Positions 1-64,000 of a stretch of 64,000 bases of DNA are shown in pieces (positions within the stretch are counted from its first letter, which is position 1; each line of letters begins with the position of its first letter). This DNA is from Eledone cirrhosa (taxonomy: Eukaryota). Location: positions 35,402,001 to 35,466,000 of the forward strand of contig OZ024745.1 in assembly GCA_964016885.1 (NCBI GenBank), read 5' to 3'. The position numbers and the translations under genes are program-made. The notes under the pieces were generated by a model. It saw only the letters and a list, made by a program, of their open reading frames with translations. It was not told the DNA's origin and did no database searches.

Positions 1-292
1 TGATTAATGCTCTGGTTATATCATGGTAAACAATGTAAAATAAAACGAATTGTTTAAGAACACACCACCCTGTATAGAAATCAAAACTAAGATGTTATGA
101 TCGAGTTACACATACCCTAAACGCTAGGCTACGCAACTCCACGTCTAGATGATCATAGTAGAAAAGATTTTGAACATGTATTTTTTTCAATCGCGTTTGA
201 ATTTGATATAAAAGGTTAATATAGGAAGAGAACGATGACAATTTGAACTCAGCACACTGTCATTCAGTCTCTCTCTGTCTACTACTCATAGA

Positions 293-420
293 TGGCTGAA
301 TGGTAAGAAGTTCGCTTCTTAATCTCCAGGATAGAGGTGTGATCCCACTGCATAGTGTTTTCGGAATGGGCGTTTACCATGGCTTCGAGTCGACACAAGC
401 CCGTGAGTGAAATTGAGAAT
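293..420 (+). mobile_element. Degenerate tRNA-derived SINE (second SINE family)
   Basis: GGCTGAATGGTAAGAAGTTCGCTTC...GATCCCACTGC head with A/B-box-like spacing; related reverse copy at about 51620-51740. Confidence 0.5.
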
Positions 421-1590
421 TCAGAATATATGGATAGGAAGTCCGTCAAATGGATTTTATATGTAATTCAAATGTCAGACATTGTCACACATTGTGTCAC
501 ACTGATTCAGCAGTTTAAGAATTACACTAAATATATATATATATGTCTGTGGAATATTCAACCACATATATGTCAATTGACGAGCTCCTTGAACAACTAT
601 ATGCTCATCGTCGAAATCGAAGAAGAATGTATTTTCTATTGATATGAAAAGTATAGTTTGCAGTTTTAAAATAGACTAATTTAAAGGAAGATGTGGATGA
701 GTGTGTACGAGTTTAAGAATGCTAGTATGTGATACATGCGTATGTATGCATGTGTTTGTGTTATATCGAAAGTGCATGTGCAGTAGAATAGAAAATCAAT
801 ATAATTTAAGTTAACGTAACAGAGTATTAAGAAAACACAACATCAACGGATTGTCTCCAGTTCATTTGGTGCAATCTTTGATACTGACAGTATCAAAAAG
901 ATTTCGTCTCCATAAACAAACACAGCTCTATAATCTACAAAGAGTAAATTATTTACTGTGTTGGATCATTATAGTTTTCAATATTATATATTTCATAATC
1001 ATCACATCCAAAACCACCTTCAAAATGACGAATACAAATATAACCAGAATCACACACAATCAGACAATGTGTACCAAGGTAACGTGTAACGTCAAATTGA
1101 AACGCAACAATGCCGCATCTAACAAACCACAAACAACTAAAAGACTAACATGAGTAGAATACATAAAAAATAACATAAGAGAAATAATAAACTAAAATTA
1201 TAATGACAGTAAAAGTAAAGAAATAAAATTAAAGACTGCGAAAATACAATGATTCAAAAAATACAGCAACAACAAAGATAAATAAATAAATAAATAAAGC
1301 AAAGTTCTCTAAAAATCAATTAAATCAGTGGAACAATCGTATCGTACAAAAGTAAACGAAAACGGCCTAGACACATGTGCACACATACACATAGACCACA
1401 CGCACATTCTCTCTCACACACTTATATATATATATTTACATATATATATATACACACTCATATAAGTACACACATACCAATACATCCGCAGACACAAATA
1501 TACATACTTGTACAAGCATACAAACAAGCGCATGTCTGAACAAACGCAAACTCACTCACACACACACATAACCACACACACACACCCACC

Positions 1591-1622
<32 letters not shown>

Positions 1623-2601
1623 CATACACAAAAAGGAACGTCGAAATATACATACAAATATTCACAAACACATACATAAATACGAACACATACAAGTATC
1701 CATATCTAAACATACATACACATGTACATAAATGCATACATATATAACCGCATACTAGTGCACCATCACACACACGCACAACCGCACACAATTACTGACA
1801 TATAATGAAACCAAATCCACCAACGAGTATAAAACACAGAATGAATCGTACACACAAACAAACATATACATAGAAACATGCACAAATAAACTACCACCCA
1901 TGTACATATGCATACGCACAAACACAAATAGACGAAAACGCATCTATACTAACACCCAAACACGAATACTCTCCCCCACACACACATACATACACTCAAA
2001 CTCAAATGATGACACATGCACTCAAAATATCAGAATTCACCACCGCTAGAAAAATATATTTCTCTTAATTAAATGAGTTTATCTCTCATACAAGATAGCT
2101 TCGTTAATGTTGTTGATTACAAATGGAAAGATTTAACTAAGAAAAGGGCATTCTCTTCATTTTGTGAATCATAGAAATAATACCTCTTTGCAACACTATA
2201 GAACACCATTCACAATTAGACACGTGGTATCGAATTGTTTATTTATTGGTTGTTTTTACTTTGGTACTCCAAGATGCTTTATAGCAATATTTTCTACTAT
2301 TGCCATCAATAACAATGCTGAATGACTGACTGATTGACTGACTGACTGTTTGCTCTTAGCTTTACTGATTTAATGCTGAAAGTGGTTCATTGTGGAGCGA
2401 AACAATAGAAAGGTAAATATAAACGAAAATATAAGACAGTAGGAGAAGCAACAGTGTAAACAATAGGACTGAAACAGTGGAGTAAAGTAGGAAAACAATA
2501 CAATAGTATATTGGAGAGACAGAAAAAAAAAGACACGTTTTACGTTACGTCTATTATATATTTGTTTTCTTTCTCAGACAATGTACGTCAGTCATATAAT
2601 G

Positions 2602-2710
<109 letters not shown>

Positions 2711-2840
2711 GTAAAAGTTCTATTTAAATTGTTGGGATACAACAAGCAAATATTTTTATAACTGATATAAAGCACTCAACAAATATTTGGAGTAAAAATA
2801 CGATATTAACAAATGGAAACTATATTTATAAAACCATATT

Positions 2841-2905
2841 TATTTCATTATACATATTTCAAGGACACCATGTTAAATTATGGTGTGCTTTCATCAGATA
2901 AAATA
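2841..2905 (-). ncRNA. Minimal type I hammerhead ribozyme (family A)
   Basis: Minus strand: TATTTTAT-CTGATGA-aagcacacca..tggtgtcctt-GAAA-tatgta-TA-ATGAAATA. Confidence 0.75.
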
Positions 2906-4356
2906 CAATATAGATCAGTTTTATAAATAAATATTGACATTCCCTTAAAAAATGCAACCATTACTGTTGGAAGCTCCCGGATAGTGGAGTTGTAGCTTAA
3001 TTATATTATTATTAGTATTGGATATTTTTATTTTTTAAATAAGCCGTTGGGTTACGGAGAAAGAGAAAGATAAAGAAGGAGAGAGAGAGAAAAAGAGAGA
3101 GAGAGAGAGAGACCAAAACAACAGAGAGAGAAAGATATATATATAGAGAGGAGACAGAGAGAAGGGGAGAGAACGAAAAACTCTAAGTCATATCTTGTTG
3201 AGTTAACTTAACAATTGGGATGAAATGAATAAATAAAATTAGAAATGTTAATAATCATGAATGGAATATACATATATAATATGAGAAATTAACCATTGTT
3301 TAAATATGATTAGATGTTTAGTTAATCATTTAAAAATTGAGATCAATATATTAAAAATTGGGATCTATATATTAAGAAATCAATATATTAGTAGAGAACT
3401 ACATATCATATAACACGTATACACACGCAAAAATACATATAAATATATATACACACTTATAAAATACATATACATATCTAATTACGTATATAATATATAC
3501 ACACAAAACATAAAGGATTCTTTAATTTAATTTAAGATATAGGAATCTTATAGAATGTTATAATTGTTAAGATATTAAAGGAAATTTTAAGTTATACACA
3601 CTTTATGTTATTAAACAAAATTTGTTTATATAAGATTACCTGTTATGTATTTATGGCTGTTATTATATGTCTATCTGTCACAAATCTTGGGATAATCACT
3701 ATACATAAGTGCAATCAAATTGTATGGATATACACGTATATGTATATACACAATTCCCACATATACATATATATATATATGTACCCTCAACCAATAGGTA
3801 GATACGCATCACGTATACATATACATACAGATAGACATACATTCATAAAAACGCATAAAACATATGTACATGTATGTCAATACACACATATACTCACATA
3901 TATAGAGAAGTATATATAAATACAGTACATAGTATAATTGAGTACATAAAATACAAAAGAATTATATTACAATTTGGAAATATAATTATAAGCAATATAA
4001 CTTTAAAAACAATACAATTTAAAAATATTATAGAATATTTTAAGTTATAATTTCAAAATAATAGTATGTTTAATAGATTTAGTATAGAAATTTATTTTAC
4101 GTATATTTAACTTAAAATTTTGAAAGGATAAACTTTCAAAATAGAGAAGCTATCAGAACAATAAAAAAACAATAAAAAATAAGAAATAAGAAATATTTTC
4201 TCCTTTCAAGAGCTCTCAATATATTTCTCTAGAATAGTTTATTTAGGAAGAAAAGTTATTTTTACTTGAGTGTATAATCAGTCAAAAAAGATGAAGGAAT
4301 CTAATGATTTATCGACAGGTTCAATATATTAATAAAATTAATTAATTAATTATATA

Positions 4357-5545
4357 CTACATTTTAAATTTATATTTATATTTAAACGTTGAGTTTAATC
4401 TATGTCTGCAGCAACTGAATAAATTATTTCTTAAGTTCAGGGAATTTTTGGTCTTTAATATAAAGAATATTTCCTCTATACAAAGATCGCAATTTTCTGA
4501 AGAGGAGTTAAAAGGAGTAGCTTATGAAATAATATTCCAAATCAACGAATATTCAACGTTCTTTAGTTTTAGGTCCCATAATAGGCTAGATAGAGAAGTT
4601 GAAGATTTTTTGTTTGGATCTGTAAAAGAATTTTTATGATTATTGAAGCGGGATTTAAACTCTGTGGAAGTAGATCCCACATAATTAAATGAATTTAAAT
4701 TAGTTTTTACATTACAATTATATACTACATTTTTAGCTAAGCAATTGTTATTTAACGGACAGTTAGATTTATTTCTACAGTTACATTTATCAAATTGGAT
4801 ATTACTTGGGTTATTATTGGTGTTTTGGTTAGGTTTTAAATTTCTATTATTAATTCTATTAATATTTTGCGCTAAATCTTTGGTGGAAGAATAAGTTAAT
4901 TTTATAGTATGTCTATTAAAAATTGAGTAAAATCTATGTGTTCTAGGGAAGCATTTGTCAAGAGCTTTAAAAAATAGTTTAGCAATAGGGGTTTTAATAT
5001 TTAATGAGAAAGGAGGAGCGAACCATAATATGTTCCTAGTTCTATTTCTTTTTCGGCTTTCGGAATTAATGTAAGGTTTTCTATTATAGTTGTTAAAATT
5101 GTTAACATAGTTAAAATTGTTACGATTATGGTTAGTTGTTATATTATTATTATTATCGATGTATTTAATTTTATTTCTATACCCAGCTCTACCTAACGCT
5201 TCGTTGTAATAATGTGCTTTTTCATCAAATATATTCTTATTAGCTGAAATTCTCGAAATTCGTTCTTGTACAGAGTTCACTATAGTATTTTTAACGGATC
5301 TGGGGTGATTAGAGTTAAAATTTACGTAATTTAAGTTCTCATTTAGTTTGTGAAATGGATAATGAAGACATGTGTTAAGATTTAGTGTTACATCTAGAAA
5401 ATTAACTATTTTATGGTTATTCTCTATTTCTACTTTTAGATTAAGGTAATTAAAAAATTGTATAATTTGTTTTCTTTTTCTATTTAGTTCACAGTTATTA
5501 TTTTCTATAAGTAAAAGCATGTCGTCACGATATAAACCTCTTATA
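4357..5545 (-). pseudogene. Penelope-like RT C-terminus plus GIY-YIG endonuclease (one premature TAA at 4522-4524)
   Basis: GLYRDD, VNFLDVTLNL, SNHP, LWFAPPFS, CNCRNKSNCPLNNNC linker, NVVY..YVGST..FKSRFNNH. Frame continues past the stop as ATPFNSSSENCDLCIEE...LN...CCRH. Confidence 0.9.
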
Positions 5546-5685
5546 GAAAATAATATGGTTTTATAAATATAGTTTCCATTTGTTAATATCGTATATATAA
5601 TATATATATATATAATATATACGATATTATATATATATATATAAGAGCAGCACAATACTTCACTCGTTGTTTGTCTGGAAAATCC

Positions 5686-5728
<43 letters not shown>

Positions 5729-5799
5729 ATATACTTACTCTCCAGATGTTCTTTCCATTTCCCACTCGCACATATATTTATGACTATGGTAATAACCAA

Positions 5800-7100
5800 A
5801 GACGGAATTCGGTCGGTAGATTTGCAGTATCAGTAGAGTGTCAGGCGTCATGCTCCGCGGCATAGAGTTACGGCACTTTACATCCTGATTTCAAATAAAG
5901 CCGAGGTTATCTTTGCCTTTCATCTTTACGGGGTCGATAAAATAAAGTACCAGTCACGCACTGGGGTCGACTTAATCGACTTTCTCCTCCTCCAAAATTG
6001 CTGACCTTGTGTCTATATAAGAAACTATTATTAAAGACGAAGTGAGATCGGTAGATTGCAGTGACGGTAGAATGTCGAATATAACTTTTTGTGGTATAGT
6101 TACGGCACTTTATGCTTTCAGGCCAAATTGCGCCGAGGCTTGCTGCGCCTTTCATTCTTACGGGGTCGATAAATAAAAAGACCAATAACGAAGTAGGCGT
6201 CGATTTAATCGACTTTCTTCTCCCCCAAAATTCTTGGCTTTCCGCCTAACTCAGAAAACATTATTAAAGACGGAGGTCGCTCGGTAGACTTTCATGTGAA
6301 TAAAGATGTGTGCGTACCGTTTTGCAGCATAGATATACATCTCTTTACGTTCTGATTTCAAGTTCTACCGATGTTAACTTTGTCTTTCACCCTTACGGGG
6401 TCGATAAATATAGTACCAGTAACGCACTGATTTAATCACCGTTCCTGTTCCCTTAAACATAGCTGGCCTTGTGCCAAATGTAGAAATAGTTATCAAAGAC
6501 GGATGAAGGGCGGTGAGTTTGCAGTATCGTTAGAGTCTGAGGTGACATGCGTGTCGGCATAGAATTGCATCCCTTTACGTTCTGAGTTGAATTCCCACCA
6601 CGTTTAGCTTTGCCTTTCATCCTTATGAAGTACCAATAAAGAACTGAGGTCGGTATAATCAACTTTCCCCTTGCCCGAGTATGTTTAGATTTTTATTAAA
6701 GACGAGGCAGAAGCACTGGAATGGCAGAACTGTATGAGCGTTGGCAAACTGTTTTACGGCATTTATTTACGGTTATTGGCTCATCATCGTTGCTGGGTGG
6801 ATAAATTAAACCGCCAATGAAGTACTGAGTGGATTTAATTAACTTACCCCAGCCACATAATGTTGGTCTAAATTATAAAATGTTAATAAGAGAGGGTGGT
6901 AGATTGACAGAATCATTAGAGCGCCAGAGAAAAGGTTTTGTGGGATTTAGTTACGCCTCGTTTTGATTTTACATCCTTTGGGTCAATTTTATATTTCATT
7001 TTTGAGGAGTCGATAAAATAAAGTAATAATCAAGTATTGAAGTCAATTTAGTTGACTAACCTCTTTCCAAAATGTGTGGCCTGTTTCTTATCATGAAAAT
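5800..7100 (+). mobile_element. Head-to-tail array of about 6 diverged SINE copies (about 200-235 bp unit)
   Basis: Recurrent AAGACGG start, GCCTTTCATCCTTACGGGGTCGATAAAATAAAGTACCAG core and GGCCTTGTG..AGAAA..TTATTAA end, starting near 5800, 6036, 6269, 6498, 6700 and 6890. Confidence 0.8.
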
Positions 7101-7491
7101 ATTACTTTTGTAAAATTCAGTGACATTTAAATAGAACGAACTGGTAGCTCCCTTGATCAGACATCTGGAACATACCATGTACATCAACATCAACATGAAA
7201 ATATTTCGATACTACTGAGGAAGCCGACATCATGAAATTCAGGTAATATAAAGCTACATGACGTTGAACAACGGTATTGTCATGACTCGAACATCGTTGA
7301 TCGTAAGTGAGAATGATAAAGTTCATTATAGGATTAAGCGCCAAGAACAACAATGTTAAGAATTAAAAGTCTAAAATACATCGAAACCTACATATGCCAC
7401 ATAACTCAGTAAATATTTCTAATATAGGAGAAGAAAGGAGCCTACCGTTGGCTGGAGGAAACAACGTTCCATTAGTATTTCCAGTGCTTGG

Positions 7492-7635
7492 AAGAAGGCA
7501 AATTGACAGAGTCGTTAGGGTATCGGATAAAACGCCTCGGTATTTGTTCTGGTTCACTTCAGGCTGAGCCCAAACCCCGCCTAGGGCAACTTTGCCTTTT
7601 ATCCTTTCACGGTCGTTAAATAAGATAGTATTCAG
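7492..7635 (+). mobile_element. Degenerate SINE copy
   Basis: GGCAAATTGACAGAGTCGTTAG...ACTTTGCCTTTTATCCTTTCACGGTCGTTAAATAAG. Confidence 0.6.
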
Positions 7636-9925
7636 TGGGCGGTGCATAGCAAGAATCGCGAGAGAGTCAAATCGGTTGTTTTGCGGTTTCCTTCCGTTCT
7701 GAATTCAAATCCTGCCTCCACCTGCCTTCTAATATAATCAGCAATAAATTGTTGGCAAATAATAATATATAATTTTCTTATAGCCATCACAGTGTTTAGT
7801 TTTGTTCACTCAATGTCAACTCTAGTTGAGCAGACTGATTCTACTGCGTTCTACAATTGTCCTTGCAAGCTTCCACATATGCGCGGGGAGGGGGGGGATT
7901 GGGGGTTCAGTACCATATAATCCTACGTGATAATTTAAAGGCAATTTTAAGGGCAATTTAGCTGCAAAATCTCGCAATTTTACACATATGCACCTCTATC
8001 AAGTATATACGCATCCAACAAAAGCTACGCTGTCTACCTTAAATCTTGAGCTTACAGTTTGAAAATATAATTGAAAATCGTCTGACAGCCGAAACCTATA
8101 CAGGGTGTTCCACTCTGTCAAACGAGAGAAGTTTCTAATTTCATTATCTCATCATGTATCTACATTAACTGGAACAACAACTGGTAACACAATTCCTCAC
8201 TATCACTATCAAACAGCTCGAATTACTGTAATATTTCCCAAAAGCCTAATAACAATTTCTTAAAGAAATTATGTGATATCATTTGCGTATATATTTATCA
8301 AATTTAACTTCTGATATTGGCTTACGGACTACAATCTCAGAGATATTAGCAACTTAAACTAATGAATAATTTCATTAAAATATTTATTGATTTCCTGAGA
8401 GATAGTTCTTTACATGATTTATAGGATCCAGTAGTTTGTCGATTGACTACAGACTATTATTGGAATTTACTCAATTGATGAAGGGGATTTCTTCAATTCG
8501 GTCGCTCAATCTGCTAGAAATTGCTACAGAATCATCTCCATTAAAACGTAGTCTACTATCTAAGACGGGGGCACATTGGATAATGTAATCCTAGATACGT
8601 TACATTTGATCACAGGTATTCTGGATAAAAGCGGACAACAACTACCATGACAGAAAGCTCAAAACTTGCCCAGGATTGAAATAATAAATATGGCACAATA
8701 AAATAAGTTGAAGGTTATGAAGGATCTGCCTCAGGTTTAAGCAATACGATTAGAAAATGGGTTTCTCTAAATTAATTAATTCTCTGAACCAATACTTAGC
8801 CCTCATAATGTTTTTTAAGGCGAATGATAGATTAGCAGAATCATAGAAACAGTACGGCATTGTCTGAAATCTCAAATGAGGAGAGACGAAACGCTCTGAA
8901 TGAAAGCAGGACCACAGCAGACCTATCTATAGTAAACCGATAGTGTTATTCATTGAGAATCGGTAGAACTTCATGATTACAATAAGTGAGGTAGGACTAT
9001 AATTTAAGACAATTTACAAATGATTAAAACCTATAATTGATTAAACGGATAACATCCGTCTTCTGAAATGACAATATATAATTTTACATATTGACATTTG
9101 AAATGTGAATACGTAATATGTAGTATTGGATATTTACTTTTCAATTAATGGTATTTACTGGTTAGGATCTGATTGAAGCTTAATTTATAAATATTAAACA
9201 GTAGTTTCTTCAGGAAAAAAAGGATTTATAATGAAAAAAATAACTGGCCTATAATTACCTTTTAACGTCATCGTCAGAATATTTGTTTGATTATTTAAAA
9301 ACATTTGATTACGTATAGTTCATTTTAAATAAACATTGTTTTGTATTGTATTTACACAAATATAAAGATACACATACATACACAGAAGCATACAAGTACA
9401 TAAAGATAGATAGTGAGGGGTTAAGGAAATGAAGGATAGTAAAAACACACCTATGAAAACCCAGACACGTTGAAGTAATGTTTCTATAGTTTGAATAGAA
9501 ACTGATTATTCTCTAAATCTATTATACTTTTCAGCTGCATCTCCAGAAGCTATTCAGTAATCAGTATTCGAAGATTAAAATATCGTAGGAGACGAAAATA
9601 TTAGGTGAGTATTCTCTTGCTTTAATATATGTATGGAAAGTCTGGTCTCTTCAATTTTGTTATTCTCAGTTGATTAGGCACATATATCTCAAATTTTAAC
9701 AGAGATGTCTTAATATACCATTTTAACGTTGATGCTAATCCTAATGTTACAGACTACCCTGGGGGTTGAATAATGATTTTTAACATTAGCAAATGATGAC
9801 GCAATTGTGTGGACAGATATTGTATATTCAATCAACTATCAACATTCTAACCACAAAGAATGAAATAAAATCTGACCACGACTGGATTTGAATTCATGAT
9901 GGCGATGACGTCGATACAAAGATAC

Positions 9926-10600
9926 CTAAGGATCGGGTTCCCTCTGCTCCTCCCTCAGTGCATACATACAGACTCGCTCACAGAGGCCGCAATAAATATC
10001 TGTGTTGTGCTTGGCTCCGCCTTGACACAGCCCTTCCGCCAGGCTCTTCTCATCCTCTGGCTGACACAGTAGTTTGCCACAAATACACCAGAAGCCTGCA
10101 AGATGATGTGATGTCAAGCATTATGGTCAGCAGCCTGGTTGGTTCACAGATATTGCATACTTTCAGGTTCGATTTTAGTATGTTTTGTATCTCTTCTTGG
10201 GTAAACCACTGTTTCAACATGCAGAAGGTATTTCTCCGTAGGCGAGGATCTTTGGTAGTCAATGGTCTGCCATTCTGAAGACATGCCCTACCCCGAGTAG
10301 CTGTGTCTTCATAAGACACTAATAATCTTGGTTTACTCGAAGACCGCTATGCTGGTAACATAGTCACTCCAGTGGATGTTTAATATGGTGCACAGATACC
10401 GTTGGTGGAATCTCTCGAGGAGGCGGGTGTGACAGTGAGAGAAGACCCATGACTTAGAACTATATATTACGACCCTGTAAATGTTAAAGCTATACCTCAG
10501 TTTTGAGGTTGTTATTTCTCCATACTCTCTTATTAATCTTCTAAAATCCTTGCTGGAAATGACACTTGCAAGATTCAACTTGGTCTGCTTCATGGAAATA
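9926..10600 (-). pseudogene. Degraded RTE-clade LINE 3' fragment
   Basis: Translated remnant RLLERFHQRYLCTILNIHWSDYVTS is typical of the RTE post-RT region; frameshifted. Confidence 0.65.
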
Positions 10601-13257
10601 TGTGGCGAAGTCGTAACCTAAAAAGAAATAACTAAGTGCTACTAATTATTATGCTTAAACTTCTATCGCGTCTTGTAATTCTGCGAACTTGATGTTCAAT
10701 ATTATGAACGATAGTTTGACGTATGGATATATCTTAGTCTTCTAGCTGTGTAATGATCTTGTATTATTGACTACATACTACCATACAGTGAAATACAGCT
10801 CCTCATCTGATCAATTATCAATTATACAAAAGTCACCTTTGCACTATAGTCGATAACGTAAGCATCGATAATATAGTAGGATCGATACAATAGATGATAC
10901 CTATGAATTGATGGTGTTGTGAATCACAAAAGAATTGTCTATCGTAAGCTTATCCCGATTCCTTACTGAACTTGACGCCGCTTCATCTCATTTCTAATCC
11001 CCAGTTGCTTCTTGTCCACATTTCTTTCAACTGAGTTGAAATGGTGCTGCCAGGTGCTAGAAGCGAATGTAGGACCTTATAATCGTAAGCCCAACTTTCT
11101 AACTACACGGTCGTGCATTTAAATAATGACTTCAAATCTTATTCTTCCTGATGGGCAAAAAGGTACTGGTTTCTATTTAATCAATTAGATCATTGTCCCC
11201 TAAATGTATGACACTCTGTGGAAATGAGAAATCAATAATTTGAATTATGGTTTTAGAGAATTTACCTAGAATATTAATTCGTATGATAACTTAGTTGACA
11301 AATTATTGGACATACGTTTGAAAGATCTGGTAACCGTATGTATATGAGGTGTAAACATTTAACCGAATACGTAGATAAAATTGGTAACTTTGTGTAACGA
11401 AAAGTTATCGCTTTAAGGGAGAAAACTGTATCATTGAGAATATTATATTATTAAAATGTCATTAATGTGGGAACGATCCCGCGAACATCTGAAATATACC
11501 CAGCACCAAGTGACGGGTCCCAAAGTGAAAACAACGGTAGTATAAAACAATATGGAATAACGATAATAACAATATTCTTCAAAGATGCCTGATATATAAT
11601 GTCTAGTCTTCGTATTTAGATTGACATTGTCTGAATAACAAAGGGTAGAAAGAGAATAATATGGTTATTTATTGAATGTTTATAAATATATTATTGATTC
11701 TGCACAGGCGTCAAGTAGATTATGTACAAAGGTCATGCTGACTGTTGACAAAGGTCATGATCATTGTGCACAATAGTCAAGTAATTTGGTCGGATTCGGG
11801 AATTGGTATTTCTATTTCATGGCTTCCACTGGAGAATTACAATGGACAAAACACTTAATCAAACACTTAGACAAAAATAAGTACCGTGAAATAGAAAGCT
11901 GACAGCTGTAGGGGAGAACGACACTGTATAATTATGTTATCAATCGAGAATTGAAATAATCTCAGTTGTTCATGTGATTACCTTTTTTCTATATGTAGGA
12001 ACTCCATCCCGGAAGAAAATCAACTTAAATTAGTATAAATGGTATCTTTATTAGGTTTGTTCTTAAACGAAAAGGAAAACCACTCTGAGTAACATAAACT
12101 GGATTGTTCATTTAACGCAATCATTCTTACATATAATGTTTTTGTTGATGTTTAGCCCTGGGTAAGTACTGTTTTATCAAGTCTTCTAGGCAAGATCATT
12201 GCGTATTTTATTTAGATGGAAAGTATCCAGACCACATCAAATGTTTTCAGTATTTTAAAAGACGGTGTGATTTCAGTATTTTAAAAGACGGTGTGATTTT
12301 AGAGGATAATTATAGCAATTTGATCAAAGATACAGTTAATTAAATTTGATTGCCTTTTAGGGCGTGCAGACTATCTATGACAGAATTTCATCAGGCTGTT
12401 CATTTGGAACTGTAATGATATCCAGTCAGTGAGGTGTCGCGAAAATATTGCGAAGTTTGATATGAGAAAGGGGATAAAAAGAGGGTAGACGGTATTTATT
12501 TAGGTACACACTGAACATTCATAGAAAACATCGGGATGATGTTGGAAAAATCTGAAGGATACTTCCACTGAGATATGCATATAATTGCAATTGGAAAGTG
12601 ATTACAGTTTTGCCAACTAGTCAAAATGATCATTATTATTTTAATGTTTGTAACAATTGCTAAATCATGTGCGTAGGTACTACTTTAGTGTTGGGATGCA
12701 ATTTTGCGCAGTAAAAAAGAGATTGCCATTGAGATGAAAATATAGGTATATTACAGTTGCAAGTTCACTGTATAAAGTCACATAAGAGAATACGAGTCTA
12801 CAAAAGTCACAATGAGAGTCGTTAATGGTTGAATATAACATGAAATACATCTAACCAGAAAACCTTTATGAGTAATATAAAATGTTATGGTCTTTATTGT
12901 TTTTACATTAATTGTTTCGATCAAAATTTCGAAATACTATTTTAACACTGACAAAACAAATCTATATTTTGCAAAGGTCATTTCATTTTTATTGATGCAA
13001 AATGAATATTCATGAAATTATCAAGTAGAACAAGACAGATTTATAACTAATGACGTATTCAACCAATACTATAGCTAAACGTAAGCTAAATAGTTGATAT
13101 TAATATATGAAATAATGAAAGTCTTCACGTTCACGTCTACTAATTAAACATTAGGAAAACATAGAGAGCAAAGGGTCAGTTCCAGCTGATGAAGCGACCA
13201 AAATGTTAGATAAATGAGAAAATATTTTCCGTTTTATCAGGTGTCTATGTCGCGTTA

Positions 13258-13700
<443 letters not shown>

Positions 13701-13888
13701 TGTGTGCTTGCGTTCACACACGTGCATATGCAATTGAAGTGAACATTGTCACTTTTCTAGTTAGAAAATATTTTCTACAGTTTACACACCTATACTTAAT
13801 GCTCATTGAAATACCACAATATTTAAAACATTAAATCAAACACAAAATCTAATACATATGTATGTATGTATGTGTGTATGTATGTATG

Positions 13889-16800
13889 TTCTTCTGGTTT
13901 TATAATTTCACAAATGTTTACCTGTAGAGAGAGAGTTGGTTTCTAACATAGACACAAGACTCTCTCATTGGAATTTACACAACATCAACTAGGTAGATTA
14001 TGTCTGCATGCATACATGTGTAGATATGGATGTTATTATATGTGTGGATATGTATGTTTTGAGTTGTATGTGTACATGTGTATATGCTTTGTATCTGTAC
14101 AGTTATTAGATGCATGTGTAGATACGGATGTTATTGTATGTATGGATATGTATTGAGTTGTATGTGTGCATGTATCTGTACAGTTATTAGATGCAAAGGT
14201 TTTGGAATGTTTTACATATTTTTACTGTTCCATTAATGGATTGTACTTGTAATTTCCTAACTAGTTGTGTTCTTTCTGTTCCTATGAAGACTAGCTTCTC
14301 AAGATTTGTATTGAGGCAGTTACTAACATACCCCAGTGCCCCAATAATCACAAGCATAAATCTGACGGTGTAATCAGGGTGGAGTAAATGCGGATTTCTC
14401 ATCAGTTCTGCATAAATATTCTCCTTTTCGTTAATCTTTGATATTATATTGGCATCTGCTGGGCAACTAACTTCTACTACTGTGTATACTTTCTTTTCCC
14501 TGTCCCATATCATAATATCTGGTCTGTTATGCCTGCATTTTATTGGGTTTTTACCTGAACATTCCACCAGTACTCTTTCATATTATGGATGTCTTCCACA
14601 TTGCTGTAGCTTTTAATGTGTTTATTATCGGGGCTATCTTTTCTACGGATTGCATCGTAGAGTGTTTTGGTCACTACATCATGCCTCACAGGTAGATAGT
14701 ACCGCGATGACATCTTTGGACAGCTGCTGATGACATGGGTGACACCTTCGGTGTTAATTCCGCAGTATCTGCACTTGTTATTACATCTAGGTGTTATGCC
14801 TGCATCCCTATCTCTTTTATGAATCAGGTATTTCGTGTTGATTTCCTGTTCTTGGATTGCAAAACCGTATTCTTCAAAGTGGGAGCCAATATAGCGGTTG
14901 CTCGTCCAAGATAGACTACTTTCCTTATCTATATTACTCTCACCCTGGAGCTTCCTGGCAACATATCCATGCATGATTTTTTGCTGATAAGCATGCAGGT
15001 TTTCATCCATGGATTCACTGCGATACTGCTGAGCGACTTCCCTGGGTGTGAGATTTTGATTATCATACAGGGAATATCTCTCGAGGAGTTCCTTACCAAC
15101 TCTCATGATCTTATCTGTTTCATGCAGATAGACTTGCTCGAGAGACGGGCTCCTTTCTTTCCAGTTGCTTGTTCATCTGTGATGATGTTATTATTTACAA
15201 AATTACGATGGCGGTGGATTGGCAGTATCGGTGGAGGGTCGGACGCCATGCTTTCCAGCAGAGTTACGTCCCTTTACGATCTGAGTTCAAATCCCACCGA
15301 GGTTGACTTTGCCTTTCATCCTTACGGGGTCGATAAAATAAAGTACCAGTAATGCACTGGGTAATTGCTGGCCTTGTGCCTAAGGTAGAAACAATTATTT
15401 ACACAATTATCTTGGAGGAATAGGTTCAGGCAGGCTGTATACATCTTATACATCAGGTTCTGGCATGCAATGGGTCGGTAGTTTTTTGCCAAGTGGGTGT
15501 TTTGTTTTTGGGGACCAGTAAAGTTTGTGCTAATGTCAACCATTCTGGTATAAGTGTATCTTCCTTAAGAACTTGTTGGTAGAGGTCAGTAAGATACCTC
15601 CGATAGAATATCAGTTTTTTGTACCTGTAGCCGACAATCATGTCTCTTCATGGTGTTTTCTTATCTTGAAGTTTTCCTATCACAGTTTCAAGGGTACCCT
15701 CACTTATTTCGTATGTTTTGGTTGTAGTATAGGAGCAATAGTTCTTTCGAATTTCTTTTAGCCACACTGCATCTTGGTTGAATTCTTCTTTTCACCCCAT
15801 ATTTTTCTCCAAAAGGAATCTATGTCTTTCTGGGATGGGGCCTCAGTGGCACTTATTATTTTGCCATTCATATCTCTATAGAATGATGTTTGGTTGGTCT
15901 GAATCTTTTATTAAGCACTTTTCTTTCATCTACCTTCTTCAGGTATCGGCGTCTTTCACTAACAGCTCTCAATACTTGTTTGCGGGTGATCAGCTTATAT
16001 TGAAGAGTTCTGGTTCTACTGTTACCAAACATCGTCTCTATTTTATTTTTCACTCTTTGCTGGTGAGGAGTGAGGTTTTTTTGTGTTAGTTTGAATGTAA
16101 GGAGCATTATCACATATGCTATGGTTTTTCGTAGGTCAGCAATCTTTTTTTCTATTTTAGTTATATATGGTGGTATTTTTGGTGGACTCAGGTAGACTCA
16201 AATGGTACACGTGGTGTAAAATTTCTTCGATTATTATTATTATTATTTCTTCGATTATTATTATTATCGATAGTATTTTCCCCAGCATTCGAGGTAGACT
16301 TAGATAGTACAGGTGGTGTCAAGTTTCTTACAGGCATAGTTTTTTCAAGGCACCGTTCGACCTGGCTGCTAGGAAGTCCAGTAGCATGGCAACCTGTAGC
16401 ACGTATTGTTGATTCCATGTTTGTTGTGGGGGACTTACAATTAATAATACTTAACCTATTTTTATGTTCAACCAACGTCGCGTGTTGGCGTAATAGTTTC
16501 GCTGTGAAATAATTTAGCTCTGGGTGCATTTCGTCCCAGTGTAGCTACATTCTGTTCATATAGCCAATGGAGGGATTGTTTTTTTGCCAGTTTATAATAA
16601 TTAAATAAATTATCATTAAGTTCGCAACTCCAAGAGAAATGCGATTTATAATTTCGGTTTCTTCTGTAGCTACAACTGAATAAAGTTTGTTTACCTTTCT
16701 TGTTGTTTGTCTTCGATACTTCCTTAATTTTGTTGTTGATGTTGTGTTCAGCCATGCTGTTTGTAGCAAATCCTTGTAAAATGAATTATGCATTTAGTCG

Positions 16801-16968
16801 GATATCTCTACGAATTCGAATAAAAGGTGTCTTCAGAAGATATAGTTAGAAGAATAACCAGTTATTCAACCTGACTGTAGTTGTGTCATTACTGTCGGAG
16901 ATAGTATTCATCTTAAATTTAATAAATAGTCTCCCACACCTAAATATGCGACTGATCGCGTTGACTGT
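13889..16968 (-). mobile_element. R4/Dong-type RLE non-LTR retrotransposon, degraded, RT core deleted
   Basis: N-terminal W..ELN..L..YY..A..GYMNRM..W..HP; RT start NYRPIACQNLMYKMYT; CCHC knuckle CRYC..HVISSC; RHD; RLE HNRPDI..VEVSCP..KENIY. Both ends in (TATG)n. Confidence 0.85.
15206..15393 (+). mobile_element. Full-length tRNA-derived SINE inserted in the R4 element, with target-site duplication
   Basis: TGGCGGTGGATTGGCAG..GAGTTCAAATCC (B box)..GCCTTTCATCCTTACGGGGTCGATAAA. TSD ATTATTTACA(A/C)AATTA at 15190-15205 and 15394-15409. Confidence 0.9.
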
Positions 16969-17053
16969 GTATGTATGTATGTATGTATGTATGTATGTAT
17001 GTATGTATGTATGTATGTATGTATGTATGTATGTATGTATGTATGTATGTATG

Positions 17054-17300
17054 TTCTTCTGGTTTTATAATTTCACAAAGTTTTACCAATAGAGAGAGAG
17101 AGTCGGTTTCTAACATAGACACAAGACTCTCTCATTGGAATTTACACAACATCAACTAGGTAGATATGTATGTATGCATGTGTAGTTATGGATGTTATTG
17201 TATGTGTCCATGTGTATATGCTTTGTATCTGAACATGTGTATATGCAGTTATTAGATGCAAAACTTTTGGAATGTTTTACATATTTTTACTGTTCCATTG
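17054..17300 (-). mobile_element. Short 3' end copy of the R4/Dong family
   Basis: Matches 13889-14230 (3'UTR plus NGTVKICKTFQ); flanked by (TATG)n on both sides. Confidence 0.85.
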
Positions 17301-17405
17301 TATGTATGTATGTATGTATGTATGTATGTATGTATGTATGTATGTATGTATGTATGTATGTATGTATGTGTGTATGTATGTGTGTATGTGTGTATGTATA
17401 TATGT

Positions 17406-18651
17406 ATATTATCTCTTTCTTTTAATTTCGAGTATAGCATTTTTGACCGGCCACCTTCCTGGTGGCTAGGTTGTAAAAGAAAAGAAATTGTCATCCCTTG
17501 AATCGCAAGAACATTTTGAAAATTTTGAAGGTGCCTGCTATGTCAGCCATTTGTAGACTATGAATTAGGGAGCTGCGCTTTTTGTCCGTAAATCCAAGTT
17601 CAGTCATACTTTGGTCCAAGCGGGTTGGTATATAACCCGTAGCTCCAATGATGATGGGCATGAAGCTAAAGGTGTATCTTGGATACTGGATTTGTAAACT
17701 CCTCATCAATGGTCCGTAGATGTCCTCCTTCTCCTGTATTTTTCTGACAACGTTTACATCAAGTGGGCAACTGATCTCCACAACAGAACACGTTTTCAAT
17801 GTGTGGTCCCAAACAACAATATCAGGCCGGTTGTGCTTTAATTTAGTGGCAGTTTTTATTTTCAGGTTCCACCAGTATTCCTTAGTGCCATCTGTCTCAA
17901 TATATTCTTCCTCGTTTGTTGTTAATTTTGTTTTCCGAAGTGAGTTCCAGATGGTTCTAGCTATCCCATCATGTCTCATGGGGAGGTAGTAGCGAGATGA
18001 CATTCTTTCGCAGCTGGCAACAATGTGGCTTACATCCTCGATCTTTGTTTTACATAGCCTACATTTATTGTCAGCTGCTGGCCCTCCTCTTTTGTGCAGC
18101 AGATATTTGGTAGGGAGTTCTTGTTCCTGTATTGCATAGAGATATCCCTCAAGGTGTGATGTCATAAACTTGTCGGAACTCCATGCCAGGCTTTTTGAGT
18201 GGTTTATCCCCTCTATGGTCTGTGTTTTACGTCTCAAGTATCCATGCACAACTTTTTCTGTAAATTGGTCAATTTTTTTCATCTTGTTTGAACATTGAAT
18301 AGGATCTTCCGATTTCTCTAGGTGAGAGATTTATATCAGGCTTTATTCCATATCTCTCCTCCAGATCAGTCACTATTCTAATGATATTTATTTTCATGCT
18401 CATAAACCTGGGCAAGATGGTTGCCAACCTTTTTCCTCTGTTGAAGGTGTTGCTTCAGTGTTACTATCCGGGTCTCATATGTTAATATTGATTTTAGACC
18501 CCGGCCACCTTTCTTGCGTCAGAAGTATAGCCTATCCACATCACCATTGATGTTAAAGTTCCCAGTAACACTGAGAAGTTTGCGAGTTCTAACATCCATC
18601 TCACTTAGTTCTTGCAATGACCAGTTCAGCAGGCCAAATGTTGGCGTTAGA

Positions 18652-18652
<1 letters not shown>
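17406..18652 (-). mobile_element. Second R4/Dong-type subfamily, 5'-truncated
   Basis: Contains ORF 17491-18282; upstream remnant NFNINGDVDRLY..RKKGGRG; bounded by (TATG)n. Confidence 0.85.
17491..18282 (-). CDS. CCHC zinc knuckle plus restriction-like endonuclease of an R4/Dong element (partial)
   Basis: AIQEQE, CRLC..EDVSHIVASC, RHD, HNRPDIVVWD, VVEISCP, KEDIY. Confidence 0.85.
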   Translation of the reverse strand: MKKIDQFTEKVVHGYLRRKTQTIEGINHSKSLAWSSDKFMTSHLEGYLYAIQEQELPTKYLLHKRGGPAADNKCRLCKTKIEDVSHIVASCERMSSRYYLPMRHDGIARTIWNSLRKTKLTTNEEEYIETDGTKEYWWNLKIKTATKLKHNRPDIVVWDHTLKTCSVVEISCPLDVNVVRKIQEKEDIYGPLMRSLQIQYPRYTFSFMPIIIGATGYIPTRLDQSMTELGFTDKKRSSLIHSLQMADIAGTFKIFKMFLRFKG

Positions 18653-18682
<30 letters not shown>

Positions 18683-18740
18683 TGTATGTATGTATGTATG
18701 TATGTATGTATGTATGTATGTATGTATGTATGTATGTATA

Positions 18741-19350
18741 TTATGTCAGGACACCAGTTGGAGCTACTGGTAACATGTATCTCAGTACAACCTGTCTCAT
18801 GGTCGGGTCGTTGGCTACTGAACTGGCAACCCCACCAAGGTTTCTTGGTGAGGATGTTGACTGGACATCCTGCAGGACTAAAAACAAAACCTATCAAAGG
18901 GCAAAGGAGCTCTTAAGAGTCAATGGCCATCCAAAATCACCGGGAGAGATGACTCCTTAGCCTTTGTCAAGGCAGAATTCTAGGAGAAGGAAAACTCTGA
19001 TATAACACCTGCAACCCTGATGATATCCAATGATGTTGACTTGTTCTTCTTTTTTGTAAATATCATCTTGGTTAAGAGAGTGGGACTGGTTTTGTGCAGT
19101 GCCTTTGCTCACTATAAAAGCTTCACGGCACAGGCATTGCTTTATATCTGGAGATCTCTCTGCACTTGTCGTCACATGGTACCATGGGCCCAGCACTATG
19201 TGTCAATAATTGTCACGAGTGTAGTATTTGTACCAGAGTTTTCAAGTCGCTTGCTGGACTAAAAAGTCACACTCGTTCAGCGTATCGGTAGGGGTTCTCC
19301 TACATGGATATAAAGTAGTGGCCGTACTCGAAAACGAGTTGGCAGCCACC
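18741..19350 (+). mobile_element. Non-coding RTE-derived non-autonomous element, copy 1
   Basis: CTAGGAGAAGGAAAACTCTGA motif recalled from RTE 5'UTRs; 3' stem-loop followed by an (ATGT)n tail; homologous to 19480-20097. Confidence 0.55.
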
Positions 19351-19479
19351 ATGTATGTATGTATGTATGTATGTATGTATGTATGTATGTATGTATGTAT
19401 GTATGTATGTATGCCATTTCTGGTATTATTAATCTATAAATTTTCATGTATATATTTATGTATGAATGTAAGTATGTAT

Positions 19480-20097
19480 TTATGTCGGGTTACTCTTGAT
19501 TGCTACTGGTAACATGTAACCCAGTACAACCTGTCGCATGGTCGGGTCGTAGGTGACTAAACCGGCTTGGTGTGGAGGGTGATTTTGAACACCCGGCAGG
19601 ACAAAAAACAAAACCTGACAAAAAACAAAACCTGGAAGAACTCATAAGAGTCAACGGCCATCCAAAAATCAGTAAATATGTATATATACATGTACATGTG
19701 TATGTATATATGTATATATGTTTATGCATATGTGCATGTGTATGTATATGAGCGGGGACATAGAAATAGTCGGGCTGGATACCCGATCTCACAGTTAAAC
19801 CACTGGGAGTGAAGGACCCCTAGCCTTTGTCAGAGGATTCTTCCAGGAGAAATGAACTCAGGAAACTGGGATAACTCCGACATAAAACCTGCGGCTCTGT
19901 AGTTACCGATCATGTTGATCTTTTCTTCTTTTCGGGTTATAGCTAGTGTCGCTCAGAGAGTGGGATTGGCTCAGTGCACTGTCTTTCCTCACTTAAAAAT
20001 TCTTCACGCACAGGCATTGCATGATAGCATTAACTAATAATTATTAATAATGGTTTATCAGGCAATGGCCATACTCGATAACGAGGGGGCAGCCATC
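19480..20097 (+). mobile_element. Non-coding RTE-derived non-autonomous element, copy 2
   Basis: Shares CTACTGGTAACATGTA, CATGGTCGGGTCGT, GGCCATCCAAAATCA, TAGCCTTTGTCA, GCACAGGCATTGC and the terminal hairpin with copy 1. Confidence 0.55.
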
Positions 20098-21895
20098 ATG
20101 TATTTATGTAGGTGTATATATAAGTATGTATGAATATATTTGTGGCCTAACTCGGACATTAGTTGGATTCATACATATATATATGGTGGGTGGAGACTGA
20201 AACTGCACTTATGATCTAATGTCTCGGAAGAGAAGCTGGTCTCTCCCCATCGAAGCTTTCCTTGTCATAAGCTTCAGTACGCTTTCTGTTTTTTTTTCTC
20301 AATGTTTGACATAAGATTCCTGGCGATGTTTCCGCGGTATGTTTAACGAGAGTGCAATCAAATGTCTCTCCATGGTCCCAACGAGAGGATCTATGACCTT
20401 GTAGAGAGCTCAACCAGCTACAAATAGCTTGGGAAGTTTATCCGTCTCATATTGACAGAGGTGCCAATGATCATTCAATACGGAAATAGAGTTTAAATGT
20501 GATGCGTCTTGCTACTCTGGAGTATTCTATGAACTTGTGAATAATACATGTACGAAGATCTTGTGATAAAAAGCGGACGAAGGCATTGTCATTAGATTCG
20601 AATGCGGCGAAGAGTGATCAGTCTCGTGATTATATAACAACCTACTAAGAATCCCTCAATTGTCCGTCCGCTGATATCGAGAAATAGTTTCTGAAATTAA
20701 CGTATAAACGTATATCCATACTACAGAGAATAATAGAGACTGGGTAACCGTGTATAAAAATTATACACATTGGGTACATGGACATGTAAACATATCAATT
20801 ATACGCATATTCCTGTAAATTGAAAAGAAAGACGACCTTTCTTAATTGGTTTTCGAGAATAATTGGAATCTTAATCAGAGAATATATCCATCAAACTACC
20901 GCAAGGAAATACGCAAATGACAGATTACGAAGCTGATAAATGTAGTGGTACTCATGAATAACTGTAATAGTTTATATACTTTTACTTTCTACATAGGTAG
21001 ATACTATTTTCATATATATTAAATTGTGCATTAAGCAATCGAATTATACATTAAATTTATATCTATATGTTTAATAAAATAAACCTATGGCAATCGTAAA
21101 TCATTTAGCACAAAGGAAATAACTTTGTTAACTCGTACATAATAACTACATTTCGAATACACAATGGATTATTATTAAATAAACCTACGGAGTTATATAA
21201 ATATGTATTTAGTCTGGTTTTGTTTTTAGTCCCACGAGGGTGATTTCGGCAACTAGCAATGTGAATGAAAGCTTCATTGCTACATAGAAAGTCTCATAAT
21301 GATCTACTACATTCATATCTATATCTTGGATAAGGAACTCTGTGTGTATGGGGGTGGTGTGTGTGGGGTGTGTGGGATGTGTGCGTGCGTGGGGGGGGGG
21401 GGCATAATGAGATTTAAATAACGCAGAAAACACTTGGATGTATTCTTGCTCTACGTTGCTGAATATACTCCTGTGGTGCTTAATTCATCAACACACACAC
21501 ACATACACACCCCCACACACATACCCACACACGCACACACACACAGACACACACACACACATACACACCCACACGCACACAAACACACACACACAAACAT
21601 GCACACCTACCCACACCCACAAACGCACACACAGACACACACACACACACACCCAGAAACACACAAAAGAACACACACACACACATATATAGGGTTATCA
21701 CAAAAACACTCCTTGATTTCAAATGCTTATAATAGGAGAACTTAAATGAATATCCTTACAATATTGGTGGCTACATAAAAATTATGGATATGGACATCTG
21801 TCCAATTGGCATGGGCCCCGACCCTCAGCAACGAATATGGGAACGGAAAAATATATACATGCACACACACGCACACACACATATATATATATATA

Positions 21896-22085
21896 ATTGT
21901 TTCTACTTATGGCACAAGGCCAGCAATTATCCAAATACATTACTGGTTCTTTATTTTATCGAGCCCGTAAGGATGAAAGGCAAAGTTAACATCGGCGTGA
22001 TTTGAACTCAGATCATAAAGGAGCGTAACTCTATGGTACAAAGCATGGCGTCCGACCGTCTACCGATACTGCCAATCCCCCGCCA
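21896..22085 (-). mobile_element. SINE, full length
   Basis: Close reverse-complement match to the 15206-15393 SINE. Confidence 0.85.
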
Positions 22086-22149
22086 ATCTGTCCATTGTGT
22101 GACTATATTTCAAATTTAACACTTTTGCAATGATTTATAAGCCAACCAC

Positions 22150-22248
<99 letters not shown>

Positions 22249-22303
22249 TGATTCAAAACTTCACTATTCACAAGTGTTTTTTAACCTTCATATCATGTCT
22301 CCC

Positions 22304-22374
22304 TATTTTATCTGATGAGAACGCAGATATCATCCCATGATGATATTTGTTTTTGAAATGCGCATAATAAAATA
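22304..22374 (+). ncRNA. Minimal type I hammerhead ribozyme (family B)
   Basis: TATTTTAT-CTGATGA-gaacgcagatatcatc ccat gatgatatttgttttt-GAAA-TGCGCA-TA-ATAAAATA. Confidence 0.85.
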
Positions 22375-22404
22375 CTTAGAACTCTTTTAACCATCTTTTG
22401 ATCT

Positions 22405-22476
<72 letters not shown>

Positions 22477-22495
22477 ATATATATATATATATGTA

Positions 22496-22539
<44 letters not shown>

Positions 22540-22540
<1 letters not shown>

Positions 22541-22768
22541 GGATATGTGTTCCTTCACGCACAAGGCGCTATGTATATAACAAAGGAATTGTGGTAACGA
22601 ACCAGATGGACCATAACGCATCAGAGTTCTCAATACTTAGGGTAGTAGAGTGGGAAATAGGAAGAAGTATGACCCCGAGGGCAGAGCTCAACCCGTTTCG
22701 ACGGCTATTTCTGGAAATAGCCGTCGAAACGGCTTGAGCTCTGCCGTCGAAGTCATACTTTTCCCTAT
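22540..22768. repeat. Family D element with fold-back (22657-22768) carrying the 3' half of a hammerhead
   Basis: Palindrome centred at 22712-22713; GAAACGGC-ttgagctct-GCCGTC. Relatives at 38141-38192, 56926-57080 and 57110-57243. Confidence 0.7.
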
Positions 22769-22782
22769 ATATATATATATAT

Positions 22783-23334
22783 ACCACGCAGTATCCTTCT
22801 TTCATACATATTTACCTAGACTGCGATTATCTGTTTCTCTCTTTCTCTCTTACTGTTCCTCTGTTCTCTCTGTTTTCTTACCTTCTTTCGCCCCCTCTGT
22901 CAGTTACACTTTCTCTCGACTGACCTCTTTCTCGCACTTCCACTCACCCACTCTCTGTTTCTCCCCTTCTCACTTCCTCCCGTTCGTTAGGAGTGGGATT
23001 CTTTCTTTCTCACATCCCATTCACGGCGAAAGGTCTGTATTCTGAACGCTCATGAAATTCACCCAGCTTATGCTGATCGGATAACCATGTTGCTTGTTTT
23101 TTTTCCCATCTTTGGTTTGCTTTTCCTTCTATGTTGTTTACTTGTGTCACTCGCTTTACGCGACTCACTTGTCCCAATAGCTTATTTTAGTTATTGCTCG
23201 CACCAACCTGAGGTATATGATTTTTAATGCGATGAAATACCAAAGACGGTTGGCAAATCACTGATGAGGGACTAATTTTATAATATGTAACCCATGTGCA
23301 ACCACGCAGTATCCTTCTTCCCATATTTTTCTTA

Positions 23335-23379
<45 letters not shown>

Positions 23380-23487
23380 AATATGGGAAGAAGGATACTG
23401 CGTGGTTGCACATGGGTTACATATTATAAAATTAGTCCCTCATCAGTGATTTGCCAACCGTCTTTGGTATTTCATCGCATTAAAAAT
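22783..23487. repeat. Family C element: about 518 bp unit with terminal direct repeat plus 112 bp inverted repeat around (TA)n
   Basis: ACCACGCAGTATCCTTCT at 22783 and 23301; arms 23220-23331 and 23376-23487; CTGATGA-ggg..ccc at 23261 with no following GAAA. Confidence 0.75.
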
Positions 23488-23507
23488 AGATAGAGAAGAT
23501 CAGAAGT

Positions 23508-24575
23508 GTGGAGAGAGCGGTTGACAGATCTGGATGTAAGGAGAGCTGGATGATCATCAATGAGATCACAGGGAGGAAGAAAAGGTGTTCGAGTCAGATC
23601 CAGGGAACGGGGCCCGAGGATAGGAAGAGGAAATGGCTAGACCATTTTAGGACCCTACTAGGAGAGCCACCCTCCACAGCCCGGAGCGCTGGGGAGATCA
23701 GGCGGCTGTTTGAGGAACTGGATGTTGAGACAGAGCCCTTTACCAGAGAGGAGCTTCAGATAGCCAAGAAGAAGATCAAGGAGGGCAAGGCTCATGGAGA
23801 AGATGGAGTGGCATCAGAGGTGATGAAGAGGTGTGATTTTGATGATATCATCCTGGGGTTCTGTAACGGGGCACTGGAGAAAGGAGTTGCCCCGAATCAG
23901 TGGAGGATCAGTAACATCGTCCCAGTGCCAAAGAAGGGAGATCTCTCTAACACCAACAACTACCGGGGGATCTCACTGACGTCACTTGTGGCAAAGACCC
24001 TCAACAGGATGATTCTTAACAGGATCCAGCCTGAGATGGAGAAGAAGCTCAGGGACAACCAGAACGGCTTCAGAGAGGGTAGATCAACCACCAGTCACAT
24101 CCTGATGCTAAGGAGGATATTAGAGGGAGCTAGAGCAAAGTGCCTTCCTGCGGTCATGGTTTTCATTGACTTTAGGAAGGCCTTTGATTCTGTGGACTGT
24201 TACTGGCTGATGAAGATCTTACAGGCTTATGGAATCCCCAAGAGGATGGTGGACCTGATATCACTGCTCTACACCAACACCAAAGCCCAAGTCATTACAC
24301 CTGATGGGATGACAGAGTTCTTTGAGATACTGGCTGGAGTGCTCCAAGGAGATACATTGGCTCCCTACCTTTTTATCATCGTAGTGGACTATTGTATGCG
24401 CCTTGCACTGGAGAAACACCAGGACACTGGCTTTACTGTAGCACCGGCTCAGAGCAGGAGAGTTGGGGCGAAAAAGGTATCGGATGCTGAATTTGCCGAC
24501 GACATAGTTTTGGTGACAAATACAGTGAAGGAGGCAGAGGATTTGATGCGGGAGGTTGAGACTGTGTATTTGTAA
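23508..24575 (+). CDS. LINE reverse transcriptase, N-terminal part
   Basis: VPVPKKGD..NYRGISLTS, QNGFREGRST, FIDFRKAFDSV, GVLQGDTLAPYLF, EFADD. Confidence 0.9.
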   Translation: MERAVDRSGCKESWMIINEITGRKKRCSSQIQGTGPEDRKRKWLDHFRTLLGEPPSTARSAGEIRRLFEELDVETEPFTREELQIAKKKIKEGKAHGEDGVASEVMKRCDFDDIILGFCNGALEKGVAPNQWRISNIVPVPKKGDLSNTNNYRGISLTSLVAKTLNRMILNRIQPEMEKKLRDNQNGFREGRSTTSHILMLRRILEGARAKCLPAVMVFIDFRKAFDSVDCYWLMKILQAYGIPKRMVDLISLLYTNTKAQVITPDGMTEFFEILAGVLQGDTLAPYLFIIVVDYCMRLALEKHQDTGFTVAPAQSRRVGAKKVSDAEFADDIVLVTNTVKEAEDLMREVETVYL

Positions 24576-25082
24576 GCGTCTATGTATGAATATATATGTA
24601 GGTAGGTGTCTATATAGGTTTGGGTATTTATATCTAAATATAAAAATACATATATGCGCATGCAAATATGAATGTAAGATTGCGTGTGTATATATGAGTG
24701 TACATATGTATGTATATATGTGTATATATATGCATTATATATGTATGTGTATGTGAATGTGTTGTATGTATATGTGTATGTATGTGTATATATGTGTATG
24801 TATGTGTATGCTTGTATATATAGGAATATATATATATGTGTATATATATATGTATATGTATATGCGTGTGTATGTATGTATGTGTATGTGTGTTGTATAT
24901 ATATGTATGTCTCTCTATTTATATGTTTATCTTCGTATCTATGTGATATATGTGTGTGTGTGTGCACGTATGCATATGTATGTGTTTGTGTGTGTTTGTA
25001 TGTGTGTGTGTATATAATATGTGTATATATAAGTGTAAAAAAAAAAAAATATATATATATATATGTGCATGTCTGTTTTTTA

Positions 25083-25121
<39 letters not shown>

Positions 25122-25238
25122 GTGTGTATATATATATATATATATATATATGTGGGTGTTTGTATGTGTATTTATGGTGGTATGAGTGTGTGGATATATA
25201 TGTTTATATATATATATATATATATATGTATGAGTGTA

Positions 25239-25281
<43 letters not shown>

Positions 25282-25506
25282 ATATATATGTGTATATATA
25301 TATATGTGTATGTATGTGTGTATATATATATATCTCTATTAATGCGTGTGTGTATGTATATACATATGCCTTTTTATTATTATTTTTATTTGTATGTCTG
25401 AGTTAGGTGAGGTTGTAGTGTTTTTTATGTATATACGCATATATGGAAGCGTATGTATTTATATATATGAGTATAAGTAGGTGCATATGTATGTATGATT
25501 ATATAT
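24567..25506. repeat. About 940 bp TA/TG/TATG low-complexity insert splitting the RT
   Basis: Interrupts ...MREVETV|MSVGLRMNETKT... Confidence 0.85.
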
Positions 25507-26186
25507 GATGAGTGTGGGGCTGAGAATGAATGAGACTAAAACAAAATATCTGGTAGAGAATGTTGAGAAGTCAGAGGGGATCACTAATGTAGGCGGGAAG
25601 CCGCTGGAATTGGTTGAGGACTTCCTGTATTTGGGAGCAAAGATTGGGAATACGGAAGATGATGTGGTTGAGAGGAAGAGCAAGGCCTGGGCGGCGTGTT
25701 ACAGCTTGAGATCGGTGTGGAAGTCGGACCTTCGTAGAGACCTGAAAATCCGCCTCTTCATTGCTGTAGTGGAGTCTGTGCTGCTGTATGGGTCTGAGAC
25801 TTGGACACTGACCAAGAGACTCACTCAGATGGTGGATGGGTGCTACACGAGAATGCTGAGGATGGCTCTGAACATTAATCAGTATACACTGAGGATGAAA
25901 AACTCAGAGCTGTATGGGAGCATCCCAAAAGTCAGCTCAAAAGTGACACAGAGGAGACTGAGGTTGGCTGGACATGCTCACCGACATCCAGAGTTGACAT
26001 TGCACTCAGTGCTCCTTTGGGAGCCCCTACATGGACACACTAGAAGAGGAAGACCAAGGTTAACATATGTTGATGCCCTAAGGACAGACACTGGTCTGTT
26101 GGAGATGCAGGATATGGCAGCGATAATGAGGGACAGAGACCGCTGGAGAGAACTCGTCCATGGATCTCGGGAATTTTACCCGCCTT

Positions 26187-26188
<2 letters not shown>
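25505..26188 (+). CDS. LINE reverse transcriptase, C-terminal part (RTE type)
   Basis: GLRMNETKT, FLYLG, SVLLYGSETWTL, RRLRLAGH, RRGRPRLTYVD, DRDRWR. Confidence 0.9.
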
Positions 26189-26234
<46 letters not shown>

Positions 26235-26239
<5 letters not shown>

Positions 26240-26649
26240 AGAAAACGAAAAATCAGTGATGAATCTGGACTTACTTTATTTCTTGTTACAAATGTTTCGC
26301 CGGCATGTAGCTCGAGTCATGGTCCTTGTATGGATCTGGCTGATTCTACTTCTGCGGGTTCTTTCAGACACGGGCATTATGTCCGGAGCAAATTTTATCA
26401 CTTGATAAAATTTGTTCCGGACATAATGCCCGTGTCTGAAAGAACCCGCAGAAGTAGAATCAGCCAGATCCATACAAGGACCATGACTCGAGCTACATGC
26501 CGGCGAAACATTTGTAACAAGAAATAAAGTAAGTCCAGATTCATCACTGATTTTTCGTTTTCTTTATACTATCTACACTCTATTCTGCTGAATATCGAGT
26601 GCTAATTTTGGCATACCGCCTACGGAAGCACCATAGCTACCACTATACG

Positions 26650-26652
<3 letters not shown>
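26235..26652. repeat. Family E fold-back element (arms 26235-26400 and 26403-26568, plus tail)
   Basis: 166 bp near-perfect inverted repeat with a 2 nt loop, inside (TA)n. Relatives at 39205-39548 and 47393-47570. Confidence 0.9.
26431..26521 (+). ncRNA. Hammerhead-like motif with CUGAAAGA core and long stem II (family E)
   Basis: CGTGT-CTGAAAGA-(about 60 nt)-GAAAC-ATTT-GTA-ACAAG; mirrored on - in the left arm. Confidence 0.5.
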
Positions 26653-26692
<40 letters not shown>

Positions 26693-26696
<4 letters not shown>

Positions 26697-27800
26697 GTGT
26701 GCCATAAAAAGTAAGTTCACAATACAAACGCTCCCTGTATATTTTCCCATTATAAATGCCTCAATTGGTAACACAAAACACATTCTGTATAAAATAAATT
26801 ATTTTGAGCCTTGCCTATATCATGGTGATTATAGTGGAAAGTGTGATTATGTTGCATGAAATCATGAAAAACCGAAATCAAATATGACCATACAATAATT
26901 ATTTATTTTATTAATCCATTATAGTTAGTAAACCAGCTTTGAATATAAAGGCGTACAAGGAAGAAACAAGTTCAGTTAAGTTAACTCCAACAATATTTTT
27001 TTCAGAGTTTCTTTTTTGAAATCCGTGACCTTGCGACGATGAGCTTCGACTACTTGAAGAACACACTGCTTCTCCTCCTCATTCTTGGTGATGGCAACAA
27101 AATCAGTTATCAACTTGACTGCTCTCTCCGCCAGATCATTGACTACCTTGATATTGTGAACAACAGCACAGGCATTTTGATATGACGCTTGTGATGACCA
27201 AGTTGCATGTGACAGCTCAAGCCAAGTAGCGTCGAGACCAAGGAGATTGAACAGAAGCCTTGATTTCTTCCCAACTAGATGAAGCAGCTTCGTGGACGAC
27301 TTCAACTCGGGAAATACTGGAGCACCACGGTCGAGAGGCCCAGACGTTTTCGTTTTGACAAGACGTTGGGCTATTTCTTTCTTCTCGGACTCTTGGACCC
27401 GACTTGAAAACAGCGCTAGCGGAATGGCTTCCTCCGTCAGGTACCAAAGATGCCTTCTCAGAGCAGTAGTGGCTGCTTGCGAGAGATCTCTGTCAACCCT
27501 ACTGTACTGTGTCAACTCCACGTAGAATTGAAGGTCATTGGATGGTGCATCAGCACACTTGACTGCTGTCAGCCAGTATCGCACGTAGAACAGAGCATTG
27601 AACATACAGATCCGGCGCAACTTTTCCATTTTAGATTGATCGTAATTGAGTCGCTCACCAAATGCATACCTCTTTGCACTATAGATGATTGCGGACATCC
27701 ACCGAGCGTTATGATGTGCACCAGGCAGCATCCAATGAATTCCACGAGGAGTTGGTGCCTGTCCATGTGCAGGTTTAACGCCTCTTGTCCACGTAATTCC
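26693..27800 (-). mobile_element. DNA transposon 3' fragment (hAT-like, possibly hATm)
   Basis: Transposase C-terminus followed by a 3' region ending at a TAGAGTGTGCC terminus next to (TA)n. Confidence 0.6.
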
Positions 27801-27830
27801 GTAACCCACTGCTATACCCTGATTGCGCAT
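26976..27830 (-). CDS. Transposase C-terminal fragment
   Basis: PGAHHNARWM..IIY, APSNDL, RHLWYLTEE..PLALF, VVNDLAERAVKL, LQVVEAHR. The first ~25 residues are probably not genuine. Confidence 0.7.
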   Translation of the reverse strand: MRNQGIAVGYGITWTRGVKPAHGQAPTPRGIHWMLPGAHHNARWMSAIIYSAKRYAFGERLNYDQSKMEKLRRICMFNALFYVRYWLTAVKCADAPSNDLQFYVELTQYSRVDRDLSQAATTALRRHLWYLTEEAIPLALFSSRVQESEKKEIAQRLVKTKTSGPLDRGAPVFPELKSSTKLLHLVGKKSRLLFNLLGLDATWLELSHATWSSQASYQNACAVVHNIKVVNDLAERAVKLITDFVAITKNEEEKQCVLQVVEAHRRKVTDFKKETLKKILLELT

Positions 27831-28496
27831 ACTATGGGGGGGGGGGGATAAAACCCCTTTGGACCTTCTGAAAGTACCTTATGGTCTCATAGTATTTCTA
27901 TGACTCTAAGTCATGGGAAGCTAAACCACCTGTCTTCTATAGTAACCAATGCATACCCTCTTTTGTTGCTTTTGTGTGCTTTCACATGCCTCAATTTCTG
28001 TTTTCCCGCCTTTTTTAAAATTATATTTTTAAAATTATTTTTTAATTTTTTAATTTTTAAAAAAATTATCTTTAATTGCTTTTGATTGCTTTTGCGTGAC
28101 TTCACATGCCTCAGTCTCTTGTGAGAAAATCTGCCTGTATTTTTGTATTCTCATGTTTTGCTAAAATGTTGACTAACGACCCCATTACGCATTCTCTCCA
28201 TCCTTCTCATATCCAATCTCCCTCTTATTATCCTGTACTGTATCTCTACTGTTCTGGTCACTAAGCTTGATAGAGCTTATATTCAGAACTATATTTTTGT
28301 TTATAACGCTCTGATGATTCCTGCCCCACGGTATGAATGAAACATTGTTAGTGAATAAAAATTGTATGAGTATGTAGGCGTTCTTTGATTTATTTTATCT
28401 ATAACGGCTCTGTTTTTGTACATTGAGCTAATACGATACTGTCACAAATACGACATTGTGCAGGTGTGTTTATGCACATATGCTCCGTTGTCTACG

Positions 28497-28545
<49 letters not shown>

Positions 28546-28547
<2 letters not shown>

Positions 28548-28994
28548 TAGCAGATGTACCCGGCGTTGCTCCGGAAATGAATGACAACATGTTTGTCCGT
28601 ATAAAGAGAGACAAAGGTTGAGCAGAGAATTGAAATGTAATTGTAAAAAAAAGTTTCATAAAATGGGTGTACAGTGACATGATTGAGTGAAATAAACGGC
28701 AACATAAAAACAATTCATGGGGTAACTTGAGTTAATTGACGTGAATGATTTCAGGGCCGGCCTTGCTGTATGAGTAAGGGGATAAAGATGGAAGAGACGC
28801 ACCGTATGTCCTTCAGTAGACTAAACCCTATGCGTAAGATGGTGCTGCCACTACCACGTTGACCATCCACTGGACATAGAAATATCATTCCTTGAAGCAA
28901 ATCGGCCTAGTACTTCAAAAGTTAAAAGGAGCCTAGTATTTGTACACAGACAGACAGACAGACAGACACACACACACACAGACCGACTTGCTTT

Positions 28995-29000
<6 letters not shown>
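28546..29000 (-). mobile_element. Non-autonomous Helitron-like element
   Basis: Minus-strand 3' end ...GCAACGCCGGGTACATCTG-CTAG|T (GC-rich subterminal segment plus CTAG); (GACA)n and TTTTATATATA near the other end. Confidence 0.7.
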
Positions 29001-29026
<26 letters not shown>

Positions 29027-29160
29027 TATATGTAGGAGGTGAGTTTTATTGTAGTACAATAAAGCAATGCAGATATCGGATAAGAAGCACTCTACAGTTT
29101 GTAGGACTGGAGTATGCATAATATAAAAAACTAATGAAAAAACTAACCATCTTTTGATCT

Positions 29161-29218
<58 letters not shown>

Positions 29219-29219
29219 T

Positions 29220-29973
29220 TATTAAAATAACAGATTAAAGTTTAAGCCAAGAATCGCTGCTTTCACCCTTAACGGGATCTTCTGAAACTAACAAAGTCAA
29301 TCTGTAAACGCAGAACAGGATATTTAAAAAAACGTTGCAACCGGAGGAAGACAGGAAGACGATACTTTGGTTCGTGGAAACGTTCGCTGGCAAAGAACGG
29401 GAAAAAACGAATAATACGTCATTAAAAGGAGCGGTGAAAAACAATTACGCGCAAAGACAGAACCACGTTTATGGTATAAAAGAGGTCGTAGACTAATGTT
29501 CTCTTAGGTGGTGCATAGAGACGTTCACTGGCAATGAACGAAAAAATGAAGATAATAAGTCATATGTGGAGCGTAGAGAACAATAGCACGCAAAGACAAA
29601 ACCACGTAAATGGTATAGCAGAAGTCGTAGACTAAAATTCTAACTAGGAGACCAAATGAATCTCCGCTACAGAGTTAAGAACAAAGTAAATAAATACAAT
29701 ACAGAAGTAATAGAAATAAATAAATACATACACGCAAACAAATACGTACATACACAAGCATACGCAAAACCTTACCATAGGTATACAAAACCACGCACAT
29801 ATAAATATGTGTGTGTGTATGCTTGTGTACAAATAAATAAATAATTATATAAACATATATAAGTAAATAAAAACGTATATAACAAACGCACACACATACC
29901 TACATATAAATACACGAATGTTCGGAGACCGAGCCCTCTTTGGATTTTAGTCTTCAATTTTATTATTATTACT
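29220..29973. mobile_element. Family M interspersed element (inverted homologue at 42780-43393)
   Basis: Long reverse-complement similarity; fragments at 38481-38555 and 43988-44035; flanked by (TA)n. Confidence 0.75.
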
Positions 29974-29993
29974 ATATATATTTATATATATAT

Positions 29994-30368
29994 ATATTAT
30001 TCAGAATATTAATAAATGAAGACATTCACATAGTCATAATATATGTTTTATTATATATATCTCGAAGGTACTGTGCTTTTTTTTCGGTACATCCTCGTCA
30101 AATAAAATACATGAATTGAACCATCAAGACCGTTGAGGTATGTAACACATCAATTCATGTATTTTATCTGACGAGGACGTACTGAAAAAACAGCACAGTA
30201 CCTTCGAAATATATATATAATAAAACATATATTTTGCTTATGTGAATGTCTTCATTTATTAATATTCTGAATAATATTAATAACTCCAGAAAACTTCATT
30301 GTAGAGTGCCTTTAATCTATTGTAAAACTACATTCATGGAGTAATCAATGAACCATATTAATCTTTGG

Positions 30369-30370
<2 letters not shown>
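29994..30370. repeat. Family F fold-back element (arms 29994-30119 and 30150-30277, plus tail)
   Basis: Imperfect inverted repeat between (TA)n runs. Confidence 0.85.
30160..30226 (+). ncRNA. Minimal type I hammerhead ribozyme (family F)
   Basis: TTTTAT-CTGACGA-ggacgtactg..cagtaccttc-GAAA-tatatata-TA-ATAAAA. Confidence 0.75.
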
Positions 30371-30428
<58 letters not shown>

Positions 30429-30598
30429 ATAGGTATACTAAGTGAATTCCCGATGTATATCGGGATATGACTGCAGTAAAAAAGGTACTCAATACATAAG
30501 TAGGTTATAGGGATCTATATTTCAGGACGTTCGTAAGAAATCCTCAGACAAAATCTGATGATTTCTTACGAAAGAAACAGCTCTAAACCTGTACAATA

Positions 30599-30698
<100 letters not shown>

Positions 30699-30747
30699 AA
30701 GAATGAAGAGTAACATGGTTGGCTGTACAATAAGGGCTTTATTTAAA

Positions 30748-30858
30748 GTACTGACAATTGTTTCGTTGATCAGGTGAGTCTAGAGTTCGCTAATCACTTG
30801 AGGTTGCGTCATTCCATCTCCAATACATTATTTACTTCTGGTCAACACATCAGAGTAC
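30748..30858 (-). ncRNA. Hammerhead-like motif in the pLTR of element 2 (family G, long stem II)
   Basis: GTACT-CTGATGT-gttga..(about 80 nt)..tcaac-GAAAC-AATT-GTC-AGTAC. Confidence 0.6.
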
Positions 30859-30969
30859 GTAGATATAAAAGTAATTCACTCGAGGCAAGACTTATATAGA
30901 AAAATACCGTATAATCAAAACAATAACATCAATAATAAAATAGTGTATAATCAAAACATGGAATAATTA

Positions 30970-32286
30970 TGGAAAGATTACGAAAAAAACATTAGAGTAT
31001 TCTTCAAAAAAACTAGGCCTAAGTATCACTTTCGAATTTAACTCTAAAAAAGCAAATTTCTTAGATGTAATTCTTAACCTAAACACAGGATTAATAGAGC
31101 CCACCCATAAGAATAACGAAAATCTAGCCTACATTAGTTATAACTCAAACCACCCCCGATCCATAATTAACTCCGTAGCACATAGTATATCCCTCAGAAT
31201 ATCCCGCCTATCTTCGAACCTAGACATTTTTAACGAACACGCAAAATATTATAACATAGCTTTACATAAGGCTGGACATAAGGAGAAGCTGGAATACATA
31301 CTAGATAGAGACAACAACAACAAACCTAACGACAACAACACAACCCGCTCATATAGAAATAACAAGCATAGAACTAGAAAACGAGCACCAAAAATAACCG
31401 AACAGAACACTATTATAAGGATCCCCCAAAACTATAGAAGATCCAGAGATAGAAAGTACCTATGGTTCAATCCAATATTCAACTCCTCTATAAAAACTAA
31501 ACTACCTTCTACATTCTTTAAACGAATAGATAAGCACTTCCCTACACTACACAAATACCATAACATCTTTAATAGAAAAACCATAAAACTGTCCTACTCT
31601 ACTGCAGCCAACATAGAATGGTACAAACGTAAGATCAACCACAAAAAATATCTCTAAAGAAATTAACCTACCAACATGCACCATAGCACCAAACACAAAA
31701 CACATAACAACATCACAACCACAAACCCATCAGAACGTTTCACAACAAAACATTAATAGGCCTAAATCACAACCCACCCACAACAACTTACAAAACCGCA
31801 ACGATGAACCTGCACAAAGTAAAACCTCAAATTGTAATTGCCACCTACCGGATAAGATGCCTGGATTCGAGTATGGTATACCTGTGTACTGTAAATTCAG
31901 GCAACTCTACTTGGCACTACATATGTTCCACGGCTGGGGAGTTCAAGAAAAAGTGGTACGTCCACAGGCCCTCCATGAAGAACCGTGAACTGGAGAACTC
32001 TACGATGCTCGCCAATAAAATCTGGCAGCTTAAGGACAAAAACCTAGAATATAAGAAGATTAGCTGGTCAAAATTATCGGTAGCAAAAGCCTACATCAAC
32101 GGAATGTCCCACTGCGGGCTTTGTAATTTAGAACTTCTACATATTTTAAGGTACGATGGGATGCTGCTTAACAGCAAAATAGAAAGATCAATTTTCTGTA
32201 GGCATAAAATAGCTACTAGATTCACAAACTTCAAACCACCAGCAATCCCAAAATTAGTACTGGACCACCTAGATTTTAACATATAG
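30970..32286 (+). pseudogene. Penelope-like RT C-terminus plus GIY-YIG endonuclease, frameshifted
   Basis: Hand translation: KANFLDVILNLNTG..YISYNSNHPRS..LRISRLSSN..YYNIALHKAG..YLWFNP..IFNRKTIKLSYST. ORF 31804-32286 has MVYLC..YICST..CGLCNLE..LLNSKIE..CRH. Confidence 0.88.
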
Positions 32287-33219
32287 AATACATACCATCG
32301 CACTGCTATTAGCTATCAAACGGCTAACTGGTCACTGGATCATAAATCTCTGAACATTTCTTTCACCCTCTCTCCCTGAAACAGCATCAACCCCATTAAG
32401 ATAGAACATTTAGCAAAACATTTACAACAAACGTTTATCAAATGTCCCGTCATCCCTAGCCCATAAATATCTTATATGTATCCACCAATTAATCTCTAAT
32501 TTATTGTCTTTTCTTTTATCTGTCACTACATCGGACCCTCTACACGTATCTATGTACATCTCGAATCTGGTTTCCCATGTTAGCACTAAACCCACCAACG
32601 AATCCTTATAAGAACACTTACTTAAAAACTAATTCTAACATACTATGTACTTATTCGCTCTCACTTATTTCTTTCTTTATATTTTCCATTTTCTCATTTT
32701 CTTACTTTTTAATGTACCCTATCTTATATTTTACTTTTTACTTTTTACATCTGCAGCTTCTCTATCTATTTACCATATATGTTTTATTATTGATGCTATT
32801 GTTTTGATTATACGCTATATTATTGATGTTATTGTTTTGATTATACGGTATTTTTCTATATAAGTCTTGCCTCGAGTGAATTACTTTCATATCTACGTAA
32901 ATACATTATTTACTAGAGGTAAATAATGTATTGGAGATCGAATGACGCAACCTCAAGCGATTATCGAACTCTAGACTCACCTGATCAACGAAACGATTGT
33001 CAGTACTTTAAATAAAGCCCTTATTGTACAGCCAACCATGTTACTCTACATTCTTTAACTATTATTACTCCAAGCATAACCTTCATAGAAATTACCGCAA
33101 CTCGCTGCATAACTATGGAAACATCTTGTTGAGTCAAACAAAGCCGTACGTTAAAACTATCCACGACGCAGAGTACTCACAACCTCTAAATGGATTACCT
33201 ATAACGATAACTTGTTATA

Positions 33220-33319
<100 letters not shown>

Positions 33320-33756
33320 GTATGTATATATATATACGGTGACTGTATTTATCTGATATTCCACGAATAAGATACATTAAAAAAACAACAAAACAATGCT
33401 TTATAGAATTACCACACAGAGAAAATTGAATTTTTTGACATATTGTGCGGATTATTGAATGGACACAACTTCTTCTGCAGTAATTCCTCAGTTTTATTAA
33501 ATTATGATATTTAATGATCGCTGTTTCGATACACGAAAATAGGAAAGCAAATAACGATATTCCATAATATCCACATGCTCGCAACCACGCAGAGACATCC
33601 TATTTCACATACAGCGACACACACACATATATATATATACTTATATTTAAAACCACACACACACACATACACAGTATGTTTGAACGCTACACTTCTGTGT
33701 GAAAAGCGACGTCCAAAATATGTTGCATAGTTTGTTTTATTTAGACAAACATATTC

Positions 33757-33812
<56 letters not shown>

Positions 33813-33934
33813 TATATATACATATGTATGTTCGTATGTCCAGATCGCAAACTCTCTTTCAATTTTACCTACTCTCTCTCTCCCCCTCTCTGTGTATATA
33901 TATATATATATACATATTCTCTCTTTCTCTCTCT

Positions 33935-34006
<72 letters not shown>

Positions 34007-34132
34007 CCCTTATCTGAGTTATCTCCCTTACAACTCCCGCACGCAGTCTAGTATTGCCTGTGTGAAGTGACCGAGTTTCTGCGCATGCGCGTTCGTACGG
34101 TTGTCCTTCCTGTTCCTATAACCATACACATC

Positions 34133-34172
34133 CCGAGCTGAAGATCCGCGAAGGTGAAACAATTGTTCTCGG
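34133..34172 (+). ncRNA. Compact minimal type I hammerhead (family H) in a TA-flanked element at about 34004-34270
   Basis: CCGAG-CTGAAGA-tccgcgaaggt-GAAAC-AATT-GTT-CTCGG. Confidence 0.75.
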
Positions 34173-34798
34173 TATGGTGAACTAACTGTTGTGTAACCAC
34201 TTCTACCTAACTCGTCCCTTGGACTGAGTGCTCCACCACTACGGATATCACCTTCCAGTGTTCCACCACTATATATATATATATATTTATATATATGTAT
34301 ACATGGGCTTCCTGTCTCTGTATTTGAACACTATGTAGAGGAACGTTACGGCGATGAGTAGCTCCAGGATTCCCTCGAGTTATTCGCTTCCAGAAATACA
34401 CAAGTACATTAAAATAAACATATCTGTATATGTTTGTGATATTTTCTTTGCGTGAGACCGAATTCATGTAAAATATAATGTCCGTCTCTATTTGTGAATG
34501 GACTGTATATATGATCGTATGTGTATTTCAGAATAAACGCGCTTAACAGGATTGTTAGAGAAACCCTAGCTTTGAAGTTGATAGTATCATATCATATTGT
34601 TTATAGGATCAAGAGAAAAAAACAAGCGTATAATCAAATTGTCCATACATAATGTATTCACATAAATATGAATAGATATGAATGCATATTCACACACGCT
34701 CACCCGCATATATTTATATATATATCATCATCATCATCATCATCATCATCAACATCGTTTAACGTCTATCTTCCACGCTAGCATGGGTTTATATATAT

Positions 34799-34840
<42 letters not shown>

Positions 34841-35205
34841 GCACATGTATATCTACGCATGAAACTATTTATTTCAATATATATATATATATATATGTGT
34901 GTGTGGTGTGTGTGTGTGTGTATATTCTTATACGTGTACATATATATCTATATATACGTGTACATATATATATATGTATACATTAACCGGGAAATATTGT
35001 TGTGTGCAGACCCACATACTTTTACGTGTGTATGTGTGCTTCAATGTGTGTAAAAACATATATATTCAAAATCACATAAACATTTACGTTTTTCAAAGCA
35101 TCTAAATACCATTATGCCTATGGTACAAAAGTTATCAAATTATTATTTTGTGCCTTAATGGGACAAATGCTTTAAAAAAAAATCAGGCTATTTCAAATAA
35201 CAATG

Positions 35206-35274
<69 letters not shown>

Positions 35275-36336
35275 ACAACAACAACAATAATACTGACAGA
35301 ATATGTTTGAGCCTAAAAAAGGATGCGACAAGGGAAAAACGAATTCTCTTTTTGTAGAGACGATAACTTATGTTTAGTTTGGTCTCCAGAGAGCTGAATA
35401 AATGATATATTAGTTTTAACAATTAATCGGTTCCCTTGTAGTCGAACTTCACTGATCTGCAAATAGTAATTGGTCAAGAGTATTTAATAAAATTTGCTTA
35501 AGTGAGAGTATCCAGTTGGAAATTAGATAAATATTTGAGTCGTTGTTGCTCTTTGCTGCTCATGTCGTTGTATTATTATTAAATAACGAGCCATTTGTTG
35601 GTTCAGCGTTAACATTCTGTTGCATTTAGAATTATCTTTATCAGAAGATTTACTTTGAAAATATAATAATAAAAGAATTCACACACACACACACTCAAAC
35701 GCAGAAACTCACACGCAAAAAACATATATACACGCACGCACACAAATATCTCTATATATTATTGTTACAGAATACCCTGCGGTCAAGCGTAAACCATTTG
35801 AAGGAAAAAAAAGGAAGGAAAACGAAATGTGCCATCGAATCAGTTTAAACTTGAACGTCGGCTTCTGTAGCCTATAATAATATCTTAACTACTCTTTCTT
35901 TAAGTTTCGAGTACTCAGCTAGTTGTACATAACTAGTAACATCTCAACCACCCCCTCTCCTGTCTCTTCACACGCACACACAGACAAACAAACACACACA
36001 CATACATACATAATTACGCACCCACCCACAGACACAGCCATACACAGACATGCACACACACACACATACACGCACAAGCAAACACACACACAAACTCACA
36101 CACAAACACACACACATACATACACACGAACACACATTTATATGAACCATTGTTGATTGCTCTGATGAGTTTGTTCAATTCAACACCAAATTCCGTAACG
36201 ATACACTCAGCAGCTGATTAACTCCAGTTAGAATAGCACCATATATGGCACGATAATGCGGTATCGTGCATTGCGTGAAGCACTTCGTGGTACTCTGATT
36301 TCGTCAACCTATTAATATAGGCATGTATATATGTAT

Positions 36337-37188
36337 TTCTTCTGGTTTTATAATTTCACAATTTTTTACCAATAGAGAGAGTCGGCTTCTAACATAGACA
36401 CAAGACTCTCATTGGAATTTACACAACATCAACTAGGTAGATATGTATGCATGTGTAGATATGGATGTTATTGTATGTGTGAATGTGTATGTTTTGAGTT
36501 GTATGTGTGCATGTGTCTGCTTTGTATCTGTACATTTGTATATGCAGTTATTAGATGCAAAATCTTTTGAATGTTTTACATATTTTTACTGTTCCATTAA
36601 TGGATTGTACTTGTAATTTCCTAACTAGTTTTGTTCTTTCTGTTCCTTTGAAACCTAGCTTCTCAAGATTTGTATTGAGTCACTTATTAACATACTCTAG
36701 TGCCCCAATAATCACAGCCATAATCTGAAGGTGTAATCAGGGTGGAGTATCTGCCAATTTCTCATCAGTTCTGCATACATATTCTCCTTTTCGCTAATTT
36801 TTGATATTATATTGGCATCTGCTGGGCAGCTAACTTCCACAGCCTTGCATGCTTTCTTTTCCCTATCCCATATCATAATATCTGGTCTGTTATGCCTACA
36901 TTTTATTGGGGATTTTACTGGAACATTCCACCAGTACTCTTTCATATTATGTATATGGATGTCTTCCACATTGCTGTAGCTTTTAATGTGTTTATTATCG
37001 GGGCTATCTTTTCTACGGATTGCATTGTACAGTGTTTTGGCCACTACATCATGCCTTATAGGTAGATAGTACCACGATGACATCTTTGGACAGCTGCTTA
37101 TGACATGAGTAACATCTTCGATGTTAATTCTGCAGAGACTGCACTTGTTATCACATCCAGGTGTTTTGCCTGCATCCCTATCTCTTTT
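36337..37188 (-). mobile_element. 5'-truncated R4/Dong copy (RLE domain plus 3'UTR)
   Basis: High similarity to 13889-14820; ORF 36712-37083 has RHD/HNRPDI/VEVSCP; flanked by (TATG)-like repeats. Confidence 0.88.
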
Positions 37189-37372
37189 GTATGTATGTAT
37201 ATATGTATGTATATATATGTATCTGTGTTTGTGTGTGTATGTGTGTGTGTGTGTGTGTAAACATCAATTGAAAAACCCAACTTTTTACTATACATACAGC
37301 AATCAGGTATTTACAGCTACCCATCGCGCTGACAATCCTACAATTTTATGAGAGTTTATATATATATATATA

Positions 37373-37553
37373 TCCAGGAGATTCCAACCAGAATGGTTGC
37401 ATTTTTTATGGGTATGTCAATATTTATTTATAAAACTAACCTTTATTATATTTTATGTGATGAAAGCGCACCATAGTTTGCTTTGGTGGCCCTTGAAATA
37501 TGTATAATGAAATAAATATGGTTTTATAAATATAGTTTCCATTTGTTAATATA

Positions 37554-37556
<3 letters not shown>
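37373..37556 (+). mobile_element. Solo family A pLTR, hammerhead core mutated (GTGATGA)
   Basis: Matches 59070-59247; lies between TA runs. Confidence 0.8.
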
Positions 37557-37615
<59 letters not shown>

Positions 37616-37645
37616 AAATCAAAAGATGGTTAAAAGAGTTCCATG

Positions 37646-37716
37646 TATTTTATTATGCGCATTTCAAAAACAAATATCATCATGCAATAACATTTGCGTT
37701 TTCGTCAGATAAAATA
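37646..37716 (-). ncRNA. Minimal type I hammerhead (family B, left arm)
   Basis: Reverse complement of 37906-37976. Confidence 0.8.
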
Positions 37717-37905
37717 GGGAGACATGATATGAACGTTAAAACACACTTGTGAATAGTGCAGTTTTAAATCAACATATGAAAAGTAGTTTTAGATTGATGT
37801 GTGATATTATGTGAATATCACACATCAATCTAAAACTACTTTTCATATGTTGATTTAAAACTGCACTATTCACAAGTGTGTTTTAACGTTCATATCATGT
37901 CTCCC

Positions 37906-37976
37906 TATTTTATCTGACGAAAACGCAAATGTTATTGCATGATGATATTTGTTTTTGAAATGCGCATAATAAAATA
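37906..37976 (+). ncRNA. Minimal type I hammerhead (family B, right arm)
   Basis: TATTTTAT-CTGACGA-stem II-GAAA-TGCGCA-TA-ATAAAATA. Confidence 0.85.
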
Positions 37977-38099
37977 CATGGAACTCTTTTAACCATCTTT
38001 TGATCTTATATATTATTTATACTCCAGTCCTACAAACTGTAGAGTGCTACCTATGCGATATCTGCATTGCTTTATTGTACTACAATAAAACTCACCTCC

Positions 38100-38144
<45 letters not shown>

Positions 38145-38225
38145 CTGTCGAAACAGCCGGAGCTCAGCCGTCGGGGTCCTTAATATTTTCCTACACACAC
38201 ACACACACGCAAACACATATATATT

Positions 38226-38461
38226 GTTATATTTGGGGAGGGGAGTGTCATATTGTTATAATATTGCCAGAAATAATAACAGAACACACTGACTGTTTGG
38301 TTTTCGCTTCTGTATATTTTATATCTCCATAGTTAATTTATCTGTTAAACATTGATTGCCAGATAAATCAACTATGAAGATATAAAATATACAGAAGTGA
38401 AGACCAGTACTGTTATTATTTCTGGCTATATTATAACAATATGACCCTCCCCAAATATAAC
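38226..38461. mobile_element. MITE-like element with TIR GTTATAYTTGGGGAGGG..TCATATT
   Basis: Almost fully palindromic; the same TIRs bound 41385-42047. Confidence 0.75.
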
Positions 38462-38587
38462 AATATATATATATATATATATAATAAATGTGATCCGTTA
38501 TGGGTGAAAGCACCGATTCTTTGCTTAAACTTTAATATGTTATTTTAATGAATAAATAAATAAATAAATATATATATATATATATAT

Positions 38588-39134
38588 ATAAAATATTAAA
38601 CAAATAATGAATAAAACAATGAAACAGTTCCTTATATTAAACAAAAAAAGTTCATTATTTAACGATCGTTTCTAGGATATATATGTGTTAGAATTGGCAT
38701 GCATATTCAACAGATCTATGTACAAAATTATACAAAATTATACAAACTATCAAGATTAAATATACATACCAACACATATATACGCCGTCTTCAAGACGGC
38801 GTATATATGTGTTGGTATGTATATTTAATCTTGATAGTTTGTATAATTTTGTATAATTTTGTACATAGATCTGTTGAATATGCATGCCAATTCTAACACA
38901 TATATATCCTAGAAACGATCGTTAAATAATGAACTTTTTTTGTTTAATATAAGGAACTGTTTCATTGTTTTATTCATTATTTGTTTAATATTTTATCTTG
39001 ACTCTGTATACCGTTTATCTTTCACCGAAAGTGATTTTTCATTTTTCATTACATCTCTTCTTTCCATGATATCCGGAATACATTGAGTTCTTCATACGGA
39101 TTGGACACTACCGTAAACTCTTGGTAGATTTATC

Positions 39135-39137
<3 letters not shown>
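38588..39137. repeat. Family I fold-back element (204 bp arms centred on 38792, plus tail)
   Basis: Apparently perfect palindrome; GAAAC-GATC-GTT hammerhead 3' half at about 38912; tail end recurs inverted at 47649-47698. Confidence 0.92.
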
Positions 39138-39204
<67 letters not shown>

Positions 39205-39208
<4 letters not shown>

Positions 39209-39548
39209 GTATAAAGAAAACGAAAAATCAGTGATGCATCTGGACTTAATTTATTGCGTGTTACAATTGTTTCGCCGGCAGGTAGCTCGAGACATGGTCC
39301 CTGTAAGGATCTGGCTGATTCTACGGCTGCAGGTTCTTTCAGACACGTAGAATCAGCCAGATCCATACAGTGACCATGTCTCGAGCTACCTGACGGCGAA
39401 ACAATTGTAACACGCAATAAATTAAGTCCAGATGCATCAATGATTTTTCGTTTTCTTTATACTATCTACACTCTATTCTGCTGAATATCAAGTGCTAATT
39501 TTGGCATACCGCCTATGGAAGCACCATAGCTACCATTATACACAACTA
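39205..39548. repeat. Family E fold-back element, copy 2
   Basis: Arms about 39206-39324 and 39347-39465; same tail as 26569-26652. Confidence 0.88.
39257..39347 (-). ncRNA. Hammerhead-like motif (family E)
   Basis: CGTGT-CTGAAAGA-long stem II-GAAAC-AATT-GTA-ACACG; stem I pairs perfectly. Confidence 0.6.
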
Positions 39549-40060
39549 TATATATATATATATTTTACATCTCATAGAAAAAAACCGAAATGGTTTACAG
39601 GGATGCCTACACCCGACCAGGGTCACCACCGACTATGATTCGTCCAACTAGGCCGCCGGGACAGCTACAAAAGAACACACACACACACGCACACACATAC
39701 ACACACATACACACATACACAGATATATATATATGCTTGTGTGTGTGTGTCTATATATGTATGTTTGCATGCATAAATGAATACACTAAGATTTAGATTT
39801 AGTAGAATGTACAACCACCGATTCTAGCTATTTGCACTATTATATATTTTGGTTTCTATTAATTCTCTGGGGATTTAGTTGACCAAATGCTTTGCTTAAT
39901 TGTTTTAATAATTAAAAAATAAATTTATTCTTTCTCTTAGACTTCAGCTATTTTTGGAAAGTTAAGCATTGGCCCCTAAGATACTACAGTGGGCCCTGCA
40001 ATGCTACTGTTGGCCTCTGCAATGCCACTGGACAATCTGGCAACCTGTCCAGTCCGCCAC

Positions 40061-40125
<65 letters not shown>

Positions 40126-40352
40126 TGCATATATACATATATATTCCGCATGGATTATCCATTTATTTTGAGACTTGAAACCGCGCGGTAAGGGTAATTA
40201 TAGCAGGTACAGTGAACTTTTAAAAATGTATTTTAAAACATAGAATATTCGAAAATATTCTGTATGTTTATAATAAACATTTTGAAGACCTAATCGCTAT
40301 AGAATAGAATACGTCACGTATTACAATTAGATTCTCGATAAAAGCAAGGGAA

Positions 40353-40395
40353 GTAATCTACGCGTTTCATTCTCGTTAGAAATCATCAGGACTAC
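40353..40395 (-). ncRNA. Minimal type I hammerhead ribozyme (unit 1)
   Basis: GTAGTC-CTGATGA-tttctaacgagaat-GAAAC-GC-GTA-GATTAC. Confidence 0.85.
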
Positions 40396-40662
40396 ATATC
40401 CAGTGCTTTTATCGAGAATGACACAGCTAGAGACTTATAGAATACTTAGCTGTGTACAGGAACTGGTTTGAAAGAGCGGTTGCCGGTCCGGCAGAAATTA
40501 GAAATTGGAATAAATGCTCTGAAATAGCGATATATATGTGAATATAGACATAGAATATTCGAAAATATTCTGTATGTTTATAATAAACATTTTGAAGACC
40601 TAATCGCTATAGAATAGAATACGTCACGTATTACAATTAGATTCTCGATAAAAGCAAGGGAA

Positions 40663-40705
40663 GTAATCTACGCGTTTCATTCTCGTTAGAAATCATCAGG
40701 ACTAC
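40663..40705 (-). ncRNA. Minimal type I hammerhead ribozyme (unit 2)
   Basis: Identical to 40353-40395. Confidence 0.85.
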
Positions 40706-40890
40706 ATATCCAGTGCTTTTATCGAGAATGACACAGCTAGAGACTTATAGAATACTTAGCTGTGTACAGGAACTGGTTTGAAAGAGCGGTTGCCGGTCCG
40801 GCAGAAATTAGAAATTGGAATAAATGCTCTGAAATAGCGATATATTCCAATTTCTATTTTAAAACATTTTCTTATTTACTAAACCTGGAT

Positions 40891-41341
<451 letters not shown>

Positions 41342-41384
41342 TTGCGAGGTATTTTATATGAAATCGTGTGTCGAAACAAATATT

Positions 41385-42043
41385 GTTATACTTGGGGAGG
41401 GTCATATTTGTGTAATATTGCCAGAAGTAATAACAGAACACATGTTGTTGTTATTCCATTCATTTTTTCAGAAAAAATGAATGGAATAACAACAACACCC
41501 AAACAAACAACACTGACCTAAGAGAAGTATAAATAAATAAATAAATAAATAAATAGATAAATAAATAAATAAATACATACACAAGCACAATAGCAACACA
41601 CACATATAAACACACACTAGTAAAGATAGAATACATTAACCAATACACAGGTCACCCAAACACGAACACACATCAAACAAAACACTATACACACACGCAA
41701 ACGCATGTGCAAAGAAGACAAAAAAATAAACAAAAAAATAAATATATAAACAGACTAAATAAAAATGGCGTAGACATACAATGCAACGGGAGGAAACAAT
41801 AGCACCACTGACGCTGTTGCAGATGTGCAACGAAAGAACTTTGATAGACTATATATATGTGTTTGTGTCTATATTGTATCTGTATTTTTGACCGTTGGTC
41901 AGTCAATGGCAACATTGAGGACAGAATAAATTAAATTAACCGATATAAAAGACACAGAAGCGAAAAGCGAAAACCAACCAAACAGTGAGTATCTTCTGTT
42001 ATTAATTCTGGCAATATTACACAAATATGACCCTCCCCAAGTA

Positions 42044-42047
<4 letters not shown>
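41385..42047. mobile_element. MITE-like element, longer copy
   Basis: About 53 bp TIRs GTTATACTTGGGGAGGGTCATATTTGTGTAATATTGCCAGAA. Confidence 0.8.
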
Positions 42048-42095
<48 letters not shown>

Positions 42096-42106
42096 CATAT
42101 ATATAC

Positions 42107-42143
<37 letters not shown>

Positions 42144-42146
42144 CAC

Positions 42147-42177
<31 letters not shown>

Positions 42178-42206
42178 TATATATATATACACATATATAT
42201 ATATAT

Positions 42207-42307
<101 letters not shown>

Positions 42308-42330
42308 TATATATATATATATACACACAC

Positions 42331-42379
<49 letters not shown>

Positions 42380-42779
42380 CTAGTCTTTTTCTGTGTGTGC
42401 CTTTGTGCCTGTGTGGGATGTGTGCTTGGCTATGTATATGTCAAATACTATTTGTCTCTCTGTTTGATGTGTGCAATCATATGTCTAGGCATATAGCAGA
42501 CGTTTTCCACTCAGTATGCGTGTGTCTTTTGTGTATGGGTCTCTCTCTATTGAAGATGTTTGTTTTTCATGTATCTGCTTACGTGTGTTTTATTATGGCG
42601 TCTTTGTTTGTTGAAAAAACATTTTTACAAAATTAATAATAGCAGTAACACTACTTACCAGAAATACCTTCATAACGCCACCAAGCTGACCAGGCCGAAG
42701 ATGGGGATCCACCTGAAATATACATAAATATATATATGAATATATGTATAGAAATGTATATATATATATATATATATAT

Positions 42780-43393
42780 AGTAATAATAATAAATTTGAA
42801 GACTAAAATCCAAAGAGGGCTGGATAAGGATAAATATATATATATATTTTTATGTGTATTTGGTGTATATGTTCGTATGTGTTCGGGTACAGGCGTTGCG
42901 TGGGTTCTGTATGTGCGTGCGTTTTTGTGTGTACGTGCTTGATTTTGCATACCTATGGCGGGTGTTCTCGCGTATGCCTGTGTATGTACGCGTATGCATC
43001 TGTATGTATGCATGCATGTATATATTTAATTTTTGTTGATTTCAATTACCTCTGTAATTTATTTACATTATTCTTAACTCTGAAGTCGAGAATCATTCGG
43101 TTTTCTACATAGTATTATAGTCTACGACTTCATTTATATCATGAGCGTGGTTTTGTCTTTGCGTGTAATTGTTCTCACGGACCAAATAATAACGTATTAT
43201 CTTCGTTTTTTCCGTTTTTTTCCCATGGAACGTTTCCACGAACCAAAGTATCGTCTTCCTGTCTTCCTTCGGTTGCAAGGTTTTTCGAAATATTTACTTC
43301 TGCGTTCACAGATTGATTTTTTTAGTTTCAGAAGATCCCGTTAAGAGTGAAAGCAGCGATTCTTTGCTTAAACTTTAACTGTTATTTTAATAA
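42780..43393. mobile_element. Family M element, inverted copy
   Basis: Reverse-complement homologue of 29220-29973. Confidence 0.75.
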
Positions 43394-44040
43394 ATATATA
43401 TATATATATATATATATATTAAGAGTATTCCGCAGTTCCGATCCTTGTACTTAACGAGCTCCAAATTGTTGAGCTAATAAATTCGAATGTTTGGGCTGTT
43501 CTCGCTAGCATTTTCCCCAATCCATGAGAACGGTTATTTGATGCAAATAACACGTGATTTCGCCCTACCCTGGGCAGCGTGTATATTAGCTTTCTCTCTA
43601 TCCATAAGGCTAGATATGTAGTAAACAGAATCCACATTTGCTGACTGATGAACATGTGGCTGTTTAACTGCACATTTCTTTGGCGAAACGAACTTAATTC
43701 GTATCAGCAAACTTATAGTTATAAGGTTAGTAATTTAAAACTCTACTTCAGTAATTTGATTCTGACTTTTTTCTATTTAATTGCTAAACCTGTAGATATT
43801 GTTTTCTATACAGTAATGGTAAAAATCACTTGTAATAATCCTTTACACACATTTCACTGTGTAACACACTTCTATTTGTATAATATATTTATATATATAT
43901 ATATTTATTATTTTAATAAATATTATTATTATTTTAATAAATATTTGCTCTACGGTTCTTATATATTTGATATATATTAATCCTTTCGAGCCCTCTTTGG
44001 ATTTTAGTCTTCAAATTTATTATTATTACTATATATATAT

Positions 44041-44375
44041 AGTTACGTCCCTTTACGATCTGAGTTCAAATCCCGCCGAGGTTGACTTTGCCTTTCATCC
44101 TTACGGGGTCGATAAAATAAAGTACCAGTAATGCATTGGGTAATTGCTGGCCTTGTGCCTAAAGTAGAAACAATTACTATATATATATATATATAATTTT
44201 TTCTACCTTTGGCACAAGGCCACCAATTACCCAGTACATTACTGTTACTTTATTTTATCGACCCCGTAAAGATGAAAGGCAAAGTTAACCTCGGCGGGAT
44301 TTGAACTCAGAATGGCAAGGGCCGTAACTCTATGCGTCAAAGAATGGCGTCCGACCCTCTACCAATACTGCCAAA
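44041..44375. mobile_element. Tail-to-tail inverted SINE pair
   Basis: + copy 44041-44176, short (TA)n, - copy 44195-44375. Confidence 0.88.
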
Positions 44376-46365
44376 ATAATGCGAATGTATATGAAAGTAC
44401 ATACTATATGTTTATATACATATATAATAAACCTATTTGTAGCCTCATAACAACAACAACAAAACATCTCTATGTTTCATCGTGTCTCAGAGTGTCAGTA
44501 GCAAACAGTGTTGTTTCAATTTCGTTAATCTCTCATCAGTGGCATTTACTCGACCGGTACTGATATGGATATAAACAATAGCCGAAATACTGCTGCTGAC
44601 CTAGGTGTAGAACCTGTCACCATATATACCCTTCCCCCTTTCTTTTTTCCTTTGTTTAGTAGTCCTTCTTCCTCTCCTTTTCCTTTCATGTATGACATTT
44701 ATAGTTCTTTCCAATACTGTTTTCTTTTTCTGTATATTTAACCAAATAAAATAAAATTTCTTAGTATAAAAAAAAACAACCTTACATACCATACTTCTTA
44801 AATTTCCTAATATGTGTGCATTGCTATGAAATATTTAGTTAATTATGTCACAAACGGTTTGACATTTTTAGTATTAGGCAACGTGAAAACTAATCCATTT
44901 TGCATCATGAAATTTAGACTGGTTTATGTTTAATCCAAACTGCATTTCGCGGAATGTCTTTTGTGATCAGTCAACTAACCGAAAATATAAAGGAAATATA
45001 TTGTTTTTTTATGTACGAATAACGCAGCACAATATAAATTGTAGTTATATCTAGATTATATGACTCCTAGATGTTCTAATATAAGCTAGGTAGTGCATGA
45101 TCAATTGAGTAGTTTCGTTTCTGGTATTGTTTTCATTGTGTACAACATTGCAAATGTTCTTACTGCTTTTGTATTGTTTTATAATATACAGTCAGTGATT
45201 ATGGTACATTACTTCGACCCAATGAAGGAAACTTTACATTCTCAAGTGACATGATGCAAGTTGCGAACCAATCAACGTCACCCCACATCCCCAAATCTTG
45301 AGAATGAAAAGATATGTATAAAATAATTAAATAATATAGCTAGAATATATAAAATATTCGCTCTTTTCGATCAGGATTCACATGGAGTAAAACAATGTAA
45401 ACACCGACATTCAGATGCGTAGTATGACATATATTAAACACTTATGACGGGATGCTATTTATATATCTTATTTACACGAATCCACTTAATCCTCTTTGTG
45501 CTTACGAGGAACATGATATATGTTGAGGTTTTGTTTATTATATCTGTAAAATGAATATTTTCTTTGCATGGCTTAGGAGGAGGAAGAACTGCGGTTAAGA
45601 CAGCATGCTAGAGAATTTGAAAATGGTGATATATTAGATAGAAATAAACCATAATCCATGGTTTATCCTTAGATCAGAGATACTGTCCAAATACTTGCAT
45701 TGCAACAGAATGGACTTTGCTAAAGAGACTCAAAGACCAGGCGGTAGCATTAAAATGGGTAATAGATTAATGATTATCTAATGACAAGACACTTACGTAA
45801 GATAAGGAACAGCATTGCGTCAAACCATCATTTACTGGAGTAACAGCTATTTTGCATATTCCCTGAAGCAAGAAATACTAAGGGTATTGATTTAAACTAT
45901 TCATGCATTTATGACGCAGGAGATTGTGATATATCTTATTGCAATACATTTATGTATGTAACTTAATATCGATATACAGTTAAAAGGAAGAAGAGGAGGT
46001 TACGATATATTTCAGTATTTCAGAATATTACATTTGAACAGTTGTAAAATATTATATATGTATACCTTCATTGGATTACCGGTTATGTTTATCAAGAACA
46101 AATCCAATCTCGCATGGAATAATCTTTCTAAGTGAAATATCCTTATCAATATAGTGGGTAGTATGAGTGCCAGTAACATAAGTAGCCAAAAATGATTACT
46201 ATAACAGCTATCAAATAGCATTTGTTCCTATTTCAACCTAACGATTATCTTTAAGTATACTGGTATAACATCATTTTATATTTTATATATACGCACCTGT
46301 GCATGGCCAAAGTTCTTTTATGTACACATGGGTAAACTTCATTAAATATGTATATATATATACAT

Positions 46366-46396
<31 letters not shown>

Positions 46397-46901
46397 ATGT
46401 GTGTGTGCATACGCGAAATGACTAATATTTGTACATGACTCAAGATATAAATAATCGTATAAGCGACTGTATCATCAAATTTAACATACAAAGCGTAACA
46501 CTGAACAATTCATAATATTAAGCAAGAAAGAATTTCTTACAGAAATTAGAAATTTCTATCATTGAATCAACCCCCGTCTTTTACACACAATTACCCCGTC
46601 TCCATCTATTCATATTATCACCTTCATCTCGCTACCACTCTAGTTATACGACTCTGTGTATATTTCTCTCTCTCTCTCTCTTTATTAGTATATATATATA
46701 TATAAAGTTATATATATATATATAAATATATAAAGTTATATAATATGGTTGTAACATGTAAGAATTATTTCGTTTGTGATGAAATTGTATTTCCTGGGTC
46801 TTTCTGTTTTTTTTTCTATTGTTTTTGTCCCGTGCGCTCGTTATTTTGAATATATATATACACATATATTTACACTTAGTGTGCGTGACTGTGCGCGCGC
46901 G

Positions 46902-46953
<52 letters not shown>

Positions 46954-47315
46954 AAGACAACAAAAAGCGCTGATGCATACATTTTACTCATGCTGTTTGA
47001 TCATGTCAGCTTTCCATCAAAATATTAATCTTCATATCAATTGTAGCACGATTCGTAGAGGTTTGAAGGATAAATATTTCGATTCGGAAATGCACTCTCT
47101 CTCTGTGTTCTCTGTCTGCCTGTCTCTCTCTATTTCACACGCATGCGCATACGCACTCGCACTCATGAATATACTCAGATATATACATACTTATACACTT
47201 ACACTGAAAACAAATAAATATATAGCTACATGTATATGTCTTTCTTTTAATGACTAATTTTATATAAACATACGTACACATATGAATAAACTTCCCCTAC
47301 ACACATACACACATA

Positions 47316-47392
<77 letters not shown>

Positions 47393-47399
<7 letters not shown>

Positions 47400-47568
47400 G
47401 GAAAACGAAGAATCAGTGATGCATCGGAACAGCATTTATTACATATTACAATTGTTTCTCCGATGCATCACTGATTCTTCGTTTTCCATATTATTATACT
47501 TTGCTCCGAAGGACCATAGAGTGCTCAAGTGGCATACCGCCTATGGACTCATCCAAGCAACATTACTA

Positions 47569-47570
<2 letters not shown>
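47393..47570. repeat. Family E-related short fold-back plus tail
   Basis: Arms 47393-47428 and 47459-47494; GGCATACCGCCTATGG tail motif shared with family E. Confidence 0.75.
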
Positions 47571-47649
<79 letters not shown>

Positions 47650-47714
47650 GTAGATAAATCTACCAAGAGTTTACGGTAGTGTCCAATCCGTATGAAGATA
47701 TATATATATATATA

Positions 47715-47991
47715 TATATTGGTAAACGGAAAAGAAAATGCTGACAAATTGTTCCCAGTGAAAAATAGTTTAATTATGAATAAGTGAAAATTAGTAATAG
47801 TATTGGTTAGTATTCAGTTTTGGTTTTAAGTTTTACCGGTAAAACTTAAAACCAAAACTGAATACTAACCAATACTATTACTAATTTTCACTTATTCCTA
47901 ATTAAACTATTTTTCACTGTGAACAATTTGTCAGCATTTTCTTTTCCGTTTACCAATATATCATAACTCGTGTGTTACACCTCTATTCTTT

Positions 47992-47995
<4 letters not shown>
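47715..47995. repeat. Family J zero-loop palindrome (123 bp arms, centre 47837/47838) plus short tail
   Basis: ...TTTTACC|GGTAAAA...; two mismatches seen; TA-flanked; no hammerhead core found. Confidence 0.9.
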
Positions 47996-48072
<77 letters not shown>

Positions 48073-48154
48073 ATGCATGTATGTATGTAGGTAAGTACCA
48101 ATATCTCACCCGTTTCCTTGTTAAGTTTCATCACAACTACTACTATAATAATAA

Positions 48155-48340
48155 TGGGGGGGGGGGGAGAAAGTCGATTAAATCGAACCAGTGCATTAAT
48201 GGTGCTTTATTTTATCGACCCCATAAGGATAAAAAGCAAGGCTAACTTTGGGATTTGAACTCAGAACGTAAAGGGCCGTAACCCTATGCCGGGAAGCAAT
48301 TTGTTCGACGCTCTATCGATACTGCCAATCAACCGTCTTT
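48155..48340 (-). mobile_element. SINE
   Basis: TTTATCGACCCC..AAGGAT..GGATTTGAACTCAGAACG..GATACTGCCAATC. Confidence 0.8.
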
Positions 48341-50146
48341 AGATAATAATAAATAGCGCTAACTATATAGAAAAACGAAAAAAGTAACGAGAAAATGATT
48401 CTCCAAAATGGGTGGATAGTTCATAGATCTCTACACATAACTTCAGATTGCCAAAACACTTTACTGGAATGTATATTCTGCCAGTAGTTGACAAACACGC
48501 ACAGTGTTAGTGTGATCCATATTCACACAACCTCTTTCGTCATTACCACTAGATAAAGAGAGACAAACCGCTCGACCTTGCCAGTATCGCATAAATGGTG
48601 AGTCTAGCTGTTGACAGTGCCTCTATTTTCAATAATTATTTCAGATCTGCCAACATCTGCCTGTGCTTTATCAAAGAGACATTGCTTAAGGCATTGTGTT
48701 TCCCTATGAAAAATATGCTCATTCACATAACTGCTAACGAATAGAGAAATGTCTTTTCTTTCATGAGGCAAAATGGATTAGATTTCTCGTTGTCTGCTCC
48801 TAAAAATAATTTCCGACCACTATTTTATCACACTCTGGAGACAATTTTCAGTAATACAAAGTTCCTTGTGGTATTTCACAGCAGTATGTGCGTGTGCATG
48901 CGTGTGTGTTTAAATGTTCTTGCTGCCGCTGCCAAACGTGTTCCCAAGGATTTTTTTCGACAAATTCTATGTTCTTTACTAAATTATGAGTATCCTTCAG
49001 CAAAGCAGGCCCAATCCCAATTTTCCGCTTCGCTCACACAAGACTGACTTTTAAAACATTTTTGGTTTTTGTGAGGGTAGAATTTCCGCGTTGATTTGTC
49101 GTCATTGTGCATCCAGTTGAATCAAAAGAAAATTTCTAAATATTAAATAAATTTCTTTCTTTTTTAACTGAGGTGAAAATCAATTAATTCAATTTCATCT
49201 GCCTTGTAAAAAGTGTTCCACAACATGACATGCAAAAATATCATTCAATTTATGAAGAATGTGTTAATATCTAACGAAGTCAAATCGACACCCATTTAAT
49301 ACAAACTATTCCATAAAATTCCATTTTGTCTTCAACATGAATTGAGAATTAATTCAATAAACCTCACTACACTTGTAAACTGGCACATGCACGTAAAAAT
49401 ATCATCCACCTATTTTAAACGACACAGACAGAGAAATAAACATGCATGACATTGCTCAAAACCGCCACCACCACCACAACCACCACCACCACCACTACTA
49501 CTACTACTGCTGCTGCTACTGCTGCTGTTGCTGCAAAAATATTGCTTTCTAATTTATGCACAAGGCTTGCACTTTCACTGGGAAAGGACACTCGATCAAA
49601 TCAACTCCGGTATTTTGTATGGTATATATTTAACAATAACGATGTTAAAATTAATAATAGTGGAAGCAGTAGCAGCACTAGTAGTAGTAGCAGCAGCAGC
49701 AGCAGCAGCAGTAAAATCATCATCATCATCAACATCATCAGTATTAGTAGTAGTAGTAGTAGTAATTTTGGTGTTGTCTCAAATCGCTACAGTAGCAGCC
49801 ACATCCTACTTTTAATTCAATAAGAAAATTCAATCCATGCACTCAGTGTAGACACCAATACCCTATACAATCTCATATCATAGAATGACAATTCACACAA
49901 CATATAATCTACATGATTAGCACCAATAAAATAAAAGACATATTTCTAAATTTCTGATATCCGACACTTGAACAACAATAAATCGTACAATTCATATTCT
50001 ACACTATTACAATCCATTAATGTGACCTAATGGAGACATCTTTTACTCTACACAATCACTGTCCGACATTGAAACTCATGGCAACAACTGCATATACCAT
50101 AGAAAAAAATATTCACCACCCAACAATATTCAACACCCATCGTCTT

Positions 50147-50288
50147 ATTGGCTAATCAACCAACGAGAGTAATTGTTGCTCAAAAGCATCCGCCATTTTG
50201 TTTGCACGTTTATTTATCATTTCGCTTTCGAATCTTCCTCATGTATTTCGTCGTTTATCATCAAAATATTTTTCTCGTTTTGGTAAGT
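50147..50288 (+). promoter_or_regulatory. Candidate promoter and non-coding first exon
   Basis: ATTGG (reverse CCAAT) at 50147, YY1-type CCGCCATTTT at 50190, splice donor G|GTAAGT at 50283, in non-repetitive DNA. Confidence 0.25.
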
Positions 50289-50734
50289 TACATTGTTAAT
50301 TTATAGATGATTTTTTAAATTTATATTAACTATTTTTTTTCAGTTCGTTATAACATGCTTATAATATTGGTTGTATCATATTTACTTGTATATTTGTCCA
50401 TATTATTGTTCGTTTTATGTTAGATTATTTTATTATTATTATGTTAGATTATTCTTTTATTATTATGTTAGACTATTTGTATGTAATATTTCATCTTTAT
50501 TAATTCAACTATAACAATTATTATGCAAAATATATTTATTTAATATTGATTGTTTTTTGTAGTTGTTTATATTAAAAGTCTGAAAATATTTTTATACATC
50601 TTACAATAATATTTATAAGATCATTTATAAAATAACAATTATATAATCTAATTATATTACAACGATGATTTATTATTAATATATATCATGTTTAACTAGA
50701 GTTGTTACAAGCGTTGCCTTAAAAAATATTAAAA

Positions 50735-51178
50735 TAGACCTGAAAAATGCGCAAGCTCAAAAGAGCTACAGAATGTTATATTAAACCTTCAAAAGTGTGG
50801 GACTAGAGTTGTTGCTCAAAAATATTGTAATCATTATCTAACGTACACTCTGTGGCATTCTTTTATAAAAAAAAGAGATTCATAACGAACTCAAGACGAC
50901 GCGATAATTATTTAAGTGAATTTATAATATAGAATTCGGTTTAAGTGCATTTCGAATTAATCATTACTAAACATCTAATATGAGATATTCAACATTAGCT
51001 TAAATAATTATCGTGTTGTCTTGAGTTCGTTATGAATCTCTTTTTTATAAAAGGATGCCACAGAGTGTACGATAGATAATGATTACAATCTTTTTGAGCA
51101 ACAACTCTAGTCCCACACTGTTGAAGGTTTATTATAACATTCTGTGGCTCTTTTGAGCTTGCACATTTTTCAGGTCTA
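50735..51178. mobile_element. MITE-like element with about 180 bp TIRs
   Basis: Arms 50735-50916 and 50999-51178 (TAGACCTGAAAAATG...CATTTTTCAGGTCTA); about 80 bp spacer. Confidence 0.8.
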
Positions 51179-51619
51179 GTTAAAGGTTCTGTGCAAATAT
51201 TTCTAATTATTTGAGAAATATATAAAAAAATTCTTTAATGGTAGAATTCCGTAAACCCTGGAAAATATTTGTATATGCGCCCAAGGTTGGTTATCATTGG
51301 TGTTAATATATTCAAATGAAACTATTACTATCATAATTCTGCAAGCGATACAATTGTATCACTTTAAAAATATATACAAATAAACACAACTCAAATACGG
51401 AATCGAATGCACCTCTGTTTGTTTCAAAAACATGTGTTCCGGTTGTTCAATTAATGGAACAGCATGTTCGTGAAATGGACGTGTAAGTGATTCAGTTTTC
51501 CATGGAAACTTAACTAAGAGTGAGACAGTGTTACACAATTTATGATATGTCTGGGGATTTGATGTATAGATACAGGCTACGCGATTAACTTCAAAACTGT
51601 TTAAGTCTATTGAATTGAA

Positions 51620-51740
51620 CTCAAAATATTTGAGTTGAGACCAGGCTGTAATAAATAAGACTTGGCCAAAATGATACGCAGTGAAATCAAACTCAGGACC
51701 TGTTGATTGCGAAGCAAACTTCTTAATCATTCAGCCATGC
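51620..51740 (-). mobile_element. Degenerate SINE (second family)
   Basis: Minus strand GCATGGCTGAATGATTAAGAAGTTTGCTTCGCAATC..CCTGAGTTTGATTTCACTGCG. Confidence 0.55.
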
Positions 51741-54700
51741 TGCGTCCACACTGAAATACGTACATACGCACATACACACAGAACGTATAAAGAGAAATAC
51801 TTAATGAAATTGAAGGATTATCTGAAATGCTAGCTGTGAAACGTCACCATGTATATATGGACTCGTAACTCATGGTTTAGTCGTAGAGACGCTATAGTGA
51901 AGTACGTGTCTTGGGCATCTTAAACTTGGTGGAAAGGTCCCCCCTCCAGGTCTCAAAATAGACAATTTCTTCCACAAAAGGTGGCAGCATGATATAGAGG
52001 AAATGAGAGAATGAGAAATGTATAGTGAGGCTAAGCCTACTTTAGTACTGGATGATACATATTTTATCAATCTTGAAAGGATGGCCCCAGTAAGATTTGA
52101 ACTCACAGCGCAGAGCCGTAGCGAATACCTCAAAGCATTATATTCGACTTTCTATCGACTGTACCGATTCGCCGCCTAGAACTGAAACATAGGTGAATCG
52201 AAATCAGAGAATGCTTTGTTGTATAAAAGTAGGAGACAAATAAGTTCGCTGCGAGTTGTATTAAGTCAGATGGAGGCCAGCAAAATGGAATTTGTAGGAA
52301 GATAGATTAGAGATCAATCAAAAGTAACATGTAGATAGGTAACACGCAAAATGTAAATAATAGGTGGGGATCAGTAAATTGTAAGGTAGAATTGTCGCCA
52401 GTAGAAATATATGTTCAATAAAATGAACTGTAAACTGTTGAAGGACATGGAGTGATCAGCGAACGAATTGTAAGGTGAAGAATGATCGGTATAATCTCTA
52501 TTAAAAGCTGTACGAAGAAAGCAAGTCTACTTTATAAAAGAGTTAGAAACAAAATAATCAATAGCCTATGCTAAAAGCAAATAAAAGATAATTTATAGCT
52601 AATGATTAAATGAGATAGTTGTCGAATGCATCACATTTCTTTTTATATGAATATTAATTTTTATATGGAATGGAGTGGGTAGTGCCTTTGTTCTTTCCAA
52701 CTATTATCCTGCTGCTGGAATAAATGTGGCTCATGCCCAGCCTAAACACATGAACATTAATATGCCTGGCTGTAAGATAGGGATTTCATCTGAATGATTG
52801 TAACAGCGTGAACTGCGTTAGAAATGATCAGACTAGGTTATTATTTTTTTTAACCCAAATCTTTTAAGCCAAGACAGTCAAGTATTTTTGTTCAGACATG
52901 GTATATCCGAGACTATTTTAACGAAAGTAAGACGATGAATTGTCATTGTCATTAGGAATTAAATTAAAAAGTTTTACGATATTCATTCTAGCTCAATGAT
53001 CAAATACCCCCGAGGTCAAAGTTTCTTTAAAACCATTAGTTGAAGATAAATAAAATAACAGTCTATCACATGCTGTCTGTCACGATGCTGCTCGTACGAT
53101 TCTTTCAACAGATAAGTGAGCACGGATGGATAGATCGTAAGTATCTATTTGCCTCAAGATGACACAGTGTGATTTGAAGATTTCCATAATATTTCCAGCA
53201 GGTAGAATGAAGGTATAGAGACCTCGTAACCCAGGCGGCATTTTATGACTATCAACTTAATGTAAACTTGAATATACAATAGAAGACGTCGAATTGTAAG
53301 TACGACGGAGAGAATGCTTTACAGCATTCGTTCCGCCTTTCCTCGCTCTGATTTCAATTCCTGCCGAAGACAACTCTACGTTTCGAGATCGATAAATAAA
53401 GTGTTAGATCACTTCTGGAGACGATGCGATTTCTATATATCTTTCTCACTTTCTCTCTCTTGCACTCTTTAACTTTTTCTCTGCAAGTAATCGTCTTATT
53501 CTGACCCGAGCGAGATTGGCAGGGATTAAACGCTTATGACACGCTGTATTTTACGACTGTGCCCGTACAACGCCCCCGGCAGGTAAGTGCCCTTAGATGG
53601 CTAGATGGATGGATACAATAGACATTCCGTATTATGTGTTATTTAATTGATTGAAGCACAAAGAAAATATGAAAGTCTAAGTCATCTTGTTTGAACGTTC
53701 GCTATTTCTTCTTAGTATTTCACGGAGATTTAACATCTCTATTGATATATATTTAGATTTTTAATGTTTAATCAATATGAAAATTAATTTTATCTTTACC
53801 TTTAATACACATACGCATATATATACAAAAACACACGTATACAAACATACACAGAAACAAACACAATTATAATGCCTAAACAAACACTCAGATGCTTACA
53901 CACATACACATATAAACACACGTACATACACAATTCACATATACACACAAAAGTAATTGATTTGGAAAAACAAAACTATATACCCCTTCCACACCAACAC
54001 TGCTATCACTATCATCACCATCAACACCACAATCACCAAATAAACATCTGCTGAATCATGACACCACCACCACCACCACCACCACCACTCCTCCCCACCA
54101 CAACCAACACCACCATCACCACCTTCACTAACACCACCATCTCTGTCACCACCACTAAAACCATAACTGCCACCGCCGGTGCCTTCATTGTAGCGTCCAT
54201 AAACGTAGTGTTTAAATAGATGATTATAATGTGTTAAGAGCTAATTAAATTATTGTGAACTAATGACAGAAATCAATGCGCACATTATAAGAAAAAACAA
54301 CAAAAAACAAACAAAAACAATATCTAAAATAACAAACAAACATTGTTTAATTAGAAATGGTGTGATGAAGGGAAGAAAGTGAGAGCGACAGTGTCAGACT
54401 GAATACTCAAGAAATGATGTTTGTGATATGAGGACTGTCGAAAAGGTATCCGACTTTAGTCATTTTTTTTTTTTTTTACCTGTGGGAAGTAATGACATTA
54501 GGGAACTAAACATTGTGCAGCGTATAGCCACATGAATTGATGATCATGCATAGATTGATGATCATCTTTCTGGGTGGGTAGGCGAATTCGCTGGGTGTTG
54601 TAATACGTACTCGTCATATTTTTTGCCCGATACTGCCAACATAATCCTGGGATTCTGAATAACCTAATAACTAAAGACATGGGTCACGACTCAGATACCA

Positions 54701-55424
54701 AAATTCATTCATCACATTGAAAGTAACAAAAGACGGCAACACTCGAACCCTATTATCCATGTCTGTAATTTTTCCAGCCTAAGGTCGGATATTTTCGTCG
54801 GCAGACCACACAATACAAAAGACGTCATAAGAATTGCCTAGAAAACAATAGCTATAAAGATGGAAGATATTACACTAAATCAAAGATGGAAGATCTTACA
54901 CCAAGCAATTATAGTACATTTTTAGTATCTTCTTTAGATTCTTAATATACATTGCTATTGATGATCAATTCCATTTCATTGTTGTCCGGTTTAATATTAA
55001 AGCCACACATTCATTTTGTTATTTCAAAAGAATGAATCCGCACTGATCTCATAGAAGTAATTTCTTTTCGAAATATATTCTGTACTCTATCTCCTCGATG
55101 TTTCGAGTACCTTTTTAACAATGGAGCCTCTGTTCTTGAACGGAAAACACAAATACGCGAGATACACATATGTATGTGTACACACAGACACACACACATA
55201 CACATTATATATAACCTGTTTAGCTTGCTCTTCTTTTCGGCTGCCTGTTTTGTTACTTCACAGCCATTTTTATAATGTGTCTGGCTCTTATAACGTATGT
55301 TAATTGCTCTGGCTTCTTCCTAGTTCATTGAGCGCCTGCTGGCATATCTCGAAAATTGCGTTTCGTTGTCTTGGCCGCCGAAATACGATCTCGCTGACAT
55401 TATATTTGTATAATGCTTTCCAGC

Positions 55425-55561
55425 ATAGTTACGTCCCTTTACGATCTGAGTTCAAATCTCGCCGAGGTTGACTTTGCCTTTCATCCTTACGGGGTCGATA
55501 AAATAAAGTACCAGTAATGCACTGGGTAATTGCTGGCCTTGTGCCTAAAATAGAAACAATT
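55425..55561 (+). mobile_element. 5'-truncated SINE
   Basis: Near-identical to 44041-44176, with a similar truncation point. Confidence 0.88.
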
Positions 55562-55566
55562 ATATT

Positions 55567-55615
<49 letters not shown>

Positions 55616-56925
55616 GGTCTTGGATGCTTAAAGCGTCCGTATGCGGTAGGCCGTATGAGCATTCGATGCCTTCATAGAGCAGAGTATGATATCACAGAAC
55701 AAAGAGAATCAGTGTTGCGACGAATCAGTGAGGCTTCGTATAATCGAGACGTATCCGAGGACAACGCGATTTCAGAGTCAGGTTTGATCACCACATCGAT
55801 CATCGATCATCGATCATACCTCGATCATACCTCAGAATGCATCAAATAAATATAAAGGGCAGTTCTTTGTACTCAAAACACATCACATATATGAGGCCCT
55901 AAAATTATTAAGGAACCAACCTATATCCAAGGTTCAGCCTCTGAATATGTGATCTGATAGAAACATTGAATGTTGTAGTCTTTTATTACTGTACAAAATA
56001 TATAATATAACTATTTATTTGTTCATATTCTATTCCAAAATCCCTTACCAATCTGGTAATAATAATCGAAGTCCTATTATAAATATTCCAGTATTCTCAA
56101 TATTTAATTTCAACTAATTATTTAAATCATTTTGTTTCTTTTATGATTTTATGTTTTGTTAAGATATTCTTTTCTTCTCGTCAGTTTTAAAACGTTAAAA
56201 TGCCTAATTGCCACTTCAACATTCACTAATGATTCAAACGTTAGAGATCTTGTAGAAATTTGGAGACATCTTTAACAGAACCACCATAAAACTTAGTAAA
56301 CCGTTCATTTAATGCTAATAATATGTTATTAAACGGAGCTCTCATTTATGAGAGTTCTTCTCTGTTCTGCAATTTTAGTAAAAATCAATTTAAAATATTG
56401 TGAAAAAAATAAAGCAAAAAAAAACAAGACAAAACAAAACAAAAAAATGACGATAATAAAAATTAAATTTTAATATTAATTTTTAATTTCCATCTGAAGA
56501 TACAATCTCAGTCTGATGACGTAAAGCAATGTGCTTTCCTCAATATAATTCAAGCAGATAGCTAAGCAACACCAAGAACAGTAGATTTAAAAACAATTTA
56601 AAAACAATTTAAAAACAATATGAAGCCGTACCAGGAACCCGTTTTATTTAAACGAATTTTCCCAGGGTCATCAGGTCTTAGAAAGGTCCAACTAATCAAT
56701 TAGAAGCTTTTAGCAATAACATCCTATTCTCAGTTTCTCCTTCAATTTAAAGATGTGAATTTACGGTAAAGGAAGATAGTTAATTCTGCTTTGTTAATAA
56801 TATAGACTATATTTCGGGTTCAATGCCAAAGAGTTTTACGTAGAGATCAAAAGATTAATATAGTATACATACGCAACAAATGCACATTTCTGAACGTCTT
56901 ACCATGAATATATATATATATATAT

Positions 56926-57243
56926 ATGAAAAGAGTCAGGACCCCGACAGCTGAGCTCCGGCCGTTTCGGACCCTAGCTGTCGAAACGGCTGGAGCTCAG
57001 CTGTCGGGGTCCTGACTCTTTTCATATTACCAACTCTACAACCCTAAGTATTGGGCAATCTGGTGCGTTATGGTCCACCATACACTATTTGGTGTATATA
57101 TATATAAATAAGAAAAGGTGTGGTAAAATACCAGGTGGGCCATAATCCATCGGAGTACTAAACACTTGGGGTAGTAGAGTGGGTAATATGAACAGATTCA
57201 AGATCCCTACGGCTGAGGTCCGGCCATTTCGACAACTGGATTC
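56926..57243. repeat. Two family D elements (fold-back 56926-57025 plus tail; inverted diverged copy 57110-57243)
   Basis: GAAACGGCT-ggagctc-AGCTGTC-GGGGTCC hammerhead 3' half. Confidence 0.75.
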
Positions 57244-57515
57244 ATATATATAGATATATCACGATAAATTAACGGAGGCATAGGCCCTCGCTATTCCCTG
57301 TAAATAATGTGCTCAAAAGAGAAGAAATCCTGAGTTCTTTAAAATACAATATGTTGAAAAGGTAACACACCAGAGAGATATATACAGTGCGCTATCAATA
57401 AAACAGGGGGAAAAACCACCAGTGTATGGAATCTATAACCTATGAAAGGCAGACTATAGACACGATAATTAAAAATATAAATTAAAGCGTAAATAAATAC
57501 CTCTATAACTATATA

Positions 57516-57595
57516 ACACACGTACAAATCCAAAGATATGTTTCACCAGTAATTTGTTGAAAGAAATGGGTTAGCCTCGGTTCCTCAGCGTGTGT
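57516..57595 (-). ncRNA. Type I hammerhead (family K)
   Basis: ACACACG-CTGAGGA-acc..ggt-GAAAC-atatctttggattt-GTA-CGTGTGT. Confidence 0.75.
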
Positions 57596-58137
57596 AAGGC
57601 TATACATTTCAGACAACACTAAGAGAATGTTAAAAGTGACTGTCCAGCTACACGTGGGAGAGAGAAGTCACAGCGTGTTTTAGTTATAGAGGTATTTATT
57701 TACGCTTTAATTTATATTTTTAATTATCGTGTCTATAGTCTGCCTTTCATTGGATATAGATTCCATACACTGGTGTTTTTTTTCCCCTGTTTTATTGATA
57801 GCGCACTGTATATCTCTCTCTGGTGTGTTACCTTTTCAACATATTGTATTTTAAAGAGCTCAGGATTTCTTCTCCTTTGAGCACATTATTTACAGGGAAT
57901 AGCGAGGGCCTATGCCTCCGTTATTTTATCGTGATATTTCGCTCCTAATAACAGTCTTTCCTATCTCTGTTTGGTTGAGCACACTTCTCTGAGCGGCTTT
58001 GGGCTGCCCTTCTAGAAGTTCGTCCCTCAGAGGCCACTGGTTCACTGCCCTTAAACACGCTGTGACTTCTCTCTCCCACGTGTAGCTGGACAGTCACTTT
58101 AAAAATTCTCTTAGTGTTGTCTGAAATGTATAGCCTT

Positions 58138-58231
58138 ACACACGCTGATGAACCGAGGCTAACCCATTTCTTTCAACAAATTACTGGTGAAACATATCTT
58201 TGGATTAGTATCTTTGGATTTGTACGTGTGT
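58138..58231 (+). ncRNA. Type I hammerhead (family K) with a 14 bp duplication in stem III
   Basis: ACACACG-CTGATGA-acc..ggt-GAAAC..GTA-CGTGTGT. Confidence 0.7.
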
Positions 58232-58391
58232 TATATAGTTATCGAGGTATTTATTTACGCTTTAATTTATATTTTTAATTATCGTGTCTATGGTCTGCCT
58301 TTCATAAGGTTATAGATTCCATACACTGGTGGTTTTTTCCGCTGTTTTATTGATAGCGCACTGTATATCTCTCTCTGGTGTGTTACCTCTT

Positions 58392-58469
<78 letters not shown>

Positions 58470-58725
58470 ATATATATACACCCCTCCCCAAAATGCGTGA
58501 AGCAGGCTGAAGTGTAGGTTAAAATTATATCTGCGTATATGCACAGTGGGTAACCGTCATTGCAATAGATCAATTTTAAATATATACACATGTAAATATG
58601 CCAGAAAAACGAATTTCGCTGTAAATTAAAGAAAATATTAAACACCAAGTGAAAAACACAAGGAAACAAATACCAGATGGTCTTATATATCCAATCCTTC
58701 ATAGTAGTATTCTGAATTTGATGTA

Positions 58726-58768
<43 letters not shown>

Positions 58769-58771
<3 letters not shown>

Positions 58772-59244
58772 GAGGTTATATATAATTTGTTGGGATACAA
58801 CAAGCAAAATATTTTTATAATTGATATAAAGCACTCAACAAATTGTTGGAGAAAATATACTATATATGAACAAATGGAAACTATATTTATAAAATCATAT
58901 TTATTTCATTATACATATTTCAAGGGCCACCAAGGCAAACTATGGTGCACTTTCATCAGATAAAATATAATATAGGTTAGTTTTATAAATAAATATTGAC
59001 ATACCCTGAAAAAATGAAACCATTTTGGTTGAAATCTCCTGGATAGAGGAGTTATTAGATTTATTGTTGGAGATTCAAACAAGAATGGTTTCATTTTTTC
59101 AGGGTATGTCAATATTTATTTATAAAACTAACCTATATTATATTTTATCTGATGAAAGCGCACCATAGTTTGCCTTGGTGGCCCTTGAAATATGTATAAT
59201 GAAATAAATATGGTTTTATAAATATAGTTTCCATTTGTTAATAT

Positions 59245-59247
<3 letters not shown>
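58769..59247. mobile_element. Family A fold-back pLTR pair with hammerheads at 58902-58967 (-) and 59141-59206 (+)
   Basis: Arms about 58869-59040 and 59069-59240; homologous to 2705-2990. Confidence 0.88.
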
Positions 59248-62658
<3,411 letters not shown>

Positions 62659-62659
62659 A

Positions 62660-63642
62660 TTGCTTTTAAATTAATCAATAAACATTTGGATAAACTACGG
62701 TGTGTTTTCTCTTCGAATGCTGTCCAGCAGCAGCAGCAACAACAACAGCAACAACAACAACAGCAACAACAACAACAGCTACAACAACAACAACAGCTAC
62801 AACAACAACATCAACAACAGCAACAACAACAACAACAACGACAACAACAGTGTGAACCACTCCTTGATTCATCAACAATGGCCGATCTACTAAATGAAAC
62901 TATTGACCCCCCAGTAGCCTCTGTCTCACAGCATGAAACGCCACATCCTTTCTCTGGCCCAGCAGTCCAATCATCACCACTGCCAACATCTCTGCCTACT
63001 ACTACTACTACTACTACAACATTTTTGTCTACTGCTATGTCAAGGAATTTACCTTCTAATACCAGAACAAGAACTCTCCCTCCCACAGTCCACAAAGGTC
63101 GTCAAATCCTACCCAAACAATCATCCACACCTCTCACAACACCCACACCCACATACCCACCCACTCGAAACCGCATCATTTGCCGCTACTCTCTACGCTA
63201 TAGAATATGTACGGATAGTGGCTGCAAATTCACCCATTTACCTAGGACAAAACGATCTATCCCCACAAACAGCCACCACCATAATACATACTCTAATTTA
63301 ACACCAACACAACCACCAATAACTCAAACAAGGAATCCACAAATCTGCCGTTTTTCCCTGCGAGACAGATTGTGTTTAGACCGGGATTGTCCCTTTACCC
63401 ATCTCCCGGGGACCCGTCGGATAAATGAAAATAAAATTAAAAATAAAAGCAAAAACAAAAACCATAACCTACATAAAAATAACCACTACCACAGTCACCA
63501 ACAGTCTTCTAAACAGGAAACTTCTTCCTCTTTTTTAGCCATAATGAATCTGGCAAAAGAACTGGAAAAAAACATTCGAGCTATCACCCAGCACCACCCT
63601 CCACTATCACCCCACTGCACAAACTCCCATTGCTGCCATTAA
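62660..63642 (+). CDS. LINE ORF1-like protein: poly-Q, P/T-rich region, two CCCH-type zinc fingers
   Basis: [21 protein letters not shown] and [21 protein letters not shown]; lies directly upstream of an APE domain. Start is uncertain (ATG at 62878). Confidence 0.65.
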
Positions 63643-64000
63643 CAAACAAACAAATTAACAACACACCAAAACAATTAAAACCATCCACTCTCGCCTCTAC
63701 ATTTTTGCTTAACGCCCAAGGCATCAGCCCTTCCACCAATACTCAAAAATGGAAGATCAAATTCCTGGAGGACTGGATTGATGTCCATCCAAACCACATC
63801 CCTTTCTTCGTCCTCACTGAAACCCATCTCAGTAACCTCCACTTGGAAGCCGAGGTGAAAGTGAAAAATTTCAAAGCCATCCGTGCTGATCGCGCTGGCA
63901 GAAGAAAGGGCGGAACTGCCATTTATGTCCATAATTCTTTCTCAACAGAGGCTATGAACATATTCACTAATGGATACTGTGAGGCAGTCACTGTATTCAG
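63513..64000 (+). CDS. LINE ORF2 N-terminus: AP-like endonuclease (runs off the window)
   Basis: Hand translation: [59 protein letters not shown]. Not in the ORF track. Confidence 0.85.

Follow-up and report, generated by a model that had tools for sequence, protein, structure and literature searches.

A 310-base hammerhead repeat of Eledone cirrhosa, a candidate non-LTR retrozyme with Penelope-type insertion anatomy

A stretch of 64,000 nucleotides from Eledone cirrhosa (assembly GCA_964016885.1, contig OZ024745.1, positions 35,402,001 to 35,466,000 of the forward strand), which we call the window, contains a tandem repeat of a 310-nt unit with a hammerhead ribozyme in each unit. The question raised by this locus is what kind of element the repeat is and by which route it entered the genome. 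The first-pass annotation of the window had called it a retrozyme candidate, and our analysis upholds that call: the duplication does not behave as an assembly artefact, and other copies of the repeat traverse the same junction. The most informative feature, which that annotation lacked, is the two-armed, Penelope-type anatomy of the insertion. We propose that the element is a non-LTR retrozyme and that a Penelope-like enzyme would have reverse-transcribed its putative circular monomer over several rounds, starting on each of the two nicked strands of the target, a reading to which we assign, from the comparison of sequences, a probability of roughly 0.65. Statements on published work refer to the accessible parts of the papers cited.

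The insertion in the window and its hammerheads

The insertion is 613 bases long. It contains, as had been annotated, a tandem of the 310-nt unit (1.96 units, 100% identical, 40238-40845, period 310), and an exact duplicate of 298 bp (40238-40535 and 40548-40845) lies on either side of a 12-nt junction, 40536-40547, which occurs once in the window. This junction is ordinary unit sequence (unit 122-133) and overlaps start site A, which other copies use. Unit positions are counted from the first base past the predicted minus-strand cleavage site (plus 40668), and position 310 is the A where the ribozyme would cut.

The repeat has the extent first given for it, 40238..40845, but the full element is larger: it includes a 14-nt inverted arm and is bounded by 13-bp direct repeats at 40229 and 40855. 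The long arm (40242..40845, minus strand, 1.96 tandem units) has its 3' end at unit 117-121 and shares 4 nt with the target site, so that the match extends to 40238. The short inverted arm (40843..40856, plus strand, unit 157-170) terminates at start site B; it overlaps the long arm by 3 nt and has 2 nt in common with the target site. The two identical copies of the target-site duplication, 13 bp each, are at 40229..40241 and 40855..40867 (plus strand). Immediately downstream of start site B is a GC-rich block (40473..40497, minus strand, with a second copy at 40783-40807), which is kept in older sister families and is possibly bound by the reverse transcriptase.

The insertion is hosted by an older dispersed repeat (40150..40890, plus strand, with flanks at about 40150-40241 and 40868-40890), the right flank of which was matched 50 times with at most 2 mismatches in a pattern search of the genome. 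At 10 of 11 paralogous loci of this host repeat the flanks are contiguous and the site is present in one copy, that is, the site is empty. The 13-bp direct repeat is therefore a true target-site duplication. The host repeat itself (40150-40241, 40868-40890; L243-L253) ends in TA, and the 3' half of a hammerhead was seen in it by eye; it may be the end of a Penelope-like element. The remainder of the window is rich in microsatellites and transposons, and an AT microsatellite tract of 3.4 kb lies at 59241-62660.

On the minus strand, each unit carries CUGAUGA, GAAA, the palindromic ACGCGU and a GUA site, so that the earlier description of one minus-strand hammerhead per unit, with ACGCGT palindrome and GUA site, holds for both units. 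Hammerhead 1 (type I, 40663..40705, minus strand) has its predicted cut between plus 40669 and 40668, and hammerhead 2 (type I, 40353..40395, minus strand) between plus 40359 and 40358. Helix I has 6 bp, helix II has 4 bp and a closing U.U, and helix III has 2 bp with the palindrome. Helix I of hammerhead 2 is extended by a 16-bp stem (40331..40419), in which 40331-40346 pairs with 40404-40419, exactly where the inverted repeat had been reported; the equivalent stem of hammerhead 1 is at 40641-40729. The hammerheads had also been called minimal. They are intact, but the minimal form does not apply: the minimal hammerhead of Penelope end repeats has a helix I of 4-5 bp and a helix II of 7-8 bp and is without helix III (PMC4209133), and the window unit departs from this. 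By the definitions in the accessible text of that paper it is a canonical metazoan type I hammerhead with a weak helix III. The 33-nt core has 4,225 exact matches in the genome, compared with 0 for a reversed control, and thus it is not a product of chance. A search of Rfam gave 0 hammerhead rows among 84 matches and among 8 matches.

The predicted 310-nt monomer between the two cleavage sites (40359..40668, minus strand) has a GC content of 34.5%, and its longest ATG frame is 30 codons in the circular unit. It is self-paired, with a fold z of -3.9 for the linear and -3.8 for the circular form (100 shuffles each). In the 16-bp stem, 14 of 16 pairs have a predicted probability of 0.97-1.0, and helix I is near certain as well. 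The predicted pairing is weak for helix II (probability 0.15) and helix III (0). When the window dimer was folded, the double hammerhead had -164.2 kcal/mol, two single hammerheads had -157.2, and the lowest fold had -170.6; that is, the double hammerhead lies 7 kcal/mol under the two single folds and 6.4 kcal/mol over the lowest fold. The prediction fits a low activity of the monomer and a better activity of the dimer, as for the axolotl ribozyme HHR_Amex2, which cleaves better as a dimer (PMC7229834). Among frog retrozymes, 8 of 9 dimers failed to cleave (10.64898/2026.07.22.740005). A promoter was not identified in a scan that used a bacterial model, which is uninformative for an animal host.

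Family, two-arm anatomy and Penelope-like elements

Copies were counted by sequence-pattern matching across the 3.0-Gb assembly. The hammerhead core with four variable positions gave 18,231 genome matches, corresponding to about 5.6 Mb, and the matches were spaced 308-312 nt where listed; the genome search that the first-pass annotation had advised thus finds further arrays in abundance. The exact B end followed by TA occurs 1,046 times. With 8.4 units per insertion in the mapped sample, the matches correspond to about 2,200 insertions genome-wide as a rough figure, and we estimate the insert in the window to be one of about two thousand young copies of a protein-free 310-base hammerhead repeat.

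Two public runs (X1 and X2) each have one contig of 340 nt (310+30, a closed cycle) that is identical to the window haplotype. We rejected these closed contigs as evidence of circles, since tandem DNA collapses likewise. Moreover, a Penelope end that is abundant in the genome is covered in X1 to a similar depth, as expected of DNA reads at low coverage; no contig of that end was obtained from X2 or from a further run, X6, which does not show its absence there. The contigs bridge the junction 40536-40547 and support the head-to-tail joint only; in the assembly, 581 full units in 61 arrays traverse the same junction.

Older sister families are about 78% identical over unit 59-212 and share both ends and the inverted arms. 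They carry other hammerheads, and the long stem around each of these has a sequence of its own. That different ribozymes sit in a shared backbone with shared ends suggests an exchange of the ribozyme module. One sister family has a U3-A8 core and a helix III of 6 bp (sister loci L172-L201, L083:2449-2866, L192). The sister motif has 97 matches.

In order to describe the insertions, we mapped 90 stretches, all on one contig (C1), of which 10 were picked by the ribozyme core and 80 by a B end next to TA, taken in order from 100 listed B ends. They contain 92 insertions; 11 that were incompletely covered were dropped, leaving 81 fully seen. Two back-to-back tandem arms, with 3' ends outward and 5' ends meeting, were present in 75 of the 81. 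The remaining six comprise one insertion with an extra internal inversion and five single-armed ones, so that an inverted, 5'-truncated head-to-head copy is present in 76 of 81 (75 simple, one complex) and in the window. All 75 two-armed insertions have one end at site A (unit 125-139) and one at site B (163-170), and pairs of A+A or B+B were not seen (0/75). The B end was preset by selection in most of these loci and the A end was free; at site A the last bases are indistinguishable from TA. Among the loci picked by the core, 9 of 10 are A+B and one is a single A arm. The spacing between sites A and B is 26-35 nt as a rule.

The 5' ends of the arms are spread around the unit (uniformity p=0.06). 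The median arm has 3.2-3.6 units, and single arms reach 29 or more. The lengths of paired arms correlate weakly (rho 0.36), and the arm junctions share 0-3 bases in 46 of 75 insertions. At least one flank carries (TA)4 in 71 of 76 insertions, a count biased by the selection for a B end next to TA; by eye, all 10 core-picked loci lie in a TA-rich microsatellite on at least one side. Target-site duplications elsewhere appear as shared strings of 11-15 bp at several imperfect TA sites, and in pure TA they are unreadable. The mapped insertions consist of unit sequence alone, and none of the 92 has a reverse transcriptase or GIY-YIG frame.

Penelope insertions have an inverted truncated copy, a tail of 30-40 bp on one end and TA targets (PMC8557442, PMC3846280). 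Judged by its layout, the A+B two-arm pattern is this signature of inverted copy plus tail. The Penelope enzyme of the anole nicks and extends both target strands, and two internal start sites bound the tail (PMC11167929); the 26-35 nt between A and B match the Penelope tail that was mapped to two internal start sites in that study.

GIY-YIG gave 150 scored matches in the genome, and reverse transcriptase and GIY-YIG occur together in 9 of 16 long frames scanned. Long Penelope-like open frames of 938, 844 and 1096 residues, detected through their endonuclease domain (L112:4809-7622, L113:2488-5019, L114:1775-5062) possibly belong to active families. A candidate autonomous Penelope family has 10,768 exact matches to its own ribozyme, and its insertions lie in TA, are inverted and have two ends. 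A count by eye gave an open frame of at least 750 residues for about 33 of the 77 copies scored. Its frame is 20-27% identical to the others, with a GIY-YIG match in one piece. The ribozyme core and helix II of this family and of the unit are alike in 26 of 28 nt, the U.U pair included, which suggests kinship, and we regard the family as a candidate partner of the unit. Its start sites differ from those of the unit and are about 70 nt apart. Among 50 GIY-YIG loci, no end-repeat match was found beyond the ribozyme core of one family and separate insertions of sister families; 30 of the 97 sister-motif loci were followed, and all ran on as retrozyme and none into a frame. That is, an autonomous element with the start sites of the unit was not found in these two sets of loci.

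Several further observations concern Penelope-like sequences. Unit 226-256 (window 40413-40443) resembles L118:4216-4289 and L122:7791-7868 (74% over 80 nt), which are head-to-head junctions of short insertions of the Penelope family with the shared ribozyme; descent of the unit from a junction of this type is uncertain, since part of the stretch is also present in sister families. Elsewhere in the window there are Penelope-type hammerheads at 2897(-), 22312(+), 28311(+) and 34138(+), and divergent hammerhead pairs about 200 bp apart at 37708(-)/37914(+) and 58959(-)/59149(+), which look like short two-armed insertions of other families. Decayed Penelope-like frames at 4438-5538(-) and 31025-32250(+) are 37-42% identical to the candidate family. 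Matches to reverse transcriptase, zf-RVT and, weakly, DUF6451 at 23490-24572(+), 17491-18327(-) and 25499-26185(+) are remnants of other retroelements. Outside the window, four hammerheads about 490 nt apart (L124:8068-9553), 3 kb downstream of a Penelope-like frame, form another retrozyme-like array.

The template and the rival explanations

Of the 150 arms, 133 are longer than one unit, and only 8 would fit on a linear cut monomer. The template was therefore a circle or an uncut multimer. We compared haplotypes in the 61 arrays with at least three full units (581 units) and found 22 array-wide fixed haplotypes, 14 of which occurred in a single array. Twenty arrays have no fixed change, a class whose size owes something to the 10 core-picked loci and which includes two mosaics. 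Both arms share the haplotype in 48 of 50 arrays, compared with 13% for random pairs, an agreement that would not require one molecule if one source array were expressed per cell. Private changes number 68, or 3.8e-4 per base. The arms cross the cut site about 628 times, and the joint in the 581 full units has 0 insertions or deletions and three single-base changes at position 1. A new change that is fixed in all units of both arms implies passage through one monomer, and a repeatedly read circle provides that.

Five of the 61 arrays are mosaics, with variants in some units only. Both arms of L207 (100-6501) begin with two units of one haplotype and then switch in register, and L061 (1076-5094) has an in-register switch in one arm, which a single circle would not explain. 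Because these five carry partial variants, we attribute a minority of arrays to multimers, template switches or later conversion. The three longest of the arrays examined (L073, L052 and L051) carry the same private variants repeatedly, in units that do not lie side by side.

We next consider the spectrum of changes, for which 83 insertions with twofold cover were used, six common marker sites were left out, and polarity was taken against the window haplotype. Of 30 array-fixed events, 15 were A>G and 2 were T>C (p=3e-4). All nine A>G sites sit in predicted A-U pairs, and at position 276 (UAG) A>G occurred on five backgrounds. Among private single-unit changes, A>G accounted for 6 of 58 (p=1e-4 by events, 0.004 by sites). 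Compared with C>T at C-G pairs, A>G was in excess by 15 to 1 events (p=0.005) and by 9 to 1 sites (p=0.06). ADAR-family deaminase domains are encoded at four places in the genome, and the A>G marks could be ADAR edits of RNA adenosines in stems. Selection for pairing stays an alternative, because the excess by sites has p=0.06 and G.U also keeps pairing. Of the changes within the hammerhead, 0 of 11 fixed and 4 of 9 private ones fall in the core (p=0.026), and in the stems pairing was kept in 6 of 6 fixed and 2 of 12 private substitutions (p=0.0015), both comparisons being post hoc. Avoidance of the core over the whole unit alone (0/27 fixed, 4/68 private) was without significance.

The route that we propose is as follows. 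A tandem array would be transcribed on the hammerhead strand, the hammerheads would cut, probably as a double hammerhead joined via ACGCGU, and a host ligase would close the monomer, in the stems of which ADAR may edit some adenosines. A Penelope-like protein would nick an AT-rich target on its two strands, with about 13 bp between the nicks. Of the two target 3' ends, one would prime at site A (unit 125-139) and one at site B (163-170), each cDNA copy would run round the circle for a variable distance, and the two cDNA ends would join via 0-3 shared bases, followed by fill-in. In the window, the site-A copy would be 608 nt and the site-B copy 14 nt. In a stricter form of this proposal, every insertion would preserve a single circular RNA in DNA, copied by two reverse transcriptases from two fixed sites, with its A-to-I edits in every unit; we put this forward tentatively, as somewhat less likely than not.

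Among other explanations, the one that survives best keeps Penelope-type twin priming but takes as the usual template an uncut linear multimer from a source array, with circles rarely or never used. The five mosaics (L207, L061, L073, L052, L051) and the weak prediction for helices II and III speak for it, as does the anole element, for which in vitro ribozyme cleavage was dispensable and uncut RNA was the main template (PMC11167929). Without a monomer, however, a change in a single unit cannot become fixed in 14-21 units of both arms (L054, L068, L213, L218, L224); moreover, the haplotype of 14 of the 61 arrays is shared with no other array, and editing of a multimer would give mosaics and no fixation. 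We consider this explanation unlikely.

Alternatively, the enzyme might copy linear self-cleaved monomers and jump from the 5' end to the 3' end of the same or another monomer. This would account for the in-register switches in L207 and L061, but the arms cross the cut site about 628 times, and the joints in the 581 full units show no insertion or deletion and three single-base changes at position 1; there is no excess of 5' ends near the cut site (3 of 150 within 5 nt), and arms are uniform in 48 of 50 arrays. We therefore judge such jumping improbable.

It has also been proposed for retrozymes, in the accessible discussion of 10.64898/2026.07.22.740005, that amplification is local. Here, short insertions would later have been amplified in situ as a satellite by unequal exchange, and the ribozyme would be a passenger from a Penelope end repeat. 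The repeated private variants of L073, L052 and L051 would agree with this. Against it, the two inverted arms each comprise several units, have exact ends and share one haplotype, the low rate of private changes leaves little time, and seeding requires an arm that is already longer than one unit; furthermore, the A>G excess is strand-specific, and core and stems are spared. This origin seems to us highly improbable.

An inverted arm made by fold-back self-priming, a model discussed in PMC3846280, could be suspected in the window, where a mere 23 unit positions separate the sequence mirrored by the short arm from the long arm's end. We reject it as a very remote prospect because the offsets between paired 5' ends follow a uniform distribution (20 nt or less in 10 of 75, compared with 9.9 expected); besides, either arm may be the longer (34 vs 41), by more than one unit in 52 of 75, and the second arm always ends at the other start site. 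Finally, a false duplication of a solo unit by the assembly, to which the perfect identity of the units might point, has a negligible chance in view of the target-site duplication, the empty paralogous sites, the family-typical second arm, the thousands of arrayed matches and the junction bridged in other public runs.

Relation to known elements and meaning

Metazoan non-LTR retrozymes of coral, mussel and axolotl have tandem units of 150-450 bp with a GC content below 50% (PMC7229834, review PMC7761336). The family of the window shares with them one type I hammerhead per unit, the absence of a coding frame and of long terminal repeats, a target duplication of more than 4 bp, a self-paired monomer and the presence of Penelope-like elements in the same genome (PMC7229834). 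At the level of sequence, it agrees with these retrozymes in each feature tested; it inserts in Penelope-like fashion and is not autonomous. The closest ribozyme is HHR_Amex2, which likewise has a U.U closing helix II and a helix III of 2 bp (PMC7229834). For the coral, mussel and axolotl retrozymes expressed circles have been demonstrated, whereas the family of the window is known here from DNA alone.

Circles as templates of tandem cDNA and Penelope-like elements as mobilisers were proposed in 2020 (PMC7229834). A vertebrate survey likewise derives retrozymes from Penelope-like elements, as non-autonomous forms, on the grounds that the two co-occur and have homologous end repeats; it leans to local tandem amplification after insertion, without insertion anatomy (10.64898/2026.07.22.740005), whereas the arrays here look multi-unit at birth. 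Published proposals thus already cover the class, the circle model and the link to Penelope (PMC7229834, PMC7761336, 10.64898/2026.07.22.740005).

With endonuclease-bearing Penelope-like elements the family shares the head-to-head 5'-truncated inverted copy, the one-sided tail of 30-40 bp and TA-rich targets (PMC8557442, PMC3846280). In those elements the target duplications are about 8-10 bp, and the hammerhead is upstream of the start sites, as in the family of the window; for the Chlamys clade there is mention of non-autonomous forms with several copies head to tail (PMC8557442, PMC3846280, PMC11167929, PMC4209133). The family of the window differs in that it has no frame for a reverse transcriptase or an endonuclease, it consists entirely of the repeated 310-nt unit, and its hammerhead is of the canonical form in a long stem and not minimal.

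In LINE-1 twin priming, two target-primed cDNAs point inward and are joined by microhomology. The present family differs from this in having no poly(A) end and in its fixed start sites, 26-35 nt apart, from both of which the same sequence is copied and not distinct portions of a linear RNA.

The A+B rule, the array-fixed haplotypes and the A>G excess were not found in the texts consulted or among the literature matches listed on retrozymes, Penelope, twin priming and RNA editing. The accessible texts of PMC7229834 and PMC7761336 describe neither a two-armed anatomy with start sites nor haplotypes fixed throughout an array nor A>G marks in the genome, and the word "inverted" is absent from that of PMC7229834. 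For the two-arm anatomy this holds for the main texts; Supplementary Figure S9 of PMC7229834 and the tables of the preprint may bear on it. Among the literature matches listed, nothing relevant was found on a cephalopod or octopus hammerhead retrozyme or on retrozymes together with RNA editing, and the accessible part of PMC9977147 held nothing further of relevance.

Retrozymes carry no motif that names their mobiliser (PMC7761336), the mechanism of their return to the genome is called open (10.64898/2026.07.22.740005), and the origin of the Penelope inverted copy and one-sided tail is unsettled (PMC8557442, PMC3846280). With thousands of near-unmutated insertions and a strict end rule, both questions become testable by counting. 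For assays in vitro, the family also offers a template of 310 nt on which both start sites are mapped, together with a (TA)n target.

Should the A>G marks prove to be edits, a transient editing of RNA would become a heritable change of DNA via the circle. If each insertion records one circle, the about two thousand arrays would document, like fossils, a population of viroid-like RNA which evolves under ribozyme selection, is mutated by host editing and exchanges ribozyme modules with Penelope-like elements. Twin priming would then account for the inverted copy and the tail of Penelope insertions.
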